Positions 1 to 64,000 of a DNA stretch of 64,000 nt are shown one piece after another; the stretch's first letter is position 1, and every line of letters starts with the position of its first letter. Under the pieces are notes generated by a model. The model did no database searches and was not told where the DNA came from. It was given only the letters and a program-made list of their open reading frames with translations. The translations under genes and the position numbers were made by a program. Origin of the DNA: Deltaproteobacteria bacterium (GTDB lineage Bacteria; Chloroflexota; Dehalococcoidia; Dehalococcoidales; BS750m-G39); assembly GCA_030603275.1 (NCBI GenBank), contig JAUVYB010000001.1:125839-189838 (forward strand), given 5' to 3'.

Positions 1-9
1 TTCCGACAT
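1..9 (-). CDS. 5' end of a CDS running off the left edge (MSE...)
   Basis: Minus strand AAGGAGG Shine-Dalgarno (19-25), 9 nt before ATG TCG GAA. Confidence 0.4.
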
Positions 10-108
10 AACCCATTACCTCCTTAAAGCAATAACTCTGGCTTTACCAGCTCCTCTATGGTAAAACTGGCGACAAGGGAATATTTTACCCCAGAGCGAA
101 AACCGGAC

Positions 109-183
109 TGGAGCGGGAGACGAGGCTCGAACTCGCGACCCTCTGCTTGGGAAGCAGATGCTCTACCACTGAGCTACTCCCGC
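109..183 (-). tRNA. tRNA-Gly(CCC)
   Basis: GCGGGAGTAGCTCAGTGGTAGAGC...TCTGC-TTCCCAA-GCAGA...GTTCGAG...CTCCCGCTCCA cloverleaf with encoded CCA. Confidence 0.97.
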
Positions 184-249
184 CAAATTAAACTACAGGC
201 AAATTTTACGTCAAAATGAACGAAAAAACAAGCCGGACACCGCTGGAGG

Positions 250-939
250 CTACGGTAACGGCGGCAGCCATTTAGGCGGGATAGGCAGGTTCTCACTGGC
301 GGTCAGCCAGAAATACTCATCGATAAACCTGGCCAGTGACTTCTGGCAACTGTAGCTAATATAACCCAGCTTCTCGGAAAGGAAGGCCTCGGGCGAACCG
401 GAAAGTCCTTGAGCCTCAAAGTCACTGGTAACCTCCCGCGCATGCTGCTGGGTAAGAACCAGCCAATCAATATAGTCATCAGCTTCATCACGCAGACTGA
501 AGTTTTCGGCTATTCTCCCATCGAGGATAACAAAAAGAGAGTCATTAAGCACGTGAGCAATCTTGGTTATTCCGGTCACCCAGAGCCCGTCAATGCTACC
601 CAGCCCCTGGTAAATTTCCTTTATACTTTTAAGCAAACTCTTATTCGATAAATCACAATCAAGCAGACTGACTCCCTTAAGGTTAGAGGTACAGCTACGC
701 AGCCTGATTATCTCCGCCAGCACGTTGCCGCCCCTCGTCCCCACCGGCAACCGCAACCCGAGGCTATTAACGAAACCGGAGATGACCTTAGCCTCAAATT
801 CAGGATAGGAGACATCCCACGGTGTTTCTCTAATTTTAGAGATAAACTCACCGTCCCCGAAAAGCCTCACGTACCTTCTATCCTTGTTCGATTGGTAGTA
901 ATGAAACAGTGCTGCCCAGCCCAGGTCGCTGAATTTCAC
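250..939 (-). CDS. hypothetical protein, possibly DUF6308-like helix-hairpin-helix fold
   Basis: 229-aa ORF with GGAGG RBS; segment GLWVTGITKIAHVLNDSLFVILD resembles the G-x-G-x-T-x-x-S-K-x-L...F-x-I-x-D pattern; family from recall only. Confidence 0.6.
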   Translation of the reverse strand: MKFSDLGWAALFHYYQSNKDRRYVRLFGDGEFISKIRETPWDVSYPEFEAKVISGFVNSLGLRLPVGTRGGNVLAEIIRLRSCTSNLKGVSLLDCDLSNKSLLKSIKEIYQGLGSIDGLWVTGITKIAHVLNDSLFVILDGRIAENFSLRDEADDYIDWLVLTQQHAREVTSDFEAQGLSGSPEAFLSEKLGYISYSCQKSLARFIDEYFWLTASENLPIPPKWLPPLP

Positions 940-1140
940 ATTAATCCTCCCAATACCTCTCTTAAGCTCCGGTCGGAGCTATTAAATCACCAAAAGCTGA
1001 TTATATCAATAGTTGCCTTACTGCTTTAAAAGTAAAACCATCCCTTACTAAATCACTACACCAATATTACCATTCACCTATTTACACTCGCCTTATCCTG
1101 TGAACTATAATGTAAGAGGGGATACCATAGGGGTAGTGCC

Positions 1141-2061
1141 ATGGCTAAAAACAATAAAGGAAATGGCGTCGTCGAGCTGTGGGGGCACGAATTCAAGAAG
1201 GCGGCGGAGGGGTTGGACAGGGCAGAGGTAGTGTCCTTTGTCACCGAGCTCATAAAAAAGAACGAGACCCTCCTCAAGCGCGCCGATCATCTCGCGTCGC
1301 TGACCAAGCTCGCCGAAAAGACAATCATTGACGCTGACACCGTAGCCAAACAGGTCCAGGGTGAAGCCGAAGAGCAGGCAAAGGCTGAGGCCAAAAAGAT
1401 TTTAGCCGGGGCGGAAGAACAGGCTCAAAAAATAATCGAGGAAAAGAGAGCCGAAGCTTTAGCCAAGGCTAACCGGGAAGCGGAGACCATCAAGGCTAAG
1501 GCTCAACAGCAGGCGGAAAGAATGCTGGAGGAAAGAATAAGGGAGATTCAACCAGAACTTAAGGATAACGCCAAAACTCTATATGAAGAGCTTCTCAATC
1601 AACTGGAAAACCTCAAGAAGCAGGTGGTGATATTTGAAGAAGAGTTGGACCATAAGCTGTCTCAGCCTCCGGCAGAGACCGGCAAGGCAACTATAGCAGC
1701 CGGCAAAGCCGATAACGACTTCCTGGAACTACTTCAGCCTGTTGAAGAACCCGGCAAAGATGAACCGGAATGGGAACTGGAAGTATTGCCCCCTATAGAC
1801 CTGACTCAAATACTGGACATCATAAACCATCTTGATAGCTTACCCCAGGTGGTAAGAACCGAGCTTATACCCCACATGGATAAGCCCACAATCATGGTGT
1901 TCCTGCGCCAACCGATAGAACTGGTTGATATACTTTCGACGCTGCCGCAGGTAGCCAATGTCACCGAAGACACAACCGGGGGCGCCGGCGCCGAGGGTAA
2001 ACCGAGAAAGGCTCAAATAGAGCTCCCCAGACAAACCGTAATCCAGCAAAGTAATAACTAG
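1141..2061 (+). CDS. DivIVA-domain coiled-coil protein with C-terminal globular domain
   Basis: N-terminal HEFKKAAEGLDRAEVVSFV matches the DivIVA F-x-K-x-x-x-G-Y/L-D-x-x-E-V-x-x-F motif, followed by a long A/E/K heptad coiled coil; TATAAT at 1106-1111. Confidence 0.7.
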   Translation: MAKNNKGNGVVELWGHEFKKAAEGLDRAEVVSFVTELIKKNETLLKRADHLASLTKLAEKTIIDADTVAKQVQGEAEEQAKAEAKKILAGAEEQAQKIIEEKRAEALAKANREAETIKAKAQQQAERMLEERIREIQPELKDNAKTLYEELLNQLENLKKQVVIFEEELDHKLSQPPAETGKATIAAGKADNDFLELLQPVEEPGKDEPEWELEVLPPIDLTQILDIINHLDSLPQVVRTELIPHMDKPTIMVFLRQPIELVDILSTLPQVANVTEDTTGGAGAEGKPRKAQIELPRQTVIQQSNN

Positions 2062-2108
2062 AAAGCACGATTACCGCCGCAAAGGGAGCGTGCCTCGTTA
2101 AAATATTA

Positions 2109-2165
2109 AGTGGAGCCGGGGTGCCAACAGGCAGAACTTTTGAACTGGTTTTCAGCCTGACTATT
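2109..2165 (+). repeat. att-like repeat copy 1 (encodes SGAGVPTGRTFELVFSLTI)
   Basis: 43/57 identical to 6021-6077 by manual alignment. Confidence 0.75.
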
Positions 2166-2384
2166 ATACACCCTGGCTCTCGTCATTTAACACCCTGGCT
2201 CTGGCCGCAGACAAATCTACCGACAAATAGCGGGGCCTGCGACTCGCCGCAACACCAGAAGTCAGGTGGATATTGCTTTCTTCCCTGGAACAACAGCTTC
2301 CCAGCTCCTTCCGGCGGATAAGAAATGATGTTATCCACAGCGTATCCTCTCAGGTGTTCGCATTGGAATACGTGTGCCTGAACG

Positions 2385-2393
2385 TGGTATAAT
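2385..2393 (+). promoter_or_regulatory. extended -10 promoter for the GH26-GT2 pair
   Basis: TGGTATAAT about 43 nt upstream of ATG 2436. Confidence 0.5.
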
Positions 2394-2435
2394 TGCCTGT
2401 TGTCCGTTTTTAACTGGAAGGCATGCTAAACTAAT

Positions 2436-3596
2436 ATGAAGGTTTTGCTGATGCTGGTTATATTGATGCCTCTTGGAATGGCTGCCTGCACTGTTCACCC
2501 GGAAGAGACGGCTATCCCTTCGCTGGCGCGCCTCGAACCCGCCAGCGGCACCTATTACGGTGTGCATCTTGACTGGGAGCAGGATACCGCAGCCGCTTAT
2601 AATCAGCGCCTCGGGGTGCCGGCGGCGGTCTATGTCGCCTTCTTCCCGTTTCCTTTCAGCGAGACCGACAAGGCTAATGTCGATGCTTTCATCGGGCAGG
2701 TAGCCGCAGAAGAAGGCATGGCCCTGATCACCCTGCAACCGGAATCGGGCCTGGACAGGGTTACGGCCGCCGTGGCTTATGACTTTGCCGGGCTTATGGC
2801 GGAATATAACCAGAGCGGTGTTCCTGTCTTTGTCCGCTTTGCCCACGAAATGAACGGCTCCTGGTATTCATGGGGCCAGCAACCGACAGACTACATACGA
2901 GCCTTCCGCACGCTGGCTGAGGCAATTCACCAGCGCACAGCTCTCAGCGCCATGCTCTGGGCGCCCAACTATGGCGGCGGCTACCCATTTGCCGCTGGAC
3001 GTTATGAAGCCTCTCCTCAAAGCAGTGATTTTCATCTCCTGGATACTAACCAGGACGGCCACCTTGATATGAGTGACGATATGTACGCCCCTTACTACCC
3101 TGGTGACGATGCCGTCGACTGGGTAGGCATGTCGGTGTACCACTGGGGCAGCCAGTATCCCTGGGGCGAAAATGAGATTCCCGAAGCGGGCAAGTTCACT
3201 ACCCAGATTACCGGCGCCTATATTGGCTTAGATAGCGACCACCGGCCGGTGCCGGACTTCTATCAGACCTACGTGGAAAAACATGGAAAGCCAATGGCTA
3301 TCCCGGAGACGGCGGCTCTCTATAACCCGGACCTCGGAGGCGATACCGAACTGGATATCAAGCAGGCCTGGTGGTGGCAGGTGTTCAGCGCCGAGGTGGC
3401 CGAGGATGTCCCCGGAATCAAGATGATTAGCTGGTTTGAAGCGCGCAAATACGAAAGCGAGGTCGGCACTACCCTCGATTGGACGGTTACCTCTAACCCG
3501 GTGCTGCTCCAGGCCTACCTGGATGACCTGCCCCGCTCGCGTTTGCTCTTTGCCACCAACCTCCCCGATTTTTCCCCGGCGGGGAACCAGAAATGA
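2436..3596 (+). CDS. glycoside hydrolase family 26 lipoprotein
   Basis: Lipobox-like MAAC; GH26 motifs RFAHEMNGSWYSW (acid/base Glu), YYPGDDAVDWVG, KPMAIPET (nucleophile Glu). Confidence 0.85.
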   Translation: MKVLLMLVILMPLGMAACTVHPEETAIPSLARLEPASGTYYGVHLDWEQDTAAAYNQRLGVPAAVYVAFFPFPFSETDKANVDAFIGQVAAEEGMALITLQPESGLDRVTAAVAYDFAGLMAEYNQSGVPVFVRFAHEMNGSWYSWGQQPTDYIRAFRTLAEAIHQRTALSAMLWAPNYGGGYPFAAGRYEASPQSSDFHLLDTNQDGHLDMSDDMYAPYYPGDDAVDWVGMSVYHWGSQYPWGENEIPEAGKFTTQITGAYIGLDSDHRPVPDFYQTYVEKHGKPMAIPETAALYNPDLGGDTELDIKQAWWWQVFSAEVAEDVPGIKMISWFEARKYESEVGTTLDWTVTSNPVLLQAYLDDLPRSRLLFATNLPDFSPAGNQK

Positions 3597-3621
3597 ATGG
3601 AATAATGAGAGGACGCAAATA

Positions 3622-5625
3622 ATGCATCCGGCAATAATCGCCGCTATTGCGGGCCTGGCCACGGTGTTCGCCCTGTGGTTAGCCCTGGCGGTTGAAAGGT
3701 GGACATGGGGTAAACCATCCCGTTACCCCGAAGATAGTGCCGCATATCACAAAATACGCCGACCCCCCAGATATCCTGAGTTCCTGGTCAGGGGAATGGT
3801 TATCGTTGCTGCCGCCTTTACCCTGTACTACCTTGTTTGGCGGCTATCCATCTTTAATCCTGACGCAATGTGGTTCTCCTGGCTACTGTGGGCAGCCGAA
3901 GCCTACGGTTTTGTAACCTTTCTACTTTTCGCTTTTATGACCTGGAAGCTGGTTCACCCGGAAACACCACCGCCCCGGGAAGGCATCTCGGTGGATATCA
4001 TGGTGCCCACCTACGGCGAGCCGCTCGATGTCCTGCGGGCGACGCTGGTCGGCTGCAGCCATACAAGCTATCCCCACCAGACCTTTGTCCTGGACGATGC
4101 CGGACGCCCTGAGGTAAAAGCCCTGGCCGCAGAACTGGGCTGCATTTATATCAGTCGTCCCACCCACGAGGGAGCCAAGGCGGGAAATCTGAACTATGCC
4201 CTTAAACAGACCGGCGGACAGCTGGTGGCAGTCCTCGATGCTGACCATGTACCCCTCCCCGAATTCCTCGATAATACCATCGGCTTCTTTAGTGATAGCT
4301 CGGTGGCGGTGGTACAGGGCCCGCAGCTATTCTATAACCTCGATTCCTTCCAGCACGAGCGTTCATCTTGGCACGAACAGCGGGTTTTCTATCATACCAT
4401 CATGCCGGGCAAGAATCGCACCGGTTCCGCCTTCTGGTGTGGCAGCCCCGCCGTATTGCGGCGCTCAGCGCTCGAAGCCATTGGCGGAGTCGCCCAAGAG
4501 ACGGTAACGGAAGACCTGCATACCACCATCAGGCTGGTCAGGCACGGTTACCGCGTTGTTTACACCAAACAGCCGCTGGCGGTGGGGCTCTCGCCAGCGA
4601 CGATTGACGAATATCTCGGCCAGCGCTTTCGCTGGGGACAGGGGGCAATGCAGGTTCTGCGTAGCAAGGATAGCCCGCTACGGGCTTCAGGGCTGACCAT
4701 CTCTCAGCGTATCAATTTCCTGGCTTCGACCATAACCTATTTTGACGGTTTACAGCTACTGGCCTTGCTGGCAATACCGGTGATTACCCTTCTCTTCGGC
4801 ATACTGCCGGTGAGTACCTTTGGCTGGGGGTTTGTTGCCCGCTTAGCGCCCTACCTGGCATTGACTTTTCTGGCGAACACACTTCTCGGGCGGGGCACCT
4901 ATAACCTGTGGTATATTGAACGCTACAGCCTGCTCAGAGCCTTTACTTTTGCAGCAACACTACCGACACTGCTCACCGGACGCGCCCGCCCCTTTCGGGT
5001 CACCAGGAAGGGAGACGATATTAACCCGGCGCCACCCTGGCGCCAGGTCTTGCCCCACCTCATCACCATTGGATTATGCTTCATCGCGGCTGTAGTCGGT
5101 GTTCTCCACATCATCCATCCGTTCTGGTATCAGCCGCAGCCGACGGTGTTAGCTGTGGTCATCGGTTGGACCGTGTTGAACGCCGTGCTGCTCAGCGTGG
5201 GTGTAGACCGTCTTCTCAGTGTTAGCCGCCGGTCAAGATATCGCTTCCCCATCATTACTGAAATCAGCTGGCATCTGTCTGGGGAGAAGGACTGGCGTAT
5301 CGGGCACTCGGTCAACCTGAGTGCCAGCGGTATGAGCTTTGAACACAGCGGCCCCCGGTTGCGCATGGGTGACAAGCTTGAGGTTAGCATTGGCTTTGCC
5401 GTTACCGGTGCCGGAGATACGCCCCCGGCGGAAGGCGAATCCCGTATTCTGCTTACCGGGCGTGTCGTTGGTACTTATCAGCCCCGGTCCGGTGATGCCC
5501 AACGGGTGGGGCTGACCATTATTAGCTTTGATAGCAGCGCCGGTGCTAATAACTATAGCTATCTGTTGCATAACCCGGCCAATTTGCTCCGCGGCGAGCA
5601 GATTTTCCTTCCCCCAAAGGATTAG
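3622..5625 (+). CDS. cellulose synthase BcsA-like processive GT2 with C-terminal PilZ domain
   Basis: LDDA, KAGNLN, DADH, FWCGS, TED, QRFRW motifs; multiple TM segments; PilZ RRSRYR and NLSASG; start moved to ATG 3622 after GAGAGG RBS. Confidence 0.88.
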   Translation: MHPAIIAAIAGLATVFALWLALAVERWTWGKPSRYPEDSAAYHKIRRPPRYPEFLVRGMVIVAAAFTLYYLVWRLSIFNPDAMWFSWLLWAAEAYGFVTFLLFAFMTWKLVHPETPPPREGISVDIMVPTYGEPLDVLRATLVGCSHTSYPHQTFVLDDAGRPEVKALAAELGCIYISRPTHEGAKAGNLNYALKQTGGQLVAVLDADHVPLPEFLDNTIGFFSDSSVAVVQGPQLFYNLDSFQHERSSWHEQRVFYHTIMPGKNRTGSAFWCGSPAVLRRSALEAIGGVAQETVTEDLHTTIRLVRHGYRVVYTKQPLAVGLSPATIDEYLGQRFRWGQGAMQVLRSKDSPLRASGLTISQRINFLASTITYFDGLQLLALLAIPVITLLFGILPVSTFGWGFVARLAPYLALTFLANTLLGRGTYNLWYIERYSLLRAFTFAATLPTLLTGRARPFRVTRKGDDINPAPPWRQVLPHLITIGLCFIAAVVGVLHIIHPFWYQPQPTVLAVVIGWTVLNAVLLSVGVDRLLSVSRRSRYRFPIITEISWHLSGEKDWRIGHSVNLSASGMSFEHSGPRLRMGDKLEVSIGFAVTGAGDTPPAEGESRILLTGRVVGTYQPRSGDAQRVGLTIISFDSSAGANNYSYLLHNPANLLRGEQIFLPPKD

Positions 5626-5802
5626 CGTGCCGGAGAGCTTTCATTGCTGATACCTGTTAAACATTCCGGCGTTTTGTTATCCGTCCTGATTTAATGCCTG
5701 CCCTGAAGCCATAGCTTGACCGCCGATTCCCGGTAACGATATTGACAACTACTCTCAATAGGCATATACCTAGGGCAATAATTATCAGGGGGCGTAGCAT
5801 CA

Positions 5803-5934
5803 GTGCGATGCAAGAGTTGCGGGCATGATAATCCCCCCGAAGCGCGTTTCTGCGCTAATTGTGGTTCCAGTTTGCCGACTACTATTGAGCAGCCTGCTCC
5901 GGCGGATTTTTCTCCGGTATCCGGGGGAAGTTAG
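5803..5934 (+). CDS. 43-aa zinc-ribbon protein (probably a truncated gene)
   Basis: GTG start after AGGGGG; MRCKSCGHDNPPEARFCANCGSSL with two CxxC; not in the ORF track. Confidence 0.6.
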   Translation: MRCKSCGHDNPPEARFCANCGSSLPTTIEQPAPADFSPVSGGS

Positions 5935-6020
5935 CCTTTAAAACTACCCAAAAGGCCCGAAAATTGTCCTGCCGGCTTCTAAGCGGCGGGGCGTTGGTGA
6001 AGAAGATAGTAGTTGAAAAA

Positions 6021-6080
6021 AGTGGAGATAGGGTGACAATAGGCAGAACTTTGGAACTTACCTTTAGTCTCGCTATTTAA
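6021..6080 (+). repeat. att-like repeat copy 2 (encodes SGDRVTIGRTLELTFSLAI*)
   Basis: GTGGAGATAGGG (6022-6033) is identical to the antisense of the tRNA-Ala 3' end (7232-7243); 43/57 identical to 2109-2165. Confidence 0.8.
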
Positions 6081-6133
6081 CCCAACTTCCACTAAAACTT
6101 ATTAATCGATGTAAACGCCTTCCTGCCAAACCA

Positions 6134-6844
6134 TTATTTAATACGGGGAATCCGGGTTACAGTTTTGCTCCAGATGAACTCCTTGATCTTTTCATCCGAT
6201 CTGAACTTCCCCATATCGTAATGTTCATAATGAACAATTTCGGCCAGCTCTCTGCGGAAGGAAGCCCGCTCTCTTACCGGACGAAGTGCCTTATCACTTT
6301 TCTCCTTTTCCTCATCAGGATACCCCAGTGGTACAATATGGTCAACGGTATATACATCAGGAATCCCTAACAACTTCCTAATTTGTACTTCTCGTAACTC
6401 AGTCTGCATTGTAGCCCAGGCCGTAGCCAGGCCGAAGCTTGCTGCGGCTAGTTGTAGAGTATAAATAGAAATAGCCAAACTCTGACGTAAGAGAACTTCT
6501 CCTGGGAGATGAACAGGGTATGTCTCTTGCAACCGTCGATCACCACAGACTATGATGAGGACTGGCGCAGTAGATAAATGAGGTTGGACTGCTACTGCCC
6601 AATACATAGTTGGGTCGGCTTTTCGTATTTTTTTGTATCCCGATGTAATGCTCTGCGTTATGCTCTTCTTTGTCGCAACATCTTGAACTACTACAAATTC
6701 CCATGGCTGCGAGTTCCCGGCAGAAGGTGAATGTCTAGCTGCTTCAAGCACCTTCTCCAGAATTTCCTTCGGTACTGGATCGGATTTAAACCTGCGGAAG
6801 CTCCTCCTCTTCTTAACAAGTTCAAGGAAATCGTCATAATTCAT
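6134..6844 (-). CDS. nitroreductase family protein
   Basis: RRSFRRF, SPSAGNSQPWEF, GLATAW, LGYP motifs; lower GC than neighbours. Confidence 0.92.
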   Translation of the reverse strand: MNYDDFLELVKKRRSFRRFKSDPVPKEILEKVLEAARHSPSAGNSQPWEFVVVQDVATKKSITQSITSGYKKIRKADPTMYWAVAVQPHLSTAPVLIIVCGDRRLQETYPVHLPGEVLLRQSLAISIYTLQLAAASFGLATAWATMQTELREVQIRKLLGIPDVYTVDHIVPLGYPDEEKEKSDKALRPVRERASFRRELAEIVHYEHYDMGKFRSDEKIKEFIWSKTVTRIPRIK

Positions 6845-7229
6845 AGCAACTCCTATCTTCTAAATAGTTGGTAAGAGTTAAGGTCATCCAATACCTGAGG
6901 AAACTGGAAATAGTTTAACCAAGTATATAATAACCTAAACCACCATGTACATTTTACAATATATAGTGAAGAGACCCTCTTTGCAAATGCCAGCACAAAC
7001 TTCCCAGTAAGAAAGATTGCCATGACCAAATCCGAGGAGCTTTGGTTTCCTTAAGATTTATGACGCGATTTATTGCTTACTGCAACACGGTACGTCTCTT
7101 TGTCGCCTAAGTAGTAACATTGTAGCGGTATGTTAAGCGTTTTTGGTGGAAGTTTTGAGAAACAGGTCTCAATGAGGGCAACTTGAACTAATGTTCAGGG
7201 GGAAACGAGGCCACCTGGCTTGGGTGGAT

Positions 7230-7305
7230 TGGTGGAGATAGGGGGATTCGAACCCCCGACCTCTGCCATGCGAAGGCAGCGCTCTCCCGATTGAGCTATA
7301 TCCCC
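7230..7305 (-). tRNA. tRNA-Ala(CGC)
   Basis: GGGGATATAGCTCAATCGGGAGAGC...CTGCC-TTCGCAT-GGCAG...GGTTCGAATCC...TATCTCCACCA; G3:U70 pair. Confidence 0.97.
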
Positions 7306-7376
7306 ACCTACAGCCAGAATTATAGCATATACCTTCCTTGTCAGCCATCAGCATTGTTGCTATACTGAAATTTGCC

Positions 7377-8840
7377 ATGGAATACGAAACCATCATCGGG
7401 CTGGAGGTTCACGCCCAGCTTTTAACTAAGAGCAAGATGTACTGCCGCTGCAGCACCGCTTATGCCAGTGCCCCACCCAACACCCATGTCTGCCCGGTCT
7501 GCCTGGGGATGCCCGGGGTACTGCCCACCATCAACCAGCAGGCGGTAGAATTCACCGTGATGACGGCCCTGGCCCTCAACTGCACCATCTCCGATTACAC
7601 CAAGTTCGACCGCAAAAACTACCCCTACCCGGACCTGATGAAAGGCTACCAGATTTCCCAGTACGATGCCCCTATCGGCCATGATGGCTGGCTTAACATT
7701 GAGGTCGACGGCAAAAAGAGGAAGGCGGGTATAACCCGCGTCCACCTTGAGGAAGACGTGGCCAAGCTGCTCCACCGCACTCCCAAAAACGAGGAGTCCT
7801 ACAGCCTGGTAGATGTCAACCGCTCCGGGGTGCCGCTGATGGAGGTTGTCGGCGAGCCCGACCTGCGCTCCCCCGAAGAAGCCAGGCAGTACCTGATAAA
7901 GCTGCGGACCATCCTCCAGTACCTCGGCGTGTCCACCGGCAATATGGAGGAGGGCAGCTTCCGCTGCGACGCCAACATCAGCATCCGCCCGATGGGGAGC
8001 GCCGATACTTTAGCCAAGGCCGAGATTAAAAATATGAACAGCTTTAGAGCCGTCTACCTCGCCCTGGAACATGAAGCCCGGAGACAGAGAAAGCGGGCCG
8101 ACGAGGGCAAAAAACTGCCCCAGGAAACGAGGGGGTGGGTGGAGGCCAAGGGGATAACGGTTGCCCAGCGCAGCAAGGAGTATGCCCATGACTACCGCTA
8201 CTTTCCCGAACCCGACCTCCCCCCGCTGGTGCTCAAGCCGGAGTGGGTAGAAGAGATAAGGGCAAAGCTGCCCGAGCTTCCCGAAGCCAGGCGCGACCGC
8301 TTAATGGCCGAATACGGCCTGCCTGCCTATGACGCCAACCTCATTACCGGCTCTAAAGACATGGCCGACTATTTTGAAGACTGCCTCAAAGGGTCCAGAG
8401 CCGAACCGGCTCAAGCCAGGGAACTAAGCAAGTGGCTTTTGGGAGAAACCAGCCGCATAATGAATGTTTACAGTATCGATATAAACGAGTTTAAGAAAAA
8501 AGTAAGGCCTGAAAATTTTACCGGGTTGCTAGCCTTAGAGTCGAGTAATGCCGTTAACACTGCCAGTGCTAAATTTGTGCTTGAGGAAATGTTTAATAGC
8601 GCTAGAACTGCTCAAGAGATTATTAACGAGAAAGGGCTTACCCAGATAAGCGATACCCGGCAGCTTGAAGAAACCGTGCTTGACGTGATAAACTCTAATG
8701 TTCAGGCGGTAGCCGATTATAAGGCAGGCAAGCAGCAATCGCTTAAGTTCCTGATGGGGCAGGTAATGAGGGCTACCGGAGGCCGGGCTAACCCCAAGCT
8801 GGTAATTGAATTACTGGGGAAGAAGTTAGGGGAAGGTTGA
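7377..8840 (+). CDS. gatB: Asp-tRNA(Asn)/Glu-tRNA(Gln) amidotransferase subunit B
   Basis: MEYETIIGLEVHAQL, FDRKNYPYPDL, RCDANIS, DYRYFPEPDL; start moved to ATG 7377. Confidence 0.97.
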   Translation: MEYETIIGLEVHAQLLTKSKMYCRCSTAYASAPPNTHVCPVCLGMPGVLPTINQQAVEFTVMTALALNCTISDYTKFDRKNYPYPDLMKGYQISQYDAPIGHDGWLNIEVDGKKRKAGITRVHLEEDVAKLLHRTPKNEESYSLVDVNRSGVPLMEVVGEPDLRSPEEARQYLIKLRTILQYLGVSTGNMEEGSFRCDANISIRPMGSADTLAKAEIKNMNSFRAVYLALEHEARRQRKRADEGKKLPQETRGWVEAKGITVAQRSKEYAHDYRYFPEPDLPPLVLKPEWVEEIRAKLPELPEARRDRLMAEYGLPAYDANLITGSKDMADYFEDCLKGSRAEPAQARELSKWLLGETSRIMNVYSIDINEFKKKVRPENFTGLLALESSNAVNTASAKFVLEEMFNSARTAQEIINEKGLTQISDTRQLEETVLDVINSNVQAVADYKAGKQQSLKFLMGQVMRATGGRANPKLVIELLGKKLGEG

Positions 8841-8841
8841 A

Positions 8842-9063
8842 ATGCAGACCTATCTCAATATAGCACAGATAATACTATCCACGGCCCTGATAATAGCCGT
8901 TCTGCTGCAGGTTAAAGGCGGCGGGCTGGGGGGTATCTTCGGTCAGGCGGACTCCGTCTACCGGACCAAGCGGGGAGCGGAAAAAACCCTGTTTCAACTG
9001 ACCATCGTCTTAGTTGTATTATTTATTGTCCTCTCTATAGTTGCTCTCAGAGTCGGCCAGTAA
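8842..9063 (+). CDS. secG: preprotein translocase subunit SecG
   Basis: Two TM helices around LLQVKGGGLGGIFG...RGAEKTL. Confidence 0.93.
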   Translation: MQTYLNIAQIILSTALIIAVLLQVKGGGLGGIFGQADSVYRTKRGAEKTLFQLTIVLVVLFIVLSIVALRVGQ

Positions 9064-9150
9064 CTAAACGGCAATGGCTCCCATAATAATTTTAACCACC
9101 ATTAAATTATACCTGTTTAACCGAATAGCCATGGCTCATAAGGAGGAGAG

Positions 9151-10044
9151 GTGAAGCTGAAAGTATGGTTTCTCGAAACCAGGCCGCAGTTCCTGCTTCT
9201 TTCAGTGGTGCTGTCTTTCCTCGGTATAAGCATCGCCTGGTATGGCGGTTACTTCCATCTCGGCTACGCCCTGCTCACCTTTCTGGGGCTGCTGCTGTGC
9301 CACATCAGTGTCAATGTCCTCAACGACTACTTTGACTATAAAAGCGGGATAGACCTGGCCACCAGGCGCACACCTTTTAGCGGCGGCAGTGGCATCCTGC
9401 CTGCCTCCCTGCTCAAGCCCAGGCAGGTGCTCTGGTTCGGGCTAATCTCCCTAATGCTGGCGGTGCCCATCGGCGTCTACTTCGTTCTCGCCCGGGGCTG
9501 GGGTCTGCTGCCCCTCCTGATACTCGGTGCCCTGTGCACGGTTATCTATACCCCGCTGCTGACCAAAGTGGGGTTCCCGGAGTGGGCTCCCGGGGCGGGG
9601 ATGGGAACCCTGCCGGTTCTGGGGGCTTACTTCATTCAGACCACGGTTTATACCTTCCCGGCGGTTATTGCCGCCATACCCTCGGGTCTCCTGGTGTTTA
9701 ATCTGCTCCTGCTCAATGAATTCCCCGACGTAGAAGCCGATAAGAAAGCAGGCCGGAAAACGACGCCCATCCTCATCGGCAAAACAAGGGCATGGATAGT
9801 CTATTCCGCCCTGACGGTGGCGGTCTATCTGTGGATAATCGGCTGGGTGATAGCCGGCATAATGCCCGCCTTCTCTCTGCTCGCCCTGCTCACCCTCCCC
9901 TTGGCCATCAAGGCAATCCGGGGCAGCCGTAAGCACGAGGATATGAACCGGCTGGTGCCGGCCATGGCTAACAACGTTCAGGTCGTCCTGCTGACCCAGT
10001 TCCTGCTGGGCGTCGGCTATATTCTGGGGAGGGTCTTCGGTTGA
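9151..10044 (+). CDS. UbiA-family prenyltransferase, MenA-like
   Basis: NDYFDYKSGID and NEFPDVEADKKAGRKT Asp-rich motifs; multi-pass membrane protein. Confidence 0.88.
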   Translation: MKLKVWFLETRPQFLLLSVVLSFLGISIAWYGGYFHLGYALLTFLGLLLCHISVNVLNDYFDYKSGIDLATRRTPFSGGSGILPASLLKPRQVLWFGLISLMLAVPIGVYFVLARGWGLLPLLILGALCTVIYTPLLTKVGFPEWAPGAGMGTLPVLGAYFIQTTVYTFPAVIAAIPSGLLVFNLLLLNEFPDVEADKKAGRKTTPILIGKTRAWIVYSALTVAVYLWIIGWVIAGIMPAFSLLALLTLPLAIKAIRGSRKHEDMNRLVPAMANNVQVVLLTQFLLGVGYILGRVFG

Positions 10045-11750
10045 CACCGGTCGACCTGGTCTTACTTCACCCCCCCAGCGTCTATGACTTCCGTGAGAAG
10101 GCCATTCTCTACGGGCCGGTGGCCGACCTGATTCCGTCCTCTTCCATATTTGAGATGTACCCCATCGGCTTTACCAGCATCGCCGAATACCTGGAAGCCG
10201 CCGGCTACCGGGTGCGCATCGTCAACCTGGCGGTGCGGATGCTGAACGATAAAAAATTCGACGCCGAGGCCTTTATCAAGCGGCTGGAGGCGCCCCTCTT
10301 CGGCATTGACCTGCACTGGCTGGTAAGCTCCCACGGGGCTATAGAGGTGGCCAAAATAGTGAAGCGGTGCCACCCCGAAGCTAAAGTAATCTTCGGCGGC
10401 TTTTCCTCGTCCTATTTCTATAAGGAGCTGATGGGCTACCCGGAGGTTGACTACGTGATGAGGGGCGACACCACCGAGGAGCCGCTGCGGCAGCTTATGG
10501 CCTGCCTCAAGCATAAGCGTGAGCCGGAAGAGGTGCCCAATCTGGTCTGGCGCAACGCGCAGGGCGAGGTGCGGGAAAACCCCTTCTCTTATATCCCCAC
10601 CGACCTGAGCCCGGTCATGGTCAGCCACTTTGAAAATACCGTGCGCTCGGTTATCCGCTACCGGGACCTGGCCAGCTATGCCCCGTTCAAGGGCTGGGCG
10701 CAGTACCCCATTACGGCGGTGCTCACCTGCAAGGGCTGTAACGAAAACTGCGTTATCTGCGGCGGCTCCGCCGCCGCCTTCAGGAAGTTCTACGGGCGGG
10801 ATAGGGCTGTCTTCCGCTCCCCGGAAGCGGTGGTTCAGGATATAAAGCAGATTGAGCGCTTCAGCACCGGCCCTATCTTTATCCTGGGCGACCTGCTCCA
10901 CGCCGGGGAAGACTACGCCCATGAGGTCCTGCGCCGGCTGGAGAAACTCAGGGTGAAAAACCAGCTGATTTTTGAGCTGTTCAACCCCGCCCCCCGGGAT
11001 TTACTGCACCGGATGAGCCGCGCCTGCCCCAACTTCTGCCTGGAAATTTCCCCCGAATCCCATGACCCCAGGGTAAGAAAAGCCTCCGGCAGGAACTACT
11101 CCAACGAAGACCTGGAGCAAACGCTGGCTGATGCTCTTGACGCCGGCTGCGGGCGGCTGGATATTTTCTTTATGATCGGCCTGCCCCGGCAGACGCCGAA
11201 GTCGGTAATGGATACCGTTGACTACTGCGATTACCTGTTCCAGAAGTTTAACGGCGATAAACGGTTCTCCCCGTTCATCGCCCCCATCTCCCCCTTCCTC
11301 GACCCGGGCAGCCTAGGCTTTGAGCAGCCGGAGCGTCACGGCTACCAGGTCCTGTTCAAAACGCTGGAGGAGCACCGCCGGGCGCTGGTAGCCCCTTCCT
11401 GGAAGTACTCCTTAAACTACGAGACAAGGTGGATGACCCGCCAGCAGATTGTGGACACGGCCTACGAGGCGATACTGCGCTTAAACCGCATGAGGGCAAA
11501 ATACTGTGCCATCTCCGTCGAGATGGCCGATATCGGGGAGCAGCGCATCAAGGCGGCCTGGGAGATGGCCAATCACATTGACGGCATTATAGACCGGGGC
11601 GACTTGAGGGAGCTGCCCATGTTAAAACCGCAGATAGACGAGATAAACGCCTTTCCGGTGGTGGAGAGAAAACAGCTGGAGCTGCCTGTTGGGCTGGTTA
11701 AGCTTAAATTTTTGCGTTCGTTCTGGTTCTGGCTAACCGGAAAGAAGTAG
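10041..11750 (+). CDS. B12-binding radical SAM protein (TIGR04190/Ta0216-like)
   Basis: LLHPPSVYDFR N-terminus, GIDLHWL, CNENCVIC 4Fe-4S motif, FLDPGS; start overlaps the prenyltransferase stop. Confidence 0.85.
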   Translation: MTPVDLVLLHPPSVYDFREKAILYGPVADLIPSSSIFEMYPIGFTSIAEYLEAAGYRVRIVNLAVRMLNDKKFDAEAFIKRLEAPLFGIDLHWLVSSHGAIEVAKIVKRCHPEAKVIFGGFSSSYFYKELMGYPEVDYVMRGDTTEEPLRQLMACLKHKREPEEVPNLVWRNAQGEVRENPFSYIPTDLSPVMVSHFENTVRSVIRYRDLASYAPFKGWAQYPITAVLTCKGCNENCVICGGSAAAFRKFYGRDRAVFRSPEAVVQDIKQIERFSTGPIFILGDLLHAGEDYAHEVLRRLEKLRVKNQLIFELFNPAPRDLLHRMSRACPNFCLEISPESHDPRVRKASGRNYSNEDLEQTLADALDAGCGRLDIFFMIGLPRQTPKSVMDTVDYCDYLFQKFNGDKRFSPFIAPISPFLDPGSLGFEQPERHGYQVLFKTLEEHRRALVAPSWKYSLNYETRWMTRQQIVDTAYEAILRLNRMRAKYCAISVEMADIGEQRIKAAWEMANHIDGIIDRGDLRELPMLKPQIDEINAFPVVERKQLELPVGLVKLKFLRSFWFWLTGKK

Positions 11751-11794
11751 CCTTCTTATATATCTTTTCCCAACCCCCCAATCATTTTAATTAT

Positions 11795-11904
11795 ATTTAA
11801 GGTGACCCTATCCCCTTTATCCCCTTCCCCTTGGCAAGGGGAAGGGGAATTATTTTTTTAAGAAGAGGGGGCAAAGCCCCCTCTTAAACACCCCGTTAAA
11901 TTAG
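11795..11904. repeat. REP-like double-palindrome repeat, copy A
   Basis: TCCCCTTCCCCTTG-G-CAAGGGGAAGGGGA and AAGAGGGGGC-AAA-GCCCCCTCTT hairpins; homologous to 17991-18139. Confidence 0.85.
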
Positions 11905-11912
11905 CCAATTGA

Positions 11913-12548
11913 TTATCCGCTATGTTTAATTTCCAGCGAACCTTTTTGACTTTCCCCCCAATCACCAAAGACTACATACGTAATTCTGAGTCTCGTTGAT
12001 TTAATAGCAAGCTCTTTACGCCTTCTGAGTCTCAATGTGCCCAGATGTGTATAATTATCTACATAACAAGTGTATTCGGGTTTATCACCACTATAAAAAG
12101 TAACTACAAAGGTATCAGCACCACCTGATGGTTTTCCGGACAGTCTATCACCCTCTAACTCGCGAATTAGATATTTTTCAAAAATGCTTGGTATCTCCAA
12201 TTGTATTTGATATGTGCTTGCAATCTTATCCCCTTTGTTATATGCAAAAATTGGGATTGTGTGTTCTTCCTGCCCCATATCGATAGACTTCCTAGTTGTA
12301 CCACTTTCGTCAAAGGTCAGTTTAAGAAGCGGCCGAGACAGAGACTTGCGAAATTTTGCTGTTGCAAATAGTAAGGAGAAGATTATACCTATGGTAGCTA
12401 CCGCACTGAACAGCAGTTGTGCGTTAGCATATTTCAACGAGTCTTCCTGTAATGCAAACGGGCTCCAGAAACATGACCATAGAATCGCGCCAAGAATTAG
12501 GATTACAAAAATTGTGGCAGGCCAATAGTAATTTCGCCAAAAGCTCAT
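11913..12548 (-). CDS. hypothetical membrane-anchored protein (AT-rich)
   Basis: 211-aa ORF with AGGAGG RBS and two N-terminal hydrophobic helices; GC clearly lower than flanking genes. Confidence 0.7.
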   Translation of the reverse strand: MSFWRNYYWPATIFVILILGAILWSCFWSPFALQEDSLKYANAQLLFSAVATIGIIFSLLFATAKFRKSLSRPLLKLTFDESGTTRKSIDMGQEEHTIPIFAYNKGDKIASTYQIQLEIPSIFEKYLIRELEGDRLSGKPSGGADTFVVTFYSGDKPEYTCYVDNYTHLGTLRLRRRKELAIKSTRLRITYVVFGDWGESQKGSLEIKHSG

Positions 12549-12567
12549 ATTACACCTCCTAACAAGA

Positions 12568-13962
12568 TTACCGTCTCCGCTCCCAGCGTATCACCGTGCC
12601 TTCAGGGGTATCCTCAAGGGTTACGCCTAGCTCACTCAACTCTGCCCGTATCTCATCCGCCCGCTGCCAGTTCTTCTCTTTCCGGCATTTCAGGCGTTCC
12701 TCAATAAGACGATTAACCTTTTGTTCAATCTCTTGCTCTGGCTCTCGTATGGTAAGGTCAAAGGGGTCAAGCTTTAAGCCCAGAATATCACGGGCAAGCT
12801 CGGAAATAACGTACCGAGCGCCTATAAAACTAATACCCGCATCACCGGCTTGGTTTACAGCCCTGGCTAAATCAAACAGTACCGCCAGCGCTTTGGCGGT
12901 ATTAAAATCATCGTCCATCGCCTCAATAAACTGCTTGCGGTAAGGCTCGGCATCCAGAGCTTCCCCTTTACCCCCGGTTGGGTCATCCCTTGAAACCACT
13001 CGCAGTAATCTCTCTCCTGCGTTTTGTGCCGCCTCCAGCCCCTCCTCGGAGTAGGTCAGCGGGCTGCGGTAGTGGGAGTTTAATATAAAAACACGAATAG
13101 CGTCGGGGCTGTACTTTGCCAGCGCCTGCTTGATGGTTATCAGGTTGCCCAGGGACTTGCTCATCTTGTCCCCACCCAGCTGCACCAGCCCGTTATGCAG
13201 CCAGTACCTGACAAAGGGTTTCTTGCCGGTAAAGCTCTCGGACTGGGCAATCTCGTTCTCGTGGTGGGGGAAGATCAGGTCCTGCCCCCCGCCGTGGATG
13301 TCCAGGGTATCCCCCAGGTATTTCAAAGACATGGCGCTGCACTCGATATGCCAGCCCGGCCTGCCCTGCCCCCAAGGAGAATCCCAGTACGGCTCGCCCG
13401 GCTTGGTCGCCTTCCAGAGGACAAAATCCATGGGGTCCTCTTTTTCCTCGCTGCCGATGGCGCACTCGCCGGCCATCATATCGTCCAGGCTGCGGTGGGA
13501 GAGCCTGCCGTAGTCAGGGTCGTTCCTCACCCGGAAGTAGACGCTGCCGCCGGCGGGATAGGCGTGCCCCTTATCTATCAGGCCCCCTATCACCTCGATG
13601 ATTTTAGGTATCTCTTCGGTAGCCCTGGGGTAGACATCGGTCTCCGCCCTGACGATATTCAGTGCTTTCATATCTTCGTCAAAGCTGTTGATGTACTTCT
13701 CGGCCAGCTCACTGGGGGCGATGCCCAGTTTATTGGCCCGGTCGATAATCTTGTCGTCGATATCGGTTATATTCTGCACATACCTGACCGTATATTTTTT
13801 ATAGCGCAGGTAGCGCCGGACGACGTCAAATATGACGTAGCTCATGGCATGGCCGATATGGGCGTCAGCATAGGGGGTAACACCGCAAACGTATATCTTT
13901 ACCTCGTCGCTCTGCGGCGAAAACTCTTCTTTTTTACCGGAGAGGGTATTATATACCTTCAT
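12568..13962 (-). CDS. cysS: cysteine--tRNA ligase
   Basis: [23 protein letters not shown]. Confidence 0.98.
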
Positions 13963-14612
13963 CTTTCTTTCTTGCCGGTTTCTTTCTTGTCAGGAGGCCG
14001 GCGTTTCTCCAGCCCGGCGATTCTTTTTTCCAGGTCTTCCAGCCTCTCCCCTACCGGGTCGGGCAGCTTCTCCACGGTATCGGTATCGGGGTTCCTCATC
14101 GCCACCACCCGCCCCGGCACCCCGACCACGGTAGCGTTGGGCGGCACCGAGTTTATCACCACCGAGCCGGCGCCGACCTTGGCGTTATCGCCGATGGTGA
14201 TGTCCCCGATAATCTGTGCCCCCACCCCCACCACCACGTTTTTGCCCAGGGTGGGGTGGCGCTTTACGTGCTGCTGGCTGGTCCCGCCCAGGGTCACCCC
14301 CTGGTAGAGGGTAACGTTGTCGCCAATCACCGAGGTCTCGCCGATAACCACCCCCATGCCGTGGTCAACGAAAAAGCCCTCGCCGATTTTAGCCCCGGGG
14401 TGAATCTCGATGCCGGTAAAAAAGCGGCTGCAATGAGAGATAAGCCGGGGCAGCACCGGAACGTGCCACCGGAACAGGGTGTGGGCCAGGCGGTGGTTTT
14501 GGCGGGCATGAAAGCCGGGGTAGGCCAGCAGAATCTCCAGGGTGCTGACCGCCGCCGGGTCATGGTCAAAAGCCGCCTTAATATCTCTTTTTATGCTGCT
14601 GCAAAGTCCCAT
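13959..14612 (-). CDS. cysE: serine O-acetyltransferase
   Basis: [33 protein letters not shown] hexapeptide repeats. Confidence 0.96.
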
Positions 14613-14617
14613 TTAAG

Positions 14618-15109
14618 TCAATCTCCGGTTATTAAGACCACGGCCTGAGCCGCTATTCCCTCCCCTTTACCCACAAGCCCCAGGCCGTTAGCGGTGCTGG
14701 CCTTGACGCTTACCCGGTCTACCTCGATACCGAGGGTCTGGCTTAAGCTCTGCCGCATCCGGTCGATGAACCCGGCCAGCTTGGGCTCCTCGGCGATAAC
14801 CGTGGCATCGATGTTAACTATCCGCCAGCCCTTGGCGGCCAGCTTTTCCCTCACCTCTTCGAGCAGAATCAAGCTGGAGATATCCTTGTACTGCGCTTCG
14901 CCGGGCGGGAAATGGCCGCCGATGTCACCCAGTGCGGCCGCGCCGAGCAGGGCGTCGATAACGGCATGAGTGAGCACATCGGCGTCACTCCAGCCGTCAA
15001 GACCCTTACCGAAGGGTATCTCCACCCCCCCGATAACGAGCTTCCTCCCCTTGACCAGGGGGTGGGCATCATAGCCAATGCCAACCCGCAGCTTATTTTC
15101 CACGCTCAA
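14618..15109 (-). CDS. ispF: 2-C-methyl-D-erythritol 2,4-cyclodiphosphate synthase
   Basis: GIGYDAH, SDADVLTHA, GDIG-x-HFP. Confidence 0.96.
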   Translation of the reverse strand: MSVENKLRVGIGYDAHPLVKGRKLVIGGVEIPFGKGLDGWSDADVLTHAVIDALLGAAALGDIGGHFPPGEAQYKDISSLILLEEVREKLAAKGWRIVNIDATVIAEEPKLAGFIDRMRQSLSQTLGIEVDRVSVKASTANGLGLVGKGEGIAAQAVVLITGD

Positions 15110-15776
15110 GCAGAGCCTCCGCTATTAACAGGTCATCACTGTTGGTTATCTTTATATTATCATAAGAGCCCATATAGAGCTTAACCTTATTGCCCAGTGC
15201 CTCCACCAGCGAGGCATCGTCGGTCACCTCGCCTGCTGCCTTCCGGTAGGCTTTAGAGATTATACCGACACGAAACACCTGCGGAGTCTGCACCGCCCAT
15301 AGATTTTGACGTGGCGGCGTCTGGCGCACTATTCTATCTTCCCCGGCCATCTTAATAGTATCGATGACGGGAACGGCGGCTGCCGCCGCCCCGGTCTCTT
15401 TAGCCGCCTCCAGACCCCGCTCGATTAATTCTTTAGTCACCAGGGGGCGGGCGCCGTCGTGGATTACCACCCAGTCACATTTATCAAGCTGCTTTAGCCC
15501 CGCCGCCACCGAATCCTGCCGCCTTTTCCCCCCGGCGCAGACCTCTATGGGCCTGGACCACTCCTCCCCGCCTATCAGCTTACGGCACTTTTCCACATTA
15601 TTTTCACTCACTACCACTACTATCTGGTCAACTGCTTTACAGCTGTCAAAGGCATCAAGCACATAGGAAAGTGCCGGCTTTCCCCCCAATTGGACAAAGA
15701 CCTTATCAACTCCGTTCATCCGCCGGCTCTCCCCGGCGGCAACAATAACTGCGCCCACTTTTTGAGGGTTGTTCAT
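15093..15776 (-). CDS. ispD: 2-C-methyl-D-erythritol 4-phosphate cytidylyltransferase
   Basis: AAGESRRM, IHDGARP, QTPQVF, NIKIT. Confidence 0.96.
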   Translation of the reverse strand: MNNPQKVGAVIVAAGESRRMNGVDKVFVQLGGKPALSYVLDAFDSCKAVDQIVVVVSENNVEKCRKLIGGEEWSRPIEVCAGGKRRQDSVAAGLKQLDKCDWVVIHDGARPLVTKELIERGLEAAKETGAAAAAVPVIDTIKMAGEDRIVRQTPPRQNLWAVQTPQVFRVGIISKAYRKAAGEVTDDASLVEALGNKVKLYMGSYDNIKITNSDDLLIAEALLERGK

Positions 15777-15818
15777 TAATTTCCCATCTTCCTTTACTGA
15801 CTTAACAGACTTCTGACT

Positions 15819-16430
15819 CTATGCCCAAGTCGGCGGGCGCTGTAAAATGAATCCATCTGCCCTTTTTACTTTATCCGGGAGAAGACTGTGGGCAAGCTTC
15901 GCCCGACCAATATGCAGATACGCATGAGCCACACCAATGAGTTCAATGGACGAGCGTTTGGGTGGGAAGGCTACAACAACACGTTTTTGCGCAAATGTAT
16001 TTTTAATAGACATGACAAGCGGTACCAGGTCACTGTCAGCCGACAACAGTAACGCAGTATCAAATTTATTTTTAGCAGCATCTGAAAACATTTCTACTGC
16101 AATATTCACATCTGTCATCTTTTCATTTGGAACTCGGTCTTTAAACCCACAATGTGGGCACTCACGTGGATTCAGCTGGTACTTCCCATAAAATATCTCA
16201 AGGTTGGGTAAGGTTTCAAGTGCCTCAAGAAATGTAGACTGCCGCTTTTCCTTGTCTGATGACCCAATGACTCTTGCCGTGAAATATTTGGTCATGCTCA
16301 ACTCTTGATTGAATTTAATGAGATTCTGCACCAGAAGTTGAACGTTAAGCCAATAGAATCGCCGCCAGCCCTTTTCCCTTAAACCGAAATATAGGTTAAA
16401 TCCATCTATGTAGGCGATAACTCTATTCAT
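15819..16430 (-). CDS. NYN-domain (LabA/DUF88, PIN-fold) putative ribonuclease
   Basis: YIDGFNLY, EKMTDVNIA, LSADSDLVP acidic catalytic motifs; CPHCG insert; AT-rich. Confidence 0.9.
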   Translation of the reverse strand: MNRVIAYIDGFNLYFGLREKGWRRFYWLNVQLLVQNLIKFNQELSMTKYFTARVIGSSDKEKRQSTFLEALETLPNLEIFYGKYQLNPRECPHCGFKDRVPNEKMTDVNIAVEMFSDAAKNKFDTALLLSADSDLVPLVMSIKNTFAQKRVVVAFPPKRSSIELIGVAHAYLHIGRAKLAHSLLPDKVKRADGFILQRPPTWA

Positions 16431-16474
16431 TGTATCCCCTAATCAATTTTGTTAACCATGGCGTAATAATCATA

Positions 16475-16503
16475 TTGACATTCATTATATTCTATGCTAG
16501 TAT
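16475..16503 (+). promoter_or_regulatory. sigma70 promoter divergent from the NYN gene
   Basis: TTGACA-17 nt-TAGTAT with extended -10 TG. Confidence 0.75.
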
Positions 16504-16509
16504 TACCAT

Positions 16510-16574
16510 ACTACAGCGCCAGTGTGAGTAACACTGGTCCGACGGCCTTCTGTAAATACAGGAGGCCGTTTCTT
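16510..16574 (+). ncRNA. putative small RNA with two hairpins, the second an intrinsic terminator
   Basis: CCAGTGT-GAGTA-ACACTGG, then ACGGCCTTCTGT-AAAT-ACAGGAGGCCGT-TTCTT; the G:U pair and U tail fit only the + strand; no ORF. Confidence 0.6.
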
Positions 16575-16577
16575 ACT

Positions 16578-17951
16578 TTAACTCCTCTTTACCAGCCCCA
16601 CCCTTATCGCCTCCCTCAGCGTGCTCACCGGGACAATCTTTATATTTTTAGGATTTGAAATATTAGCTCCGGCCCTGGGCACCAGGCAGCGCTTGAATCC
16701 CAGCCGGGCGGCTTCGGCCACCCTTCGGTCCAGCTGGGAGACGGCTCTCAGCTCACCGCTCAAGCCCACCTCCCCCACCGCCGCCAGCTGCGGGTCGACG
16801 GCAATATCTCTGGCGCTGGAGGCGATGGCCAGGGCAATACCCAAATCAGCCGCCGGCTCGGCGACCTTCAGCCCGCCGGTGACATTGGCGATAATATCCT
16901 GGTTGCCCAGCCTTAAATTCGCCCTCTTGGTCAGCACGGCGGTAATCAGCAATAAACGCCCGAAGTCAACCCCGTTGGCGGTGCGCCGGGGCAAGCCAAA
17001 AGATGTGGGCGTGGTCAGGGCTTGAATCTCCACCAGCAGGGGACGGCTGCCCTCCAGTGTGGGCACCACCGCCGAGCCGATGGCCTCCCCCCACCGCTGG
17101 GATAGGAAGGCTTTGGACGGGTTGTCCACCTCCACCAGCCCCTCCTGCTTCATCTCAAAGACGCCCACCTCGTTGGTGGAGCCGAAGCGGTTTTTCACCC
17201 CCCGCAGCAGCCGGTAGGCACTGAAGGGCTCGCCCTCAAGATAGAGAACCACATCAACTATATGCTCCAGTACTCTGGGACCGGCGATAGCGCCGTCCTT
17301 GGTCACATGGCCGGCCACGAAAACGGGCACGGCGCTGGGCTTGGCCCAGTGCATCAGCCTCAGGGTGCACTCCCGCACCTGGCCGATGCTGCCCGCCCCC
17401 GAATCCAGCTCGGGGAGGTAAACCGCCTGTATGGAATCGATGACCACCAGCGACGGGGCCAGTTGCTCCAGGTGGCTCAGGATAGCCCCCAGGTCGGTTT
17501 CGGAAAGCAGGTAAAGCCTCTCCCCGCTTATTCCCAGCCGCTCCGCCCTTAGCCTTATTTGAGATAACGTCTCCTCGCCGGAGACATAGGCAACCTTGCC
17601 CCCCGCCCCGGCCACCAGAGCCGAAATCTGTAGCAGCAGGGTGGACTTGCCGATACCGGGCTCACCCCCGACGAGCACCAGCGAGCCGGCCACCACCCCT
17701 CCCCCCAACACCCGGTTCACCTCAGCCATAGGCAGGGGAAGGCGGTCGGAGGAATTAATGGCCACCTGGGATAGCTCGCGGGGCGGGTTTTCCAGGGCGG
17801 AGACGTTAGGCGGAGCCGCCGCGGTCACCCTGGTCTCAGCAAAGGTATTCCACTCCTGGCAGTTAGGGCAGCGCCCCAGCCACTTGAGGCTCTCCTTGCC
17901 GCAGTTCTGGCAGACAAAGATAGTCCTGGCTGATTTATCTGATTTACCCAC
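16578..17951 (-). CDS. radA: DNA repair protein RadA/Sms
   Basis: CQNC...CPNC zinc finger, GEPGIGKST, KNRFG, Lon-like C-terminus. Confidence 0.97.
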   Translation of the reverse strand: MGKSDKSARTIFVCQNCGKESLKWLGRCPNCQEWNTFAETRVTAAAPPNVSALENPPRELSQVAINSSDRLPLPMAEVNRVLGGGVVAGSLVLVGGEPGIGKSTLLLQISALVAGAGGKVAYVSGEETLSQIRLRAERLGISGERLYLLSETDLGAILSHLEQLAPSLVVIDSIQAVYLPELDSGAGSIGQVRECTLRLMHWAKPSAVPVFVAGHVTKDGAIAGPRVLEHIVDVVLYLEGEPFSAYRLLRGVKNRFGSTNEVGVFEMKQEGLVEVDNPSKAFLSQRWGEAIGSAVVPTLEGSRPLLVEIQALTTPTSFGLPRRTANGVDFGRLLLITAVLTKRANLRLGNQDIIANVTGGLKVAEPAADLGIALAIASSARDIAVDPQLAAVGEVGLSGELRAVSQLDRRVAEAARLGFKRCLVPRAGANISNPKNIKIVPVSTLREAIRVGLVKRS

Positions 17952-17990
17952 GGAATGACTTTAACTGATTCAGAGGGGTATTTCAAGGGG

Positions 17991-18139
17991 ATTTAAGGGA
18001 ACCCTATCCCCTTTATGCACCCTAAAAAATCTTTGATTTTTCAGGGAACCCGCTTTATCCCCTTCCCCTTGCCAAGGGGAAGGGGAATTATTTTTTAGAA
18101 AGAGGGGCTAACGCCCCTCTTAAACTCCCCATTAGATAG
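17991..18139. repeat. REP-like double-palindrome repeat, copy B, with nested 36-bp insert
   Basis: Colinear with 11795-11904 except for 18017-18052, which is flanked by duplicated CTTTAT. Confidence 0.85.
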
Positions 18140-18180
18140 GGATTTCCCCCTCCCCTTCTCCCCCCTCCCAACAAAACGAG

Positions 18181-18220
18181 GGGTTAAAGACACAGCCCTA
18201 TAGGGCGGGAGGGTGGGAAG
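18181..18220. repeat. second repeat motif, inverted relative to 23482-23523
   Basis: Reverse complement CTTCCCACCCTCCCGCCCTATAGGGCTGTG vs CTTCCCACCCTGCCCGCCCTATAAAGGCTGTG. Confidence 0.7.
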
Positions 18221-18231
18221 AAAAACCACCG

Positions 18232-19407
18232 CTACATAAGCATGCCCAGCAGTATGCCGGCAACTACGGAAGTGGCAACTGCCCCCGCCATATTGGGCCC
18301 CATGGCATGCATCAGCAGGAAGTTTCTCGGGTTAGCCTCCTGCCCCATCTTCTGCACCACTCTGGCCGACATCGGGATAGCCGATACACCGGCGGCGCCT
18401 ATCAGCGGGTTTATCTTTTCCTTGAGGAAGAGGTTGACCAGCTTGGCCGTCCACAGCCCGCCGGCGGTGCCGAAGGCAAAGGCTACTATGGCCAGCCCGA
18501 TAATGGCCAGGGTCTGGCCGGTAAGGAATACCGAGGCCGGCATCAGCGCCCCCACCGTTATTCCCAGCAGGAAGGTGAGGACATCGATAAACACCCCACC
18601 CGCCGCCTGGGCCAGCCTATCGGTAACCCCGCTGACCCGCAGCAGGTTGCCGAACATGAACATGCCGATAAGGGGTACCGACTTGGGCACGAGCAGGGCG
18701 GCGACCAGAAATACAATTATGGGGAAGAGAATCTCCTCCAGCTTGGAGACCTGGCGCAGCTGGGGTTTCATAACTATGGCCCGCTCTTTTTTGGTGGTCA
18801 GCAGCCTTATTATCGGCGGCTGGAGAATAGGCACCAGGGCCATGTAAGAATAGGCTACCAGCGTAATCGGGCCCAGCAGCCGCGGGGCCAGGGCGGCGGT
18901 GAGGAAAACGGTAGGCGGCCCATCGGAGCCGCCGATGATGCCGACACAGGCCGCCTCGTTTACGGTAAACATCCCGGAAACGTAGGCGATGATAAATACA
19001 ATGAAAACACCCAGCTGGGCGGCGGCGCCGAAGAGAAAGGATACGGGACGGGCGATAGTAGGCCTGAAATCGGTCATGGCGCCTACCCCCAGGAAGATGA
19101 GCAGCGGAATTACCTCGGATTCAATCCCGTAGGTGTAGAGAATATTTAATAATCCTATCTCGCCCCTGCCTATGGCCTGTATCAGCCCGCCTAAAGTCGG
19201 CACCTCGGCGGGGAAGCCCTCGGCGGAATACACCATCATGCCGCCGAGGGGAAGATTGACCATAAGGATACCGAAGCCTATCGGCACTAACAAAATGGGC
19301 TCCATCTTCCTGGCGATGCCAAGGTAGATAAGGAGCCCGGCGATTAAGAACATTATAATATTGCCCCAGCTTAATGAGCCGAAGGCGGTTTCGTAGAGGC
19401 CAAACAC
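18232..19407 (-). CDS. Na+-translocating decarboxylase beta subunit (OadB/GcdB/MmdB family)
   Basis: EPILLVPIGFG, GAMTDF, IIGGSDGP, AYSYMALVP, HAMGPN. Confidence 0.93.
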   Translation of the reverse strand: MFGLYETAFGSLSWGNIIMFLIAGLLIYLGIARKMEPILLVPIGFGILMVNLPLGGMMVYSAEGFPAEVPTLGGLIQAIGRGEIGLLNILYTYGIESEVIPLLIFLGVGAMTDFRPTIARPVSFLFGAAAQLGVFIVFIIAYVSGMFTVNEAACVGIIGGSDGPPTVFLTAALAPRLLGPITLVAYSYMALVPILQPPIIRLLTTKKERAIVMKPQLRQVSKLEEILFPIIVFLVAALLVPKSVPLIGMFMFGNLLRVSGVTDRLAQAAGGVFIDVLTFLLGITVGALMPASVFLTGQTLAIIGLAIVAFAFGTAGGLWTAKLVNLFLKEKINPLIGAAGVSAIPMSARVVQKMGQEANPRNFLLMHAMGPNMAGAVATSVVAGILLGMLM

Positions 19408-19560
19408 CTACTTATCCTTTGCCGGAGTCTCTTTAGTCCTGGCTCCGGTTTTTTGTATTATCAGTCCCACTATCCAGGCCACCAGGGACAGGATGACCAA
19501 AACGAGTACGGTCACCCCAAAGCCACCACCGGCAATCCTGGCTATTAAACCCCAGTCCAT
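19408..19560 (-). CDS. Na+-decarboxylase gamma/delta-like small membrane subunit (OadG-like)
   Basis: 50-aa MDWGLIARIAGGGFGVTVLVLVILSLVAWIVGLII... single TM; abuts the beta subunit; not in the ORF track. Confidence 0.75.
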   Translation of the reverse strand: MDWGLIARIAGGGFGVTVLVLVILSLVAWIVGLIIQKTGARTKETPAKDK

Positions 19561-19593
19561 AATCTTAAATATCCCTTAAATTTAATAAACCTG

Positions 19594-19815
19594 TCAATAT
19601 TCAATGATAGCTACTAAATCACCGGCCTCAACCACCTGCCCCACCGCAAGCTCTATCTTGGCAACGGTGCCGGCCACCGGAGCCAGTATCGGATTTTCCA
19701 TCTTCATTGATTCTAACAGGCAGACCACATCCCCCTCACCAACCTTATCCCCCACTTTAACATTCACACTGGTGATTTTACCCGTTATCGGTATCTCAAT
19801 ATTCTCCTGTGACAA
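19594..19815 (-). CDS. biotin carboxyl carrier protein
   Basis: ESMKMEN biotinylation motif. Confidence 0.92.
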   Translation of the reverse strand: MSQENIEIPITGKITSVNVKVGDKVGEGDVVCLLESMKMENPILAPVAGTVAKIELAVGQVVEAGDLVAIIEY

Positions 19816-19978
19816 TTTCTGGTCTCCTTTCTTCTTATCCGCGTCTTTAAGCCTTATCGGCGTCGATTTTACCCGCTATCAAACCCACCGCCATCTGGGC
19901 AAACTGAAAGGGCGGCTCCGGTATTATCCCGTTGTTCCCGCCCTTTTCATGCAAAAGCTGCCCTGTTAGCCATATGAA

Positions 19979-22681
19979 TTACGCTTTATCGTCTCCCAGC
20001 AATGCTCCCACGGCGGCCATGCCCGGGAAAGGTTGCTCATCTGTTTTCAGCACAATTTCACTATCGGCAACATCAATCAAAGCCTTGGAAACATAGCTAT
20101 TCATTTTTAGATGTTCCAGAAGATCACCGTTGTCCTGGATTATCTTTTCTATATCCGCTTTCAAGTCCTCCGCGCTGTAAACGGTAAGCAGGTTCTCGGA
20201 ACTCTCCACGCTGAAGACGCCCTTCAATGCCTTGATAGCGTCCGGGATAGCCGGGGGAATCTCAGTCAGTTCCGCCTCAACCTCAAAAACCTTGTCAAAG
20301 ACCTTAAATTCGCTGCGGAGCACCGATTCGGAAAGCTTATCCTCAATCATGTCCTGAATTGCCCGGCGTAAGGGCCTGGCCCCGAAGACCTCATCATAGC
20401 CCTTCTCCCCCAGGAAATCTTTGGCGGCATCGGTCACCTCCAGTTTTATCTCCTTCTCCGCCAACTGCTTTGAAACCTGGGAAAGCATCAGGTCAACTAT
20501 CCTGCGGATATTATCCTTGCTCAGGGAATGGAACACCACCACCCCGTCGATGCGGTTCAAGAACTCGGGGCGGAAGGTCTTCTTCAGCTCATCAAGCAGC
20601 TTCTCCTTCATTTTATCGTAGTCCATCTGCTGGGTCTTGGCCTCATCGTCGCGCAAGGCAAAACCGATAGTGCCGCTCTTCTTTATGAGCTTGGCGCCGA
20701 TGTTGCTGGTCATGATGATAATGCAATTGCGGAAATCAACCCGCCGGCCCTTGGCATCAGTCAGGTGTCCGTCGTCAAATATCTGCAAGAGGATGTTAAA
20801 GACATCCTCGTGGGCCTTCTCAATCTCATCCAGGAGTATGGCGCAATACGACTTGCGCCTCACCGCCTCGGTAAGCTGCCCGCCCTCGTCATAGCCGACA
20901 TACCCCGGAGGCGCCCCGACCAGCCGGGCCACGGTATGCCTCTCCATAAACTCGGACATATCCAGCCTTATCAGGGTATCCTCGCTGCCGAACATAAACT
21001 CGGCCAGGGCTCTAACCAGCTCCGTCTTACCCACGCCGGTAGGGCCGAGAAAGATGAAATTACCTATGGGGTGCCTCGGGTCTTTGATTCCGGCCCGGGC
21101 CCGCCTAACCGCCCGGGAGATGGTATTAATCGCCTCATCTTGGCCGATAATGCGCTTATGCAGAACTTCTTCCATCTGAAGCAGGCGGCTGGTCTCGTCA
21201 GAAGCCAGCTGCACCACCGGAATGCCGGTCCACATACTAACCACCTCGGCTATATCCTCGGCGGTGACCACCGGCTTCGCCTGCTCCCGCTCCGTCTGCC
21301 AGTCATCCTCCATCTGCTTTATCTTCTCTTCCATCTGGAGCTCACGCTGGCGCAGCTCGGCGGCATACTCGTACTGCTGAGAGGTAAGTGCCGCTTCTTT
21401 GTCCTTCTGCACGCTCTCCTGGGCGCGCCTGGCTTCCTTCAGGGTAACCGGTATCGTCCGGCGTCTAATTCTCACTCTGGACGATGCCTCGTCAATCAGG
21501 TCGATAGCCTTGTCGGGCATAAAGCGGTCGGGAATATACCTGGAAGCTAACGTTGCCGCGGCACTCAGTGCCTCGGCACTTATGGTCAGCTGGTGATGCT
21601 CCTCATAGCGCTCCTTAACCCCGTTCAAGATATCCAGCGTCTCATCTACAGAAGGCTCTTCCACCAAAACGGGCTGGAAGCGCCGCTCCAGGGCGGCATC
21701 ACGCTCTACATACTTACGGTAATCATCAAGGGTGGTAGCGCCGATGCACTGCAGCTCACCCCGTGCCAGGGATGGTTTGAGGATATTAGCGGCATCAACC
21801 GCCCCCTCCGCCGCCCCGGCACCCACCATTGTATGAAATTCATCTATAAACAGCACGCAGTTACCGGCGGCCTTTATCTCATCGACGACCTTCTTCAACC
21901 GCTCCTCGAACTCACCGCGGTACTTTGTACCGGCCACCACCGCCCCCATATCCAGGGTAACAATCCTCTTCCCCTCCAGCGTCTCCGGCACTTCGCCGGC
22001 GATGATGCGGTGGGCCAGGCCCTCAACGATGGCTGTTTTGCCAACCCCCGGCTCACCAATCAGCGCCGGGTTATTCTTGGTGCGGCGGCTAAGAATCTGA
22101 ACTACCCGTTCTATTTCCTTATTCCGCCCGATAACCGGGTCAAGCTTACCGGCGGTAGCCGCCGCCGTTAAATCAATACCAAGCTGGTCTAAAGCCGGCG
22201 TGCGGCTGGTAGTGCGGATCGGCCTGGCTCTGGCCACCCCCTCCCCCAGCACCTTGGAAGCCTCGGCACGCGCCCGCTCCAGGGTAACGCCAAAACTATC
22301 CAGGACGTCGGAGGCTACCCCGCCACCTTCACGCAAAAGACCGAGCAACAGGTGCTCGGTCCCGATATAGTTATGGCCAAGGTGGCGCGCTTCGTCTATA
22401 GCCAGCTCAATGATACGCTTGGCCCTGGGGGTAAGCCCGATTTCACCGGTGCTCGGCTTCTCGCCGCGCCCGATAATAAACTCCACCGCCGAGCGCGCCT
22501 TATTCAAGCCCACGCCCAGGTTAGCCAGGACCTTAGCGCCAACCCCTTCCTCCTCCCGCAGCAGACCGAGCAGGATATGCTCGGTGCCGATATAGGTATG
22601 GTTGAAGTGCTGGGCCTCTTCCTGGGCTAAAGTGAGGACTCTGCGTGCTCGTTCGGAAAACTTCTCAAATCGGCTAGCCAT
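19979..22681 (-). CDS. clpC: ATP-dependent Clp protease ATP-binding subunit ClpC
   Basis: Clp N repeats, GEPGVGKT and GPTGVGKT Walker A motifs, UVR coiled coil, IGF loop. Confidence 0.96.
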
Positions 22682-22697
22682 AACTCACCTATATTCA

Positions 22698-22726
22698 ATT
22701 ATAAAGCAAGCCAAAGTAAAGGTCAA
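22698..22726 (-). promoter_or_regulatory. sigma70 promoter of clpC
   Basis: TTGACC-17 nt-TATAAT on the minus strand. Confidence 0.65.
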
Positions 22727-22730
22727 AAGC

Positions 22731-22851
22731 CTCCTGGCAGTGGCATATTTTCCACAAGGGGTTGCCCCCTCAGTATCGTCCGCGCTAGGGCGTTTCACTT
22801 CCGTGTTCGGAATGGGAACGGGTGGTGCCACCCCGCTCTAACCACCAGAAG
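22731..22851 (-). rRNA. rrf: 5S rRNA
   Basis: CACCCGTTCCCATTCCGAACACGGAAGTGAAAC...GACGATACT; terminal helix CTTCTGGTGG / CTGCCAGGAG; ends approximate. Confidence 0.95.
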
Positions 22852-22860
22852 GCAAAGTTT

Positions 22861-22889
22861 ATTCTAGCACACTTTCCAAAACAAAACAA
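22861..22889 (-). promoter_or_regulatory. putative dedicated 5S rRNA promoter
   Basis: TTGTTT-17 nt-TAGAAT with extended -10 TG, about 8 nt before the 5S 5' end. Confidence 0.55.
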
Positions 22890-22993
22890 AGGGGCTAAAG
22901 GGGTATTTTTGTACCATATGGCAGAAAGGGGGTTAAGAGCAATAGATTTAGTTCACAATCTGTTGTATACTTGAGCATAAGGAGACCATATTT

Positions 22994-23212
22994 ATGGAAC
23001 AAACTTTCGAAGCCACCATCGAGAAGCGTGAAAAATGGTACATCGGCTGGGTAGACGCTGTCCCCGGGGCTTTTAGTCAGGGAAAGACGGTTAAAGAGGT
23101 AGAGGAAAACCTGAAGGAAGCAGTTCAACTCATACTTGAAAGTCAGCGGGACTTAAGAGACCAAAAGGCAACTGGGGAAATCCTTAAGAGAAAAATCCAG
23201 GTTAAAGTTTAG
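22994..23212 (+). CDS. hicB: HicB family antitoxin
   Basis: WYIGWVDAVPGAFSQGKTVKEVEENLKEA. Confidence 0.88.
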   Translation: MEQTFEATIEKREKWYIGWVDAVPGAFSQGKTVKEVEENLKEAVQLILESQRDLRDQKATGEILKRKIQVKV

Positions 23213-23216
23213 TTCC

Positions 23217-23414
23217 GTGAAACGCCGTGACCTCGTCAGCCACCTGATAAAAGAAGGCTGTGTTCTCCATCGCGAGGGTGCAAAACATACAGTTTTCCTG
23301 AATCCAGAAAATGGGCATATCACCACCGTTCCCCGTCACCGGGAAATAGAAACCCTTCTAGCCAGGAAGATATGCCGGCAATTAGATATCCCCCTCCCCA
23401 AGACAGGAGACTAG
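23217..23414 (+). CDS. hicA: HicA family toxin
   Basis: REGAKHTVF...TTVPRHREI...KICRQL. Confidence 0.88.
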   Translation: MKRRDLVSHLIKEGCVLHREGAKHTVFLNPENGHITTVPRHREIETLLARKICRQLDIPLPKTGD

Positions 23415-23481
23415 CCACTTGTAAGCCCCACCCCCCTTCATCCCCCACTTGGTATTATCTACCTCACCCCCCTGTGTCTTG

Positions 23482-23586
23482 CTTCCCACCCTGCCCGCCC
23501 TATAAAGGCTGTGCCTCTAACACTCCCCCACTTTTGGGGGAAGAAATAAAAAGAGGGGCTAACGCCCCTCTTGGAGTGCCCCCGTT
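23482..23586. repeat. REP-like repeat cluster, copy C
   Basis: AAAGAGGGGCTAACGCCCCTCTT (23550-23572) identical to 18099-18121. Confidence 0.8.
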
Positions 23587-23596
23587 TAACATTCTA

Positions 23597-23625
23597 TTGA
23601 CATCAATGTTTGTTAGTCATATATT
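23597..23625 (+). promoter_or_regulatory. sigma70 promoter of the lipoprotein gene (near-leaderless)
   Basis: TTGACA-17 nt-TATATT, 9 nt before ATG, no SD. Confidence 0.65.
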
Positions 23626-23634
23626 ACATATACG

Positions 23635-24471
23635 ATGAAAAGGATCTGTTTTTATGCTATTCCTATTGCTTTACTTTTGGTAATGGTTAGTGGCTTGACT
23701 ACGGGCTGTGAATGGTTATCTTCAGCACCTACACCACCAGCTTCAGAATACCCCGCAGATATTATTGGACGTGTTACGACTGCCGATAAACTTATAGCAG
23801 ATGGGGAAGAAGTAAGACGATATGGAACTAATACTAATTACTGGATAGTAGAGGTTTCATTAAAGAACAAAGATTATCAATATCCAGTTACTTCTAGACG
23901 TGATAAATCTATACCTTTGCCCGAAGGTGTTGACTTCATTTGGTCAATTATATTTAACGGCAAGGTATGGGCAGCTCCAATACTTGGTTCACCTCTGGCA
24001 ACGGTGCCGCAGGGAGAATCTGGTAATATGATATTTCCGTTTGAGATGGGCAGGGACGATAAGACAAGTGATGTTCTAATATCCTATCGAGGTCAAGAAC
24101 CCTATTCCTACGGGAATTTGCTCAGCGGTAACACCGTGGCAGTCTATGATTGGGATTTGAAGAAAGCAACACAGGCTGAAGAAACACAAAAGACTATTGC
24201 CACTGTTGAAGATATTTGGGTAAGTCATGTTCCTCGTTACTGCATTGTTGTGGAATTAAAACCAACTAATGAAGCAGTATCGAATAAAGTTTATGTGGCT
24301 GATTTGTATGAGAAAGGTAAGTTAAGGGCTACTACAAATGTGAGTTGGAACCAACCAGAAATTAATGTCTTATCAGTGAAACTTGTGAATTTTCCAGCTA
24401 CAAGAGAAGAATGGGATGCCTATTTGTGGGAGGACATCAGTCATATTTTCAGTGTAAAAGTGCACGAATAA
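23635..24471 (+). CDS. hypothetical lipoprotein
   Basis: Signal peptide ending LTTGC; beta-rich; AT-rich. Confidence 0.8.
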   Translation: MKRICFYAIPIALLLVMVSGLTTGCEWLSSAPTPPASEYPADIIGRVTTADKLIADGEEVRRYGTNTNYWIVEVSLKNKDYQYPVTSRRDKSIPLPEGVDFIWSIIFNGKVWAAPILGSPLATVPQGESGNMIFPFEMGRDDKTSDVLISYRGQEPYSYGNLLSGNTVAVYDWDLKKATQAEETQKTIATVEDIWVSHVPRYCIVVELKPTNEAVSNKVYVADLYEKGKLRATTNVSWNQPEINVLSVKLVNFPATREEWDAYLWEDISHIFSVKVHE

Positions 24472-24476
24472 AAAAC

Positions 24477-24504
24477 GGGGGGGGCTTCAGCCCCTCTTAG
24501 ACAC
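24477..24504. repeat. REP-like hairpin, copy D
   Basis: GGGGC-TTCA-GCCCCTCTTAGACAC, same core as the other copies. Confidence 0.6.
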
Positions 24505-24569
24505 TAGTCTACGAGAACTGGTGGTGGTATAATTGCTATAGGAGATGAGCGCACGTCAGGAGTAACTAT

Positions 24570-24725
24570 ATGCCCCAAAAATCGAAAAAAGGTAAACTCA
24601 AGGAAGACCGCTGTAAGATTTGCGGCGGTAAGGGTTTTCTTACCGGTGAACTTACCTGGATACACGGTAACCAAAAACAACAAAGAGACCATCCATTTAT
24701 CCCGATGAGAGAAAAACTGAAATGA
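24570..24725 (+). CDS. 51-aa basic protein with CxxCxGxG motif
   Basis: AGGAG RBS; TGGTATAAT promoter at 24525-24533; MPQKSKKGKLKEDRCKICGGKG...; ATGA overlap with the next ORF; not in the ORF track. Confidence 0.55.
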   Translation: MPQKSKKGKLKEDRCKICGGKGFLTGELTWIHGNQKQQRDHPFIPMREKLK

Positions 24726-24946
24726 AAAATATTAATCCCATATACGTGTTTTTCGCTGTAGTGTTTGCGATTGCCTTAATGCCAAGTTTCAACCAGGGAA
24801 TAAATGCCGCAGCTAGTTCCTGGCCAACTGGGGCACCTGGGTCTTTTATGTTAAACCTCATTCCTTCACCGGTTGGGCTGGTCTTTTCTTTTCTTATAGG
24901 GACACTCCTTGTTTGGCTAGTGGCAAAGGGCCTACAATCAACGTAA
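24722..24946 (+). CDS. small two-helix membrane protein
   Basis: 74 aa with two hydrophobic segments; translationally coupled to the upstream ORF. Confidence 0.55.
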   Translation: MKNINPIYVFFAVVFAIALMPSFNQGINAAASSWPTGAPGSFMLNLIPSPVGLVFSFLIGTLLVWLVAKGLQST

Positions 24947-25090
24947 AAACCCCCCACAAAAAAAGAGCCACCCTCTCAAAACACATACCCAACCACACTC
25001 CCCTTAACATAACGCCAAATTCAAATCCCCCATCCTAACCACACTCAAATTGTTCCCCCAAAATAAAAACCCCCCTATTTTCTTGAAGCT

Positions 25091-25122
25091 AAAAAAAGAA
25101 GCGCCCTTTAAAAGAGCGCCTC
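25091..25122 (-). terminator. intrinsic terminator after 23S rRNA
   Basis: Minus strand GAGGCGCTCTT-TTA-AAGGGCGCTTC followed by 7 T. Confidence 0.75.
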
Positions 25123-25154
25123 CCCTAAATCTTTACTAGTATCAACTCTGAAGC

Positions 25155-28120
<2,966 letters not shown>

Positions 28121-28268
28121 CGCTTCAGATTTGATACTAGTCTACGGATATTCAATTGTTAATGTGCTGGACATAATAAGGCGGCTTGGTGATTCGCCAC
28201 CAAGCCGCTCTTGGCTTGAGTCACCAATCGCTTACAATTATGTCTCTGCTCTCTTCATAAGCGATAGA

Positions 28269-28297
28269 ATATTATCATACCGTTCTCACTTTGTCAA
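28269..28297 (-). promoter_or_regulatory. 23S rRNA promoter
   Basis: TTGACA-17 nt-TAATAT with extended TG. Confidence 0.75.
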
Positions 28298-28337
28298 GCG
28301 TACTTTTTCCCTATTTCATCAATCGTTAACAAACTTG

Positions 28338-28366
28338 TTGACAGCCGCCGAGCGCTGTGGTAATAT
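28338..28366 (+). promoter_or_regulatory. rpsL operon promoter
   Basis: TTGACA-17 nt-TAATAT with extended TG. Confidence 0.75.
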
Positions 28367-28486
28367 TACAAATTGTCGCTAGGTAATTCGGCTCACAGCC
28401 GTTAGATTGGGTTTTAGTTTCAATCTTCGGCTTCAATGGATGAGTTACGGCTCATCCATTATAATTGTAGGGCAAGGAGAAAAAGA

Positions 28487-28936
28487 GTGCCAACAGTAAA
28501 TCAGCTGGTCCGCAAAGGACGCAAACAGATGGTCAAAAAGACCAAAGCTCCGGCTTTGCGCCTCAGCTACAATGCACTCAAAAACAAGATGGTGCAGGGG
28601 AAAGGCTCACCGCAAAAGAGGGGGGTCTGCGTTCAGGTAAAGACCACCACCCCCAAAAAGCCCAACTCAGCACTGCGCAAAATAGCCAGGGTGCGGCTGA
28701 CCAATCAAATAGAAGTAACCGCTTACATCCCCGGTGAGGGGCATGAGCTTCAAGAACACTCAGTAGTATTAATCAGAGGCGGGCGGGTCAAGGACCTGCC
28801 CGGCGTTCGCTATCACATCATCCGCGGCGCCCTGGATGCCAGCGGCGTAGCCAACCGGCGTCAAAGCCGCAGCAAATATGGAAGCAAGAAGGTAGCCCAC
28901 GCGGCAGCTGTGGCTGCTGAGACTACCGAAATATAG
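28487..28936 (+). CDS. rpsL: 30S ribosomal protein S12
   Basis: [27 protein letters not shown]; GTG start after AGGAG. Confidence 0.98.
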
Positions 28937-28945
28937 GAGATTCAG

Positions 28946-29416
28946 ATGCCAAGGCGGGCTCGAGCAACCAAAAGAGAGATTTTCCCTGATGCCAAATACA
29001 GCAACGGGACCGTAGCCCGGTTAATCAATAAGGTGATGATGCAGGGTAAGAAAAGCACGGCGGAGAAGATAGTCTACGGTGCCATCGATATTATGGGGCA
29101 GCAGGGAGCCAAAGAGCCGGTCAACCTTTTAGAGCAAGCAATAAAAAATGCCACTCCCCAGCTTGAGGTCAAGCCGCGGCGGGTGGGAGGTGCCACCTAC
29201 CAGGTGCCCATAGAAGTCCGCCCTGACCGCGGGCTATCTCTGGCGCTGCGCTGGCTGGTAGTATCAGCCCGGGCCAGAAGCGGCAAGTCCATGGCGGAAA
29301 AGCTGGCTGCCGAGCTCAGTGATGCCGCCCAGGGGCAAGGAGTAACCATAAAGAAGCGTGAGGACACCCACAAGATGGCCGAGGCTAACCGAGCCTTTGC
29401 CCACTACCGATGGTGA
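28946..29416 (+). CDS. rpsG: 30S ribosomal protein S7
   Basis: [24 protein letters not shown]. Confidence 0.98.
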
Positions 29417-29426
29417 GGAGAGGACT

Positions 29427-31505
29427 GTGACCAGGAGTTTCCCTTTAGAACGAATACGTAATATTGCCATTATCGCCCATATAGATGCCGGTAAGACCAC
29501 CGTCACCGAAAGGATACTCTATCATACCGGCCGTACCTATAAGATTGGCGATGTAGATGACGGCACCACGGTGATGGACTGGATGGAGGAGGAGAGACGG
29601 CGGGGTATTACCATCACCGCGGCGGCCACTACCTGTTACTGGCAAGAACACCGCATCAATATTATTGACACGCCGGGGCATGTGGACTTTACCGCCGAGG
29701 TAGAGCGGAGCCTCAGGGTGCTGGATGGCGGAGTAGTCGTTTTCGACGCCGTCGCCGGAGTTGAGGCTCAGTCCGAAACGGTATGGCGACAGGCAGATAG
29801 ATACGGCGTACCCCGTATCTGCTTCATTAATAAGATGGACCGGGTGGGCGCCAACTTCAACCGCACCATATCCATGATTGAAGAGCGCCTCCACGCCAAG
29901 CCCCTCACCATACAACTCCCCCTCGGCAGTGAAAACAACTATCAGGGCATTATTGACCTGATAGAAAACAAGGCCTGGAGCTTTGAAGGCGACCCCACCA
30001 CACCACCCATAGAAATAGCCATCCCGGAATCGGAACAGGACAAATGCACTCAAGCTCGCCATACGCTGATTGAAAAGCTGGCCGAAACTGACGACCAGAT
30101 TCTGGCGGCTTACCTTGAGGGCACCACCATCACCCCGTCAGATTTAAAGCAAGCCTTAAGACGAGTAACGATAGCGGCCAAAGGGGTGCCCATTCTCTGC
30201 GGCAGCGCCCTCAAGACCAAAGCCATCCGCCCCCTGCTTGATGCTATTATTAATTATCTTCCCTCGCCGGCGGATATGCCGCCGATAAGGGCTACTGATA
30301 TCAGAGTCGGCGGCGAGGTTACTCGCCCCGCCCGCGACGACGTCCCCTTTTCGGCGCTAGCTTTCAAGGTGGTCTCCGACCCCTTCGTCGGCCGGATGGT
30401 CTACTTCAGAGTCTATTCCGGCACGGTAAAGGTAGGAGCGCAGGTATACAACTCCACCCGGGGCAAGAGGGAGCGCATCGGACGCCTCCTAATAATGCAC
30501 GCCAACCGCCGTGAGGAGGTCGAAGAGGTCGGTGCCGGCTCCATCGTGGCCACTTTAGGCCTCAAAAACACCTTCACCGGCGATACCCTGTGCCATTACT
30601 CCCAGCCGGTGCTCCTGGAAGCCATCCGCTTCCCCGAGCCGGTTCTCTCGGTAGCCATTGAGCCCAAGACCAGAGCCGACCAGGACAAACTGGGCGGAAC
30701 CCTGACCAAGCTGACCGAGGAGGACCCCACCTTCAAGGTAAAGTACGACCAGGAATCGGGGCAGACGGTTATTTCAGGCATGGGTGAGCTTCACCTGGAG
30801 TACCTGGTGGGCAGACTTCTCAGCGAGTTCGGCGTCAAGGCCCAGGTAGGCAAACCCAAGGTCTCCTACAAAGAGACCATTACCATACCCGTGGAAGCAG
30901 AAGGTAAATTTATCCGGCAGAGCGGCGGTCACGGCCAGTACGGCAATATCTCTATACGGCTGGAGCCGATGGAGCGCGGCGGCGGCTTTCTGTTTGTTGA
31001 CAAGGTTAAAGGCGGGACTATTCCCAAGCAGTATATCCTGGCGGCGGAGACGGGCATTAAAGGAGCTATGGAGACCGGGGTGGTCAGCGGCTACCCCATA
31101 GTTGATATCAAAGCCACCATCTATGACGGCAGTTATCACGAGGTTGACTCTTCGGACATCGCCTTCAAGATGGCCGGCTCACTGGCGCTGCGCAACGGCG
31201 TCACCCGGGCCAAGCCCATCCTCCTGGAGCCGACTATGAAACTAGAGGTAGTTGCACCGGATGAGTTCCTTGGTGATATAATAGGGGACCTTAATTCCCG
31301 GCGGGGACATATTGAGTCTATAGAGACACGGGACGGATTGGCGGTTATTCACGCCCTGGCACCCCTGGCCGAGACCTTCGGCTATGCCACCAGCCTCAGG
31401 TCACTAACTCAGGGCAGGGCAACCCATTCTCTGGAGTTCTGTCAATATGAGGAAATGCCGGCGGAACTGGCCGACCGGATAACCGGCAAAGCCGCCGTCG
31501 GATAG
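29427..31505 (+). CDS. fusA: elongation factor G
   Basis: [33 protein letters not shown]. Confidence 0.98.
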
Positions 31506-31515
31506 AAGAGGGTAT

Positions 31516-31824
31516 ATGCCGAAACAGAAGATAAGAATCAAGCTAAAGGGTTACGACCACAAGTTATTAGACCTGTCGGCGGAGCAGATTGTGGCCGCCG
31601 TAGAGCGGACCGGGGCCGTGGTGGTGGGACCAGTGCCACTGCCCACCCACATCAAACGGTTCAGCGTTATCCGTTCCCCCTTTATTGATAAAGACTCACA
31701 GGAACAGTTCGAGATTCGAACTCACAAGCGCCTGATTGATGTTGTAGATATGACATCCAAGACCATAGACGCCCTGAGCAGCCTCAATCTACCGGCTGGA
31801 GTAGAAATAGACATCAAGCTATAG
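31516..31824 (+). CDS. rpsJ: 30S ribosomal protein S10
   Basis: [20 protein letters not shown]. Confidence 0.98.
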
Positions 31825-31833
31825 GAATAAATC

Positions 31834-32457
31834 ATGGTTCAAGGTATTATTGGCAAAAAGCTAGGCATGGGTCAGATATTCGCCGACGATGGCAAGGTAG
31901 AAGCCTTAACCGCCATCGAGGCCGGCCCCTGCGTTGTAATACAGGTTAAGACCAGGGACAAAGAAGGCTATAATGCCGCCCAGCTCGGCTTTGGAGAAAG
32001 TAAACGGCTCAACTCCCCCCAGAAGGGGCATCTCAAAAAGCTGGGGCAGTTCAAGCACCTCCAGGAGTTCAGGTTAGCCGATACCGGAGACATTAAAATA
32101 GGCGATAAGATTGATGTCAGCCTGTTCAAAGAAGGCGACCTGGTTAATATTACCGGCGTCTCCAAGGGCAAGGGCTTTGCCGGGGTGGTCAAACGCCACC
32201 ACTTTGCCGGCGGCCCCAAGACCCACGGGCAGTCCGACCGCCACCGCGCCCCCGGCTCCATCGGGTCAACTACCAGTCCGGGCCGGGTGCTAAAAGGGAT
32301 GCGCATGGCCGGTCACATGGGCAACAGGCGGGTGACGGTACAACACCTGCAGGTATATAAAACCGACCCGGAGCGCAATCTGTTACTAATCAGGGGAGCC
32401 GTTCCCGGGGCTAAAAACGGGTTACTACTAATAAAGAAAGCGGGAGGGGGCAAATAA
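31834..32457 (+). CDS. rplC: 50S ribosomal protein L3
   Basis: GKKLGM, SKGKGFAGVVKRH, MAGHMG. Confidence 0.98.
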   Translation: MVQGIIGKKLGMGQIFADDGKVEALTAIEAGPCVVIQVKTRDKEGYNAAQLGFGESKRLNSPQKGHLKKLGQFKHLQEFRLADTGDIKIGDKIDVSLFKEGDLVNITGVSKGKGFAGVVKRHHFAGGPKTHGQSDRHRAPGSIGSTTSPGRVLKGMRMAGHMGNRRVTVQHLQVYKTDPERNLLLIRGAVPGAKNGLLLIKKAGGGK

Positions 32458-33135
32458 GTGGAGGTCCCGGTTTATAGCCCCAGCGGTGAGGTAACCAAAC
32501 ACATTGAGATAAGTGACGGCGTTTTTGCCGTGCCCTTTAACGAGGCAGTGGTGCACCAGGCATTAGTCAGACAGCAGGCCAACGCCCGCCAGGGAACCTC
32601 CAGCACCAAGACCCGCGCCGAGGTTGCCGGCAGCGGCCGCAAGCTGTTCCGGCAGAAGCACACCGGCATGGCGCGTGCGGGCAACAAGAAGTCATCGCTG
32701 CGCCGGGGAGGCGGCGTTACTTTCGGCCCCAGGCCCCGGAGTTACCAGCAAGACATGCCCAAAAAGATGCGCCAGCTGGCGCTGAGATGCGCCCTATCAG
32801 CCAAGACCAGGGACGAGGAGCTAAAGGTCTTAGAAGAGCTGAAGTTTGACCAGACCAAGACCAAACAGATGGCGGTAATTTTAGTGGCGCTGGGGATAGA
32901 CTCCACCGCCCTTATTGTGACCGATAAGCCGGAGGAAAATATAATAAAGTCATCCCGCAACCTGGCGGGGATTAAGACCATACCGGCCAATATACTAAAC
33001 GTGGTTGACATTCTATCCTATAAAATGTTACTTATGACCGAGTCGGCGGTACGCAAGGCAGAGCAGCTGTGGGACCCCCCTAAATCTCCGATTTCTGGGG
33101 TAAAGCTGGGGGGAGGCGGCAATGCATCTATATAA
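32458..33135 (+). CDS. rplD: 50S ribosomal protein L4
   Basis: RQGTSSTKTRAEV, QKHTG, GGGVTFGP. Confidence 0.97.
   Translation: MEVPVYSPSGEVTKHIEISDGVFAVPFNEAVVHQALVRQQANARQGTSSTKTRAEVAGSGRKLFRQKHTGMARAGNKKSSLRRGGGVTFGPRPRSYQQDMPKKMRQLALRCALSAKTRDEELKVLEELKFDQTKTKQMAVILVALGIDSTALIVTDKPEENIIKSSRNLAGIKTIPANILNVVDILSYKMLLMTESAVRKAEQLWDPPKSPISGVKLGGGGNASI
33071..33101. repeat. miniature palindromic element inside the rplD 3' end
   Basis: Reverse complement ACCCCAGAAATC-GGA-GATTTAGGGGGGTCCC, same architecture as 18018-18051; flanked by AGCTG repeats. Confidence 0.5.
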
Positions 33136-33406
33136 GGTATTACAACGCCCGTTAATAACCGAAAAGAACTCGGCCCTTCAGGCCCAGGGCAAATACGCCT
33201 TTGAGGTAGTCCAAGAGGCCAATAAGGAACAGATTAAACGGGCGGTAGAGAAAGCATTCAAGGTCACCGTCACCGGGGTCAATGTGATGACGGTGCCCGG
33301 TAAGAGGCGCCGGATGCGGGGCCGAGAGGTACTGAACCCGTCGTGGAAAAAGGCCCTGGTCACCTTAAAACCCGGCGATAAGATAGAACTATTCGAGGGG
33401 GTATAA
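33122..33406 (+). CDS. rplW: 50S ribosomal protein L23
   Basis: PLITEK, WKKALVTL. Confidence 0.97.
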   Translation: MHLYKVLQRPLITEKNSALQAQGKYAFEVVQEANKEQIKRAVEKAFKVTVTGVNVMTVPGKRRRMRGREVLNPSWKKALVTLKPGDKIELFEGV

Positions 33407-34234
33407 GTGCCACTAAAGCAATATCGTCCAACCTCACCCGGCCGGCGGAGCATGACCGGCTCCAGCTTTGAGGAAATAACCAAAAGCAAGCCGGAGAAAT
33501 CGCTGCTGCTACCCCTCAAGAAGAAGGGAGGGCGCAGCAACCAGGGGAAAATCACCGTCCGCCACCGCGGCGGCGGCGCCAAGCGCCGGCTGCGCATAAT
33601 AGACTTTAAAAGAGATAAGCTCGGCGTACCGGGCCGTGTAGCGGCTATTGAATATGACCCCAACCGCTCCGCCCGTATCGCCCTTATTTTCTATGCCGAT
33701 GGGGAGAAGCGCTATATCCTGGCCCCCAACGACCTAAATGTTGATGATGTCATAAAATCAGGCGAGGGTGCCGAGTTAAAACCGGGCAACGCCCTACCCT
33801 TAAAGCTAATCCCCACCGGGACGATGATACATAATATAGAGATGCAACCGGATAAAGGGGGGCAACTGGTACGCAGTGCCGGAGCTGCCGCCCAGCTAAT
33901 GGCCAAGGAAGGCAAATACGCCCTAATCAGAATGCCCTCCAGTGAGGTGCGGCGTATCCGCAGCGACTGTCTGGCCACAATCGGGCAGGTGGGCAATCTT
34001 GACCACCGCAGTATCAGCCTGGGCAAAGCCGGACGCAAACGGTGGATGGGCTGGAGACCCACGGTTAGGGGCTCGGCGATGAACCCCAACGACCACCCCC
34101 ACGGTGGGGGTGAAGGCAGATCCCCGATAGGAATGCCCGGCCCCAAGACACCCTGGGGTAAACCGGCTTTAGGCTACAGGACACGCAAGCCCAAGCCTGG
34201 AGATAAAATGATAGTCAGACGCAGGGGGAAGTGA
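33407..34234 (+). CDS. rplB: 50S ribosomal protein L2
   Basis: [21 protein letters not shown]. Confidence 0.98.
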
Positions 34235-34239
34235 CTTAA

Positions 34240-34533
34240 ATGTCAAGGTCAACAAAAAAAGGCCCAGCCGTTGATGCCAAACTGATGAAAAAGGTCGATG
34301 CGCTGAGCCGCGCTGAGGAAAAGACGATAATAAAGACCTGGGCTCGCTGGTCCACCATCACGCCCAAGATGGTCGGTTTTACCATCGGCGTCCATGACGG
34401 GCGGAGGCATGTGCCCATCTATATCACGGAAAACATGGTAGGGCACAAACTGGGTGAGTTCGCTTCTACCCGAACCTTCAGGGGACACGTGGGCAGGGGA
34501 GAGAAATCTGCCCCGAGGAAAAGTAGGCCATAA
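34240..34533 (+). CDS. rpsS: 30S ribosomal protein S19
   Basis: MVGHKLGEF. Confidence 0.98.
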
Positions 34534-34881
34534 ATGGAAGTAAAGGCTATATCTAAAGACACCGGTATCTCGCCACGCAAGGTACGCCTGCTGGTAGATA
34601 TGGTGCGGGGCAAGAGGGTAGATGAGGCACTATCCCTGCTCAAATTTACCCCCACCCCCACCGCCAGGGTGGTAGCCAAGGTGGTGAAATCAGCGGCGGC
34701 CAATGCCGAAAACAACTTCCAGATGGACCCCGCCGATTTAAAGATTGTAGGCATCTTTGCCGATGAGGCTAGAACCATGAAAAGGTTTCGCCCCCGGGCT
34801 CGGGGACGAGCCGCCCCCATCCTCAAGCGTTCCAGCCATATAACGGTTATCGTTGCCGAGGAGGAGAGTATTGGGGCATAA
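34534..34881 (+). CDS. rplV: 50S ribosomal protein L22
   Basis: SPRKVRL, SAAANAENN, PRARGRA. Confidence 0.98.
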   Translation: MEVKAISKDTGISPRKVRLLVDMVRGKRVDEALSLLKFTPTPTARVVAKVVKSAAANAENNFQMDPADLKIVGIFADEARTMKRFRPRARGRAAPILKRSSHITVIVAEEESIGA

Positions 34882-35899
34882 AGTACATCCCTTTGGCTTT
34901 AGAATCGGCATCATACGCGACTGGCAGGCCAAGTGGTATGCTGAGAAGGACTACGTCGAATTCTTGCAGGAAGATATGAAGCTCCGCCGGGCCATCCAGT
35001 CCCGGTATACCGATGCCGGCATCTCTCTGGTGGAGATTGAACGCCAGTCGAACAAGGTATCGGTAACTATACACACCGCCCGCCCCGGTGTGGTCATCGG
35101 GCGGGGCGGACAAAGGGTTGATGAAATGAGGCTCATGCTGGAGAATCTTATCGGCAAGAGGATTCAACTCAACGTCCTGGAGGTGCAACAGCCGGAACTT
35201 GATGCCTACCTGGTAGGCAGGGCGATAGCGGAACAGATTGAACACCGTGTTGCTTTCCGCCGGGCCATGAAACAGGCACTATTCCGCACCATGCAGTCGG
35301 GGGCTAAAGGGATAAGAATCAGCTGCGCCGGCAGACTGGGCGGCGTCGAGATAGCCCGCCGCGAGGTTACCCACCAGGGGCAGGTGCCCCTGCACACCCT
35401 GCGGGCCGATATCGATTACGGATTCACCGAAGCGCACACCACCCTGGGCCGGATTGGCATCAAGGTCTGGATTTATCGGGGCGATATTCTCCCCGAACCC
35501 AGCCTGCCGGGAGCTGAGAAAGCCCCGGCCGAAGTAGAAGAAGCCGAAGCGGCAGAAGCCAAGACCCCCACCCCACCAAAAAGGGAAGCAAAACCAAAAG
35601 CAGAAAAACCGGCTGAGGCAGTAGCCCCACCAGCCAAAACCAAAGCCAAAACCAAGGCCAAAGCCGAGGAAAAACCAGAAGAAAAGGCAGAGGTAACCAA
35701 GACCAAGGCCGAGAAAAAGACTAAAGAAAAGACAGAAGTAGCCGAAACCAAGGCCGAGAAAGAAACCAAGAAAGAGGCAACCGAGGCCAAAGCGGAAGCA
35801 AAAACCGCCAAGACAAAGACAAAGAAAACCACCGCCAAGACAAAACCGGCGGTAACCAAGGATAAAGAGGAGACAGATGCTACAACCCAAGCGGGTTAA
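34871..35899 (+). CDS. rpsC: 30S ribosomal protein S3 with long K/E/A/T/P-rich tail
   Basis: [32 protein letters not shown]; TTG start after GGAG. Confidence 0.97.
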
Positions 35900-36335
35900 G
35901 TACCGCAAGAGCCATAAAGGACACCGCCGGGGCAAAGCCCATACGGGCAACAGCATTGAATTCGGCGACTACGGCCTGCAGGCGATGGAATCGGCATGGC
36001 TTACCGGCCGGCAGATTGAAGCGGCGCGCCGTGCCATCACCCATTACATCCGCCGTGGTGGTAACGTCTGGATTCGCATCTTCCCCGATAAACCGGTAAC
36101 CAAAAAGGCGGCGGAAACCCGCCAGGGCGGGGGAAAGGGTGCCCCCGACCACTGGGTAGCAGTGGTTAGACCGGGCAGAATTTTATTCGAGATGGGCGGA
36201 GTCAGTGAGGCGGTAGCCAAAGGGGCAATGCGCCTGGCCTCACACAAACTCCCCATAAACAGCAAATTCGTAGTCAGAGAAACGGGCGTAGCCGTGGCTA
36301 GCGATACCAAGGAGGCAGCTCAGGGTGAAGATTGA
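35877..36335 (+). CDS. rplP: 50S ribosomal protein L16
   Basis: [28 protein letters not shown]. Confidence 0.98.
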
Positions 36336-36522
36336 AGAGGTCAGAGCTTTAAGCGCTAAAGAGCTGGACAAACAGCTGGAGGAAGCTCACCAAGAGCTGT
36401 TTAACCTGCGCTTTCGCCTGGCGACCAAGCAACTGGTAAACCATCGCGAGATTCCCAGGGTAAAAAAGACAATTGCCCAGCTCAAGACAATAATGAGAGA
36501 AAGAGAGCTAGTTAAAAGGTAA
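36325..36522 (+). CDS. rpmC: 50S ribosomal protein L29
   Basis: ELFNLRF, operon position. Confidence 0.96.
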
Positions 36523-36528
36523 CGGACT

Positions 36529-37083
36529 ATGGAAAGCAAGCATAAATTCAGACTTGGCCAGGTAGTCAGTGACAAAATGGACAAGACAGTGGTGGTGGCG
36601 GTAGAAACGCCCAAGCGCCACCCGTTATATAAGAAGACCATGAAAAGAGTGGTCAAGTATAAAGCTCACGACGAGAAAAACAAGTGCCATGTTGGAGACA
36701 AAGTAATAATTATAGAAACCCGCCCTCTTTCCCGGGAAAAGCGGTGGCGGGTAGCCGAGATAGTAGCCAAGGCTGAGGTAGTGGAGATTTCTCCTGAGGA
36801 AATAACCCGGGAAGACCTGGCCAAGGTTATGCCGGAGAAAAAGCCCAAGGAAAAACCTGAGGTCAAAGCTGAGGAAGAAACCAAGGGAGAAGAAAAGGAA
36901 GAGGCAGCCGAGGCAAAACCGGCCAAGAAAGCTGAAGAAGAAAAAGTGGCCGAGCCTGAGGCTGAGAAAAAAGCTAAAGAAGAAAAGGTGACCGAGCCTG
37001 AGCCCGAAGAAAAACCCGAGGAAGAGAAAAAGAAAGCCGAGCCCAAGGCCGAGAAAAAAGCTAAAGAAGAGGCAGAGGACTAG
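36529..37083 (+). CDS. rpsQ: 30S ribosomal protein S17 with long K/E-rich tail
   Basis: [23 protein letters not shown]. Confidence 0.97.
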
Positions 37084-37089
37084 GTTAAG

Positions 37090-37458
37090 ATGATTCAATC
37101 CTATACCAGGCTCAAGGCAGCTGATAACACCGGCGCCAGAGAAATTATGTGCATTACCGTTTTAGGCGGCACCAGGAGAAAATACGCCCACGTCGGTGAC
37201 GTTATTGTAGCCTCGGTAAAAAAAGCCATCCCCCGGGGGGCGGTCAAGGAGGGGGAGGTAGTCAGAGCGGTTATCGTTCGCTGTGCCCAGCCCTTCAGAC
37301 GCCCGGACGGCTCCTACATCAGGTTTGATGAAAATGCCGCGGTAATTCTAACCGATAAGAACAACCCCAAGGGAACCAGAATATTCGGACCGGTAGCTAG
37401 GGAGCTGAGGGACAAGAATTTCGCCAAGATTATCTCGCTGGCACCCGAGGTAGTGTGA
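37090..37458 (+). CDS. rplN: 50S ribosomal protein L14
   Basis: [18 protein letters not shown]. Confidence 0.98.
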
Positions 37459-37464
37459 GACAGG

Positions 37465-37776
37465 ATGAATATTAGGAAAGACGATACGGTACTGGTCATT
37501 GCCGGCAAGGACAAGGGCAAAAAGGGCAAGGTGCGCTTCACCTACCCCGATGAGAAGAAGATACTGGTGGATGGCGTCAACTTCATCAAGAAGCACAGCA
37601 AAGCCAAGGGAGCGGCCAAGCAGGCGGGCATAATCGACCGGGAGGCGACAATCCAGGTATCCAATGTTATGCTGCTCTGCAGCAAGTGCAATCACCCGGC
37701 TCGGGTAGGCTTCCGTTCCCTGTCTGATGGCCGGAAGGTGCGGTTCTGCCGCGCCTGCGGCGAGGTAATAGACTAA
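37465..37776 (+). CDS. rplX: 50S ribosomal protein L24
   Basis: VIAGKDKGKKG KOW motif. Confidence 0.97.
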   Translation: MNIRKDDTVLVIAGKDKGKKGKVRFTYPDEKKILVDGVNFIKKHSKAKGAAKQAGIIDREATIQVSNVMLLCSKCNHPARVGFRSLSDGRKVRFCRACGEVID

Positions 37777-38319
37777 ATGTCAGAACTTAAAGAAAAATAT
37801 AAAAAAGAGGTTGTTCCCCAGCTCATGGAGCTTGGCGGGTACAAGAATATAATGCAGGTGCCACGCCTGGAAAAGGTGGCACTTAACATCGGCATAGGCG
37901 AGGCGACTACGGATGCCAAGGCTCTGGAGTCAGCCGAGAAGGATTTAGCGGCTATTGCGGGGCAGCACCCGGTTATAACCCGGGCCAAGAAATCCATTGC
38001 CGCCTTCAAGTTAAGGGAAGGGATGACCGTCGGGCTAAGAGTGACCCTAAGGGGAGAGCGCATGTATCAATTTCTGGAAAAGCTGATAAACGCCACTCTA
38101 CCCCGGATGCGCGAATTCCGCGGGGTTTCCCCCAGCTCCTTTGACGGCCGGGGCAATTACACCATGGGATTCAAGGAGCAGACCCTCTTCCCCGAAATAG
38201 ACTATGATAAGATAGACAAAGCGCGGGGACTGGAGTTATCAATTGTCACTACGGCCAAAACCGACGAGGAAAGCAAGCAACTGCTGGAATTACTGGGCCT
38301 GCCTTTTGCCCGAGATTGA
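37777..38319 (+). CDS. rplE: 50S ribosomal protein L5
   Basis: [19 protein letters not shown]. Confidence 0.98.
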
Positions 38320-38325
38320 GGTGGA

Positions 38326-38511
38326 ATGGCTAAGAAATCAAAACTAGAAAAATCGAAGCGGCCGCCCAAATACAAGGTACAGCAGCGTAACCGCTGTTTC
38401 CTGTGTGGCCGGCCCCGGGGTTACATCCGCCAGTTCGGCCTGTGCCGGATTTGCTTTCGCAAGCTAGCCCTGGCGGGACAGGTTCCCGGGGTAAGAAAGG
38501 CAAGCTGGTGA
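38326..38511 (+). CDS. rpsN: 30S ribosomal protein S14 type Z
   Basis: RCFLCGRP...LCRICFR. Confidence 0.97.
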
Positions 38512-38518
38512 GGGAGAT

Positions 38519-38917
38519 ATGGCTGTAACTGACCCAATAGCCGATATGTTAACCAGAATACGCAATGCCATTATGGCCAGGCATGACTTTGTCCTGATGC
38601 CATCCTCAAGGACTAAGCTGGCTATTGCCCGCATCCTCAAAGAGGAAGGCTTCATCACTGAGTATGAAGTACTCAGGAGCAAGCCGCACCGGTCAATCAA
38701 GGTCTACCTCAAATACGACGATAAAAGTAAGTCCATCATCTCCGGGCTGGAGCGGGTAAGCAAGCCCGGGCTGAGGATATACGTGGGACAAAAGGAGATT
38801 CCCCGCGTCCATGGCGGTTTAGGCGTCGCTATCATTTCCACCCCCAAGGGGGTAATAACCGGCAAGCAGGCCTGGCGCCAGGGAATCGGCGGTGAAATAC
38901 TATGCTACGTATGGTAA
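38519..38917 (+). CDS. rpsH: 30S ribosomal protein S8
   Basis: [21 protein letters not shown]. Confidence 0.98.
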
Positions 38918-38938
38918 ATAAATACCGGGGTGATATAC

Positions 38939-39493
38939 ATGTCTAGGGTAGGTCGGATGCCGATACCGGTACCCGATGGGGTAAAGGTAAGCATTGAGCC
39001 GGACTCGGTCACGGTAACCGGTCCCAAAGGGGAACTCAACCGCCGCTTCAACCCGGATATAAGTATTGTCCTGGAAGATAAAAACCTGATAGTATCCCGC
39101 CCCGATGACAGCAAGGAGCACCGTTCCCTGCACGGACTTACCCGCAGTCTGCTGGCCAACATGGTACAGGGGGTAAGCGACGGCTTTGAGAAGACCCTGG
39201 AGATAGTGGGAGTTGGCTACCGGGTGGAAAAGGCCGAGGATAAGCTAATGCTTAGGGTCGGCTTCTCCCACCAGGTAGAGGTAACTCCCTTACCCGGCGT
39301 CTCGCTGGACGTAGAGCCAGGCAATCGCATCAAGGTCAGCGGAATCAACAAAGAGGTAGTGGGCGAAATGGCCGCTGAAATCAGAGCCATCCGTCCCCCC
39401 GATACATATAAGGGCAAAGGCATCAGATATGCCGGCGAGGTAGTCCGCCTTAAAGCCGGCAAGGCCGGTAAGGCTATAGGTAATAGGGCGTAA
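38939..39493 (+). CDS. rplF: 50S ribosomal protein L6
   Basis: [17 protein letters not shown]. Confidence 0.98.
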
Positions 39494-39858
39494 TGAAAAA
39501 AGGCGAAGCCAGAATAGCACGCAAAAGAAGACACCTCCGGGTCAGAGCCAAATTATCCGGCAATGCTTCCCGGCCGCGGCTCTGTGTCTTTCGCAGCCTT
39601 AACCACATCTACGCCCAGATTATCAATGACGAGCAGGGGCACACGCTGGTCACAGCTTCAACCCTGGACCAGGATATAAAAAGCGGGGCAGACAGCCAGG
39701 CCAAGTCAGCCAGAGCCGGGCTGGTCGGTTCCCTGGTGGCTAAACGTGCTCTAGATAATGGGATAAAAGAGGTAGTCTTCGACCGCGGCGGCTACAAATA
39801 TCACGGCAGGGTAAAAGCCCTGGCCGAAGCCGCCCGACAGGCAGGACTGAAATTTTAG
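39493..39858 (+). CDS. rplR: 50S ribosomal protein L18
   Basis: [20 protein letters not shown]. Confidence 0.98.
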
Positions 39859-39875
39859 GGGGAATATTAAAGTCA

Positions 39876-40400
39876 GTGAAACAAGCCATAAACAGAATAG
39901 ACCCCGCTGAACTGGTACTGAATGACAAGCTGGTTTATATCAACCGGGTGAGCAAGGTGGTGAGGGGAGGCAAACGCCTCCGGTTCAGCGCCCTGTCGGT
40001 AACCGGCGATGGCAACGGGCATGTCGGCATTGGCGTTGGTAAAGCCAACAGCGTGCCCGAGGCAATCAACAAGTCGGGCGCCGTCGCCAGAAAGAACCTT
40101 ATTCAGGTTCCACTAGCCGGGACAACCATCCCGCAGGCAGCGACGGTCAAATTCGGGGCGGCCCAGGTGCTGCTAAGACCAGCCTCACCGGGCACAGGCA
40201 TCATTGCCGGCGGCAGTATCCGGGCGGTGGTAGAGGCCGCCGGAATTAAGGACATTCTCACCAAATCGCTAGGCAGCGCCAACCGCATTAACACGGCCAA
40301 GGCTACCATACTCGCCCTCAGCCAGCTCAAAGAACCCCAAGCAGAACTGGCCCGGCGCCGGGTAACCGCCAAGGTTGAGGGGAGGGCAAGCGGTGGCTAA
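39876..40400 (+). CDS. rpsE: 30S ribosomal protein S5
   Basis: [21 protein letters not shown]. Confidence 0.97.
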
Positions 40401-40575
40401 GCTGCGTATCACCCAGATTAAAAGCGGCATCGGCTATCCCCAGGACCAGAAGAAGACGCTGAAGGCGCTGGGGTTTCACCGGCTAAACCAGAGTGTTACC
40501 CAAGACGACCGCCCCTCGGTACGGGGTATGATTAACAAGGTGAAACACCTGGTTAAGGTGGAGGAGACAAGCTGA
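40393..40575 (+). CDS. rpmD: 50S ribosomal protein L30
   Basis: TLKALG...[11 protein letters not shown]; GTG start. Confidence 0.95.
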
Positions 40576-41039
40576 TGCTACAGGAGAAACTCTCCCCACC
40601 CCCCGGCGCCAAGAAAGCCAGAAAACGAGTGGGGCGGGGCGATGGCAGCGGGCACGGCACCTACTCCGGGCGCGGCAGCAAGGGACAGAAGTCCCGCGCA
40701 GGATATAAGATGCGCCCCGGCTTTGAAGGCGGGCAGCTGCCGTTAATCAAGCGCCTCCCGGAAAAGCGCGGCTTTCACAATCCCTTCCGGACGGAGTATA
40801 CCACGGTAAAAATCGGCCAACTCGGTATCTTCGAACCGGAAAGCGAGGTCACACCGGAGAAACTGATCGCCGCTAGGATAGTAAAATCGCTGCGCCAGCC
40901 AATCAAGATTCTGGCCGGAGGTGAAATCAGCCATCCACTGGTGGTAAAGGCAAACAAGTTCTCCGCCGCGGCTAAAGCCAAGATAGAAGCCGCCGGCGGT
41001 AAAACGGAGGAGATAGGGAATGAAGCCCAGACAGACTAG
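40575..41039 (+). CDS. rplO: 50S ribosomal protein L15
   Basis: RVGRG, GFEGGQLP. Confidence 0.98.
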   Translation: MLQEKLSPPPGAKKARKRVGRGDGSGHGTYSGRGSKGQKSRAGYKMRPGFEGGQLPLIKRLPEKRGFHNPFRTEYTTVKIGQLGIFEPESEVTPEKLIAARIVKSLRQPIKILAGGEISHPLVVKANKFSAAAKAKIEAAGGKTEEIGNEAQTD

Positions 41040-42342
41040 GCCACGGCTGCTGCAGGCCATGATTGATGCCTTCAGTCTGCCCGATTTAAGACGGCGCATC
41101 CTCATCACGCTGGGCATCTTGATTATCTTCCGCTTCGTGGCTCACGTGCCTCTTCCCGGCGTAGACCTCGAGGCGCTGAAAGAGCTGTTCGAGAGCAACG
41201 CCCTGCTGGGCATGCTTAACATGTTCAGCGGCGGCGCCATGGCGCGTCTTAGCGTGGCGGCGATGGGGGTTTACCCCTACATCACGGCATCAATCGTCAT
41301 GACGCTGCTGGTACCGGTCATTCCCAAACTGCGAGCCCTCTCCCAGGAAGGGGAGTCGGGTAGAGACAAGATTAATCGTTTTACCCACTGGCTGACCATA
41401 CCCATGGCCGCTATGCAGGGCTACGGGCAGCTCATCTACTTCCAGAGCCAGGGTGTTATCGGCAGCGCCGCGGCGCTACCCATGGCCTCCATGGTCATAT
41501 CCATGATTGCCGGCACCATGTTCTGTGTCTGGCTGGGTGAGCGTATTACCGAATACGGTATCGGCAACGGTATATCGATAATAATCTTTGGCGGCATTGT
41601 CGCCGGCTACTGGGAAACGACGGGACAGGTTTTCTTCGCTGCCGGACAGGGGCAATGGACCGGGGCCGTGGTTTATGTTATTATCGCCCTGCTCACCACC
41701 GTTCTCATCGTCATTTTTACCGAAGCCCACCGCCGCATCCCCGTCCAGTACTCCCGCAGCGTCTTTCGCAGCGGGCGGATGTACCGGCAGTCAGGCTCAA
41801 CCCACATCCCGCTGCGGGTAAACACCGCCGGCATGATACCCCTCATCTTTGCCATGTCACTGGTCATCTTCCCCGGTACGGTCGCCAGCTACTTTGCCGC
41901 CCCGCCGGGGGCTGACCCTAACTTCGCCGATCAAATTATGGCCTGGTTTAACCCCAGTGCCGCACTGCCCATGGGATTATTCTACTGGGGGCTCAACTTC
42001 CTGCTGGTAGTTGGTTTTGCCTTCTTCTATACCATGATTATTTTCGAGCAGCAGGACCTGCCCGGCACCCTGCAACGGCAGGGGGGCTTTATCCCCGGAA
42101 TCCGCCCCGGCCCCCACACCAAGGAATACCTGGACGGGGTGATAAAGCACATTACCTGGGCGGGAGCCCTCTTCCTGGCAGTAGTAGCCATAATGCCCTT
42201 CTTCGCCAGGGAAATAAGCAACGTGCAGGTAATACAGCTATCCAGCATGGGCCTGCTGATTGTAGTCGGCGTCGTCCTAGATACCATGAAGCAGATAGAA
42301 GCCCAGCTGGTAATGCGGCGCTATGAGGGTTTCATTAAATAG
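41020..42342 (+). CDS. secY: preprotein translocase subunit SecY
   Basis: GVYPYITASI, GIGNGIS, FIPGIRPG, LLIVVGV. Confidence 0.98.
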   Translation: MKPRQTRPRLLQAMIDAFSLPDLRRRILITLGILIIFRFVAHVPLPGVDLEALKELFESNALLGMLNMFSGGAMARLSVAAMGVYPYITASIVMTLLVPVIPKLRALSQEGESGRDKINRFTHWLTIPMAAMQGYGQLIYFQSQGVIGSAAALPMASMVISMIAGTMFCVWLGERITEYGIGNGISIIIFGGIVAGYWETTGQVFFAAGQGQWTGAVVYVIIALLTTVLIVIFTEAHRRIPVQYSRSVFRSGRMYRQSGSTHIPLRVNTAGMIPLIFAMSLVIFPGTVASYFAAPPGADPNFADQIMAWFNPSAALPMGLFYWGLNFLLVVGFAFFYTMIIFEQQDLPGTLQRQGGFIPGIRPGPHTKEYLDGVIKHITWAGALFLAVVAIMPFFAREISNVQVIQLSSMGLLIVVGVVLDTMKQIEAQLVMRRYEGFIK

Positions 42343-42350
42343 GGATAAAG

Positions 42351-43001
42351 ATGTATATTATTTTTCTGGGCCCCCCCGGGGCGGGTAAAGGAACTCAGGC
42401 AGGTGAACTGGCCCGGGAGTTAGGGTTAGAACATATCGCCACCGGCGACCTGTTCCGGCAGGCGCTGGAGCGGGGAACCGCCTTAGGCCTAAAGGCTAAA
42501 TCTTATATGGAAAAAGGGGTGCTGGTTCCCAGCCAGATAACCATAGGCATGGTTCTGGAGCGCCTCTCAGTACCGGACTGCACAAAAGGGGCAATCCTGG
42601 ACGGCTTCCCCCGCAATCTGGAGCAGGCGGAGGCCCTGGATAAAGCCTTGAGCCAACAGGGCAAGGCGATAGACAATGTGGTCTATATTAAGGTCTCCGA
42701 GGAGGAGTTACTAAAGAGATTAAGCGGACGCTGGATTTGCCGCCGGTGCCAGGCACCGTGCCACGCCACCGACTCTCCCCCCAGGGTCCGGGGGAAGTGT
42801 GATAAGTGCGGCGGCGAGCTCTACCAGCGCCCCGACGATAACGAAGTAAGCGTCAAGAAGCGGCTGGAGGTCTACTTCGCCGAAACGGCGCCGCTGATTG
42901 ACTATTATACACAGGGGAGTAAACTAATAGAGATAGACGGCGAGGGGGGCGTAGCCGAGGTGGCCAAGAAAATAAAGGCTGCCCTGCCGGGAGAGTGTTA
43001 A
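42351..43001 (+). CDS. adk: adenylate kinase
   Basis: GPPGAGKGT, LDGFPR, zinc lid CxxC...CxxC. Confidence 0.97.
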   Translation: MYIIFLGPPGAGKGTQAGELARELGLEHIATGDLFRQALERGTALGLKAKSYMEKGVLVPSQITIGMVLERLSVPDCTKGAILDGFPRNLEQAEALDKALSQQGKAIDNVVYIKVSEEELLKRLSGRWICRRCQAPCHATDSPPRVRGKCDKCGGELYQRPDDNEVSVKKRLEVYFAETAPLIDYYTQGSKLIEIDGEGGVAEVAKKIKAALPGEC

Positions 43002-43008
43002 AGCCTAA

Positions 43009-43773
43009 ATGGGCATAATTATCAAATCGGAGCGAGAAATCGCACTTATGCGCCAGGCGGGCAGGATTGTGGCCACGGTGCTGAATATTTTGATGAAACA
43101 GATAAAAGAGGGAATGAAAACTAAGGAACTAGATATGATTGCCGGCCGAGAGGTAGAGAGGCTGGGGGGGAAACCCTCGTTCAAGGGTTACCGGGGGTTT
43201 CCGGCCAATCTTTGCGTCTCGGTAAATAACGAGATAGTGCACGGCATTCCCGGGGAACGGAGCTTACGAGAAGGTGACATTGTTTCCCTTGACTTCGGGG
43301 CGTCTTTTAAAGGCTTTCAGGGCGATGCCGCGGTGACCGTAGGCATTGGGGAAATCAGCCCGGAGGCAAGAAAGCTGGTGGCGACCACGGAAGACGTGCT
43401 CAAAGCCGGCATTGCCGCCGCCCGCTCCGGAGCCAGACTGGGGGATATATCGGCCACCATACAGAACTATGCCGAAGCCAAAGGCTATTCGGTAGTGCGC
43501 GAGTATACCGGCCATGGCATCGGGCGGGAGCTGCATGAGGAGCCGCAGATACCCAACTTCGGACCGCCGGGAACGGGGCCGGTATTAAAGAAAGGCATGA
43601 CCATAGCCCTGGAGCCGATGGTCAATGCGGGCGACTGGCGCACCCGGGTCGGTGACAACCAGTGGACGGTGTTTACCGCCGACGGCAGCCTTTCCGCCCA
43701 CTTTGAGCACACCATCGCCATTACCAACGGGGAGGCGGAGATACTCACCAGCCGGGAAGGGGTTTATGCCTAA
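43009..43773 (+). CDS. map: methionine aminopeptidase type I
   Basis: [30 protein letters not shown]. Confidence 0.97.
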
Positions 43774-43984
43774 GAAGGAGGCGATTGAGGTCGAGGGCAC
43801 GGTAGTCGAACCGTTACCCAACGCCATGTTCCGTGTAGAGCTGGCTGACGGGCACAAGGTGCTGGCTCACATTTCTGGTAAAATAAGGTTACATTATATT
43901 AGAATCCTGCCCGGAGACAGAGTTCTCATAGAGCTCTCTCCCTACGACCTGAGCCGGGGAAGGATTACATATCGGTTTAAGTAG
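43766..43984 (+). CDS. infA: translation initiation factor IF-1
   Basis: [20 protein letters not shown]. Confidence 0.97.
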
Positions 43985-43995
43985 CGGGGTTTATG

Positions 43996-44109
43996 ATGAA
44001 GGTAAAAGCTTCAGTTAAAGTAAGATGTGAAAAGTGTAAGATAGTGAAACGTCGCGGCGTGGTCAGAGTTATCTGTTCCAACCCGCGGCACAAGCAGCGG
44101 CAGGGATAG
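43996..44109 (+). CDS. rpmJ: 50S ribosomal protein L36
   Basis: [37 protein letters not shown] read directly; not in the ORF track. Confidence 0.96.
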
Positions 44110-44134
44110 CCGCGCTTTAAGCAGGAGGCTGTAG

Positions 44135-44524
44135 ATGGCACGTATTGCCGGAGTGGATATACCAAAAAACAAGCAGGTCTGGGTCTCACTACAGTATATC
44201 TATGGCATAGGAAATACCCTGAGCCATAAGATTCTGGCACAGGCCGAGGTTGACCCAAGTACCAAGGTAAGCGACCTAACCGAAGAAGAGGTCAACCGCT
44301 TACGCGAGATTATAGACAAAGGGCATAATGTTGAGGGCGAACTGAGGAAGGAAACTGACCTCAACATCAAGCGCCTCATTGAGATTGGCAGCTATCGGGG
44401 CAGCCGGCATCGCCACGGTCTGCCGGTCAGGGGACAGCGCACCCGAACCAATGCCCGCGCCAAGCGCGGCACCCGCAAAACAGTAGCCGGCAGGGGCCAG
44501 CGGCGCGGCATGACCAAGAAGTAA
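44135..44524 (+). CDS. rpsM: 30S ribosomal protein S13
   Basis: [23 protein letters not shown]. Confidence 0.98.
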
Positions 44525-44549
44525 CCGGGGGTAGTTAAACGGAGGTAGA

Positions 44550-44942
44550 ATGGCACAGAAGAAGCGTACTAAAACCAGAAGGCGGGAACGGAAATCAATT
44601 CCGGTAGGCAAAGCCTACATCCAGTCCACCTTCAATAATATTATCGTAACCCTCACCGACCCGCAGGGCAATGTCCTTGCCTGGGGAAGCTCAGGCACCG
44701 CCGGGTTCAAGGGCTCACGTAAAGGCACGCCCTACGCGGCACAGCTGGCCGCACGCGATGCCGCCAGAAAAGCCATGGAGCACGGCCTGCGCCAGGTAGA
44801 GGTTTTTGTCAAGGGACCGGGCAGCGGGCGTGAAGCGGCTATCCGTTCCCTGCAAGCTTCAGGTCTGGCCATTACCAGCATCAGGGACGTAACGCCAATT
44901 CCGCATAACGGTTGTCGTCCGCGCAAGAGGAGGCGGGTGTAA
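44550..44942 (+). CDS. rpsK: 30S ribosomal protein S11
   Basis: [19 protein letters not shown]. Confidence 0.98.
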
Positions 44943-44946
44943 AACC

Positions 44947-45576
44947 ATGGCAAGATACACAGCAGCCGTTTGTCGGTTATGCCGCCGTAGTGGCGATAAA
45001 TTAATGCTTAAAGGGAGCCGGTGCTTCAGCCCCAAGTGCGCCATGGAGCGGCGGCCGAAGCCGCCGGGGCAACAGCCCATGCGCCGGCGACGACGGCTTT
45101 CCGACCGCGGCATACAGCTGCGGGAAAAGCAGAAGGCCCGCTACAGCTACGGCATTCTTGAAAAACAATTCCGCCGGTTCTTTGCCAAGGCCGAAAGACA
45201 GTCCGGCATCACCGGGGAAAACCTGCTGGTCCTGCTGGAGAGGCGGCTGGACAACGTCGTCTACCGTCTGGGCTTTGCCGACTCCCGCGCCCAGGCCCGC
45301 CAGCTGGTAATGCACGGGCATATTATGCTCAACGGGCACAAAACAGATATACCCTCCGCCCTGGTCAAGGAGGACGATACCATCAGCTGGAAAGAGCGCA
45401 GCAGCAACACCGAATATTATAAGCAACTGGTTCCCAGCATCGAAAGCAAGGTTATTCCCGGCTGGTTGAGCCTGGACATGGAAAAACTAATCGGCCGGGT
45501 GGCGTCTCTGCCCACCCCCGACGACATTGAGATAAAAGTCGAGTGGCAGAGCATAATCGAATACTACTCCAGGTAG
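44947..45576 (+). CDS. rpsD: 30S ribosomal protein S4
   Basis: [18 protein letters not shown]. Confidence 0.98.
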
Positions 45577-45592
45577 GTCAAGGAGGCAGGTT

Positions 45593-46570
45593 TTGTCTGG
45601 TCTAACCATAGCAAATATCGAGTGTCTGGAAACTGAAGAGAACTTCGGCCGCTTTCGTGCCGAGCCTCTGGAGAAGGGCTTCGGGGTAACCCTGGGCAAC
45701 GCCCTACGGCGGGTGCTCCTCGGCTATCTCCCCGGGGCGGCCGTGACGCGGGTCAGAATTGAGGGGACTCAACACGAATTTTCCACCATCCCCCTTATCA
45801 AGGAAGATGTCACCGAGTTTCTGCTCAATGTCAAGACGTTACGCTTAAAATCCCTCTCCGGCCAAGCGGGCAAGCTGATACTGGCCGTGGAGGGGGAGGG
45901 GCGAGTTACCGCCGCCGACATTGAGCCCTCTACCGACTTTGAAATCGCCAACCCCGAGCTCTATCTGGCGACACTGGACTCGCCGGAAGCCAAGCTCTAT
46001 GCCGAATTTGACGTGGAACTGGGTGAGGGCTATCAGGAAGCCGAATCCAGCGACGAACTGCTCATCGGCACCATTCCCATAGACGCCATCTTCACCCCCG
46101 TACGCAAGGTCAATTTCATCGTTGAGCCGACCCATATCGGCGAGGAGACGGGCCAGGAGCGGCTGGAGCTGGAGGTATGGACGGACGGCACCCTATCACC
46201 GGTGGACGCCATCAGCCAGAGCGCCAGCATTCTCTCGGAGCAGCTGGCTCCCTTTATTGACTACTCCCGCGTCTCCCGCCTGGAGGTGGAGAAGGAGTTC
46301 TTCCGCGCCTCCATCCCTGATGAAACCTATAATATGCTGGTGGAACAGCTGGACCTGTCGGTGCGCACCATGAACTGTCTGCGCCGCGGCGGCATCACCA
46401 CCGTTGGGGAACTGATAAGCAAAGGTGAAAGGGAACTGCTCGCACTGCACAATTTCGGGCAAAAGTCCAAGCTGGAGGTAGAGGAACGGCTGGAGTCACT
46501 GGGGTTATCGATTACCCCCAAGGCAGAGGAGGAAGCCGGTGAGAGCGACGAAGGGGAGGAAGCGGCATGA
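45593..46570 (+). CDS. rpoA: RNA polymerase alpha subunit
   Basis: [32 protein letters not shown]. Confidence 0.98.
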
Positions 46571-46920
46571 GACACAAGATAGCCGGTAGAAGGCTGGGGC
46601 GGTCATCATCCCACCGCAAAGCACTGTTTCGCAACCTGGTCACCGACCTGCTCAACCACGAGAAGATTACCTCCACCGAAGCCAAGGCCAAGGAAATACG
46701 CAGCCTGGCGGAGAAGATGATTACCCTGGGCAAGAAGGGCGGGCTCACCTCCCGCCGTCTGGCGCTTGCCTTTATTTTAGATGAAAAGATAGCGGCCAAG
46801 GTATTTGACGAGCTGGCTCCCCGCTACGCTGAGCGCCCCGGCGGTTATACCCGCCTCATCAAGCTGGGCCCCAGGCTGGGCGACGGGGCACCCATGGCCA
46901 GAATTGAACTGGTGGAATAA
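46567..46920 (+). CDS. rplQ: 50S ribosomal protein L17
   Basis: MRHK...RPGGYTR. Confidence 0.98.
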
Positions 46921-46933
46921 CGGAGGCGGCAGT

Positions 46934-47707
46934 TTGGTAAACGGTACTCAGATTTTACTCATTATAGAATACGACGGCACCGGCTACCACGGTTTCCAGT
47001 GGCAGAACGGGCTTCCCTCCATTCAAAAGGAGGTGGAGAAAGCCATCAGTAAGCTTACCGGAGAGAGGCGGCGGGTGATATCCGCCAGCCGCACCGACGC
47101 CGGAGTCCACGCCAAAGGTCAGGTGGTCGGCTTCAGAACAAGGTCAGAGCTCCCCACACGCAACTTTGTTAACGGGCTAAATCACTACCTGCCCAGGGAT
47201 ATTGCTGTAAAGGCAGCTTATAGAGTAAACGATGCCTTCCGTATCCGGCGTGACGCCGTCAGCCGCGAATACAGCTACAACATATTAAACAGCCCCACCC
47301 GCTCCCCGATAAGGGAAGGCCGGGTCTACCAGGTGGCTAATCCGCTCGACATCGAGGTGATGAACCGGGCTGCTCAGACCCTTATCGGCGAGCATGACTT
47401 CGCCTCATTCGTTAACGGCGACGGCAGCTGGCTTGAGAGCACGGTAAGGAATATATCCAGAGCCGAAGTGGAAAGAGACGGGGAACTGGTCACCTTCCAC
47501 ATAACGGCTAACTCCTTCCTGCCCCACCAGGTACGCACTACGGTAGGGGTGCTAATAAGGGTTGGGCAGGGCAAGATGAAACTTGACCAATTTAATAGTA
47601 TAATTGAAGCAAGGCTGCCGGGAACGGCGGGGCCTACTGCCCCTGCCTGCGGGCTGTGTCTTGACCGGGTAAACTATTCTGTTCCCCTAGAGGAAGAGGC
47701 ATCATGA
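46934..47707 (+). CDS. truA: tRNA pseudouridine(38-40) synthase
   Basis: EYDGT, SRTDAGVHA, HDFASF; TTG start after GGAGG. Confidence 0.95.
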   Translation: MVNGTQILLIIEYDGTGYHGFQWQNGLPSIQKEVEKAISKLTGERRRVISASRTDAGVHAKGQVVGFRTRSELPTRNFVNGLNHYLPRDIAVKAAYRVNDAFRIRRDAVSREYSYNILNSPTRSPIREGRVYQVANPLDIEVMNRAAQTLIGEHDFASFVNGDGSWLESTVRNISRAEVERDGELVTFHITANSFLPHQVRTTVGVLIRVGQGKMKLDQFNSIIEARLPGTAGPTAPACGLCLDRVNYSVPLEEEAS

Positions 47708-48135
47708 AAACCTATAGCACCAAGGCTTCCGATATCCAGCGCCAGTGGCATGTCCTAGATGCTTCGGGCAAGATTCTGGGCAAACTGGCCACTCAGGCGG
47801 CAATCTTGCTCCTGGGCAAGCACAAGCCTATATTCACTCCCAATCTGGATACCGGTGACTTTGTGGTCATCATCAACGCCGAAAAGATCCGTTTCAGCGG
47901 CGGCAAAGAAGAAAAGAAGCTGTATTACCGGCACTCCGGTTACCCTGGAGGGCTAAAAAGTGTAAGCCTGGAAGAAATGATGCAGGCCGACCCCACCCGG
48001 GTGATTCAAAAAGCCGTCAAGGGGATGATGCCCACCAACCGCCTGCGGGCGGTCAGGATGAAAAAGCTCAAGGTCTATGTCGGTGAGGCTCATCCTCACC
48101 TGGCTCAGACCGGGACTAGCAAAAAGGAAGACTAA
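47704..48135 (+). CDS. rplM: 50S ribosomal protein L13
   Basis: GKHKP, DTGDFV, HSGYPGGLK. Confidence 0.98.
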   Translation: MKTYSTKASDIQRQWHVLDASGKILGKLATQAAILLLGKHKPIFTPNLDTGDFVVIINAEKIRFSGGKEEKKLYYRHSGYPGGLKSVSLEEMMQADPTRVIQKAVKGMMPTNRLRAVRMKKLKVYVGEAHPHLAQTGTSKKED

Positions 48136-48540
48136 GTGGCTAAAACAGATAAGAAAAGCTATTTTTACGGCACAGGCAGACGCAAGACTTCTACAGCCAG
48201 GGTAAGACTGATGCCGGGCACCGGTGAAATCATCGTCAACGGTATCCCCTACGAGGAGAGATTTCCCCGCCCCGCCCACCGCCGGGCAATAACCAACCCC
48301 CTCCTGGTCACAGAAAACCTGGGTAAGTACAACACCGTGGTCAAGGTAGAGGGGGGCGGTATAACCGGCCAGAGCGGCGCCATCAGTCATGGCATTGCCC
48401 GGGCCCTGGTAAAAGCTGACGAAAACCTCAAGCCGGTACTGCGCCAGAACGGCCTGCTCACCAGGGACCCCCGGGTCAAAGAGAGAAAGAAGCCCGGGCT
48501 CAAACGGGCGCGCAAGGCACCTCAGTACACCAAGAGGTAA
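48136..48540 (+). CDS. rpsI: 30S ribosomal protein S9
   Basis: GTGRRK, GGGITGQ, KAPQYTKR. Confidence 0.98.
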   Translation: MAKTDKKSYFYGTGRRKTSTARVRLMPGTGEIIVNGIPYEERFPRPAHRRAITNPLLVTENLGKYNTVVKVEGGGITGQSGAISHGIARALVKADENLKPVLRQNGLLTRDPRVKERKKPGLKRARKAPQYTKR

Positions 48541-48562
48541 TATTGCCCCCGACCGTACTCCC

Positions 48563-48592
48563 TTGACGCCTCATTATTTAAGCAGGTATAAT
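48563..48592 (+). promoter_or_regulatory. promoter of the tRNA cluster
   Basis: TTGACG-18 nt-TATAAT. Confidence 0.6.
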
Positions 48593-48612
48593 CCCCTTGC
48601 ATCATTCTATAT

Positions 48613-48698
48613 GCCGAAGTGGCGGAATGGCAGACGCGCTACGTTCAGGGCGTAGTGTCCGTATGGGCGTGAGAGTTCAAATCTCTCCTTCGGCACCA
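48613..48698 (+). tRNA. tRNA-Leu(CAG)
   Basis: CTACG-TTCAGGG-CGTAG anticodon arm, long variable arm, CCA. Confidence 0.97.
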
Positions 48699-48709
48699 CT
48701 TTTATTCTA

Positions 48710-48786
48710 GCGCTTGTAGCTCAGTTGGATAGAGCGCAGCCCTGCGGAGGCTGAGGCCGTGGGTTCGAGCCCCGCCAAGCGCGCCA
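48710..48786 (+). tRNA. tRNA-Arg(GCG)
   Basis: GCGCTTG/CAAGCGC acceptor stem; CAGCC-CTGCGGA-GGCTG; A20 in the D-loop; CCA. Confidence 0.95.
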
Positions 48787-48831
48787 TATTTAGTGGGCAC
48801 CCGAGAAGCCATCGGCTTTTTAGGTATACAG

Positions 48832-48908
48832 GGGCGGTTAGCTCAGTTGGTTAGAGCACCTGCTTTACACGCAGGGGGTCAGAGGTTCGAGTCCTCTACC
48901 GCCCACCA
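48832..48908 (+). tRNA. tRNA-Val(TAC)
   Basis: CCTGC-TTTACAC-GCAGG; CCA. Confidence 0.97.
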
Positions 48909-49018
48909 CCACGCCTAGAAGGTCTTTCAAGACCTCCTGATTGTTGTAAAACACTAGGGTGGTTGAGTATGATTAGACTACCTGATTGTATAAAGTGGGC
49001 GGGTCCGCAAGATGCAAA

Positions 49019-49410
49019 ATGGTTGTATCCATAAGGTCACAAGCACCCGTAAGCACGTCTGTTAAGTCCCTCGTCAAAGGGGTTTTATAGATTTTGATGC
49101 GGTTTTGCCAGAAGGTTGCACAGTTGAACTTTGGACTAGAACTGCTGACCAGCCTGGAGAAGAAAAGGGTTCGTCCTCACTCAGCGTACCGACTGTAAAA
49201 GCCCCCGGACAGTTGAGTATTACGAAAGCAATCTCAGGCGCTTTCTGTGGTATGCCGAACAATAAGAATGGTCTGACGATGTCCGGCTGATTACAGAATG
49301 GCATATCAGGGAATTCCTGGCCTATACCGGAGGAGCAGGCAACAGGTGGGGGCTTGCGGGTAACGGCTCAGAGTCCAGCAGGCCGAAAGCCACCTACTGC
49401 ACAATCCAAG
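49019..49410 (+). pseudogene. tyrosine integrase N-terminal remnant
   Basis: MVVSIRSQAPVSTSVKSLVKG [88-bp insert] FVLTQRTDCKSPRTVEYYESNLRRFLWYAEQ*EWSDDVRLITEWHIREFLAY; SAM-like integrase N-domain pattern; TAA at 49263; truncated; directly after tRNA-Val. Confidence 0.75.
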
Positions 49411-49415
49411 CCATC

Positions 49416-49458
49416 GTTGCACAATTGCCTCTTTTGTGACATAAGCAACAAACAAGCT
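49416..49458 (+). repeat. 44-bp direct repeat, copy 1
   Basis: Matches 55961-56004 with 2 mismatches and 1 indel. Confidence 0.85.
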
Positions 49459-49484
49459 TTAGTTTAGCGTAGCGGCTCCCAACT

Positions 49485-49523
49485 CTCATAAGCCTTTGGT
49501 CGCAGGTTCAAATCCCTCCGCTG
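49485..49523 (+). other. 3'-half remnant of a CAT-anticodon tRNA (att scar)
   Basis: CTCATAA anticodon loop, GGTC variable loop, GGTTCAAATCC T-loop; no 5' half and no CCA. Confidence 0.55.
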
Positions 49524-49554
49524 ATATTAAATTGACTATTTATTATTTTAAAAC

Positions 49555-50856
49555 CTATCTTAAAAGGTTCGGTAAAAATGTCGCAATTTGAGGAAAGGCA
49601 ACTACCAAGCCAACACAAAGTAACACTGGCAGGATGAACCAGATCGCCACCTTGAATACCGCACCGCTAGAAGCCCCTGGAACCATGCCGCTAACAACAT
49701 ATACTACAAATCCCACCGGTGGTGTAATGCCGCTCACGATTACTACGAGCATGAGGACGACCCCGAACCATACCAGATCGAAACCTGCCGCCATCCATAG
49801 AGGGAGAAGGAGTGGTATCGTGATTATCATCAGTATCGCAGCCTCGAAAATCATACCACCCAAGAAGAAGAACACCAGAACGAAGAGCAGAATAAACCCG
49901 GGAGACCACCCACCCATAAATGTTACCATTTCCGTGGGAATCCTCGTCAGCGACAGGAACGGCGCAAAACTCCAAGCACCGATTATGAGTAAAAAAATCA
50001 TGCCTACTGTTTGTACCGAACTAAGGGCGGCACGGCGGAACTTTTGCCAATTAAGCTGCCCTTTTATGAGGCCTACAACAAGAGCGGCGAAAGCTCCGAG
50101 CGCTCCAGCTTCAGTAACGGTGATAAACCCGCTATAAATACCCCCGAAGACGATAATAACTAAGAGCAATACTCCCCATACGTACCTAAGCGACAAGAAC
50201 CTTTCGGCCCAGGTTGCCTTAGGCGCCGCAGGACCCTTTTCTGGAGTAATTCGGCAAATAATATAGATGACAACCATGTACAGGAAAGCACAAATTATGC
50301 CGGGGAAGACCCCGCCTAGAAAAAGTGCGCTAATATTTACATTTGCCAATAAGCCGTAGATAATAAAGCCAAGGCTGGGAGGAATCAGAAAGCTTAAGAT
50401 TCCACCAGCACAAATAGTGGCCAAGGATAAGTTATCATCGTATTGATATTTCCTCATCTCTGGTAAACAGACTGAAGTCATGGTAGCCGCTCCGGCGATA
50501 TTGTCACCGCAGACAGCGCTAAAACCAGCTGCTGTCGCCGTTGTAGTCATGGCCAGCCCGCCACGAAAACCCCCCCACCATTTGGACGCAGCTCTGAAAA
50601 GGTCTGAACCCAGCCCTCCTTCATAGGCAAGCTGACCCATAAATACAAAGAGGGGGATGAGGCTCCACAGATGAGTCATGGAGGTATCATAAGTGGCTCT
50701 GGCAATAATATGAAGAGCTTGAGATAAGTCTCTTAAGCACCAGATGCCCCCAAAGCTAACCAGCAGCAGGGCTATGCCGGCAGGCATCTCCAGAAACAGC
50801 AACAGGAGAAGCACACCAAAGCCAATGATACCTATAATGAGCGGGCTCACTTCCAT
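49555..50856 (-). CDS. TRAP transporter large permease (DctM)
   Basis: IPLFVFMG, GILSFLIPPS, GITPPVG; many TM segments. Confidence 0.93.
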   Translation of the reverse strand: MEVSPLIIGIIGFGVLLLLLFLEMPAGIALLLVSFGGIWCLRDLSQALHIIARATYDTSMTHLWSLIPLFVFMGQLAYEGGLGSDLFRAASKWWGGFRGGLAMTTTATAAGFSAVCGDNIAGAATMTSVCLPEMRKYQYDDNLSLATICAGGILSFLIPPSLGFIIYGLLANVNISALFLGGVFPGIICAFLYMVVIYIICRITPEKGPAAPKATWAERFLSLRYVWGVLLLVIIVFGGIYSGFITVTEAGALGAFAALVVGLIKGQLNWQKFRRAALSSVQTVGMIFLLIIGAWSFAPFLSLTRIPTEMVTFMGGWSPGFILLFVLVFFFLGGMIFEAAILMIITIPLLLPLWMAAGFDLVWFGVVLMLVVIVSGITPPVGFVVYVVSGMVPGASSGAVFKVAIWFILPVLLCVGLVVAFPQIATFLPNLLR

Positions 50857-50949
50857 TATCAACCGCCTGCACTAATTAATTAAGCACTATTCTAATCAGC
50901 TAACGTACTCTATATCAGGTAAACCGCACCTTTTAGCCGCCACTAAGAC

Positions 50950-51474
50950 CTAGCCATTCCCCTCTATCGCTTTTACCAGAAAGTTTATGAACTGAACTAA
51001 AAAGGCCCAGCCCACTACTATCAAACAAAGGGCTCCAAACAGTCCAAATGGGTAAACCGGCAAAAAGGTAAACTGTGTACCCGTGAGATGGGTAGCCTTT
51101 AACTTCAGCGAAAGAACCACCAGCTGCGAAGCCAGCAGCCAACTCAGCAATCCAGACACGAGGTACATTATGGTAACCATATACAGGCGGACCCTTGGTG
51201 GAAAATGCGACGTCGCGGCATCTACCGCAAAATGTCCTCTCTTAATCGTACAGTAGGATAATGAGGAGAAGAATACCACGGACAACAGAAGTGTCACACT
51301 TTCATAGGAGCCGTAGATGGGGAGGGAAAAGAACCGCCGCCCGGTGGCATCGGCGACAGTAATCATTATCATCGCAATTAACCCTGCCGCACTGACTGCC
51401 CCCAGCGCGCTAAAGAGAAAAGAGGTGCGCTCCTCTAAAATGCGGGCGGCGGTTCTTATAGTAGCTAACCCCAT
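50950..51474 (-). CDS. TRAP transporter small permease (DctQ)
   Basis: Four TM segments, VADATGR, GHFAVD. Confidence 0.9.
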   Translation of the reverse strand: MGLATIRTAARILEERTSFLFSALGAVSAAGLIAMIMITVADATGRRFFSLPIYGSYESVTLLLSVVFFSSLSYCTIKRGHFAVDAATSHFPPRVRLYMVTIMYLVSGLLSWLLASQLVVLSLKLKATHLTGTQFTFLPVYPFGLFGALCLIVVGWAFLVQFINFLVKAIEGNG

Positions 51475-51483
51475 AACTCTAGC

Positions 51484-52611
51484 TTAAAAACCCCAGCTGG
51501 AATATAACTCCACTAGCTCATGAGCTCTGGCGAACATATCCCTGGCCGGCAGCCCTTGAGCCTCCAGGTCAGCTAATGCCGCATCAATAAGAGGGTCTAT
51601 AGTCTGGAAAAACTTGGCTCGCTCCTCCGGAGGAAGAACGTAGACAGGGGGAGCATCCTCCAGCGCGTTGAGATAGGCCACGCATGACGCAACATTATAG
51701 TCAAAACGCTTACCATGACATATTGACCCAAGTATACCGGTGTTTTGATCAACTACTGCCTTGATATCAGGAGGCAGGCTATTATACTTGTCCAGGTTCA
51801 TAACCACTACCATGCAGGAGTTGGCGTTGCCGGGAATCTCTGTGATATAAGGCGCCACTTGGTACAGCTGGAAAGCCACCAGCCCGTTGGTATCCTGACA
51901 AACCGCATCTACAGTGCCCCTTTCCAGAGCCAGGTAGAATTCTGTTGCCGGCATAGCTACGGAAACAGCTCCCAGTGCTTCTAAAAATGAGCCCTCCGGC
52001 TCTCCCATATTAGCCACCATCAGACCCTTCAAGTCCTCTAATGTACTAATCTGTTTTGTCCTGCAAGCTATACTGTGAGGCGCGTTCGTCCCGAACCATA
52101 GAACCTTCACATCCGCCCACTCAGGAGCAAGATAACCTTCCTCAAGCAGCGCCTGGCGAACCATTGAGCCTTGAATCGAATTGGCGAAAAAACCAGGGAC
52201 CCGCAGGGCAGCCGTCATCGGGAACTGACCAGAGAACGCACATACGTTTATCATGCCAATATCACAAATTCCCATCTTAACAGCTTCCCACATGTCACCC
52301 ATTTTTACCAAAGTCTCCGATGGGTAACGCTCAAACTGCACCCCACCCTGGGTTTTTCGCTCTACGGTATCCATCCATTGGTTTAAGGTGAAATCAAATG
52401 CCTCCAAATATATCGGGGGGGGCATCTGTGCCGGAGTCCAGTTAGCCTCTATTAGCTCTACAGGCCCCTCCGGCGCTGGCTCTGTTGGCTCTGTTGGCGC
52501 GGTTGGTTGCGTTGGCGTTGTTGGTTCTTCTGGCGTTGCCGGACAACCGATGGCAACCAGGCTGATGGCTAACAGTAGTGCCAGCGGGATTAACAATATT
52601 TTCCTTTTCAT
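51484..52611 (-). CDS. TRAP substrate-binding lipoprotein (DctP)
   Basis: Lipobox VAIGC, P/T linker, TLEDLKGL, EFYLALERGTVDA. Confidence 0.92.
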   Translation of the reverse strand: MKRKILLIPLALLLAISLVAIGCPATPEEPTTPTQPTAPTEPTEPAPEGPVELIEANWTPAQMPPPIYLEAFDFTLNQWMDTVERKTQGGVQFERYPSETLVKMGDMWEAVKMGICDIGMINVCAFSGQFPMTAALRVPGFFANSIQGSMVRQALLEEGYLAPEWADVKVLWFGTNAPHSIACRTKQISTLEDLKGLMVANMGEPEGSFLEALGAVSVAMPATEFYLALERGTVDAVCQDTNGLVAFQLYQVAPYITEIPGNANSCMVVVMNLDKYNSLPPDIKAVVDQNTGILGSICHGKRFDYNVASCVAYLNALEDAPPVYVLPPEERAKFFQTIDPLIDAALADLEAQGLPARDMFARAHELVELYSSWGF

Positions 52612-52661
52612 TTTTTTACCTCCTTATGGTATTTCTGCTTTCCTCACAAAGCCCCGTATTG

Positions 52662-53477
52662 TTATTTCTTGGGGGCTTTTATTGAGCCCAGTCTGCTTTC
52701 TTCTACTCCTTTTTTACCCTTTAGCTTAAACGTCCAGTAATCCCGGTAAGAAATCTTCTCGTTGGGGCGTCCGAAATGCAGCTCTGTCAGTGCCCCGGCG
52801 ACCTTCATAATCTCCGGCGCCATTTCCTGCATGCCCAAGCCCCTTAGATGTAGCGGCAGCTCCTTCCGCTCTTCGGGTTCCATGGCTAGTAGGTCGCAAA
52901 TTGCCTCGGCTGCCCAGCGCGCACCCTGAACCGGCGGCGTCTGGTCACGCCCGCCCTCGAACTCTTCCGCAATCATGGCGCACTTATTAGGCTGATACAT
53001 AATAAAAAGCTCCTCATTTATCCTGGCGTCAGGATCAAGGAGGTCAAAAGCCCGCTGGACCCGATTATAGCGCAATCTAAGACAATCGCTGGCGCCGTAT
53101 GTCTCCTCAAATCTATCGAATATGTATGTCACGGCAGGAACACATGAGGCGTAATTGAGATTGCCGTTTTTCGATAGTTCCTCGGTGGTAACACCGACCA
53201 CGTAACTTATCAGAAATGTAGAAGCGGTAATAGCCCCGCAGGTGCCGACTCCTGACATGGCGACACCGCCATGAAGCCCGATAAATCCTGAGGTTAGCGC
53301 TTTTTGTGTTTCAATTGGAAATAGCTCTACACCTTCAGCCCTGAAGGCCTCGGCTATTCCCTCGAAAATACCCGGGGCGCAGGCCATGTATTTTGCTCCA
53401 AAGTCACAGGCGAGGTGACCTGCTGTATCTATTATTCGCTTCCTCTGTACATCGTCAAATTTGACTTTCTTTATCAT
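52662..53477 (-). CDS. C_GCAxxG_C_C family putative redox-active protein
   Basis: ACA, GLHGGV...GTCGA, GASDC, KC motifs. Confidence 0.8.
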   Translation of the reverse strand: MIKKVKFDDVQRKRIIDTAGHLACDFGAKYMACAPGIFEGIAEAFRAEGVELFPIETQKALTSGFIGLHGGVAMSGVGTCGAITASTFLISYVVGVTTEELSKNGNLNYASCVPAVTYIFDRFEETYGASDCLRLRYNRVQRAFDLLDPDARINEELFIMYQPNKCAMIAEEFEGGRDQTPPVQGARWAAEAICDLLAMEPEERKELPLHLRGLGMQEMAPEIMKVAGALTELHFGRPNEKISYRDYWTFKLKGKKGVEESRLGSIKAPKK

Positions 53478-53916
53478 CTTTGCCTCCCTTGGTGTCTTCG
53501 TGTTTCAGACTATACCAGATTACCCTGTCACATTACGACGGTTATCACCTCCTATCCAAGATTTTACCTGCTAAAACTCCCGTGCAGCCTTTTTACCTCA
53601 AGCCGGTTTGTCCGGCTTTGCCGGACAGGACATGAAAGCCTTAAGTCACCGGCGGCCATTTTTTCAAAAAATCCTGGAATTTTTGTGGTGGGACATCTTT
53701 TTGATAGCTGCTTCCCTCGAGAGTGTAAAGTTTAATTTCTACCTACAAGCGACTGTTTATTGCGAATTTGGCCAGTTAGATGCAATATAGCCCTATCTTT
53801 TCTAATTAACAACGACCTATTGACCGTGTCCTAAAGTTCATCCCCGGTCAGGAGACGGGGTATTTCAGTTGCTAGCGACCCACACTTATGCTAAAATCAT
53901 CGTCACGAGGTGAGAT

Positions 53917-54624
53917 GTGGTTGGAGTGACATCAGAATTTAGTTCAAAACACTACAAATCCAATAAGATCAGAATAATGCTGGCTGACGACCACCCCTTG
54001 CTGCGCCAGGCGCTGAGGGATGTCCTGGAAAAACAGCCTGATCTTGAAGTTATTGCCGAAGCCAGCGATGGTGAAGAAGCAGTCAAACTGGCCACCGAGC
54101 TGAATCCCGACGTCGTGATTATGGATATAAGTATGCCTGAGCTCAACGGGCTGGAGGCAACTAAACAAATCAAAGCGAACTGTCCGGCGATAGCCGTATT
54201 GGTACTGACTGTCCACAGCGATAGTGAGCACATACTTAGCATACTCCAGGCTGGTGCCGGCGGCTATCTGACCAAAAGCGTATACGGCGATGAAGTCATT
54301 TATGCCATACGTTCTCTGGTCTGCGGAGAAACGGTGCTGTCTCCCGCGGTTTCACAACAAATTTTCAAATATGCCTTTCAACATATCATCAAACCTAAAG
54401 GCTTGGATGCGGGGGATAAACTTTCTTCCAGGGAACTGGAGGTGCTCAGTCTAGCTGCCAAAGGCACATCCAACAAAGATATCGCCCTAAAGCTTGGCCT
54501 GAGCCTGCGTACGGTGAAGAGTTATTTAGCAAACCTTTTCCTGAAATTGAATGTAGCTTCACGTACCGAAGCCGTCATCGTCGGCTTGCGGAAAGGTATT
54601 CTCACTCTCGGTGACCTTGATTAA
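53917..54624 (+). CDS. NarL/LuxR family response regulator
   Basis: ADDH, MDISMP receiver; LSSRELEVL...SLRTVK HTH; start uncertain. Confidence 0.93.
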   Translation: MVGVTSEFSSKHYKSNKIRIMLADDHPLLRQALRDVLEKQPDLEVIAEASDGEEAVKLATELNPDVVIMDISMPELNGLEATKQIKANCPAIAVLVLTVHSDSEHILSILQAGAGGYLTKSVYGDEVIYAIRSLVCGETVLSPAVSQQIFKYAFQHIIKPKGLDAGDKLSSRELEVLSLAAKGTSNKDIALKLGLSLRTVKSYLANLFLKLNVASRTEAVIVGLRKGILTLGDLD

Positions 54625-54626
54625 GA

Positions 54627-55745
54627 ATGGCTATCAGAGCGGCTATCGAAAAGCGAATGCTAGGCATTTTCCCATTAAAAACTAAGAGAAGAATTGTCAA
54701 TAATCCTCATTTCTGGGCGATCACCGTTATTACCCTGGTTCTAATATTTCTCTATCAGGCCTGGCCCTGGAGGGAATCTAATGTAGGGCCATGGTTCCCC
54801 TGGCTTTCTTCATTGTACAACCTGGCAGTGATAGAGTTCGTGAATCATATTGTTGGTATCCTCTTTCTGATACCAATTATCTATGCGGCTATATTTTTCT
54901 CATGGCCAGGTGCTCTAGTTGCTTGTTTACTGTCGTTGGGGGGAATACTACCGATAATAGCAGATATGTGGCCTAATTATTACTTAATAACCAACATAGC
55001 TTTACTGCTACTGCCCTTTTTGCTTGTATCACTAGCTACTTTTGAGCTAGAGTGGCGTCGTAAAGAGAGGAAAATTTTCGCTGAACGAGAGACGGAACGT
55101 CAGGTATACATATCAAAAATACTCGAGTCCCAAGAGAATGAACGGCTACGCATTGCTCAAGAGCTCCATGACGATACCATACAGACATTGCTGGTCATAG
55201 CTAATCGCGCTGAAACTTTGATTCCTGCTGGTGATGATATGAGGGAAGTGAGGAGAAATGCAGAGTGGATTAAAGCCACAACTCTTGAAACAGTTGAAGA
55301 TCTACGGAGGATAAGTCTTGACTTAAGACCAAGCATACTAGGCGACCTGGGGCTGGTACCTGCATTGAGATGGTTAGTGGACCATGCGAATAAGGAGTCT
55401 GGTATTAATACCCGGATTCTTGTAAGTGGTGAAAAGCGCAAGCTATCCCCCGAAGCCGAAGTTACTATATTCCGCGTAACACAAGAGGCTTTAAACAATA
55501 TCAAGCGACATTCCAGAGCTACAGAGGCAGTCGTTACCTTAGAATTCACCCCAGAGTGCCTCAAGATATCGATAGAGGATAATGGTCAAGGTTTTCGTCC
55601 ACCCAAAAAATTTGATAGGCTTGCTTCCAGGGGTAAGCTGGGACTAATTGGCATGTACCAGAGAATAGATTTTCTTGGTGGAACATTCAAAATCCATTCC
55701 AAGCCTGGTGAAGGGACCTTGCTCCTGATTGAGGCAAGGTGTTAG
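54627..55745 (+). CDS. membrane sensor histidine kinase (HisKA_3)
   Basis: ERLRIAQELHD, QEALNNIKRH, DNGQGF, GLIGM. Confidence 0.93.
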   Translation: MAIRAAIEKRMLGIFPLKTKRRIVNNPHFWAITVITLVLIFLYQAWPWRESNVGPWFPWLSSLYNLAVIEFVNHIVGILFLIPIIYAAIFFSWPGALVACLLSLGGILPIIADMWPNYYLITNIALLLLPFLLVSLATFELEWRRKERKIFAERETERQVYISKILESQENERLRIAQELHDDTIQTLLVIANRAETLIPAGDDMREVRRNAEWIKATTLETVEDLRRISLDLRPSILGDLGLVPALRWLVDHANKESGINTRILVSGEKRKLSPEAEVTIFRVTQEALNNIKRHSRATEAVVTLEFTPECLKISIEDNGQGFRPPKKFDRLASRGKLGLIGMYQRIDFLGGTFKIHSKPGEGTLLLIEARC

Positions 55746-55960
55746 TTTACCAGCAATCATTTCGATTCACTGGGAATAAATCAACTCCGCCTTATTGCCA
55801 AGCCGAAGTACAGGGTATTATGGACTCTATACGCAGGACCCGAATTTACCGTTCCCTGTTACAATTAACTACTAGGCGCTAAAGGTGAGCCGCTCCGGTC
55901 CTTATGAGATTGCACAATCCGCTATTTTGTGTGATTGATAAGGTAACAGAGCAAGCAACT

Positions 55961-56004
55961 GTTACACAATTGCCTCTTTTGTGACCTAAGCAACAAAACA
56001 AGCT
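55961..56004 (+). repeat. 44-bp direct repeat, copy 2
   Basis: GTTACACAATTGCCTCTTTTGTGACCTAAGCAACAAAACAAGCT. Confidence 0.85.
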
Positions 56005-56087
56005 ATTGTTAATTTTATTTGTGGCTTCTCTTAGCGACATCTAGGACATACCAATTTTTCGCCGGTAATCAGGACTGTCCGCCAAGT

Positions 56088-56116
56088 TTGACAAGCTCAG
56101 AAGTTTAGGATATCTT
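56088..56116 (+). promoter_or_regulatory. sigma70 promoter of the GAF kinase operon
   Basis: TTGACA-17 nt-TATCTT. Confidence 0.6.
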
Positions 56117-56163
56117 AAGTTACTCCTTACAGCTAATCCTGGGAAGGCTTTGAGACGGAGCAC

Positions 56164-57405
56164 ATGGAAACAAGCAGGTTAGGGCAGCAAGACCAGCCTG
56201 ATGAGGGAGAGCGGTATCAAGAGCTCCTCGCTTTGAGTCGAGTCTCAGCCGCCATCAGTGGTCTATGGGATTTGGACGCTGTCCTCAAGGTAGCCCTTGA
56301 TAATATCCTCAAAATCATGAAGGGAACTATTGGAGGCATCCTTCTTGCCGATGAACAGACCCAAACGTTATCCTATCATATCCATCAGGGTTTGAGTGAC
56401 AGGTATGTTGAGAAGATGCGCCTCAACCTGGGTGAAGGCATTGCTGGAAGAGTAGCTCAGAGCGGCAAGGCGATTCTGCTGGAGGATATCTCTATTGACT
56501 CTCGTGTGGCCCACCCAAACCTGGTAAGCGCCGAGGGTTTAAAGGCTTTCATCTGTGTCCCCATCAGGGCCAAAGACAACGTTCTAGGGGTGATTAACGT
56601 TGCCAGCCGCAGGGCACACCGCTTCAGCAGTAAGGATTTACATCTATTGCACTCTATTGGTGACCAGCTTGGTGTTGCTATTCAGCAGGCAAGACTGTAC
56701 GAACGACTGCGAAAGGCACGAGAAAGATACCGCAAGCTCACCCGACAGATTCTGGTCGCTCAAGAAGACGAGCGGAAGAGACTGGCTCGCGAGCTACATG
56801 ATGAAACCAGCCAGACACTTTCAGGACTTACGCTTCAGTTACAGGCACTGGTGGGTATGGTCGAGAAGTCCAGCGGTGACACCGAGTTGATCGCCAGATT
56901 GAAAAAGGTTCAATCTCTGGCCGTCCAGGTACACACCGAGGTAAGAAGGTTAATGACCGACTTGCGCCCTTCGTTGTTAGATACACTGGGGCTGGTTCCA
57001 GCCATTCGTCAGCTGGCTGATACCAGACTCCGCCCCTTAAACATCAATGTATCCGTGGAAACTACAGGTACTGAAAGACGTTTGGATCCAGAAGCCGAAA
57101 CTGGGCTCTTCCGGGTTGCCCAGGGCTCCATAGGCAACATCATTGAGCACTCAAAGGCGAAGAACGTTACCATCGCCGTGGAATATCGTGATAGTGAACT
57201 GGTGCTGCGTATTACTGATGATGGCCAGGGGTTTGATGTTGCAGATATCACCGATGTTGAGGAGAGCGGGCGCGGACGGGGTCTATTCAGTATGAGAGAG
57301 AGGGTCATGCTCCTGGGCGGTACCGCCTCTGTTGAATCAAAGATTGGCCAGGGAACCACGGTCTGGGCCAGCGTGCCGATAGGTCACGGTGAGGAACATG
57401 AGTAA
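56164..57405 (+). CDS. cytoplasmic GAF-domain histidine kinase (HisKA_3)
   Basis: GEGIAGRVA GAF, ERKRLARELHDE, DDGQGF. Confidence 0.92.
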   Translation: METSRLGQQDQPDEGERYQELLALSRVSAAISGLWDLDAVLKVALDNILKIMKGTIGGILLADEQTQTLSYHIHQGLSDRYVEKMRLNLGEGIAGRVAQSGKAILLEDISIDSRVAHPNLVSAEGLKAFICVPIRAKDNVLGVINVASRRAHRFSSKDLHLLHSIGDQLGVAIQQARLYERLRKARERYRKLTRQILVAQEDERKRLARELHDETSQTLSGLTLQLQALVGMVEKSSGDTELIARLKKVQSLAVQVHTEVRRLMTDLRPSLLDTLGLVPAIRQLADTRLRPLNINVSVETTGTERRLDPEAETGLFRVAQGSIGNIIEHSKAKNVTIAVEYRDSELVLRITDDGQGFDVADITDVEESGRGRGLFSMRERVMLLGGTASVESKIGQGTTVWASVPIGHGEEHE

Positions 57406-58051
57406 GATAAGGGTACTGGTTGTTGATGACCACCCTATCGTGAGGGAGGGGATCTGCGCTCTACTGGCCGTCGTCGGTGATATAGAAGTAGTCGCCGAGG
57501 CGGCTAATGGCAGCGAAGCAATAGATACGGTCAGAGAGCTACAGCCGGATGTCGTGCTTATGGATATTGCCATGCCTATCATGGGAGGACTGGAAGCTAC
57601 CCGCCGCATATGCCGCGAATTTCCAAAAACAAAAGTGCTAATCCTGACCCAGTATGACGATAAAGAATACGTACTCCCGGTAATTGAAGCCGGTGCCTCC
57701 GGCTTCGTCAGCAAGGCATCGGCATCCTCAGAGCTTATTGCCGGCATCCGCTCCATCTACCGCGGAGATTCATACCTCTCTCCCCCGGCGGCCAAGTTAC
57801 TTGTCGAAGGTTATCGTTACAAGATCGGCAGCCGGGTTGGTAAAGACCCCTATGACCAATTGACCGACCGGGAGCGGGATGTATTAAAACTGATGGCAGA
57901 CGGGCATACCAACCAGGAAATAGCCGATATTCTGGTCATCAGCCGCAAAACCGTCGAGGGCCATAAGACAAACCTCATGGCCAAGCTTGATATCCACAAC
58001 CGTACTGAACTAGTCAAATATGCCTTGCGCAAAGGTATCATAACCGTTTGA
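57398..58051 (+). CDS. NarL/LuxR family response regulator
   Basis: VDDH, MDIAMP, LTDRERDVL...TVEGHK. Confidence 0.94.
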   Translation: MSKIRVLVVDDHPIVREGICALLAVVGDIEVVAEAANGSEAIDTVRELQPDVVLMDIAMPIMGGLEATRRICREFPKTKVLILTQYDDKEYVLPVIEAGASGFVSKASASSELIAGIRSIYRGDSYLSPPAAKLLVEGYRYKIGSRVGKDPYDQLTDRERDVLKLMADGHTNQEIADILVISRKTVEGHKTNLMAKLDIHNRTELVKYALRKGIITV

Positions 58052-58226
58052 AGTACGGAATAAACAGGGGTAAATCCTGGGAAATTTAGGTTTTTTTCAC
58101 CCTGCCTATCAAGGAAAAACCCTCTTCCCCATCCGCAGCCTTTGGTTTATTGTTAAGGTTATTAACAAACCTCCGACCGTAAACGCAAATTCGGCAGTAC
58201 GGCAGTGATGGAGGAAGGAGGCTGCG

Positions 58227-59012
58227 ATGGAACACGGTCATAGAATTCTGATTGTGGATGATGACCCCGATTTCACCCAGGCCCTGCAGGCAGCTTTAGA
58301 GGCTAAATCATGCTCGGTAGTTACCGCCTCTGAGCAGCGCCAGGCTGAAGACATGGTTCGCTCTCATGAGCCCGAGCTGGTGGTACTGGGCACAATTATG
58401 CCTCGCGGAGACGCTTTTCTGCTTCACCAGTGGCTAAAACAGTCGCTTGGATTCAGCAACCTGCCTATTATAGTGGTTAATACGCCGCCGGAGAAACAGC
58501 ATCTCAAGGGATGGAGGAGGGAGGAAGGCATGCAATGTGATGTTGAGGACTTCCTGTCCAGACCTATTGAGCTAACCGTGCTGGTGCCTCGTATCGAGAA
58601 GCTGCTGGATAGGGTAACCAGAAAGATCAGGGTGTTAGTGGTAGATGACCATGCCGTGGTCAGGGATGGCATTCGAGCCGTACTCGCCCTGCAGCATGAT
58701 ATGCAGGTGGTGGGCGAAGCCGCCAACGGAAGGGAGGCGATAGATAAAACCGGCCAGTTTTTACCCGACGTGGTGCTCATGGACATAGTCATGCCGGAGA
58801 TGAACGGCCTGGAGGCCACCAAGGAGATATGCCAGCAGTATCAACAAGCCAGGGTCTTGATGCTGACGCAGTATGACGATGAGGAAAATGTCCTGGCCAG
58901 CCAGCAGGTAGGCGCACTGGGCTTTATTCCCAAAACAGTGGTCAGTTCCCAGCTACTGAATGGAATAAGGTCGGTGTATGAAGGCAAGAAATTTATCTGC
59001 GCCGTTAATTAA
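58227..59012 (+). CDS. tandem receiver-domain protein
   Basis: Two REC domains, no output domain; the first lacks the phospho-Asp (VVLGTIMP). Confidence 0.85.
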   Translation: MEHGHRILIVDDDPDFTQALQAALEAKSCSVVTASEQRQAEDMVRSHEPELVVLGTIMPRGDAFLLHQWLKQSLGFSNLPIIVVNTPPEKQHLKGWRREEGMQCDVEDFLSRPIELTVLVPRIEKLLDRVTRKIRVLVVDDHAVVRDGIRAVLALQHDMQVVGEAANGREAIDKTGQFLPDVVLMDIVMPEMNGLEATKEICQQYQQARVLMLTQYDDEENVLASQQVGALGFIPKTVVSSQLLNGIRSVYEGKKFICAVN

Positions 59013-59038
59013 TAGATGACCCCTAAAAGGAGCCACCC

Positions 59039-61723
59039 TTGGAAACAGTTACCATTACGCTTGATGGTGTGGAGGTAAGCGGCTATTCCGGGATGACCAT
59101 CTTGGACCTCGCCCGGGAATCGGGGGTGGATATTCCCACCCTGTGTCATGACCGTTATCTGGCCCCTACCGGTGCCTGCCGGCTCTGTATTGTAGAAGAC
59201 GAAAGCTCAGAAGCCTTGCTTGCCTCCTGCGTTGCTCCAATAAGACCGGGGATGGTGATAAATACCCAGTCGCCGCGGGTAATGGAGCGCCGGAGATTGC
59301 TCGTTCAGCTCATGCTCGCCAGCCATCCCGACTCGTGCCTGGTATGCGATAAGGGTAACCAGTGTCAACTGAGAAAGCTGGGTGCCGAGATGGGCATCGG
59401 ACTGGTGGAATTACAGAAAATCCCACGACTGGCGGCCATCCAGGAGGTGAACCCCTTCATTGAAAGGGACCTGTCCAGGTGTATCCTGTGCGCCAAGTGT
59501 ATCCGGGCCGACCAGGAGCTCGTTGTCGAGGGTGCCATCGATTATGTCGGTCGTGGCTTTGCTACTAAACCAGCCACATTAAATGATATGCCGCTGGAGA
59601 ACTCCGAGTGTACCTTCTGTGGAACCTGTGTGGCCCATTGCCCCACCGGTGCCCTGATGGAAAAGGAGAAGTCATACCGTGGGACGGCCACCAAAACGGT
59701 CGATACCGTGTGTCCGTTCTGCGGCTGTGGCTGTATCCTTCACCTGGAGGTAAAGGATAATCAAATAGTCAGAGTCAAACCAGGCGAAAGCCCGGTTAAC
59801 CACGGCACGCTTTGCGTCAGGGGTTGTTACGGCTACGATTTCATACAGAGCCCGGAGAGGTTGACCAGCCCCTTAATCAAGGTAGACGGCGAGTTTCAAA
59901 AAGCGCCCTGGGAAGAGGCTATCAGCCGGGTAGCCGCTGAATTTAAAAGATTGAAGCAAGAGCATGGCGCCGACAGCCTGGCCGTACTGGGTTCCTCTAA
60001 ATGTACCAATGAAGAGAACTACCTGCTACAGAGGTTGGCCCGGGTGGCCTTAGGCACCAACAACATCGATAATGGCAGTCGGCTGTATAGCGCTACCAGC
60101 CGGGTTGGTCTGGGGCAGTCTATCGGTTTTCCGGGCACAACCAACTCCTTCGAAGAACTGGAGAAATCAGAGGTAATAATGGTTATCGGCGCCAACCCGG
60201 TTGTCTCAGCCCCGGCGGTAGGTTATGGCATAAAACGCGCCGCCAAATATAACGGCGCCAAGCTGCTACTGGTTGACGTCCGTCCAACCAAGCTTAATCC
60301 TTTCGCTCACATCTGGCTGAAACCTAAAGTCGGCACAGATGTAGTCCTGCTAAACGGCCTGGCCAGGGTGATCATTGAGGAAAGACTGTTTGACGAGGAA
60401 TTCGTCACCCGCGAAACGGATAACTTCGATGAGCTGTCTGACAGTTTAAAGCCGTATACCCTGGAACGAGTGGAAAAGGTAACCGGTATCCCCAGGCAGG
60501 ATGTGCAACGGGCGGCTCGCACCTTTGCCCAAGCCGAGTGGGCATCTATTGTTTACGGAAATGGGATTACCCAGTATGTTAACGGCGTAGACAGCGTGAT
60601 GGCTCTGGCTAACCTGGCCATGCTGACGGGGAATATCGAGCGGCGGGGAGGAGGCATCTTTGCCCTGCAACGGGAAAACAACGCCCAGGGTGCCTGTGAT
60701 ATGGGTAGTTTGCCCGACTTCCTGCCCGGATATCAGAGCCTGGATGATGCGCGGGCCAGGAGCGACTTTGAAAGGCGGTGGGGGAGCAGTCTGCCAGGCA
60801 ATGCCGGTCTATCGGCCCTGGAGATGATTGAGCAGGCTGAAGCAGGAAAGCTCAAAGGGATGTTCATCGTCGGCGAAAATCCTGCCTCCAGCTTCCCTCG
60901 CCCTTCTCTGGTTAGAAAGGCTCTGGCTTCCCTCGAATTTCTTGTGGTCGCTGACATGTTCCTGACCGAGACGGCCAGACTGGCCGACGTAGTCTTGCCC
61001 TCGGCCAGCTTCGCCGAAAAGGAGGGCACTGTCACCAACTTTGAAGGCAGGACTCAGTCAGTGAGAAAAGCCATTGAACCAATTGGTGAGTGCCTGCCGG
61101 ATTGGAAAATAATTCTCCAGCTGTCCAAAGAGATGGAGCAGCCAATGCCATACTCCTCTCCTCAAGAGGTCAGGAACGAGATTGAAGAGTTGCTCCCCTT
61201 TTATCAGCGCCCTGCCTCTGCCGACCTGGAAAAAGAGGATTTGGATTGGGCTGAACTGGAGAGTGATAGTGTGCGAACCAGGCGCCTGTACAAAGGCCCA
61301 TTCCCCAGCGGCTTTGGGCGCCTTTCCCCGGCCGAGTATACCCCGCCAGCCGATATATCCGGGGACGGTTACCCACTGACCCTGCTGTCTGGCTCTATAC
61401 TGCCCCACTTCGGCAGCGGCACCAGGAGTTTGCGGGCTTCACGGCTTAAAGAATTTTCACCACATTCCTGGGTAGAAGTCAGCCAGGATGACGCTAAACA
61501 CCTCGGCCTTGGCGATGGCGACCCGGTCAAGGTCGTCTCACCAGTAGGTGAATCGACTACCACGGTCAGGGTAACCGGCTCGTTGCCCTCCGGTCTGCTT
61601 TTCATGCCTATCTCGTTTCCGGATAGCCCGGTAAACGAACTGTTCGATATTAAATTAGACCCCAGGTCTAAGGCTCCTTTTCTCAAAAGCTGCACGGTAA
61701 GGGTGGAAAGGATTAAGCCATAA
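59039..61723 (+). CDS. formate dehydrogenase alpha-like / NuoG-like molybdopterin-family FeS protein (active site degenerate)
   Basis: N-terminal 2Fe-2S, HxxxCxxCx5C, ferredoxin motifs, CPFCGCGC, NNAQGACDMG, DMFLTETA; DNGSRLYS at the catalytic site. Confidence 0.9.
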   Translation: METVTITLDGVEVSGYSGMTILDLARESGVDIPTLCHDRYLAPTGACRLCIVEDESSEALLASCVAPIRPGMVINTQSPRVMERRRLLVQLMLASHPDSCLVCDKGNQCQLRKLGAEMGIGLVELQKIPRLAAIQEVNPFIERDLSRCILCAKCIRADQELVVEGAIDYVGRGFATKPATLNDMPLENSECTFCGTCVAHCPTGALMEKEKSYRGTATKTVDTVCPFCGCGCILHLEVKDNQIVRVKPGESPVNHGTLCVRGCYGYDFIQSPERLTSPLIKVDGEFQKAPWEEAISRVAAEFKRLKQEHGADSLAVLGSSKCTNEENYLLQRLARVALGTNNIDNGSRLYSATSRVGLGQSIGFPGTTNSFEELEKSEVIMVIGANPVVSAPAVGYGIKRAAKYNGAKLLLVDVRPTKLNPFAHIWLKPKVGTDVVLLNGLARVIIEERLFDEEFVTRETDNFDELSDSLKPYTLERVEKVTGIPRQDVQRAARTFAQAEWASIVYGNGITQYVNGVDSVMALANLAMLTGNIERRGGGIFALQRENNAQGACDMGSLPDFLPGYQSLDDARARSDFERRWGSSLPGNAGLSALEMIEQAEAGKLKGMFIVGENPASSFPRPSLVRKALASLEFLVVADMFLTETARLADVVLPSASFAEKEGTVTNFEGRTQSVRKAIEPIGECLPDWKIILQLSKEMEQPMPYSSPQEVRNEIEELLPFYQRPASADLEKEDLDWAELESDSVRTRRLYKGPFPSGFGRLSPAEYTPPADISGDGYPLTLLSGSILPHFGSGTRSLRASRLKEFSPHSWVEVSQDDAKHLGLGDGDPVKVVSPVGESTTTVRVTGSLPSGLLFMPISFPDSPVNELFDIKLDPRSKAPFLKSCTVRVERIKP

Positions 61724-62208
61724 TGACCAGAACCAAGAAAACTACCAAATCTGACCTGAAGAAAATAGACGCTATTATTGGCAATTATCGGGGGCAAAGG
61801 TGGGGGCTTATACCGCTGCTGCATGATGTCCAGATGGCGGTGGGCTATATCCCCCCCCAGGCAATACCGAGCATCGCCATCGGCCTGGGCCTGTTTCCCA
61901 GTCAGGTACAGGGGGTAATCTCCTTTTATACCCAGTTCTATACCGAGCCGCGGGGTAAGAATATCGTCAGGGTATGTCGGGGCACAGCCTGTCACGTGCG
62001 GGGTGGTAAAACAATACTGAAACTGGTAAAGCAAGAGCTGGGGCTTGAAGAGGGAGAGACCAGTCCCGATATGGAGTACACCCTGGAGACTGTGGCCTGC
62101 ATCGGTGTCTGCGCCCTGGCGCCCAATATCGTAATCAACCAGGACACGCACGGCAATTTGAACCCCAAGAAAGTAGCCAGATTGTTCGAGGGCAAGAAGA
62201 AAAAATGA
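61723..62208 (+). CDS. NuoE/HydC-like 2Fe-2S subunit
   Basis: CRGTACH, ACIGVCALAP. Confidence 0.93.
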   Translation: MTRTKKTTKSDLKKIDAIIGNYRGQRWGLIPLLHDVQMAVGYIPPQAIPSIAIGLGLFPSQVQGVISFYTQFYTEPRGKNIVRVCRGTACHVRGGKTILKLVKQELGLEEGETSPDMEYTLETVACIGVCALAPNIVINQDTHGNLNPKKVARLFEGKKKK

Positions 62209-64000
62209 AGCGGAATGGGCAGCAGAGTCGCACTGTTTTCGTCTGCCGCGGCACGGGGTGTGTCTCGGGCGGCGGTGACGCTGTTTTCAAGGCGCTAAAG
62301 GCTGAGCTGGCAAGGCAGAAGCTAAAGGGCGCTGAGATAGATTTCACCGGCTGTCACGGCTTCTGCCAGCAGGGCCCAAATGTTGTCATCGAGCCTGACG
62401 GTATCTTCTATACCCATGTTGAACCAGAAGATGCCACCGAGATTGTAACCTCACACCTCCGGGACGGGAAGCCGGTGGAGCGCCTTTTCTACCGTGACCC
62501 GGTCAGCGGCCAGGCCATACCGTGCTACTCGGATATAAAATTCTATAAAGAGCAAAGGCGGGTCATCCTGCGTAACTGTGGCCATATCAATCCAGAGAGG
62601 ATTGATGACTATTTAGACCGTGGCGGCTACCAGTCCCTGCGTAAGGTGCTCTTTCAGATGAAGCCGGAAGAGGTCATTGAGGAGGTGAAGAGTTCAGGGT
62701 TGCGCGGGCGCGGTGGGGCTGGTTTTCCCACCGGACTCAAGTGGGAATTCTGCCACAGTGCCTCCGGCTCACCAAAATATGTTATCTGCAACGCCGATGA
62801 AGGTGACCCCGGCGCCTTTATGGACCGCTCTATCCTGGAGGCGGACCCCCATTCCGTGATAGAGGGGCTGGCTATCTGCGCTTACGCCATCGGTTCCAAC
62901 GAAGGTTATATCTATGTCCGTGCCGAATACCCCCTGGCGGTAAGCCGGCTCCGAATAGCCCTTGACCAGGCTAAAGAGAGAGGCTTCCTGGGAAATGATA
63001 TACAGGGCTCCGGTTTCAATTTCAATGTGTACATTAAAGAAGGAGCTGGTGCCTTTGTCTGTGGTGAGGAGACCGCCCTTATCGCCTCTATTGAGAGCCG
63101 GCGGGGCATGCCCCGCCCCCGCCCGCCTTTTCCCGCCCAATCAGGCCTGGATGGTAAGCCCTCCAACATCAACAATGTGAAAACGCTGGCCTCAATACCG
63201 GTTATCATAGAGAGGGGGGCTGACTGGTTTTCCAGTATCGGCACCGAGAAGAGCAAGGGCACCGCCGTTTTTGCCCTCACCGGGAAGATCGCCAACAGCG
63301 GGCTGGTGGAAGTGCCCATGGGTACTCCATTATCCAAAATTATCTACGAGATTGGCGGTGGTATCCCCAGAAATAAACGGCTTAAAGCTGTGCAGACCGG
63401 TGGCCCCTCAGGTGGCTGTATACCAGCCCGTTTCATTGACCTACCGGTAGACTATGAATCACTGGCTCAGATGGGTTCGATAATGGGTTCCGGCGGTATG
63501 GTGGTGATGGACGAGACAACCTGCATGGTGGAGATAGCCCGCTACTTTCTTAGTTTCACCCAGGATGAATCCTGCGGAAAATGTACCCCCTGCCGCCTGG
63601 GAACCAGGCAGATGCTGGAAATCCTGACCCGAATTACCGAAGGCAAAGGCAGCGAGGCTGACGTCGATACTCTGCTGGCCATAGCCAGAACCGTCAAGGA
63701 GTGCTCACTGTGTGGGCTTGGCCAGACCTCTCCCAACCCGGTGCTCTCCACCATCGAATATTTTCGAGACGAGTATGATGCCCATATAAAGGAGAAGAAG
63801 TGTCCGGCAGCTGTCTGCGACGCTCTAATGATATCGCCCTGTCAGCACACCTGCCCGGTAGGCATCAACGTTCCCAAGTATGTGGCCCACATCGCCGCCG
63901 GTGAATATGAAGAGGCGGTCGACACTATCCGGGAGCGGAACCCCTTCCCGGCTATCTGCGGCCGTATATGCAGTCACCCCTGTGAGTTCAGGTGCCGCCG
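62205..64000 (+). CDS. NuoF/HydB-like FMN/NADH subunit fused to a GltD/NfnB-type FeS domain (partial)
   Basis: Read directly: N-terminal 2Fe-2S domain, GLRGRGGAGFPTG, NADEGDPGAFMDR, GAGAFVCGEET, GGPSGG, then SPCQHTCPVG...NPFPAICGRICSHPCE; runs off the window, so absent from the ORF track. Confidence 0.9.
   Translation, partial: MKRNGQQSRTVFVCRGTGCVSGGGDAVFKALKAELARQKLKGAEIDFTGCHGFCQQGPNVVIEPDGIFYTHVEPEDATEIVTSHLRDGKPVERLFYRDPVSGQAIPCYSDIKFYKEQRRVILRNCGHINPERIDDYLDRGGYQSLRKVLFQMKPEEVIEEVKSSGLRGRGGAGFPTGLKWEFCHSASGSPKYVICNADEGDPGAFMDRSILEADPHSVIEGLAICAYAIGSNEGYIYVRAEYPLAVSRLRIALDQAKERGFLGNDIQGSGFNFNVYIKEGAGAFVCGEETALIASIESRRGMPRPRPPFPAQSGLDGKPSNINNVKTLASIPVIIERGADWFSSIGTEKSKGTAVFALTGKIANSGLVEVPMGTPLSKIIYEIGGGIPRNKRLKAVQTGGPSGGCIPARFIDLPVDYESLAQMGSIMGSGGMVVMDETTCMVEIARYFLSFTQDESCGKCTPCRLGTRQMLEILTRITEGKGSEADVDTLLAIARTVKECSLCGLGQTSPNPVLSTIEYFRDEYDAHIKEKKCPAAVCDALMISPCQHTCPVGINVPKYVAHIAAGEYEEAVDTIRERNPFPAICGRICSHPCEFRCR

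Follow-up and report, generated by a model that had tools for sequence, protein, structure and literature searches.

A conserved small RNA with a promoter of its own accompanies the genes of one family of NYN-domain nucleases, HEC-09. In the window (the whole stretch of 64,000 nucleotides that was analyzed), an AT-rich insert of ~800 bp at the radA/ispD junction consists of such an NYN gene and the small RNA unit. The explanation we prefer, at a little short of an even chance, is that the RNA is a protein-binding inhibitor of the NYN nuclease, by analogy with type III toxin-antitoxin systems. The features of the locus are:

15093-15776, minus strand: ispD, flanking the cassette
15777-16577, no strand assigned: AT-rich cassette (NYN gene and small RNA unit), delimited by the ispD-radA gap, the dip in GC content and the empty site in relatives
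15819-16430, minus strand: NYN-domain nuclease gene, 203 aa, PADLOC HEC-09 (Pfam, PADLOC, AF2, Foldseek, acidic residues)
16475-16503, plus strand: small-RNA promoter from the promoter scan, with -35 TTGACA (16475-16480), a 17-nt spacer and TG-extended -10 TAGTAT (16498-16503)
16484-16489, minus strand: weak candidate -10 box TATAAT of the NYN gene, read directly from the sequence, inside the spacer of the small-RNA promoter
16510-16577, plus strand: predicted small RNA, ~65 nt, its 5' end placed from the promoter spacing and its 3' end from the T-run
16519-16537, plus strand: hairpin P1, a 7-bp stem (CCAGUGU/ACACUGG) with the 5-nt loop GAGUA, from the fold and the family alignment
16541-16570, plus strand: intrinsic terminator hairpin (13 pairs, 7 of them G-C), then UCUUACUUUA
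16578-17951, minus strand: radA, flanking the cassette

GC content was 0.35-0.44 over 15900-16499, compared with 0.59-0.69 over radA (16600-17899). In four relatives (G002, G013, G017 and G010) the site is empty and the radA stop codon directly adjoins the ispD start, whereas in G028 the identical site is occupied by an NYN and RNA cassette. Because the RNA unit is missing at the empty radA-ispD site, it must have arrived together with the NYN gene. Another relative, G005, carries the pair between its 23S and 5S rRNA genes, with compensatory changes in the terminator stem, and a plasmid of Thermus oshimai JL-2 (pTHEOS01) also bears it, the RNA unit being ~55-120 nt upstream of the NYN gene THEOS_RS12940 and on the opposite strand. 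The NYN gene and the RNA transfer jointly into unrelated genomic sites. No protein-supported ORF other than radA and ispD was found adjoining the cassette, which agrees with the statement of a preliminary description of this DNA that no protein antitoxin is adjacent.

The NYN gene product matched the Pfam NYN domain PF01936 (E 2.7e-12, 47.9 bits against a cut-off of 24.2, residues 4-172) and, over its full length (positions 1-202 of 203), the PADLOC profile of HEC-09 (PDLC04163, E 4.1e-85). A sequence search of PDB with this protein gave nothing at E <= 0.01. The best Foldseek matches of its AF2 model (pLDDT 93.6) were 2qip (E 7e-10) and the NYN domains of MARF1 (5yaa, E 7.6e-5; 6fdl, E 4.3e-4), and the predicted structure thus has an NYN/PIN-like fold. 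Among 45 homologues, D9, E103, D132 and D134 were invariant and D107 was at least 90% conserved; by analogy, these five would be the conserved acidic metal-binding, catalytic residues. The preliminary description had reported an AT-rich NYN gene with intact acidic motifs inserted between radA and ispD, and GC content, Pfam and residue conservation bear this out. It is likely that the HEC-09 NYN protein, a predicted ribonuclease, serves as a toxic or antiviral effector.

The small-RNA promoter scored 10/12 with the TG extension present and was the best of seven promoter-like sites in 14000-19000, where shuffled sequences gave 2.4 +/- 1.3. The RNA predicted downstream of it does not overlap the NYN ORF. 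It begins with a short 5' tail, followed by a single hairpin whose loop is conserved, a short linker and, last, the terminator hairpin. Covariance model R1 matched 16505-16577 at 55.1 bits (E 3e-15). On the plus strand the same interval had a fold energy of -34.5 kcal/mol, against -16.5 +/- 2.8 kcal/mol in 200 shuffles (z -6.4, no shuffle equal); for the complementary strand (150 nt) z was -2.7. The 13-pair terminator stem is followed by TCTTACTTTA, its U:G pair on the plus strand becomes C:A on the minus strand, and a T-run lies 3' of the stem on the plus strand only.

The divergent near-consensus promoter, the 7-bp hairpin with the GAGUA loop and the terminator hairpin were all found where the preliminary description had placed them. 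It had argued from the G:U pair and the U tail, which work on the plus strand only, that this was not the radA terminator, and both our strand reading and the occurrence of the unit away from radA uphold the argument. Its view that no ORF fits also holds: a 54-codon ORF on the plus strand (16494-16658) begins within the -10 element, ahead of any RNA that this promoter could make, and homologues of the region vary by compensatory base changes and not in a coding pattern.

To follow the RNA in other organisms, we used 80 loci that were chosen solely by NYN protein similarity (45-69% identity) and whose record titles name many phyla. The comparative covariance-model check that had been proposed for the locus was positive, with a covarying, separately promoted RNA at 75 of the 80 (R1 match at E <= 1e-6). 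This unit recurs beside NYN homologues and is therefore far more than a chance structure. In 70 of the 80 loci it was divergent from the NYN gene and less than 200 nt from its start codon; in three it was co-directional, 16-27 nt before the start. Among the five R1-negative loci, the DNA upstream extended for just 115 and 164 nt in two, and L052 carried a weak variant of 21 bits; in L038 and L095 the RNA was undetectable at an NYN locus with ample flank. When 61 relatives were scanned with R1, five genomes gave one match each, four of the five beside a close NYN homologue, and in five other large genomes all 10 matches fell at NYN loci.

Several loci carry more than one RNA. In L068 four promoter-RNA-terminator units stand in tandem next to a single NYN gene and downstream of it, L084 has three units, the successive ones without promoters of their own, and doubled copies were found in L058, L098, L142 and L178. 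Such multiplication is a sign that RNA dosage matters. In L043 and L060 the NYN gene has RNA copies on either side. Distant NYN genes, including a second one in this genome (L005) and those of L008, L322 and L323, have distant RNA variants of the same architecture, which suggests that NYN and RNA co-diverge. A search of 400 other genomes from the phylum gave no homologue of the second NYN (L005) at E <= 1e-25. The ~180-aa NYN genes of relatives (L014-L034, 27-33% identity), many of which follow a conserved upstream gene, gave no R1 match and showed no divergent promoter-hairpin-terminator unit. The RNA is a feature of the HEC-09 branch of NYN proteins.

In an alignment of 102 family members, 97.8% of cells were paired, compared with 35-52% in slid controls, and double changes occurred at 15 of 15 pairs, a result equaled by none of 500 shuffles. 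Because a hairpin filter had selected the seed sequences, and because A4 had been fitted to the model, the percentage paired is biased towards structure, the covariation counts less so. All seven P1 pairs showed changes on both sides and all eight modelled terminator pairs covaried. The second-last pair of P1 was G-C in 97 of the 102 members, its loop followed N-[A/C]-G-N-A, and the base of the terminator stem (ACG...CGU) and the subsequent UUC were nearly invariant. A lineage-appropriate promoter, either sigma-70-type or the Bacteroidota-type TAnnTTTG, was present at the matching distance in 70 of 102 RNA copies and in 1 of 88 control regions. These RNAs form a real, conserved family with its own promoter, and the pattern of substitutions indicates that selection acts on the RNA fold.

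No Rfam 15 family, the abiF motif included, matched the window region at E <= 10 or any of 20 related loci at E <= 1. For L007, L118 and L332 the gathering score was reached only by rRNA in L007, the other matches being unrelated, weak and below threshold. No description of this structured RNA class was found in the literature. One proteobacterial RNA variant had no blastn match in complete E. coli genomes, a result that applies to this single variant at the sensitivity of blastn.

The RNA also occurs without NYN, which leaves room for readings in which it has a life of its own. For metagenomes and viral contigs the scan looked for exact matches to one pattern of a single loop variant, and the NYN shares from it describe that variant and sample only. 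At least 120 metagenome stretches matched, and the DNA of 80 was examined. Among the matches listed, 27 of 73 RNA loci lacked NYN, counting loci that had an NYN match or whose flank on the RNA 5' side reached at least 750 nt; ~12 of the 46 NYN matches listed looked broken, with split or partial profile matches counted by eye, some of which may be assembly errors. In a sample of 151 genomes of another phylum there were 13 credible R1 matches, four beside NYN (two of these NYN genes broken), and a weak, false-looking 14th. Some genomes of one phylum carry two RNA copies each. Solo copies were found in defence islands, often divergent from AbiD, AbiJ-like, DUF3800 or Schlafen-like genes at similar spacing (L140 and L160 lie beside AbiD/Abi_2 genes), and their neighbors include defence genes of many unrelated kinds as well as some housekeeping genes. 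By our own reading, ~18 solo units were divergent from the neighboring gene and 7 were not, among the 27 in the matches listed. At least two solo copies are visibly the remainder of an NYN deletion, with NYN stubs beside them (L309, residues 2-20, E 4e-5; L319, residues 192-202, E 0.014). On viral contigs none of 30 RNA copies had NYN, and a cultured cyanophage carries one copy (54 bits), also without NYN. Viral copies adjoin endolysin-like genes at their 3' ends or precede a terminase gene, and promoterless phage copies directly follow stop codons. The occurrence of NYN-less RNA in defence islands and phages had not been foreseen in the preliminary description. Some NYN loci, like the solo RNA copies, also sit among defence genes.

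The preliminary description had proposed an RNA-controlled toxin or defence module in which the RNA binds, inhibits or guides the nuclease. The linkage of NYN and small RNA in one module is supported by the 75 of 80 loci, by the HEC-09 candidate defence family and by joint transfer. The guide role did not survive: only ~5-10 bases at the 5' end are unpaired and the alignment shows no variable single-stranded segment, which makes it unlikely that the RNA guides the nuclease. Since almost none of the RNA is unpaired, protein binding suits it better than base pairing. A crude duplex prediction (duplexfold, n=69) of the RNA with the NYN start region gave -25.7 kcal/mol for cognate pairs, -25.3 for reversed and -26.6 for shuffled RNA, and so no cognate signal. 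Read-through transcription of NYN from radA would make the RNA antisense to that leader. Two further candidates were rejected. An anticodon-stem-loop mimic was discarded as the loop position matching U33 varies between U, G and A. An integron attC-like site was set aside because the unit has two independent hairpins and its flanking AAC/GUUUC is complementary over at most 3 nt, although this rejection is a weak one. Integron attC sites form one long imperfect hairpin.

We return to inhibition of the nuclease by the RNA. The cassette would be a two-part module of a HEC-09 NYN-fold ribonuclease effector and a dedicated RNA of ~60-65 nt made from its own strong promoter. The RNA would bind the nuclease and hold it inactive as an RNA antitoxin, which is the way of type III toxin-antitoxin pairs and of AbiF-RCd22, and the nuclease may be freed once the RNA level drops or the RNA is displaced, for example in phage infection. 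This reading presupposes expression of the RNA in this organism, contact of the RNA with the NYN protein, a toxic or defensive action of that protein and an inhibitory effect of the RNA. An intact NYN gene is almost never without the RNA and the RNA is often without NYN, an asymmetry of the toxin-antitoxin type, and the NYN-less phage copies would fit decoy-type counter-defence. A broader proposal, which we hold more tentatively, is a pan-bacterial family of RNA antitoxins for NYN in which a ~60-nt RNA keeps HEC-09 in check, persists as an orphan immunity gene after nuclease loss and is used by phages as a decoy.

Several observations speak against an RNA antitoxin. The RNA is not NYN-specific, as seen in the metagenome solo copies and the 151-genome sample, and with solo units divergent from other defence genes the unit could serve any neighboring gene. 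L038 and L095 are NYN loci without detectable RNA. In 70 of 73 close upstream cases the orientation is opposite to that of classical type III systems. A representative of HEC-09 gave no phage protection and is not known to have shown toxicity (Payne et al., bioRxiv 10.1101/2024.01.29.577857).

It is conceivable, though unlikely, that transcription of the unit matters and its RNA product does not, the unit throttling NYN in foreign, highly transcribed operons. A strong promoter firing away from NYN would overlap the NYN promoter and oppose incoming transcription head-on; in co-directional loci the unit would be a terminator or an attenuator leader. The distance from the NYN start codon to the 5' end of the RNA model has a median of only 52 nt (range 16-179, n=69 loci), so that any promoter of NYN has to overlap that of the RNA at most loci. 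In the window, the spacer of the RNA promoter contains a TATAAT on the NYN strand; no good -35 accompanies this box (16484-16489), which the promoter scan did not list. Both insertion sites seen in this bacterial family (radA-ispD and 23S-5S) are within operons co-oriented with NYN, the solo units listed are mostly divergent from their neighbor (~18 versus 7 of 27), and three loci have the RNA and its terminator 16-27 nt before the NYN start codon. However, a promoter or roadblock needs neither the cross-phylum conservation of loop, linker and stem base nor the P1 covariation, and this reading leaves them unexplained. It is also difficult to reconcile with the tandem array of L068, which, being downstream of NYN, cannot occlude its promoter, with promoterless phage copies directly after stop codons, and with a terminator T-run on the wrong strand for stopping read-in transcription.

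The evidence of linkage, co-transfer and co-divergence applies equally if the nuclease, instead of being inhibited by the RNA, requires it as a cofactor or scaffold in a ribonucleoprotein enzyme, or has it as a preferred substrate that it processes; we consider this rather improbable. Fold relatives such as the NYN domain of MARF1 are RNases (Payne et al., bioRxiv 10.1101/2024.01.29.577857), and the successive promoterless units of L084 could conceivably form a multi-unit precursor that needs processing. Yet intact RNA persists without NYN or beside a broken NYN, where a mere cofactor should decay with its enzyme, the NYN-less phage copies are hard to explain, and the RNA offers no variable segment usable as a guide.

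Of similarly low probability is a reading in which the RNA is autonomous, an element belonging to mobile DNA (a selfish sRNA gene, a stabilizing 3' end or terminator module, or a recombination repeat) that NYN merely tends to adjoin. Solo copies beside such varied defence genes, and beside some housekeeping genes, would be expected of such an element, as would the two copies in some genomes of one phylum and the viral copies at endolysin-like 3' ends and before a terminase gene; where RNA flanks NYN on both sides (L043, L060), excision by repeat recombination is possible. However, 75 of 80 NYN loci have the RNA in fixed orientation and spacing, relatives have none at the empty radA-ispD site, and genome-wide matches fell at NYN loci in two genome sets (10 of 10 and 4 of 5). 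In addition, at least two solo copies look like remnants of NYN deletion, and the unit forms two separate hairpins and not the one long imperfect hairpin of integron attC sites. Finally, the hairpins might be no more than the terminator of radA, as their position 8 nt beyond the radA stop codon might suggest, or a product of chance, and the promoter match a coincidence. This has a negligible probability and is refuted by the recurrence at NYN loci, also without radA nearby, by a T-run and G:U pair that fit the plus strand only, by covariation at 15 of 15 pairs and by the promoter census (70/102 versus 1/88).

NYN (LabA-like) proteins are abundant and their functions in bacteria are almost unknown. 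For HEC-09, a candidate defence gene whose sole test gave no phenotype, a conserved RNA partner is a concrete, testable handle. The RNA represents a structured class, present in many phyla and in phages, without a match in Rfam 15 and not found in the literature. If it is an antitoxin, RNA control of toxins, known for ToxN-type and HEPN-type RNases, would also cover the PIN/NYN superfamily, with the first RNA-inhibited toxin of this fold, the copies carried by phages would add a new example of counter-defence through RNA mimicry, and the RNA could explain why HEC-09, tested together with its own upstream region, gave no defence. Should its action be confined to cis, it would be a portable promoter-RNA unit with which a nuclease gene can establish itself in essential operons, even an rRNA operon.

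Type III toxin-antitoxin systems (ToxIN, CptIN, TenpIN) pair an endoribonuclease with a cis-encoded structured RNA and have no protein antitoxin. They have a role in phage defence, their RNA copies can be multiplied and phages carry look-alike antitoxin RNA. The present module likewise has a nuclease-fold effector and a structured RNA without an adjacent protein antitoxin, and three NYN loci show the classical order of promoter, RNA, terminator and toxin. However, its effector fold is NYN/PIN-like and not of the ToxN/AbiQ type, and its RNA is usually a single divergent unit with its own promoter and terminator, whereas type III RNAs are short repeats upstream in the same operon; the window has one divergent unit, and arrays occur at a few loci only. 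A comparable RNA architecture is that of RCd22, described as a ~100-nt RNA with a sigma-A promoter and an intrinsic terminator beside AbiF (Abi_2), an RNase-type abortive-infection toxin, which it neutralizes by direct binding in cis and in trans, with co-location conserved also in phages (bioRxiv 10.1101/2025.04.15.648962). As described there, AbiF is an Abi_2/HEPN-type effector and not an NYN protein, and RCd22 is encoded upstream in the same orientation, with read-through joining the two in transcription, whereas the NYN RNA is normally divergent; nor does the RNA here match the abiF motif RF03085, its effector being NYN. The NYN module belongs to neither the type III nor the AbiF-RCd22 family.

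LabA-like housekeeping NYN proteins (PF01936, COG1432; PDB 2qip) share the Pfam family and the fold with the NYN protein described here, but those of the relatives are without the RNA unit, unlike HEC-09 NYN. HEC-09 itself was described as an Hma-embedded candidate defence gene with an NYN/MARF1-like fold and conserved aspartates, a representative of which did not protect against the phages tried; the main text has no occurrence of "ncRNA" or "non-coding" (Payne et al., bioRxiv 10.1101/2024.01.29.577857). The NYN protein of the window belongs to this same family, with a full-length PADLOC match, but its gene lies between the housekeeping genes radA and ispD and not in a multi-gene defence context like the Hma-embedded genes of that study.

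The genes cysS, cysE, ispF and ispD, an ORF of 203 aa, a 147-nt gap and radA are arranged in this order, all on the minus strand. The 203-aa protein matched the Pfam NYN family in a profile search (E 2.7e-12) and, end to end, the PADLOC candidate-defence profile HEC-09 (E 4.1e-85). The structures nearest to its AlphaFold model (pLDDT 93.6) are the LabA-like NYN protein 2qip and MARF1 NYN domains, and 45 homologues all share its acidic residues D9, E103, D132 and D134, with D107 kept in nearly all of them. GC content is 0.35–0.44 in the NYN gene and the gap versus ~0.6–0.68 in the flanks. The radA stop codon abuts the ispD start in four relatives (G002, G013, G017 and G010), and in other relatives this junction holds unrelated, mostly unannotatable genes. 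Because radA and ispD either adjoin or flank other genes in relatives, these gene orders identify the NYN gene plus gap as an insert of ~800 bp at a variable position within the operon. Within the bacterial family of the source, the inserted genes differ among loci L271, L273, L274, L277, L278, L279 and L283. Most of these genes (with products of 359, 174, 362, 446 and 302 aa) had no Pfam match, and two others resemble an NAD-binding epimerase and a phage prohead protease, respectively. The strongest terminator-like site within 14000–19000 is a G+C-rich hairpin of 13 pairs (18058–18086, plus strand) with ATTATTTTTT after it; it lies shortly past the start of radA, on the opposite strand to that gene. 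A further possible accessory gene lies downstream of cysS: a 211-aa ORF (11913–12548, minus strand) that has a hydrophobic stretch at the N terminus of its product and is overlapped by several antisense ORFs.

The preliminary description had placed a promoter, a hairpin and a terminator on the plus strand upstream of the NYN gene, and all three were found:

15819–16430, minus strand: NYN gene (203 aa)
16475–16503, plus strand: promoter TTGACA-17-TAGTAT with TG before the -10 box, which outscores every other promoter-like site in 5 kb
16519–16537, plus strand: 7-bp hairpin with loop GAGUA
16541–16570, plus strand: terminator of 13 pairs, then a T-rich tail

As had also been claimed, the G:U pair and the T-run are compatible with the plus strand only. 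The fold was more stable than all 200 shuffles (z -6.4). Neither the window RNA (Rfam 15, E <= 10) nor the canonical variants of its family matched Rfam.

Among 61 relatives, close NYN homologues were detected in G028 (85% identity), G005 (62%) and G060. G028 repeats the radA-RNA-NYN-ispD order of the window. In G005 the NYN and RNA pair lies between 23S and 5S rRNA genes; its promoter and hairpin are conserved, and its terminator stem differs in sequence with pairing kept. The co-oriented features of this locus (L007, G005:C38, 1114–2770) are the 5S rRNA gene (1114–1231), the cassette and the 23S rRNA 3' end (2411–2770), and thus the cassette is within an rRNA operon spacer.

A set of 80 loci was selected by NYN protein similarity alone (45–69% identity); by record titles, they came from Chloroflexota, Ignavibacteriota, Planctomycetota, Bacteroidota, Chlorobium, several proteobacterial classes, Acidobacteriota, Actinomycetota, Verrucomicrobiota and others. 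By eye, most show a promoter-hairpin-terminator unit of the window type. The covariance model R1 was built from a seed alignment of 57 sequences, which shows strong covariation and was chosen with a hairpin filter that biases percent paired. The preliminary description had proposed a covariance-model check upstream of NYN homologues, and this check bore out the unit, with R1 matches in 75 of the 80 loci (E <= 1e-6). The RNA is divergent and <200 nt from the NYN start codon in 70 loci, and co-directional and 16–27 nt ahead of it in three; one locus has four tandem copies downstream only and one has a copy 1380 nt upstream. Two of the five misses had <170 nt of upstream DNA and one carried a weak variant (21 bits); no convincing RNA was found in L038 and L095. 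The tandem units (L068, 2157–2560, minus strand) are ~105 nt apart and convergent with the NYN 3' end, every one of them having a TTGACA-17-TAATAT promoter, an RNA and a terminator of its own, and no copy is upstream of NYN. In an alignment of 102 matches, fitted to R1 itself, 97.8% of cells are paired and all 15 pairs changed on both sides; none of 500 shuffles equalled this pairing, and slid controls were 35–52% paired. A sigma-70-type promoter (>=9/12) or a TAnnTTTG box was present at the right distance in 70 of the 102 copies versus 1 of 88 same-strand control regions. The -10 box ends 12–20 nt before the hairpin in most family copies, and the RNA is therefore predicted to start just 5–10 nt before it. 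The observations establish a conserved structured RNA with its own promoter that almost always accompanies HEC-09-type NYN genes and moves along with them.

More distant NYN genes have weaker-scoring RNA variants in the same layout (L008, L322, L323 and a second NYN gene on contig C14 of the source genome). The latter, outside the window, encodes 183 aa (36% identity; HEC-09, E 1.5e-17). At this locus (L005) the gene occupies 1408–1959 (minus strand) and the RNA unit 1991–2064 (plus strand). The unit has its own divergent promoter (TTGACA/TATAAT) as well as a hairpin and a strong terminator, and R1 with filters off gives it just 16.8 bits. A search of 400 other genomes of the phylum yielded no close homologue of this second gene. 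Housekeeping-type NYN genes of relatives had no RNA unit.

Searched from the RNA side, the 61 relatives gave one R1 match in each of five genomes, four beside a close NYN homologue and one solo (G012). The solo copy (L118, G012:C48, 1501–1573) is of the window type (45.8 bits), has a plausible promoter and is flanked by a zinc-ribbon-like 117-aa ORF and a Mg-chelatase/ComM-like gene; tblastn detected no NYN remnant there. A further five large genomes had 10 matches, every one at an NYN locus; one of these genomes has a second NYN-RNA pair. A metagenome contig scan with the exact pattern of one loop variant gave at least 80 loci. Among the 80 fetched and listed, 46 had an NYN match, 44 of these at the usual divergent place; ~12 of the listed NYN matches looked frameshifted or truncated, some maybe through assembly errors. 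Of the listed loci whose 5' flank reached 750 nt or more, 27 were without NYN; their neighbors include AbiD/Abi_2, an AbiJ-like protein, DUF3800, a Schlafen-like protein, Fic, methyltransferases, Cas3, a type IIG enzyme fragment and an IS110 transposase, and 15 of 25 tested neighbor proteins matched PADLOC models. Two solo copies (L140 and L160) are divergent from AbiD/Abi_2 genes, a family known to use a different RNA, the abiF motif (bioRxiv 10.1101/2025.04.15.648962). A sample of 151 genomes from the phylum of G461 yielded 14 R1 matches in 10 genomes (one match weak and probably false); just four matches were beside NYN, and two of those NYN genes were broken. Most solo copies in this sample are one variant, tied by record titles elsewhere (L082, L097) to Chlorobium, and adjoin restriction, AbiE and helicase genes as well as housekeeping genes. 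Short NYN remnants beside two solo copies show that at least some solo copies are the residue of NYN loss.

The exact loop-variant pattern occurred in 30 viral contigs, all of which lack NYN, and R1 confirmed all 11 representatives searched; ~19 of the 30 form one group with a 53-nt match. The viral RNA lies after a gene's stop codon, before a terminase gene or, with its own promoter, near polymerase/primase genes. In viral contig L243 the motif (1482–1546, 56.4 bits) is within a 1013-codon frame open throughout, which matches DarB-like antirestriction and endolysin PHROGs. In a cultured cyanophage, Dolichospermum phage Dfl-JY45, a 54-bit match lies between two opposite-strand genes. NYN was rare in viral contigs (10 loci, R1 in two). 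NYN homologues were also present on four plasmids, with a divergent unit on a Thermus oshimai JL-2 plasmid (57.7 bits) and a co-directional one on a Streptomyces plasmid. On the former (pTHEOS01, L305, 1–4618), the pair follows a gene for a 1161-aa 'helicase-related protein' and a ParB-family gene, and an IS4 transposase is 1.5 kb downstream. This pair is a possible cultivable model.

The favored reading, at somewhat less than an even chance, is that the RNA is a protein-binding inhibitor of the NYN nuclease. Such a role is suggested by the almost wholly structured RNA, by a loop and linker kept across phyla while the stems covary, by the multiplied copies at some loci, and by a nuclease almost never without RNA, yet RNA often persisting alone, including in phages. 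The cassette is also co-oriented in an essential operon and in an rRNA operon, where the nuclease would be transcribed wanted or not. However, the RNA adjoins other defence genes at similar spacing, and the single published HEC-09 test (bioRxiv 10.1101/2024.01.29.577857) found no defence. Non-coding RNA appears nowhere in the main text of that preprint, and full-text literature, with most subscription journals and bioRxiv supplements outside coverage, yielded no paper in which a small RNA is connected with NYN or HEC-09. The main alternative, cis-acting promoter interference or insulation, is supported by the short spacing (median 52 nt), but it is less probable and leaves unexplained the RNA-level conservation, the downstream arrays and the promoter-less phage copies. 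With regard to inhibition of the nuclease, the orientation of the RNA unit is unlike that of classical type III toxin-antitoxin systems, which counts against this role; as an inhibitor, the RNA would act like the RNA of a type III toxin-antitoxin pair or of AbiF-RCd22.
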